Below, piece after piece: positions 1 through 20,000 of a stretch of 20,000 bases of DNA; positions within the stretch are counted from its first letter, which is position 1, and the number at the start of each line of letters is the position of its first letter. The notes beneath the pieces are model-generated. The model did not search any database, was not told the origin of the DNA, and saw only the letters and a program-made list of their open reading frames with translations. This stretch comes from an uncultured virus (IMG/VR IMGVR_UViG_3300032053_000035) (lineage: Duplodnaviria; Heunggongvirae; Uroviricota; Caudoviricetes). The stretch lies in the IMG/VR virus record IMGVR_UViG_3300032053_000035. One strand, 5' to 3'. Both the position numbers and the translations under genes were made by a program.

Positions 1-125
1 GGTATTGCTCCTGGGTTTTCCTCCCACATCGATACTACTGAGATAAGATGGTCCGAACCAAGTAGTTCCCCTAGGCTGGTCGGTCTAAACGCAAGTATCT
101 TTTGCGACAGTTCGGCTATATTCAC
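1..125 (-). CDS. 5' end of probable clamp-loader-type AAA+ ATPase (DNA Pol III gamma/tau or RFC-like); runs off the window
   Basis: Not in the ORF track. GTG at 125 preceded by AAGGA. Translates MNIAELSQKILAFRPTSLGELLGSDHLISVVSMWEENPGAIP, matching the [YF]RPxxLxExxGxxH N-terminal motif of clamp loaders. The Walker A motif would lie outside the window. Confidence 0.6.
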   Translation of the reverse strand, partial: MNIAELSQKILAFRPTSLGELLGSDHLISVVSMWEENPGAI

Positions 126-289
126 TTTGTTTTCCTTTGGCAACTAACATTGGGAAACAGTTTTTATATCATCATAGGCTCAAAGTTTTTACTTTAGACT
201 TCGGTGTCCAAAAACTAAAAGGTTAAGACTGCATTACGGCAGCTAGCCGCTAGCTCCCATGACAAACAAGCGTACTAAACGGAGGGCTT

Positions 290-1342
290 ATGCTCCTAAG
301 AGATTCCTATGTGCCAGAAACCAATGATACGTCAGACCGCATTTTGCCTTGGATACCAAAAGCAGTACCTGCCGTGGAACCAAAAGGACTAAGGAAGCCT
401 CGCATAGTTTACGCTCCATTCGAATACCAAAAAGCCTACGACTACTGGCACAAGCAGCAGTGCGCACACTGGCTCCACACGGAGATAAACCTGGCGCAGG
501 ACCTGCAAGACTGGAGCGTGATGTCCAGCCTGGATAAGCACGTGGTAGGATCGGTGCTCAAGGGTTTCGTCCAAGCTGAGGTAGTGATCGGTGATTATTG
601 GAGTACTAAGGTGTCATCTTGGTTCCCTAAACCTGAGATAGCCCTGATGTGTGGCGCCTTTGCCGCTATGGAGGGTGTCCACCAAACTAGTTATGCCTAT
701 TTAGGCGATACCCTGGGCCTTGACGATTACAAGGCTTTCTTAGAGGAACCAACCGCTCGGAGCAAAATAGATCGACTCGTATCAGCTCCGCGTGACGCCA
801 ATAATCACGATGTCGCAGTGTCGCTAGCGTCATTTTCGGCGTTTGGCGAGGGTGTCAGCCTTTTCTCCTCTTTTGCGGTTCTTCTTCACTTTTCCACAAG
901 AAATATGCTAAAAGGTACCGGCCAAATCATCTCATTTTCTATAAGAGATGAGTCCTTGCATTCAGAGGCAGGATGCTGGTTGTTCAAGGAATTCATGGCG
1001 GAAGAGCCGTCCTTGTTTTCTAAGCGTCTTACTTCTGACATCAAGGAAGTGGCTCGCGAGACCGTGCGGCTCGAAGAAAACGCAATTGACCAAATATTTG
1101 ACGGCGGGGCGCTTGGATCTTTTACTCCGCAGCACCTAAAAGCCTTTATTAAGTTACGTGCTAACAAAAAGCTGCAGGAAATAGGTGTACAGTCAATCTT
1201 TGGCAAAATCGATGAACAGGCGGTGGCTAAGACCATGGGCTGGTTTGATGCTATTTCAGCAGGACGTGAGCACGCGGATTTCTTTGCTACGAGAGTGACC
1301 GAGTACGGCACTACCGATGGCAATTGGGAAGAAATTTGGTAA
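290..1342 (+). CDS. nrdB: Ribonucleotide reductase class I beta (radical-generating) subunit
   Basis: Ferritin-like ligand motifs QAEVV, EGVHQTSY (ExxHxxxY radical Tyr), FGEGVSLFSSF, RDESLH, C-terminal DFFATRVTEY. RBS GGAGG upstream. Confidence 0.97.
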   Translation: MLLRDSYVPETNDTSDRILPWIPKAVPAVEPKGLRKPRIVYAPFEYQKAYDYWHKQQCAHWLHTEINLAQDLQDWSVMSSLDKHVVGSVLKGFVQAEVVIGDYWSTKVSSWFPKPEIALMCGAFAAMEGVHQTSYAYLGDTLGLDDYKAFLEEPTARSKIDRLVSAPRDANNHDVAVSLASFSAFGEGVSLFSSFAVLLHFSTRNMLKGTGQIISFSIRDESLHSEAGCWLFKEFMAEEPSLFSKRLTSDIKEVARETVRLEENAIDQIFDGGALGSFTPQHLKAFIKLRANKKLQEIGVQSIFGKIDEQAVAKTMGWFDAISAGREHADFFATRVTEYGTTDGNWEEIW

Positions 1343-1362
1343 TACAATGCTAAGAGGGCATA

Positions 1363-3102
1363 ATGTCTCAGACTTGGAAACGCGGTATCGACTATCCTGA
1401 ATTTCTAACGGAAGAGGGCTTAACTACCCTTAAGGGCGGATATTTACTTGATGGCGAAACGCCTATGCAGATGTATGCCCGTGTTGCTCATGCTGCGGCT
1501 AGTAATGTGCACCGGACTGATTTAGAAGCCCCCATGTTCGAAGCCCTAATTAAGAATTGGATCTGTTTGGCGTCACCAGTTGCGGCCAATGTAGGAACCA
1601 CGCGGGGGTTGCCAATATCTTGCTTTGGTTTGACAGTATCTGACAGCGTGGCTGGTATTTCAACGGCTTACAACGAACTGATGATGATGGCAAAAGGTGG
1701 GGGCGGCGTTGGCGTTTCTTGGAGTGGCGTCCGGGGAAGGGGCACCAAGATTGCCCAAAACGGCGTCTCCAATGGCACCATTCCCTGGATCAAGGTGCAA
1801 GACTCTCTGACAGCCGCCGTTAACCAGGGGTCGGTACGCAATGGTGCCTCCTCCGTCTACATGAGCATTAACCATCCTGACATCGAAGAGTTTATTAGGA
1901 TTCGTCGTCCTAAGGGTGACCCAAACACGCGCTGCCATAACCTCCATCATGCTGTTGTATACGATGACGCCTTTATGCAAAAGGTAGAGCTTGGTGATCC
2001 GGAAGCCAGGAAGCTCTGGATGGAAACTATCAAGATGAGGAAGGAGACCGGCGAGCCCTACCAGATGCACATCGACAACGTCAATCGCAAAAGGCCTAAA
2101 GCTTATGTAGACAACGGCTTGTTTGTTACTATGTCACAGCTGTGCTCAGAAATTGTTTTATACTGCGACGAGACGCATTCGTTTGTTTGCTGTTTGTCTT
2201 CTATGAACCTGGCTAGATACCATGAGTGGAAGGGAAAAGGCATCCCTTACCTAGCCACCTGGCTCCTAGACGGGGTTATGCAGGACTTCATCAACAAAGC
2301 CGAAGGCCTACCTGGCATGGAGAAAGCCAGGCGTTTCGCAGTAAAATCTCGGGCTCTTGGCCTGGGCGGATTAGGCTGGCATTCGCTGTTGCAAGCAGAG
2401 ATGACACCGTTCAACTCGTTGCGAGCCAAAATACTAAACAAGGCCATCTGGAAAGAAATAAGAGAGGATGCCGACAGGGCGTCGCAGGACATGGCCAAAT
2501 ATTTGGGCGAAGTGGAATGGACTAAGGGCCTTGGTGAGCGACATACGCACAAATTGGCCATTGCTCCGACTACCTCCAATGCCACTATGTCATCAGATAG
2601 TAATGGACACACCGTGTCCTTCTCCATCGAACCGTGGCCAGGCAACATATTCACGCAGAAGTCAGCAAAGGGCACGTTTGTTCGTTACAACCCGATGTTT
2701 ACCAAGATGTTGGAAGAGCACAAAAAGTTTACACCGGACGTCATCCAGTCAGTTGTGGAGGCCCGTGGCTCCGTCCAGCATTTGTCCTTTCTTACTGACG
2801 AACAACGAGAAGTATTCAAAACGGCCTATGAGATTGACCAGTTTGCTATCATTGAGCAGGCAGCAGACAGACAAGAGTTCTTGGACCAAGGCCAGTCGCT
2901 CAACCTTTTCTTTAAGGCTGACGTTGACCTAAGGTACTTCAACGCTGTCCACTTAGACGCATACAAAAAGGGTCTGTTTACACTGTACTATGTGCGATCT
3001 GAGTCACCAATACAAGGTGATACTGGCGTATCTACTAAATCTGATGACACCGACCTATTTACCCCTATAGAACCAGCCGAGTGCACTTCCTGCGAAGGAT
3101 AA
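1363..3102 (+). CDS. nrdA: Ribonucleotide reductase class I alpha subunit, short form without ATP cone
   Basis: ASPV, PISCF (redox Cys), GGGVG, SQLCSEI (thiyl Cys and Glu), CCLSS, IAPT, DQGQSLN, TLYY, C-terminal CTSCEG. Directly follows nrdB. Confidence 0.97.
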   Translation: MSQTWKRGIDYPEFLTEEGLTTLKGGYLLDGETPMQMYARVAHAAASNVHRTDLEAPMFEALIKNWICLASPVAANVGTTRGLPISCFGLTVSDSVAGISTAYNELMMMAKGGGGVGVSWSGVRGRGTKIAQNGVSNGTIPWIKVQDSLTAAVNQGSVRNGASSVYMSINHPDIEEFIRIRRPKGDPNTRCHNLHHAVVYDDAFMQKVELGDPEARKLWMETIKMRKETGEPYQMHIDNVNRKRPKAYVDNGLFVTMSQLCSEIVLYCDETHSFVCCLSSMNLARYHEWKGKGIPYLATWLLDGVMQDFINKAEGLPGMEKARRFAVKSRALGLGGLGWHSLLQAEMTPFNSLRAKILNKAIWKEIREDADRASQDMAKYLGEVEWTKGLGERHTHKLAIAPTTSNATMSSDSNGHTVSFSIEPWPGNIFTQKSAKGTFVRYNPMFTKMLEEHKKFTPDVIQSVVEARGSVQHLSFLTDEQREVFKTAYEIDQFAIIEQAADRQEFLDQGQSLNLFFKADVDLRYFNAVHLDAYKKGLFTLYYVRSESPIQGDTGVSTKSDDTDLFTPIEPAECTSCEG

Positions 3103-3126
3103 GCCACGATAACACAGTATTAACTT

Positions 3127-3160
3127 TCTGGTAGGAGATATTTCTCCTGCCAGATTTCCG
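3127..3160 (+). terminator. Probable intrinsic terminator after nrdA
   Basis: 12-bp stem TCTGGTAGGAGA / TCTCCTGCCAGA (one G-U pair), loop TATT, followed by a short T-rich tail TTTCCGTCT. Confidence 0.6.
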
Positions 3161-3224
3161 TCTGCTTGCCATTCGATAAAACACGCTAACCGAGCTGTTA
3201 CTTCGGAGTGACTTAGGAGACAAA

Positions 3225-3929
3225 ATGGATGGAAACTTAGCCAAAACCAAAAAGAAAAAGCGCAAGACTGCAGCTGAGAAACGAGCCATAGCAGCGGCCA
3301 AGGCGGCTGTTAGCCAAGCGGAAGCAAAAGCTGTCTCACTCGCCCTAGCGGAAAACGATAACGGCCAAGCCATTGCCGTAGAAGTACACAAAACACCGGT
3401 TGCCAAGAAGAAGCGGAAAACTGCTGCTGAGAGACGAGAGGCAGCTAAGATAAGGGCTACTGCAGAGGCTGAGGCGGCAAGTAAGCCAGTTAGCCAAGGT
3501 CCAAAAATATCTCAGTGGCTCAGCCTGTTCGCTAAGGACAGGTTGACTGACGCCGAGCTTGCCACGATAGAAAACGATTATGTTATTCCTAGCGAAGTCA
3601 TGTACGACCCAAGGGTGGAGTTGGAAAGGACCGCTAGGCGCAAGTTGGCCACGTTAGCTTTTCAGCAGCGCTCCGTGCAGCAGTCCTTGGCTTCCATTGG
3701 TGGGAGTGATATTCCGGTATTGGACGAGTTCTTCCCGAGCCCGGAGGCCATTTTAGTAGCCGCCGACAGGCTAAGCCGTGATGCAGCAGTCCTTAGGCAA
3801 GTCAAGGGCAAGGCAGACAAGACGCACGTGCAGCTGGACCGTATGTCTGCTTTTCTTATGGCTTGGCATAAGTTTGTGACAGCAGAGGTAAGGAAAACAA
3901 AAGTGGCTATTGGCTACTCACAAGATTAG
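3225..3929 (+). CDS. Hypothetical protein with duplicated Lys/Ala-rich basic N-terminal motif
   Basis: RBS AGGAG, 234-aa ORF. KKKRKTAAE[KR]R occurs twice. Confidence 0.8.
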   Translation: MDGNLAKTKKKKRKTAAEKRAIAAAKAAVSQAEAKAVSLALAENDNGQAIAVEVHKTPVAKKKRKTAAERREAAKIRATAEAEAASKPVSQGPKISQWLSLFAKDRLTDAELATIENDYVIPSEVMYDPRVELERTARRKLATLAFQQRSVQQSLASIGGSDIPVLDEFFPSPEAILVAADRLSRDAAVLRQVKGKADKTHVQLDRMSAFLMAWHKFVTAEVRKTKVAIGYSQD

Positions 3930-3953
3930 TGTTATGTTAACGGAGATGGTTAC

Positions 3954-4142
3954 ATGAAGAAAGCTAGTTTAATGTTGATCAAGGCTGGTATACAGGTAAG
4001 CAATGGAAAAATCAGAAAGGATGACTTGGCAAGAGCAACGTTTGTGTTATCCAACGATCTGAGCCTTCCGGAGTCTATCGCAGCAGACGCAGATGTTAGT
4101 ATAACTGTGACGATAAGTGGTCTACCAAGTCCGAGTAAGTAA
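3954..4142 (+). CDS. Small hypothetical protein
   Basis: GGAG RBS. Stop is immediately followed by the next ATG (TAAATG). Confidence 0.7.
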   Translation: MKKASLMLIKAGIQVSNGKIRKDDLARATFVLSNDLSLPESIAADADVSITVTISGLPSPSK

Positions 4143-4721
4143 ATGATTGATCCGCTAGCTATTTGGAAATCAGAGTTTGCTAAGCTACCTCTTGACCCTA
4201 CCGGCGCTGCCGGAGCGCTTAATTTAGCTAAATACATAAACGCCAGAGTGTCTAACAAGCTTGGCATGTCGCCAAAGGTGGCCGCTGTTGACGCTCCGGC
4301 CAAGGCTGTTTTTACTTGGCAACCGTCAGTTTTTGTGGCCTCACTTCTTGGCCTCACTTTTTCGCCAGTGGCTGCTGTCGGCGCTCTCAAAATGTCCTCG
4401 GCCTGGGCGTCAGCTACTCAGGCATCTACGTTTATTGTGGCGCCCGGTGCCGTCATTTCTCCGCCCCCGCCCCCGTCCACCGGCGCATCGTCAGTAATTA
4501 CGTTGTCAATCGTAGAGCCGCCTAGCATAGTCAAGTCCCAGCAAGCTCTGTTCAAAGGGCTGTTGTCGGCTGGCCAGGCTGCTACCGCACTGGAGTCAGA
4601 AATGCCTAAACTTCTCTATGAAGCTTTTCTAGGACTAACCTTTGCCGTTTCCGGCCTAGATACTACCCCTACTCCGGCTGGGCCACTACCTATCACACTG
4701 ATAGGCGTGCCAGCCGAGTAA
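4143..4721 (+). CDS. Hypothetical Ala/Pro-rich protein, possibly virion-associated
   Basis: 192-aa ORF coupled to the upstream gene. Function inferred from context only. Confidence 0.7.
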   Translation: MIDPLAIWKSEFAKLPLDPTGAAGALNLAKYINARVSNKLGMSPKVAAVDAPAKAVFTWQPSVFVASLLGLTFSPVAAVGALKMSSAWASATQASTFIVAPGAVISPPPPPSTGASSVITLSIVEPPSIVKSQQALFKGLLSAGQAATALESEMPKLLYEAFLGLTFAVSGLDTTPTPAGPLPITLIGVPAE

Positions 4722-4723
4722 GG

Positions 4724-7700
4724 TTATGTGCTGCGACCGCTAAGATACGCCACTGGCGTACCGGCATTGACGCCAGTCATTACCAATTGATTAAGTTCAC
4801 TGATCCACAGCAAGTCATACCATGTTGTTATTGTTGTTATTGTGGCAAAGGTAGCAATACCAAAAGTCACCCCATCAGCAGTAATCGGTCTTGTAAGGAA
4901 ATTTAATGTACCGTTAGGCGGTGTTATGACAAATATACCAAGTGGATCAGCCCAAACAATCTTGCCTAATATTTGTGTAGTGCTGCCAGTGTTCCAAGTG
5001 GCGCCATCAACGCTATGCATAATCATTGCTGATCCGGCTGTTTGAACAGTAGCAGTACCAACAAACCTAGTTAGCCGCGACGACCAAGCTATGTTTGTCC
5101 AAAATCCGGCAGTGCCACCAACGGATCTAAGCGTCCAGCTAATCCCATCAGTTGACGTAATAATTCTTTGTGCCCCAATACCAGCCGGGCCGGAAGCTAA
5201 CGCAGCAAAAATACCAAGCTCAGGAGCCCATGCGATGCAAGTTAGATCCATGTCTGCACCAGCGGGCTGCGGGGTGCCCCTGATTGTCCATGTTATCCCA
5301 TTAGGAGAAGTCATTACTCTGTTTGCTACGCCAGATTTTGCTACTGCAACAAATAAATTCTTTTCTTTCGACCAGCACACACTTGTCCACTGATTGTCGG
5401 CTGCTGAGGTGCCAACTGACCAAGACACCCCATCGCTAGAGGTGGCTACTCTGTTACCAGCCCCGCTTTGTCCCACTGCTACGAAAATACTACGCTCGCT
5501 AGACCAACATATAGCTGACCAGGTGTTGTTAACGCTAATGGTGCTAGTGTTCCAGTTCATGCCGCCATCTAATGAGTAGCTGGCAGTGCTGCTTAGGTTG
5601 CTTACTGCGGCAATAACACCTATCTCTGGTGACCAGGCCATGAACACAATATGAGATCCTGTTACTCCTGGCGTAGTAATGGCTGGTAAACTTACCTGCC
5701 TCCTAGTAATACTACTCGCCCAGTCTACAGGATTTAGCGGGGTGGCTATCACAGCAGTAACTGTTACTCTGTCGCCTTTCCTTAACACTGCTATCACACC
5801 ATTTTGTGTGCTTGGAGTTTGTGTTCCGGACCTAACAATTACTTTTGTCGCCTCGTCTTGGAAACCAAAGGTCTGTCCTCTGTTTTCTATTGTGTATTCC
5901 TTACCGGGGATAATACTGTCGCCTCTTATAGTAGCTGTGACAACTGTGCTGTGGCCAGAAATTACTTGATAACTATCGCTGCTATTAGTAATAGAAAAGC
6001 TGTTAGTATTGACGCTTAATCCGCCAGCGCCAGCGATGCCGGTGGAGCCTTGGACGCCAGTCTGACCAGCGATGCCAGTGGTTCCCTGGACGCCAGTCTG
6101 ACCAGCGATGCCAGTGGTTCCCTGGACGCCAGTCTGGCCGCCTACACCTGTGGAGCCTTGGACGCCAGTTTGACCAGCGATGCCAGTGGTTCCCTGGACG
6201 CCTGTTGAGCCAACCAGTCCAGTCTGGCCGCTAGTTCCGGTAAGGCCTTGGACGCCCAAACCAGTAACCCCCTGAACCCCAACACCGGTCACGCCTTGCA
6301 CGCCTGTCTGGCCAACAACACCGCCAGAGCCTGTAACTCCTTGGATGCCAGCGCTACCGCCAACACCGGTTTCGCCAGAGCCTGTAACTCCTTGGACTCC
6401 GGTCTGTCCCCTTACCCCAGTCTCGCCTTGGACACCTGTGGTTCCCTGGACACCTGTGGTTCCCTGGACCCCAGTGTTTCCCTGGACCCCAGTGTTTCCC
6501 TGGACACCTGTGGTTCCCTGGACCCCAGTGTTTCCCTGGACCCCAATGTTTCCCTGGACCCCAATGTTTCCCTGGAAGCCTGTGGTTCCCTGGACCCCAG
6601 TGGTTCCCTGGACGCCTGTGGTTCCCTGGACCCCAGCGTTTCCTTGGACGCCTGTGGTTCCCTGGACCCCAGCGTTTCCTTGGACGCCTGTGGTTCCCTG
6701 GACCCCAGCGTTTCCTTGGACGCCTGTGGTTCCCTGGACGCCTGTGGTTCCCTGGACACCGGTCTGTCCACTTACCCCAACCCCAGTAGTGCCAGCTGTT
6801 CCAGTAAACCCTTGGACCCCAGTTTGCCCAATGACTCCGGTCACGCCTTGCACGCCAGTTAACCCGGTGGTTCCCTCTACCCCGGTCTGTCCATTTACCC
6901 CGGTAGCTCCTTGTATACCTTGCACACCAGTCTGCCCTACACCAGTAGCTCCTTGCACGCCAGTATGTCCCTGCGGGCCAGCAGAAATGATCGGCGTATG
7001 AATGTGGGAAGTTCTAGTGCCGCCGTCAAGATAGGTTGATACGTTAACCGTTGTAGGGCTGTCGGTAACAGCGTATATCTTAATGACCAACCTATCAGTA
7101 ACATCCAAGTCAAATTGTGGAGCACCGTAAGAAAATACAACAATGTTAGATGTTATACCTTGTAATTCTTGGCTGGATAGCATGAACAACAAGGTTTCGA
7201 GTCCGCCAGCTGATCTTTTGTATACCCTGGTTGATAGTTGGGTTATGCCAGAAGTGCTATCTTGTTGTACCCACAAATTGTAGTCATAGATGCCGTTAAT
7301 AATAGTTTCCGTGTTGGGGTCACCAAACGGAGAGGCGAAAGCTTTTATTAGTACCTCACCAGTGCCTGAGTCAACTGCTGCGGACACCGTAGCCTCTGCC
7401 GCACCGGTTACGTCTCTGGTCATAGCAAAATATCCGCTGATATCAGATACGGTTTGGTGTAGTATATACACAACGCCAGACAATGGTCCATCTAGGCCTG
7501 TTGCGCCTTGCGTCCCCTGGGCGCCAGTATTTCCTAATCCGCCTGTGGTTCCTTGCATGCCAGTACCGCCCTGCACGCCAGTAAACCCAACCCCAGTAGT
7601 TCCATTAACGCCAGTGTTCCCTTGAACACCAGTACTTCCCTTGACTCCGGTCTGGCCGTCAACTCCGGTAGCACCAACCAGCCCAGTGTTGCCTTGGACG

Positions 7701-9214
7701 CCAGTAGCCCCACTGATTCCGGTTTGGCCGCCAACACCAGTCTCGCCTTGGACTCCGGTAACACCAACCAGGCCGGTACTTCCTTGTACTCCGGTAGCTC
7801 CTTTGACTCCGGTCTGGCCGTCAACTCCGGTACTTCCTTGTACTCCGGTAGCTCCTTTGACTCCAGTCTGCCCGTCAACTCCGGTAGCTCCTTGTACTCC
7901 GGTAGCTCCTTTGACTCCAGTCTGCCCGTCAACTCCGGTAGCTCCTTGGATGCCGGTACTTCCTTGTACTCCGGTAGCTCCTTTGACTCCAGTCTGCCCG
8001 TCAACTCCGGTACTTCCTTGTACTCCGGTAGCTCCTTTGACTCCAGTCTGCCCGTCAACTCCGGTAGCTCCTTGGATGCCGGTACTTCCTTGAACACCAG
8101 TACTTCCCTTGACTCCAGTCTGCCCGTCAACTCCGGTAGCTCCTTGGATGCCGGTACTTCCTTGAACACCAGTACTTCCCTTGACTCCAGTCTGCCCGTC
8201 AACACCAGTAACACCACTAATGCCAGTGTTGCCTTGTATTCCCGTAGCTCCTTGTACTCCCGTAGCTCCTTGGACCCCTGTTTGTCCTGCTACCCCAGTC
8301 TGCCCGTCAACTCCGGTAGCCCCGTCAACACCAGTCTCACCCTGAATCCCAGTCTCGCCTTGAACGCCTGTGGTTCCTTGGACGCCAGTCTCGCCTTGTA
8401 CTCCAGTAGCTCCTTGGACGCCCGTCTCACCTTGGACACCAGTGGTTCCCTGAACACCAGTAGCTCCTTGGACGCCTGTTTCACCCTGAACACCAGTCTC
8501 ACCTTGAACGCCTGTCTCACCTTGAACGCCTGTCTCACCTTGGACCCCAGTCTCGCCCTGGACCCCAGTGGCTCCCTGGATGCCTGTCTCACCTTGGACC
8601 CCAGTCTCGCCTATCAGGCCAGTTGCCCCTTGGACGCCGGTCTCGCCAGCAACACCAGTATTTCCTTGTACTCCGGTATTTCCCTGCGGACCAATAACGC
8701 CAGTCTGACCTGCCACGCCAGTCTGCCCATCTACTCCTGTCTCCCCTTGGACCCCGGTGTCGCCCTGCACCCCAGTAAAACCAACACCTTGTACGCCTGT
8801 GTGGCCTCTTACCCCAGTTGGTCCACTAAATCCAGTTTCTCCTTGGATACCAGCACCAGTGTAACCTTGTTGTCCTTGTATGCCAGTAGGGCCAGCCACG
8901 CCTGTTACGCCGTGGCTCCCACCAATGCCGCTAAGACCAGTGTAACCCTGCTGGCCTTGGATGCCAGTTGTGCCCTTAACGCCGGTGCCGCCCACAAACC
9001 CGACAGCACCACCTAAGCCAGTAGAACCTTGCTGCCCTTGTATTCCTGTTCGCCCTTGAATTCCTGTTGGTCCTCGTGGACCAGTAGAGCCACCGCCAGT
9101 TACCCCAGCAACACCGGTCTCTCCTGCAACCCCGGTTGCGCCATTGATGCCAGTTCGGCCTTGTACGCCAGTAGCGCCCTTGATTCCGGTGTGTCCCTGG
9201 ATGCCTGTAGTCAT
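4724..9214 (-). CDS. Collagen-like fibre protein: two (Gly-X-Y)n tracts, an internal beta-rich domain, and a C-terminal Asp-box/BNR beta-propeller
   Basis: Likely start ATG 9214 (RBS CGGAG) rather than 9256. GxT-GVQ triplets at ~9205-7490 and ~6980-6020. SxDGxxW-type repeats [36 protein letters not shown] at ~5600-4860. Confidence 0.9.
6430..6760 (-). repeat. Tandem 18-bp repeats encoding G[TN][TAI]GVQ
   Basis: Near-identical units such as CCTGTGGTTCCCTGGACG / CCAGTGTTTCCCTGGACC read directly on the + strand. Confidence 0.9.
7770..8200 (-). repeat. Higher-order 54-72-bp near-perfect tandem repeats in the collagen tract
   Basis: Includes an exact 72-bp duplication at 8039-8110 / 8111-8182. 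Confidence 0.9.
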
Positions 9215-9334
9215 ATGTTGCGCTCCGTGATGCAGAGAAAATGCTGGTGTTAACATTTAATCTAAGTAGACTACTTCCAGAAATGCTGGTATTGTAAAAC
9301 TAAAAATAAGAACATTTGTTGATTAGAGGTCCAT

Positions 9335-10450
9335 ATGCAGCAAGGAAAGTTTAACACGGTTGTTGACGCGGCTTGGGGGTCGTCCGGAAAAGGAGCTGTT
9401 GCCACAAGATTAGTGGACATTTTCGGCATAAAAAACGTGTCGTCCGGTAATTACCCGAACGCTGGTCATTCTGCCATTATTGGCGCAACAAAGTTCGTGT
9501 CTAAGGCGCTGCCAACCCCGCTGATTCTTAACAAGCTGGGCAGAGAAGGTATGACTGGTTGGATTGGCCCAGCGTCGTCTTTTCAAATGGCTCAGTTCGA
9601 GAAGGAGGTTGAGGAGTGCGGTTTCCCAGATGTGGTAATTCACGAAAGAGCTATTATCACCGAGCAGAGGCATGTTGATGCCGAGTCCCCTGGTGGATCA
9701 CTATCAACCGAGCATGTCTCCAGTACTATGTCCGGCTCCGGTTCCTCAGCGGCAGATAAGCTAATGCGTGGCAAAAATGTTAAACTGGCTCGTGATGTCT
9801 TGTGCACCGTTAGCCCAGTGGACTTCTTCTACGATGTTAGAAATGAACTCAATGGCGGCAACACCTTTTTGCATGAGGTTAGCCAGGGTTTTGCACTGTC
9901 CATCAACTATGGTACTCAATACCCAAACTGCACCTTCCGAGATTGCTCCCCACAACAAGCATATGCTGATTTCGGCATACTGCCGTCTATGGTTGGTGAC
10001 GTATACCTTAACATTAGAAGTCTGCCAATCAGGGTTGGTAATAACTACCGCGATGGCCAGCAAACCGGCTACAGCGGTGATTTCATGGTGGACCAAAAAG
10101 AGCTTACATGGGACCAAGTAGCAGCAATGGCAGGTATGCCACCAGAAGAAGCCAAGATGTTGGCAGAGAACGAACGAACTACTGTAACAAAGAAAATTAG
10201 GCGCGTAGCCACCCAAAGTTGGATACTAACGAAGCAAGCTGCTGATTTTTGCGGCGCTACCAAAATAGTTCTCAACTTTCCGCAATACATTCATTGGTCT
10301 GCCCACAAAGTCAGAGGCGGCAAAGAAGCACTTAGCCTGCTGCACGAAGACGTTAGGAGTTATATAGACAAGCTGGAAGACACGGTAAACCTGCCAGTGA
10401 CAATGCTTTGCACCGGTGCTGAGCACGATGATTACATTTGGTTGGAATAG
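9335..10450 (+). CDS. purZ: PurZ-type N6-succino-2-amino-deoxyadenylate synthase (adenylosuccinate synthetase homologue)
   Basis: P-loop DAAWGSSGKG has Ser at the PurA catalytic Asp position (PurA: GDEGKG). Also PNAGH, QGFALS...YPNCTFRD, PIRVG, ELTW and TTVTKKIRRV. LNFPQY replaces the GTP-selecting TKxD of PurA. Confidence 0.85.
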   Translation: MQQGKFNTVVDAAWGSSGKGAVATRLVDIFGIKNVSSGNYPNAGHSAIIGATKFVSKALPTPLILNKLGREGMTGWIGPASSFQMAQFEKEVEECGFPDVVIHERAIITEQRHVDAESPGGSLSTEHVSSTMSGSGSSAADKLMRGKNVKLARDVLCTVSPVDFFYDVRNELNGGNTFLHEVSQGFALSINYGTQYPNCTFRDCSPQQAYADFGILPSMVGDVYLNIRSLPIRVGNNYRDGQQTGYSGDFMVDQKELTWDQVAAMAGMPPEEAKMLAENERTTVTKKIRRVATQSWILTKQAADFCGATKIVLNFPQYIHWSAHKVRGGKEALSLLHEDVRSYIDKLEDTVNLPVTMLCTGAEHDDYIWLE

Positions 10451-11002
10451 TTACTCTGCTTTGTACTCGTCGAAGCTTTGGCGATTAGTTATTTCTATTA
10501 CACTTGGGTCATACACTATCACGTGTGTGACTCCATCCCTATTGGCCTCGTGCCCGCTGTACCCAAGTCTTACTAAGCCTTTCAGATAGTCTGCGCCATC
10601 CTGCATATAAAAATCTGCCCACGTCTGCAAATAAGGCTGGTTATCGGCCATCATGGCACCAATGGACATTTTGAGTGCCTTACTAGCGTTTTCGTCCCAG
10701 TTGGCTAGCTTATACTCCAGGTCTGGCGCATTTTTTACTAGCGTTTCGATGTCGCTTTGCTTAGCTTTCTTTGGTAGTAATTTCTTGATATTAAGCTTGG
10801 CTTCTATTATGATGCCACTTGGATAAGCGTACGAGGCTGCATCCTCACGGCTTGACGAAAAGTAGAAGCCTGGACCTTCTTGGTCCTTGCCTTTACCAGT
10901 CCACGCGTAATCAAATTTGGTAGTGCTAACTGTTCTTCCATGATACCATGTTTCTGACTTATCAGCCACAACAAATCTAAGAGCTGATATCAGTCTGTCC
11001 AT
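10451..11002 (-). CDS. ADP-ribosyltransferase-fold protein (H-Y clade, ART-PolyVal-like)
   Basis: Likely start ATG 11002 (RBS GGGAGAGG). Motifs WYHG, KFD, GPGFYFS, AASYA and late GYSG...VIVYDPSVI, as in polyvalent-protein ART domains. Confidence 0.7.
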   Translation of the reverse strand: MDRLISALRFVVADKSETWYHGRTVSTTKFDYAWTGKGKDQEGPGFYFSSSREDAASYAYPSGIIIEAKLNIKKLLPKKAKQSDIETLVKNAPDLEYKLANWDENASKALKMSIGAMMADNQPYLQTWADFYMQDGADYLKGLVRLGYSGHEANRDGVTHVIVYDPSVIEITNRQSFDEYKAE

Positions 11003-11162
11003 GTGCTGCCTCTCCCTTATTACATAAACAACCCAATATAACATCTCAGAACCGGCGGGTAGGTTACGCAAGGCCAGTCCTCCTTATGTTATAACTTGAA
11101 TTTATCCACCCGCGTTTCGCTGGGGTAGTTCGTAGCTTTCCCATCACACGGAGATACGCCGC

Positions 11163-13631
11163 ATGGGATCTTTCGCGCAAGGTGCACTTGTTGAGCAAGT
11201 AGCCTCCGTGGCAACGGCTGGTGTTACCACTACTCTTACTAGTGCCTCACTAACATACCAAAAGTTTACTGGGGTTTTAAACCAAATAGTGGTGCTGCCA
11301 AATGCCACCACTATGAAGGTCGGCAGACGCTTTCAGATTGATAGCCGCACCACTGGCACATTAACCATTAACTACAATTCTGGCGCGTTTGCCACGGACA
11401 TCCTGGCCTACGTTGGCAAGACTTTGGTATTAGTTGACAACTCTACTACCAACGGCACCTGGACTATCTCAGTTAGCGTGGATAACAAAGAACCGCTTAA
11501 GATATCGCAGGCTCCTGGAGTAGCTGATACTAGACTGTTTATTTCGGCCAACCAAGTAAGAGCAGAGGATGGGACGACCAAAACAATTTCGCCGTTGGGT
11601 TCGCTGCTGCCAAGCTTTGTTGAGACTACTGTCGATCTCCAAACTGCGGCAATCGTTGGCGGCAGTGTTACTCTCAATGGCGGTGCATTTTCCTTACCAT
11701 CAACTACTGTCGGCCAGTTCCGACGAATGGCTTTGGTATATAATGGTTCGACCAACGCTGTTGATACGACTTTTTCTGCGGCTTCTGTCACTCAGGGTGC
11801 CCTGACTGGTGCCGGTACCCTATTTGCATTGATTTCTGGTACCCCGCTTGGCTACGTAGACCTGGTAGCCACTGGTGCCACAGCCTTTAAGACTGCCTCG
11901 TCCGGCAGCAACGTAATCGAAAATTTCTCAATCTTCCAGGTTACTAGCAGTGGCATACCGCCATTGGCTACTACTACGCTATCAGGACTAGTTAGCACTG
12001 TAGCCCAAACCTTTGCCGGTCCCAAGACGTTCAACGATGCGACTACCTTCAAGGCGTCTAGCGGAACCATTGCTGCTGGGGGTTACGACGGGGCTGGTCA
12101 ATGGGTTCTTGGCGACGCACTAACAGCATTGCCAGTAACAATCAAAGGCTCCGGGTCGTCCAACCTTCTTACGCTGCAGGCGTTCAGCAGTAACAATGGT
12201 GTAGTAGAGCTAATAGCTAATGTTGGCGCTGCTAACAGTTCCATTATAAAGCTGACGTCAGGAGCCTCTGGTAGCGGTATCATTAGGCTTGGCCATGCCT
12301 CGGCTGAATTTAAGATACAAAACAGTTCATCGGTTGACTTAGCCAGTATGGCTGCTGGTGGCGCCTGGACTTTCCCAATTAGCGTGCAGACACCAATCGT
12401 AATACTGACCGCTGGTGGCGCTTCTGGTACCACTAAGTTGACTCTTTCCGGTACCACCTGGCAAATAGGTGGAACAGTTTCCACCATTACCGAGGCCGGT
12501 ACCTTCTCTGGCGTAATAGGGTCGTTCTCATCCAGTGTTGGTACTCCTGTCCTGCAACTGACTTCTGGCGGCACTCCTGGTGCCGCTAAGTTGACTCTTT
12601 CTGGTACCACTTGGCAAATCGGTGGCGTCATTTCCACCATCACTGAGGCCGGTGCTTTCGTTGGCGTGACTGGCTCATTCCCAACCAATGTAGGCACGTC
12701 AGTACTGCAACTAACCGCTGGTGGTTCTTCCGGTACTACTAAGCTAACTCTTTCTGGTACCACCTGGCAAATCGGCGGCACCACTTCCACTATCACTGAG
12801 GCTGGCACATTTTCAGGTGTTATAGGCAGCTTTCCCACTAGCGTTAACACGGCGATAATACAAAATACTGCCGCTGCTGCACTAGATATCAAGGCCGCCT
12901 CTGGCCAAGCCATTAGGTTTGCAGCAGGTGGCGCGGCGGCTGGTGCTCACGGAGATATTTCGGCACTTGGTAGCCTAACTATTTCGTCGACGACTGACCA
13001 CCTGTTTAACGGCAACTTAACCTTTCCATCCGGAAAGGGTATCGAGTCATCTGCTGCGTCAGCTATTCTTAACATTGGCACCACAGCCAACCCAATTACG
13101 ATGAATTTGGGCACAGGTAGCAATATTACTACTGTCAATGTTGGCACTGGTGCTGCCGCCTCTACTATTAATATTGGAACCGGGGCAGCTACCACCATTA
13201 ACATTGGTACCGGGGCAGCCGCCACCGCTATCAATGTTGGCGGAGTTAACGACATAGTTAACACCGGCGCTGCGTCCTCTTCCCAGATGCACCCGATTAA
13301 CGGATATGCAAGAATTGTCTCCCCAACTCAGTCAGCAATTGCTGGCGGCGGCTACGGCTTCGATTTTTCACTACAACACATATATTACAAAACTGGCGGC
13401 GCCGGTACCTTTACGTTAAATAACTTAGCCGAAGGTCAAACAGTTACCTTAATGGTGGCTTCCACCGGTGCCAGTTACACAATTACTTGGGCTCTACCAA
13501 GCGGCTCGATAAAGTGGCCAGCAGCATTGGTACCAAACCCAACCAGCGTTGCTTCCAGGTATGATGTGTACAACTTCATCAGAATTGGTGGAGCTGTGTT
13601 TGGTACTGCTGGTCTCAATTTTGGTGGGTAG
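11163..13631 (+). CDS. Large fibre/virion structural protein with internal repeats
   Basis: RBS GGAG. Gly/Ser/Thr-rich 822 aa, with a QTFAGPKTF fibre motif, three 51-aa repeats, INIGTGAA repeats, and a C-terminal domain ending IKWP...P...T...DVYNF typical of phage fibre proteins. Confidence 0.85.
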   Translation: MGSFAQGALVEQVASVATAGVTTTLTSASLTYQKFTGVLNQIVVLPNATTMKVGRRFQIDSRTTGTLTINYNSGAFATDILAYVGKTLVLVDNSTTNGTWTISVSVDNKEPLKISQAPGVADTRLFISANQVRAEDGTTKTISPLGSLLPSFVETTVDLQTAAIVGGSVTLNGGAFSLPSTTVGQFRRMALVYNGSTNAVDTTFSAASVTQGALTGAGTLFALISGTPLGYVDLVATGATAFKTASSGSNVIENFSIFQVTSSGIPPLATTTLSGLVSTVAQTFAGPKTFNDATTFKASSGTIAAGGYDGAGQWVLGDALTALPVTIKGSGSSNLLTLQAFSSNNGVVELIANVGAANSSIIKLTSGASGSGIIRLGHASAEFKIQNSSSVDLASMAAGGAWTFPISVQTPIVILTAGGASGTTKLTLSGTTWQIGGTVSTITEAGTFSGVIGSFSSSVGTPVLQLTSGGTPGAAKLTLSGTTWQIGGVISTITEAGAFVGVTGSFPTNVGTSVLQLTAGGSSGTTKLTLSGTTWQIGGTTSTITEAGTFSGVIGSFPTSVNTAIIQNTAAAALDIKAASGQAIRFAAGGAAAGAHGDISALGSLTISSTTDHLFNGNLTFPSGKGIESSAASAILNIGTTANPITMNLGTGSNITTVNVGTGAAASTINIGTGAATTINIGTGAAATAINVGGVNDIVNTGAASSSQMHPINGYARIVSPTQSAIAGGGYGFDFSLQHIYYKTGGAGTFTLNNLAEGQTVTLMVASTGASYTITWALPSGSIKWPAALVPNPTSVASRYDVYNFIRIGGAVFGTAGLNFGG
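12405..12860 (+). repeat. Three tandem 153-bp (51-aa) repeats
   Basis: Units start at 12405, 12558 and 12711. Consensus LTxGGxxGxxKLTLSGTTWQIGGxxSTITEAGxFxGVxGSF. Confidence 0.9.
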
Positions 13632-13642
13632 GAGGTGGCAGG

Positions 13643-15019
13643 ATGTTTATAGCATTCACAGCATTAAGGTATTCTTATAAAAATACATGCACTCAGGACT
13701 ATGCGTCAAGCACCGTTTGGGTAACTCCTTATAATTTAGATCTTAGCGACAATATTTGTGTTTGGGGCGTTGGTGGCGGAGGCGGCGGAGGCGGCGGAGG
13801 CAATGGTGGCCTTGGCGGCACTGGCGGGAGCGGTGGTACTGGCGGAAAAGGTGGTAACGGAGGTAACGGAGGTGCCTCCTTTCGCTTTGATAGTTTACAA
13901 GGTTCGCAAGGTGGTGGTGGTTCCTCAGGAGGAGCAGCTTCGTGTGGCCAAACTGGCGACACTGGGCAGCCAGGTACCGGAGGCGGAGGCGGTACTGCTG
14001 GCGGCCAAGGTGGCGGTAACGTGTACAGTTATCCTGGCTCTCCTTGTACCTACGTTCCTCCCAGAAACCAAAATATGACAATTAATATAGGTGGCGGAGG
14101 AGGTAGCCTAGCGGCTGGTGCTGCCACCGGATTCTGTTGTGGAGTGTCACCGCTATTCTCGTTTGGTGGAGGAGCGGCTGGTTCTGCTGGCGCCAACGGG
14201 AGCACTGGGGCTACCGGAGCGTCAGGTGCCAATGGTGGAGCGGGGCAAAATGGTTCTAACGCGTCCGACGCCTTTCTCGTTACCAATCCTGGTCCTACTG
14301 ACTTTTTTAATGGCGGCAACGGCGGCTCAATAACGTCGTCGGCATGTTGCGGTAATGGCGGCGGTGGTGGTGCAGCTTACACGTGGTCTGGCACAGTAAC
14401 CCAATATGCCTTTGGTGGCAACGGCGGCACTGGCGCGTTGGATGATGGTGGTGGTGGCGGATCTAGGAATTTGCAAAACCTGGGCGCTGCCGGAGGCGGT
14501 ACCCCGTTCGGTCAGTTTGTTTGTGGCGGCGCACTGAACACTACTGCTGCTGGCGGCGTGTCGTCGCCAGGAGGTTCTGGTGGGTCTGCTAGGGCGTTCT
14601 CTGGCTGTTTATATGCCTGCACCTGTGCCTTTGGCGGCAGTGGAGGATTCGTGACTAGTGTGGCTGGCCCAGGTGCCAATTACACCTCTGTGTTTTCTAA
14701 TGCAGGCGGAGCAGGGGCGGCAGCCTCAGGTGGGTTTGGCGGATACGGTGTCGGTGGTGCTGGTGGTGCTGGTGGTGCTAGTGGCCAAGGAGGGGTCGGT
14801 GGCATTGGTTTTGTTGGGTCAGACACGGCCAGTGGTGGCCGTGGCGTTTGTACGTTTACGGCAACAACAGGATTTACCGCTGGTACCGCAGGTGGTACCT
14901 CCAGTACTCCTTCTAGCACTAATGGCGGCCAACCTGGTACTGGAGGTGCCGTTGGTGGCGCTGGTGGCGCTGGATCTGGCGGATTTGTTAGGGTTTCGTT
15001 TAATTATTGGCAGGAATGA
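13643..15019 (+). CDS. Glycine-rich (polyglycine-II-type) virion/adhesin protein with scattered Cys
   Basis: RBS GGAGG. VWGVGGGGGGG start and GGAGSGGFVRV end are typical of phage Gly-rich domains. Contains CC and CxC motifs. Confidence 0.8.
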   Translation: MFIAFTALRYSYKNTCTQDYASSTVWVTPYNLDLSDNICVWGVGGGGGGGGGGNGGLGGTGGSGGTGGKGGNGGNGGASFRFDSLQGSQGGGGSSGGAASCGQTGDTGQPGTGGGGGTAGGQGGGNVYSYPGSPCTYVPPRNQNMTINIGGGGGSLAAGAATGFCCGVSPLFSFGGGAAGSAGANGSTGATGASGANGGAGQNGSNASDAFLVTNPGPTDFFNGGNGGSITSSACCGNGGGGGAAYTWSGTVTQYAFGGNGGTGALDDGGGGGSRNLQNLGAAGGGTPFGQFVCGGALNTTAAGGVSSPGGSGGSARAFSGCLYACTCAFGGSGGFVTSVAGPGANYTSVFSNAGGAGAAASGGFGGYGVGGAGGAGGASGQGGVGGIGFVGSDTASGGRGVCTFTATTGFTAGTAGGTSSTPSSTNGGQPGTGGAVGGAGGAGSGGFVRVSFNYWQE

Positions 15020-15036
15020 CATAAGGAGATGCTTAA

Positions 15037-15567
15037 ATGGCACTAGCTAACTATCTAACGCCAAATTCTTACACGGTAATTGACCAAATTGTGTATAGTA
15101 AGGTCCATTCTTTTGTGCAGTTTCAGACGTTATTTTTCTCGTCACCCACCAAAGACATATTGCTGGGAGAAAAACAGCACCGAATAGAAAACAGATACAC
15201 GGTTACCGCGTTGTTGCACAAAGGCCTTAATACGCCTCCTAGTGATGCCAAGGATGGCGACAGTTACCGAATCGGACCGGAACCAACCGGTGTTTGGGCT
15301 AACTATCCAAACAAGGTCGCAAAAGCTACTGCCGGTTCTTGGGGGTTTTGGATACTTGGCCCTAATGAGGAGTTTTTTGTAGTGCCAGAGCAAAGGTACT
15401 ATAAGCATGATATCAATCTTGCATTAGTACCAACCAGCTGTCCATTTGATTCACGGGAGTTTAATAAGTTTTTCTCTCAAGAATTGATTGATGAGTTTGG
15501 GTTGCAAGCACAGGCATACAAGTATCTTAAATCCTGCCCTGGTTTCGAAAATGTGGTAGACATATGA
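15037..15567 (+). CDS. Fibre-associated protein containing a DUF2793-like segment
   Basis: RBS AAGGAG. TPPSDAKDGDSYRIGPEPTGVWANYPNKVA...GSWGF matches the DUF2793 pattern. C-terminal QAYKYLKSCPGFENVVDI resembles small phage fibre-associated proteins. Confidence 0.7.
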   Translation: MALANYLTPNSYTVIDQIVYSKVHSFVQFQTLFFSSPTKDILLGEKQHRIENRYTVTALLHKGLNTPPSDAKDGDSYRIGPEPTGVWANYPNKVAKATAGSWGFWILGPNEEFFVVPEQRYYKHDINLALVPTSCPFDSREFNKFFSQELIDEFGLQAQAYKYLKSCPGFENVVDI

Positions 15568-16439
15568 CTATGCAAAAAATAGTAAGAATAGATGGTGGAA
15601 TTGGCCGCGTTATTTGTTCAGAACCTGCTCTGAGAAAAATGGGAGAAGAAGAGAACATTATTGTCCTTACTTCTTGGCCTGATGCTCTTCAGTATTCACC
15701 ATACCTGACTAAGGTTTATTGGTCTGGTTTTGGCAATATTTTTGATGCTCTTATTGAGGGTAATAACCTCCTGACGCCAGAGCCATATCACAACCACCTT
15801 TATTATGACGAGAAACATCACCTGATTCAGAGTTTTGATTATTTGTTAAATGGTAATGACGGTGCATTGGTAAAACCTGATCTGTACCTGTCGGAAAAGG
15901 AAATAGGTAAGGGCAAGTATTTAGTTGACAGGTTACGCAAAGGAAAGACGATTGTTGCCATACAACCTTTTGGATCGACTGCTGTCTACAAAGAAGACAC
16001 TAACACAGTAGAAGACCCGACTCATCGGTCATTGCCCTTTCATGTGGCGTGGTATATAATAGACAAACTGTCAGACAAGTGTAACTTTATTAACCTTAGC
16101 ACGATAAACATTTACCACCCTAGCGTCAACAATTTCAATAATAATCTAAGAGACAGCTTTGGGTTGGTAAACGCATGCGATTGTGTTATAACAATGGATT
16201 CTCTGCTAGCCCATGTTGGATATTCGTTAGGAAAGACCGGAATGAACTTGACGGGTGCTACTAGTTTAACTAATTTCGGGTACCCGCATCATTACTATAC
16301 TGTCAGTAGGGATGGTTATCCAAAGGGAAAGATCACTTTCCGGATTCACGAAGATAATAGATTTAATAAGGACGCACTAAATTTTTCCGAGAACGAACTT
16401 AATGACATAATTGGTGAGTTTAGGAATTTATTTGTGTAA
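15564..16439 (+). CDS. GT-B glycosyltransferase, GT9 (heptosyltransferase)-like
   Basis: N-terminal GGIGRVI, PDLYLS, IAIQPFGS-like...RSLP, LRDSFGLVNACDCVITMDSLLAHVGYSLGK...GAT...FGY. Overlaps the upstream stop (ATGA). Confidence 0.8.
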   Translation: MTMQKIVRIDGGIGRVICSEPALRKMGEEENIIVLTSWPDALQYSPYLTKVYWSGFGNIFDALIEGNNLLTPEPYHNHLYYDEKHHLIQSFDYLLNGNDGALVKPDLYLSEKEIGKGKYLVDRLRKGKTIVAIQPFGSTAVYKEDTNTVEDPTHRSLPFHVAWYIIDKLSDKCNFINLSTINIYHPSVNNFNNNLRDSFGLVNACDCVITMDSLLAHVGYSLGKTGMNLTGATSLTNFGYPHHYYTVSRDGYPKGKITFRIHEDNRFNKDALNFSENELNDIIGEFRNLFV

Positions 16440-16474
16440 GGTCGGTAGCACTCAGAAACTAGTTGAGGACTAAA

Positions 16475-17383
16475 ATGGCATATTTTATTCAAGGCTCACT
16501 AGCTGAGCAAGTTGCTACTACCACTGCCCTTGGCGGTACCACAACTCTTACCCTGCTGTCTAAGACTTACCAAAAATTTACCGGGACGTCAACCCAAACA
16601 ATAGTATTACCTGATGCCACCACCTTGGTAGTTGGTAGGAAATCTCGGCGGTGCTAACGACACAGTCAATATAGCCGGAAACGGCAGAGGCGTTGCTCCG
16701 CTTGGCTCGATTATTGCTATGACCTCTGGGTTTACCGGTGCTATGGCGGTACCAGGCAGCGGTATTGTTAGTAATGGCTGGATCAGAGCCGATGGTAGCG
16801 TCATACCTGGTGGTAACACAGTGTCTGGCACTACGCCAAACCTATCATCGTCTGTTTTTCTTCGTGGCAACATAGCCTATGCTGGCACGCCAGTAGGCAA
16901 TAGCACTACCACGCTTTCCACAGCTAACTTGCCAGCACATACACATGTGATGGATCACGGCCACGACAACACGTTATCAGTGTCAGGAACATTTGCTTCC
17001 AGTGGTCACACACACAACCATGACCACGTTCACCAATCGCTCATTATGTTCAATAATATATTTGTTGGGTTAAGTTTAGCCCAATCGCAAGTCACCTCGT
17101 TTACAACCGGTACATCTCTTACCCAGTCTGGGCCCTGTCCTCCAGGTTCCACTAGTTTTGTTAAGGGGGTAGCGTCAGGATTGAAACTTACACAGCTTTG
17201 CCAATCGACGCTGCTGGCAATGGCGCACCAAATACTGGCGGCCCATCTGGCTCTGGTTCTGCATCTATCGCTGGCGCTGTTACTAGCATGACTGGATCTA
17301 CTGGAAATGGTCCAGGAACTGGGACCGCGTTTAGCGTTGAGCCTAAGTATATCGATGTTATCTATCTGATGCGTGTCAATTAA
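16475..17383 (+). pseudogene. Frame-broken tail fibre: N-terminus paralogous to the 11163 protein, then tail-collar domain and HxH tip
   Basis: ATG 16475 (RBS GAGG) gives MAYFIQGSLAEQVATT...YQKFTG...VLPDATT...VGR, close to the 11163 N-terminus. The frame changes at ~16640 to NLGGANDTVN...APLGSII...GWIRADG...TPNL...FLRG (collar) and HTH/HGH/HNHDHVH. A second shift at the G5 run 17165-17169 leads to ...EPKYIDVIYLMRVN*. Confidence 0.75.
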
Positions 17384-17393
17384 TCAAATCACA

Positions 17394-17429
17394 AATAAGA
17401 AAAAGGGCAACGAGAAAACTCGTTGCCCT
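17394..17429 (-). terminator. Intrinsic terminator for the minus-strand lipoprotein genes, possibly bidirectional
   Basis: Perfect 11-bp stem AGGGCAACGAG-AAAA-CTCGTTGCCCT (17404-17429). An A-run on its left forms the U-tract on the minus strand. Confidence 0.85.
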
Positions 17430-17462
17430 GAACTGCACAGTAGCTAGGCGAAACCTAGGTAC

Positions 17463-17804
17463 CTAGAAACTTGTAAGAACGGCCCTATCTGCGGCAGTGA
17501 TAGCTTTTGCCGCTGCCGAGCTTGGTGGCGGCATATCGCTGCTACTAACTTCAGCCTTAGCTTTTGACCCTTGCCAGCCAGCTAAACTTTGGGTGAACGC
17601 ATCACTAGAGTGACATCCTAGACAACTTTTTTTAATGATCGGCAATGCTTTGGTTACAAACTCAGCTGATTTATCACCACCAGGTTGTGGAGTTGGTGTT
17701 GGAGAAGGAGCCGGAGCAGGAGTATAAGCACCTCTGGTTGATTCAACACCACACGACGTTGTTAGTACCATTAAGAGAGCCATAATTAACTTCAATACTA
17801 GCAT
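17463..17804 (-). CDS. Lipoprotein with monohaem c-type cytochrome motif
   Basis: RBS AAGGAG. Signal peptide II ending LTTS-C, Pro/Thr linker, CLGCH (17610-17624) and a distal MPP motif (candidate axial Met). Confidence 0.8.
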   Translation of the reverse strand: MLVLKLIMALLMVLTTSCGVESTRGAYTPAPAPSPTPTPQPGGDKSAEFVTKALPIIKKSCLGCHSSDAFTQSLAGWQGSKAKAEVSSSDMPPPSSAAAKAITAADRAVLTSF

Positions 17805-17819
17805 TTGCCTTACTCCTTG

Positions 17820-18031
17820 TTATTTGTCGATTGGGTCCAAACCTAGCCTAAAGTCTCTAATCAGGATAGGGAAGGTGATGCTCCATCTTGGTTTCCAGGC
17901 GTAGGCTGAGGTGCCGGTTGCGGAGTTGGTGTAGGGGTTGGCTGCTGCACAATTACTGTTGGTGATGGCGCTGGTGCTGGCTGGCTGCCACACCCAAGCA
18001 TGACCGCTGTTAGTAAACAGTAAATTCTCAT
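17820..18031 (-). pseudogene. Lipoprotein, apparently internally deleted or frameshifted
   Basis: ATG 18031 (RBS AGAGGAG) gives MRIYCLLTAVMLG-C plus a PT/PQ linker, which stops at 17861 with no domain. An alternative frame reads ...WSITFPILIRDFRLGLDPIDK* and ends at 17820, right at the RBS of the next gene. Confidence 0.55.
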
Positions 18032-18086
18032 GTTATCTCCTCTATGTGTGTATGCGGTTAAAATAAGCAAGCATGGGAGAGATGGC

Positions 18087-18593
18087 ATGGCTATTTCGTT
18101 TGTGTACAAATTTCAGACGGTGTCCATTGATTCGGTACCAAATGACGTTACCGTCGCCATCGTTGGTTACTTAGCCGATTCAGCTAACAATCCGTTTATT
18201 GACCCCAACACGGGCGGAGTAGACACTTTTGTTTCCAGCTTCCAAAAGTCGAAGCTCCCGGCTTCTGGGTACCAGAGCTTTTTGGCCATGGTAATAGGTA
18301 GGGCCATAAGGGACAAGTACAACTATACTAAGGGGGCCACTACGGTGGCTGGGTCAAGCAATTTGACTGGTTTGGACGATTCATCTGTGTTGGTGCCCGG
18401 TTTATATATCACTGGATTAGGTATACCAGCTGACACTATTATGTCGTCAATTAAGACCCCCAACGAAGTCAAGATGTCCGAAACGGCAACCGCCACTGGG
18501 CAGACAACAGCTGTTTTCTCCGCCGCAGGTTGGAGTATAGATTATAGTGAGCTGGACCGAATAGTACAAGTAATTAATTTTGGCGCAATCTAG
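18087..18593 (+). CDS. Hypothetical, probably virion protein with a small beta-barrel domain
   Basis: Likely start ATG 18087 (RBS GGAGAG). The GLYITGLGIPADTI...MSETATATG pattern recurs in phage structural proteins. Confidence 0.7.
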   Translation: MAISFVYKFQTVSIDSVPNDVTVAIVGYLADSANNPFIDPNTGGVDTFVSSFQKSKLPASGYQSFLAMVIGRAIRDKYNYTKGATTVAGSSNLTGLDDSSVLVPGLYITGLGIPADTIMSSIKTPNEVKMSETATATGQTTAVFSAAGWSIDYSELDRIVQVINFGAI

Positions 18594-18746
18594 TAAAAGT
18601 TGCTATTTCGTGTAGATAGATGCGCAAGTATCACCGACGTTTCCGTAGGCTTGTAAAGCATATCATTCTCACTCAAAAGACAATTGGCGGTGTACCAGAT
18701 GCTTAAATTAAGTTTTCCGGCGTCATTTGTAACATAGAGGGGTGCT

Positions 18747-18953
18747 GTGGTTACTTACCTCATAAAATTTGGGCATGATAGTCACACTGAGTACACTGTT
18801 AGTGTTGATGACGCTTTCAGGTGGACTAACCTAACTCCTTGTTACATTGCTGAGAAGGATGTACTCAGAGCCAAGCTAGTGCTAATAAGCAACTTCTATC
18901 AAAGCCGTTTTGGGCATGCGTTTGATTTTGATCTTCTTCTTACAAGGGACTAG
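18747..18953 (+). CDS. Small hypothetical protein
   Basis: GTG start with GAGGGG RBS. Stop lies 1 nt before the next ATG. Confidence 0.65.
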   Translation: MVTYLIKFGHDSHTEYTVSVDDAFRWTNLTPCYIAEKDVLRAKLVLISNFYQSRFGHAFDFDLLLTRD

Positions 18954-18954
18954 T

Positions 18955-19410
18955 ATGACAGCCAAATTGGTAACGAATCTGAACAAGGCTATTGCGTCGC
19001 TTCAGCAGGCTCTTAATGACCAGCTAACCCAAAGATTGGTCACGGCTGATGCTGAGTCTGGTCAGAGAATATCTGATATTATTGAGTCCACACCAGCTGA
19101 CATCAGCGCTAGGTACTGGCTGATGACTCTCATGGAGCCGCTTAGTAGAAAAGATGTCAAATCAGTTGTGGATGGTTTTCTGGTGCAAATGCTAAATGAG
19201 GAGCAAGCCAAAAAGTTAGTAAAATTCCTGCTGATTCGTTTTCCTGACTACTATAAAGACATTATACCGAGTGGCCAGCTAGCGCAAGAGCCAGCTACAG
19301 CCCCAGCCCCGGCACCGGCTGAACCAGCTACAGCCCCGGCTGAACCAGCTACAGCCCCGGCTGAACCAGCTACAGCCCCGGCTGAACCTTCGAGTTCAAG
19401 AAAACTTTAA
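18955..19410 (+). CDS. Hypothetical protein with C-terminal PAEPATA repeats
   Basis: Likely start ATG 18955 (RBS AAGGGA). Helical N-terminus and low-complexity tail. Confidence 0.75.
   Translation: MTAKLVTNLNKAIASLQQALNDQLTQRLVTADAESGQRISDIIESTPADISARYWLMTLMEPLSRKDVKSVVDGFLVQMLNEEQAKKLVKFLLIRFPDYYKDIIPSGQLAQEPATAPAPAPAEPATAPAEPATAPAEPATAPAEPSSSRKL
19315..19388 (+). repeat. 21-bp perfect tandem repeat (3.5 copies)
   Basis: Unit CCGGCTGAACCAGCTACAGCC. Confidence 0.95.
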
Positions 19411-19423
19411 TGGAGGGATCATT

Positions 19424-19651
19424 ATGGCCAATTATGTTACATGCGACGACTGTCATAAGAAGGCCGAAGGTAAAAGCTGTCCATCTGGTTGGTTTGATAT
19501 CGACTTGTTGCTGACTCAAAATTTCAGGTCCAATACTTTTATATTTTTTTTATGCCCTGACTGCTACGAAAAGATAGTCAATCCATCCCCAATCGGCGTT
19601 TTGAAACGGATGCTATCATTTATAGCGACAAACCCTAGTTCAAGAAAGTGA
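19424..19651 (+). CDS. Small zinc-ribbon protein
   Basis: RBS GGAGG. Two CxxC pairs (CDDC, CPDC) with PSGW between them. Confidence 0.7.
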   Translation: MANYVTCDDCHKKAEGKSCPSGWFDIDLLLTQNFRSNTFIFFLCPDCYEKIVNPSPIGVLKRMLSFIATNPSSRK

Positions 19652-19673
19652 AGTATGTCACTTGGAGTCTTAC

Positions 19674-20000
19674 ATGAGTAAAGTCTTTGTTGGTGTTTGG
19701 CTTCTTTTTTCTTTCCAACTCAATGCCCAGTCCTTTGCAGTAATAGGCGATGCTGGAAGAATTACGAACGGATCTAAGATCGTTCGGGATTCTATTCGGC
19801 GCTCTGGAGTACGAAATCTCGTTCTTCCTGGCGATAATTTGTATAGCGGAACATATGAGGGTGTCTGGAAAAGCTGGTCTGATTTTGATTTTAGTGTTGT
19901 CGCAATTGGCAATCATAACAACGGTTATCAGAATGAAATCAATTTCTTCGATATGCCAGGAGAATACTATAGCAAAGAGTATCAAGGCGGACTGCGCTTC
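19674..20000 (+). CDS. Secreted calcineurin-like metallophosphoesterase (purple acid phosphatase type); runs off the window
   Basis: Not in the ORF track. ATG 19674 with GGAG RBS gives MSKVFVGVWLLFSFQLNA-QSFAVIGDAG...LPGDNLY...AIGNHN, i.e. a signal peptide plus DxG, GDxxY and GNH motifs. Confidence 0.85.
   Translation, partial: MSKVFVGVWLLFSFQLNAQSFAVIGDAGRITNGSKIVRDSIRRSGVRNLVLPGDNLYSGTYEGVWKSWSDFDFSVVAIGNHNNGYQNEINFFDMPGEYYSKEYQGGLRF

Follow-up and report, generated by a model that had tools for sequence, protein, structure and literature searches.

Detailed analysis of the 20,000-nucleotide stretch of viral DNA considered here (hereafter the window) revealed an intact gene whose product, P0001, is probably an active ATP-type PurZ (succino-amino-deoxyadenylate synthase) feeding dZTP for phage DNA, a reading to which, judging from sequence, we assign a probability of about 0.6. 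PurZ is the enzyme that lets some phages swap adenine for 2-aminoadenine (Z) in their DNA, and in the Z-phages studied at the bench its gene has dedicated dATP/dGTP hydrolase genes as neighbours and in many cases also one for a family A polymerase selective for Z. The assignment of P0001 is carried by four direct observations, namely its fold, its substrate-pocket residues, its position in the phylogenetic tree and the Z-cluster context of its relatives. The Z pathway itself is already known, and over 2000 Z-viruses have been predicted in surveys by homology (PMC13128860); the branch to which P0001 is assigned by sequence is a large branch of the PurZ family, found mostly in big phages.

The window contains 16 plausible genes, and the features relevant to the following analysis are:

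290..1342, plus strand: nrdB, ribonucleotide reductase small subunit (PF00268, E 1e-60)
1363..3102, plus strand: nrdA, ribonucleotide reductase large subunit (PF02867, E 6e-95)
3225..3929 and 4143..4721, plus strand: two ORFs after nrdA
4724..9256, minus strand: collagen-repeat tail-fibre gene, 1510 aa (PF01391, E 1.5e-113, and tail-fibre PHROGs)
9335..10450, plus strand: purZ-type gene encoding P0001, 371 aa, intact, no internal stop
9374..9394, plus strand: codons for W14-G-S16-S-G-K-G20, with Ser16 at the site of the catalytic Asp of PurA
10178..10204, plus strand: codons for T282-T-V-T-K-K-I-R-R290, the first position being Gly in PurA
10274..10288, plus strand: codons for N314-F-P-Q-Y318, the adenine (ATP/dATP) pocket, where PurA has the guanine-reading (T/N)(K/H)xD
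10451..11071, minus strand: ART-PolyVal gene, the 3' flank of purZ
further 3' in the window: fibre-like and function-unassigned genes

P0001 matched PF00709 in Pfam (E 1e-15) and PHROG 1211, '2-aminooxy adenylosuccinate synthetase' (E 8e-40), and its sequence matches in the PDB were, in order, phiVC8 PurZ (E 1e-28), P. horikoshii PurA (7e-26), S-2L PurZ (9e-20) and PurZ0 7VF6 (3e-11). An AF2 model based on 32 relatives (pLDDT 95, pTM 0.93) was compared by Foldseek with 2D7U, 6FKO, 7ODX and 7VF6, giving E values of about 5e-26 to 2e-21, and fitted P. horikoshii PurA, phiVC8 PurZ, S-2L PurZ and PurZ0 equally well; since the fold superposes equally on archaeal PurA, PurZ and PurZ0, it confirms the family and does not separate its subfamilies. 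The NCBIfam PurZ profile NF038379 gave 154.4 bits, below its curated cut-off of 300 (relatives of P0001 scored 168-198 bits), the archaeal-type PurA profile NF003295 gave 147 bits against a cut-off of 368, and TIGR00184 gave 80 bits against 396. As the PurZ and archaeal-type PurA scores were both below cut-off and nearly equal, the subfamily was decided by residues instead.

The residues were read from a 237-sequence alignment of family members, related loci, reference proteins and bacterial PurA, including 11 phage reference proteins (annotated records) and eight bacterial PurA; the clades named are those of the tree described below. The motifs reported in the earlier note, namely WGSSGKG with Ser for Asp, TTVTKKIRR and NFxQY, were all found where they had been read, the first within the N-terminal stretch D11-A-A-W14-G-S16-S-G-K-G20 and the last as L313-N-F-P-Q-Y318; the other stretches considered were H180-E-V-S-Q-G-F (180-186) and N198-C-T-F201-R-D-C (198-204). 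The statement that NFxQY is the form of S-2L PurZ was also correct, as S-2L reads LNFAQY in the alignment. The discriminating positions are as follows:

Position 16: Ser in P0001, in 65/65 rows of the known-PurZ clade, 89/92 of the superclade and 3/3 PurZ0; Asp in 8/8 bacterial PurA
Position 202: Arg in P0001 and PurZ-type proteins; Ser in PurZ0 and bacterial PurA
Position 282: Thr in P0001, superclade (92/92), known-PurZ clade (65/65) and PurZ0 (3/3); Gly in 8/8 bacterial PurA
Position 315: Phe in P0001 and PurZ-type proteins; Met in PurZ0; Lys/His in bacterial PurA
Position 317: Gln in P0001, Gln/Asn in PurZ-type proteins; Asp in PurZ0 and bacterial PurA
Position 318: Tyr in P0001 and PurZ-type proteins; Gln/Thr in PurZ0; Val/Thr in bacterial PurA

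P0001 thus shows the PurZ state at every position at which PurZ and PurA differ, including P231-I232 and W259, the latter matching phiVC8 W252, the first-ranked discriminating residue in the metaGPA preprint (bioRxiv 10.1101/2025.10.22.683976). That preprint also describes F295 and Y298 of phiVC8 PurZ as holding the adenine of ATP, and the study of S-2L PurZ (PMC8342488) gives N305/F306/Q308 as the adenine contacts. W14 is aromatic, as in the known-PurZ clade (W in 37/65, F in 25/65). The insertion after the PIRVG strand is the longer one, as described for PurZ; the insertion that comes after RVG in S-2L PurZ presses on C2' (PMC8342488). The hallmarks of PurA are absent, with S16 where GDEGKG has its Asp and Q317 where PurA has the guanine-reading one, and so are those of PurZ0 (GSEAKG, x-M-x-D-Q and Ser at the R202 position). 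The residues singled out earlier as atypical (AAW, EVSQG and CTFRD) are indeed present, but they proved to be features of the clade rather than quirks of this gene: Ala13 occurs in 13/19 rows of the near clade (Gln in 61/65 of the known-PurZ clade), Val182 in 19/19 (and also in 14/65 of the known-PurZ clade), and Phe201 in 15/19 (Ser in 59/65 of the known-PurZ clade). Phe201 replaces a Ser conserved in PurA and PurZ0 and is flanked by the invariant T200 and R202.

Compared with characterised systems, P0001 shares with phiVC8 PurZ (DgsS; 6FM1/6FKO/6TNH) and S-2L PurZ (7ODX) a short PurA fold with Ser for the catalytic Asp, TTVT(K)xRR, the N-F-x-(Q/N)-Y pocket and the insertion after the RVG strand; the exact NFxQY form is that of S-2L PurZ, and a PurZ is its best PDB sequence match. 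It is, however, only 29-34% identical to these two proteins, has GSS where they have GST, Ala13 for Gln and Phe201 for Ser, and its C-terminal ~50 residues, unlike theirs, still align with archaeal PurA. Its gene belongs to an nrdAB module in what is probably a large phage, and does not lie beside mazZ/datZ/dpoZ as in phiVC8/S-2L-type PurZ. PurZ0 is likewise Ser-type, and the Dut-like/NDT pairing of PurZ0 phages recurs in the relatives of P0001, whereas PurZ0 keeps GSE, x-M-x-D-Q and Ser at 202 where P0001 has GSS, NFPQY and Arg202, is basal in the tree, and has its phages' Dut-like/NDT genes absent from the window. P. horikoshii PurA (PH0438, 2D7U/5K7X) has the same short fold, an equal Foldseek score and an alignable C-terminal region, but differs by reading WGDEGKG, GTVTGRRRR and TMLDKYD at the sites compared, and by the low score of P0001 on NF003295.

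The phylogenetic analyses agreed with the residues. A FastTree of all 237 rows, rooted on bacterial PurA, placed PurZ0 basally and P0001 in a 92-row clade (the superclade; support 1.0), whose sister (0.97) was a 65-row clade in which all characterised PurZ fell. The careful IQ-TREE analysis used 77 of the 237 rows, chosen to cover each clade (160 were left out), with support given as UFBoot/SH-aLRT; P0001 grouped with L049 (100/100), then with L056 (97/92), within its own clade of 16 rows (100/95) and a 42-row superclade (100/99), which was sister to the characterised ATP-type PurZ (95/78), a clade with those of S-2L, phiVC8-like phages, PMBT28, Acinetobacter, ZP6, Bm1 and BUCT555. The ATP-type rows grouped together (100/95), as did the Ser-type rows including PurZ0 (100/95), and the branching order was the same in the FastTree, a quick run and the careful IQ-TREE. 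The PurA rows were bacterial only, archaeal PurA being compared through residues and PDB alignments; of the check by phylogeny that had been suggested, the tree itself provides the placement of P0001 inside the PurZ/PurZ0 radiation, and the archaeal side is covered by those two comparisons. Residues and tree thus agree with the earlier assignment of P0001 as PurZ-type rather than PurA or PurZ0, and the sister position (95/78) bears out the proposal that its lineage is distinct from that of the small Z-phages characterised so far.

Recognisable Z clusters hold purZ in two members of P0001's own 16-row clade. In L019 (G019, 117,656 bp, terminal repeats, CheckV 100%) the order is purZ-mazZ-datZ followed by an NrdR-like gene; the gene after purZ has S-2L MazZ 7ODY as its sole PDB match (E 2e-9), and the next has S-2L DatZ 6ZPA as its sole PDB match (E 3e-4), together with a YfbR-like match (E 1.8e-9). 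L001 (G001, 41 kb, terminal repeats) carries PrimPol/VapE, purZ and DUF5664 in that order, the last matching dATP/dGTP diphosphohydrolase with E 2e-23, and in L003, L013 and L005 an NDT-family gene lies 1-3 kb upstream of purZ. Within the same clade, purZ of L006 is closely followed by genes for a dUTPase-like protein and a family B polymerase, the polymerase 2 kb from purZ; L056 has dUTPase-like and NUDIX genes; and the complete genome G004 (160.7 kb) holds a large replication/nucleotide module with DnaB, an ADK-like kinase, NDT, Dut-like, ThyX, DnaE, an RNase_T-like exonuclease, adenosine deaminase, dCTP deaminase, RecA, purZ, NrdB and NrdA. Among the relatives at large, in L029, L030, L034, L035, L078 and L079 a Dut-like gene with an N-terminal extension of ~100 residues stands directly 3' of purZ, and ThyX lies 1.8-4 kb downstream of purZ in most jumbo loci.

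Across the 45 viral records, matches over the cut-off were obtained for HD_3 in nine, DUF5664 in four, NDT in three (seven at E <= 0.01), family A polymerase in 17, PurB in nine and MazG in two, the MazG profile PF03819 being weak for MazZ as it gave no match in the phiVC8-like control. DUF550 (PF04447) matched none of the 45, and the controls including the phiVC8-like phage gave no match either; PF05014 sees the known DmtZ only barely (Gordonia, E 4e-4; Arthrobacter, no match). Most large relatives are without the classical helpers, the helper genes varying among NDT, Dut-like, HD, PurB and ThyX. The link of NDT (DmtZ) and Dut-like (DutZ) proteins with Z synthesis is a recent finding made in PurZ0 phages (PMC12884076), and the NDT and Dut-like genes of the relatives are assigned, at family level, to these families. 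The different replisome proposed for this lineage is borne out among the relatives, which carry DnaE with the RNase_T-like exonuclease (G004), family B (L006) or family A (17/45) polymerases.

The nrdAB genes reported in the same genome were found by Pfam, but purZ is not the solitary gene it was taken for. In L002, L004, L054 and L075 it is preceded by nrdAB at a distance of 1.2-3.8 kb, with an nrdB homologue just upstream in L002 and L004; NrdA is found 2.3-3.5 kb upstream in L002, L004, L054, L075, L038 and L045, and in several jumbo loci NrdA and/or NrdB precede purZ by ~9 kb. Between nrdA and purZ, where the window has the fibre gene (4724-9256), no fibre gene was found in L002, L004, L054 or L075. 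As nrdAB adjoins purZ in relatives, the window is a conserved nrdAB-purZ module interrupted by the fibre gene, which is itself outside the pathway. The description of purZ as lying between fibre genes holds on the flank occupied by the collagen-repeat gene, the other neighbour being the ART-PolyVal gene. The probable clamp loader could not be recovered, the 16 window ORFs giving no clamp-loader/AAA+ match with Pfam, PHROGs or NCBIfam. Searches with Pfam, PHROGs, NCBIfam and others likewise found no MazZ, DatZ, DUF5664, NDT, Dut-like, PrimPol or polymerase gene in the 20-kb window, and the suggested check for MazZ, DatZ (HD) or a DUF550 dATPase and for the polymerase family returned none in the ~21 kb of the phage covered, where no dATP/dGTP hydrolase or clamp loader was seen either, the contig being possibly 79 kb long. 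The Z status of the window phage is thus read from its PurZ gene and its relatives. Taken as a whole, the earlier note's interpretation is upheld as regards a PurZ-type enzyme, a separate lineage and other replicases in relatives, but not as regards the solitary gene and the clamp loader. RNR, ThyX, dUTPase and dCTP deaminase neighbours are ordinary dNTP-supply genes and in this respect count against the preferred reading, as do the sub-cut-off NCBIfam PurZ score, the want of helper and polymerase genes in the part of the phage covered, the scarcity of classical helpers among large relatives and the Phe201 substitution. The two ORFs that follow nrdA (3225-3929 and 4143-4721) had no Pfam, PHROG or NCBIfam match and no informative Atlas neighbours, the second having five homologues only; by composition they look Lys/Ala-rich or Ala/Pro/Ser-rich and non-enzymatic. 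Jackhmmer comparison of 12 other window proteins with the relatives' loci gave no matches, and a promoter scan around purZ found three candidates against 3.0 expected, i.e. chance level.

As an active PurZ, P0001 would use ATP (or dATP) to phosphorylate dGMP at O6 and would attach aspartate, yielding dSMP. An adenylosuccinate lyase, supplied by the host or, as some relatives do, by the phage itself, would act with kinases to convert dSMP to dZMP and dZTP, to be placed opposite T by the phage polymerase; purZ and ribonucleotide reductase would together form a deoxynucleotide-supply module, split here by the fibre gene. The reaction, the incorporation of its product into DNA and the degree to which Z replaces A are inferred, and Z in the DNA of the window phage is plausible. 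PurZ chemistry might also operate without a fully Z genome, through partial or conditional Z or a reshaping of host pools by draining dGMP and ATP/dATP, which we regard as rather unlikely. It would agree with the lack of a visible dATP-removing enzyme in the window, with the patchiness of classical helpers across large relatives, with the ability of S-2L PurZ to use dATP as energy donor (PMC8342488) and with the merely partial substitution obtained in E. coli from a Z cluster without the matching polymerase (bioRxiv 10.1101/2025.10.22.683976). However, with a fraction of the genome visible, helpers may lie elsewhere, as does the HD gene found well over 10 kb from purZ in G013 and in jumbo phages, and full Z clusters are present in relatives of the same 16-row clade.

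The generic dNTP-supply company (RNR here; ThyX, dUTPase, dCTP deaminase and kinases in relatives) would also suit an auxiliary PurA-like enzyme that converts IMP or dIMP with ATP into adenylosuccinate, or its deoxy form, and boosts (d)AMP with no Z made. Such an enzyme would accord with the sub-cut-off PurZ score, with the similarity to P. horikoshii PurA and to PurZ of 94.6 versus 103.8 bits (176 versus 197 bits by profile), and with the origin of some PF00709 proteins in unmodified contigs of the metaGPA study (3 of 17 clustered away from E. coli PurA; bioRxiv 10.1101/2025.10.22.683976). It is nevertheless improbable, given the Ser at the catalytic Asp site, where S14D abolishes PurZ selectivity (same preprint), the position inside the PurZ/PurZ0 radiation, and the clade members that adjoin MazZ/DatZ or DUF5664. 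Still another ligase reaction is conceivable, as it may be for the more distant Ser/NFAQY homologue (31-35% identity) that ~40 loci of gut Clostridia/Bacilli MAGs encode in a housekeeping context, fused to or beside NUDIX; canonical PurA was missing in 8 of the 16 such genomes tested, and PurB was found in none of five. Since Ser and NFxQY enzymes thus occur in housekeeping contexts of PurB-lacking gut bacteria, the signature alone is no proof of Z synthesis. That P0001 shares such an activity is very improbable, as the gut proteins branch outside the 53-row clade joining the P0001 superclade and known PurZ and differ at several sites (AGSC, PIRIS), and the missing PurB is explicable by MAG incompleteness. 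An ATP-type PurZ supplying dZTP is accordingly retained as the preferred reading of P0001.

To our knowledge, the Z-genome phages studied at the bench are all small (about 38-83 kb). A wider reading, which we offer tentatively and hold somewhat doubtful, is that the P0001 branch marks Z-DNA in large and jumbo phages (118-436 kb, with DnaE, B or A polymerases), the window phage included, in which adenine would be excluded without DatZ/MazZ; the routes of exclusion may be NDT-type dAMP cleavage, Dut-like dATP/dGTPases, perhaps adenosine deaminase, or none. If this were true, Z-DNA would be far more widespread, and less bound to a single replisome, than would appear from the small sipho- and podoviruses studied so far, and an active branch would mean Z-DNA in large and jumbo phages that use different replicases, show the range of variation in helper sets and provide new enzymes for making Z-DNA. 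The literature covered contained nothing on PurZ in jumbo phages, on adenylosuccinate synthetase in huge phages or on 2-aminoadenine together with phage RNR, and existing surveys may list the branch.

Homologues of P0001 in large protein collections numbered 1892 at E <= 1e-5, about 100 of them 50-79% identical and on contigs of up to 428 kb, whereas relatives among isolates (162 of 50,697 phage records) were all at most 34.5% identical; at the DNA level, none of the 50,697 records matched the window. Contigs of at least 100 kb carry 20 of the 45 related IMG/VR loci and contigs of at least 200 kb carry 11, the sizes reaching 436 kb, and six records (G009, G012, G016, G018, G032 and G039) are flagged as complete, with terminal repeats, and exceed 300 kb. 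L048 is the same phage as the window (99.4-99.6% identity) and extends it by only ~1 kb, and L049, with 97% amino acid identity, adds no sequence. The window phage was present in 24 sediment-metagenome rows, all as assembled contigs, and no RNA dataset containing it was listed among its sequencing runs. The window phage is itself probably large. Its NrdA is nearest (47-49%) to those of 160-172-kb myoviruses and 49% identical to that of Flavobacterium phage immuto. The 822-aa window protein was matched in its C-terminal piece only, in two Leptospira phages.

The complete 161-kb purZ phage G004 encodes an adenosine deaminase, together with an NDT, a Dut-like enzyme and an ADK-like kinase; the deaminase could provide an additional route for adenine nucleotide removal, or act on diaminopurine itself. 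In the purZ-homologue loci L078, L079, L029, L030, L034 and L035, a Dut-like protein is encoded directly 3' of purZ and carries an N-terminal extension of approximately 100 residues without a Pfam match. Among the loci with this gene order are some on the chromosomes of Chondromyces apiculatus and Sorangium; these may belong to prophages.

L161:1204-2484, adenosine deaminase of G004 (PF00962, E 3e-63)
L078:11119-11886 and L079:11110-11871, Dut-like gene directly downstream of purZ

Inteins with LAGLIDADG homing endonucleases split the PurZ homologues P0121 (one intein) and P0128 (two inteins), and ORFs of 801-821 amino acids at three loci suggest further intein-bearing homologues. The ribonucleotide reductase genes adjoining purZ homologues are likewise intein-interrupted.

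L055:8590 on, L026:8587 on and L039:8551 on, candidate intein-bearing PurZ homologues
L050:5734-8586 and L055:4214-7381, intein-interrupted ribonucleotide reductase genes near purZ

A chromosomal PurZ-like gene with the motifs AGSCGKG, PIRIS and NFAQY is present in gut Clostridia/Bacilli MAGs, where it is surrounded by housekeeping genes and is fused to, or adjoined by, a NUDIX hydrolase (Ham1 in L108). Among the tested gut Clostridia/Bacilli genomes with this gene, canonical PurA was absent from 8 of 16, and PurB was found in none of five.

L103:9521-11095, L088:9524-11062, L102:10001-11585 and L108:10160-12249, PurZ-like gene of gut MAGs

Within the window, an ADP-ribosyltransferase gene on the strand opposite to purZ ends one base past the purZ stop codon. 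The ORF located 3' of nrdA has no family match; its start contains the Lys-rich motif KKKRKTAAE(K/R)R twice, and its product may bind nucleic acid or belong to the internal proteins of the virion.

10451-11071, minus strand, ADP-ribosyltransferase gene, "polyvalent protein" type (PF18760, E 8e-10; PHROG 25279)
3225-3929, plus strand, ORF 3' of nrdA

The GC content of the collagen-repeat fibre gene reaches 0.61, against about 0.48-0.50 over most of the window. Compared with contig L048, which is 99.5% identical, the window differs by 126 bases of repeat in this gene, and the repeat number is therefore variable within the population. Part of the 822-aa fibre-region gene has a second copy on the 97%-related phage contig L049, which indicates that the fibre module has undergone duplication or cassette exchange.

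4724-9256, minus strand, collagen-repeat fibre gene, with GC-rich stretches at 6389-6757 and 7772-8776
L049:8424-9854, second partial copy of the 822-aa fibre-region gene, 76% identical to window 11219-12649
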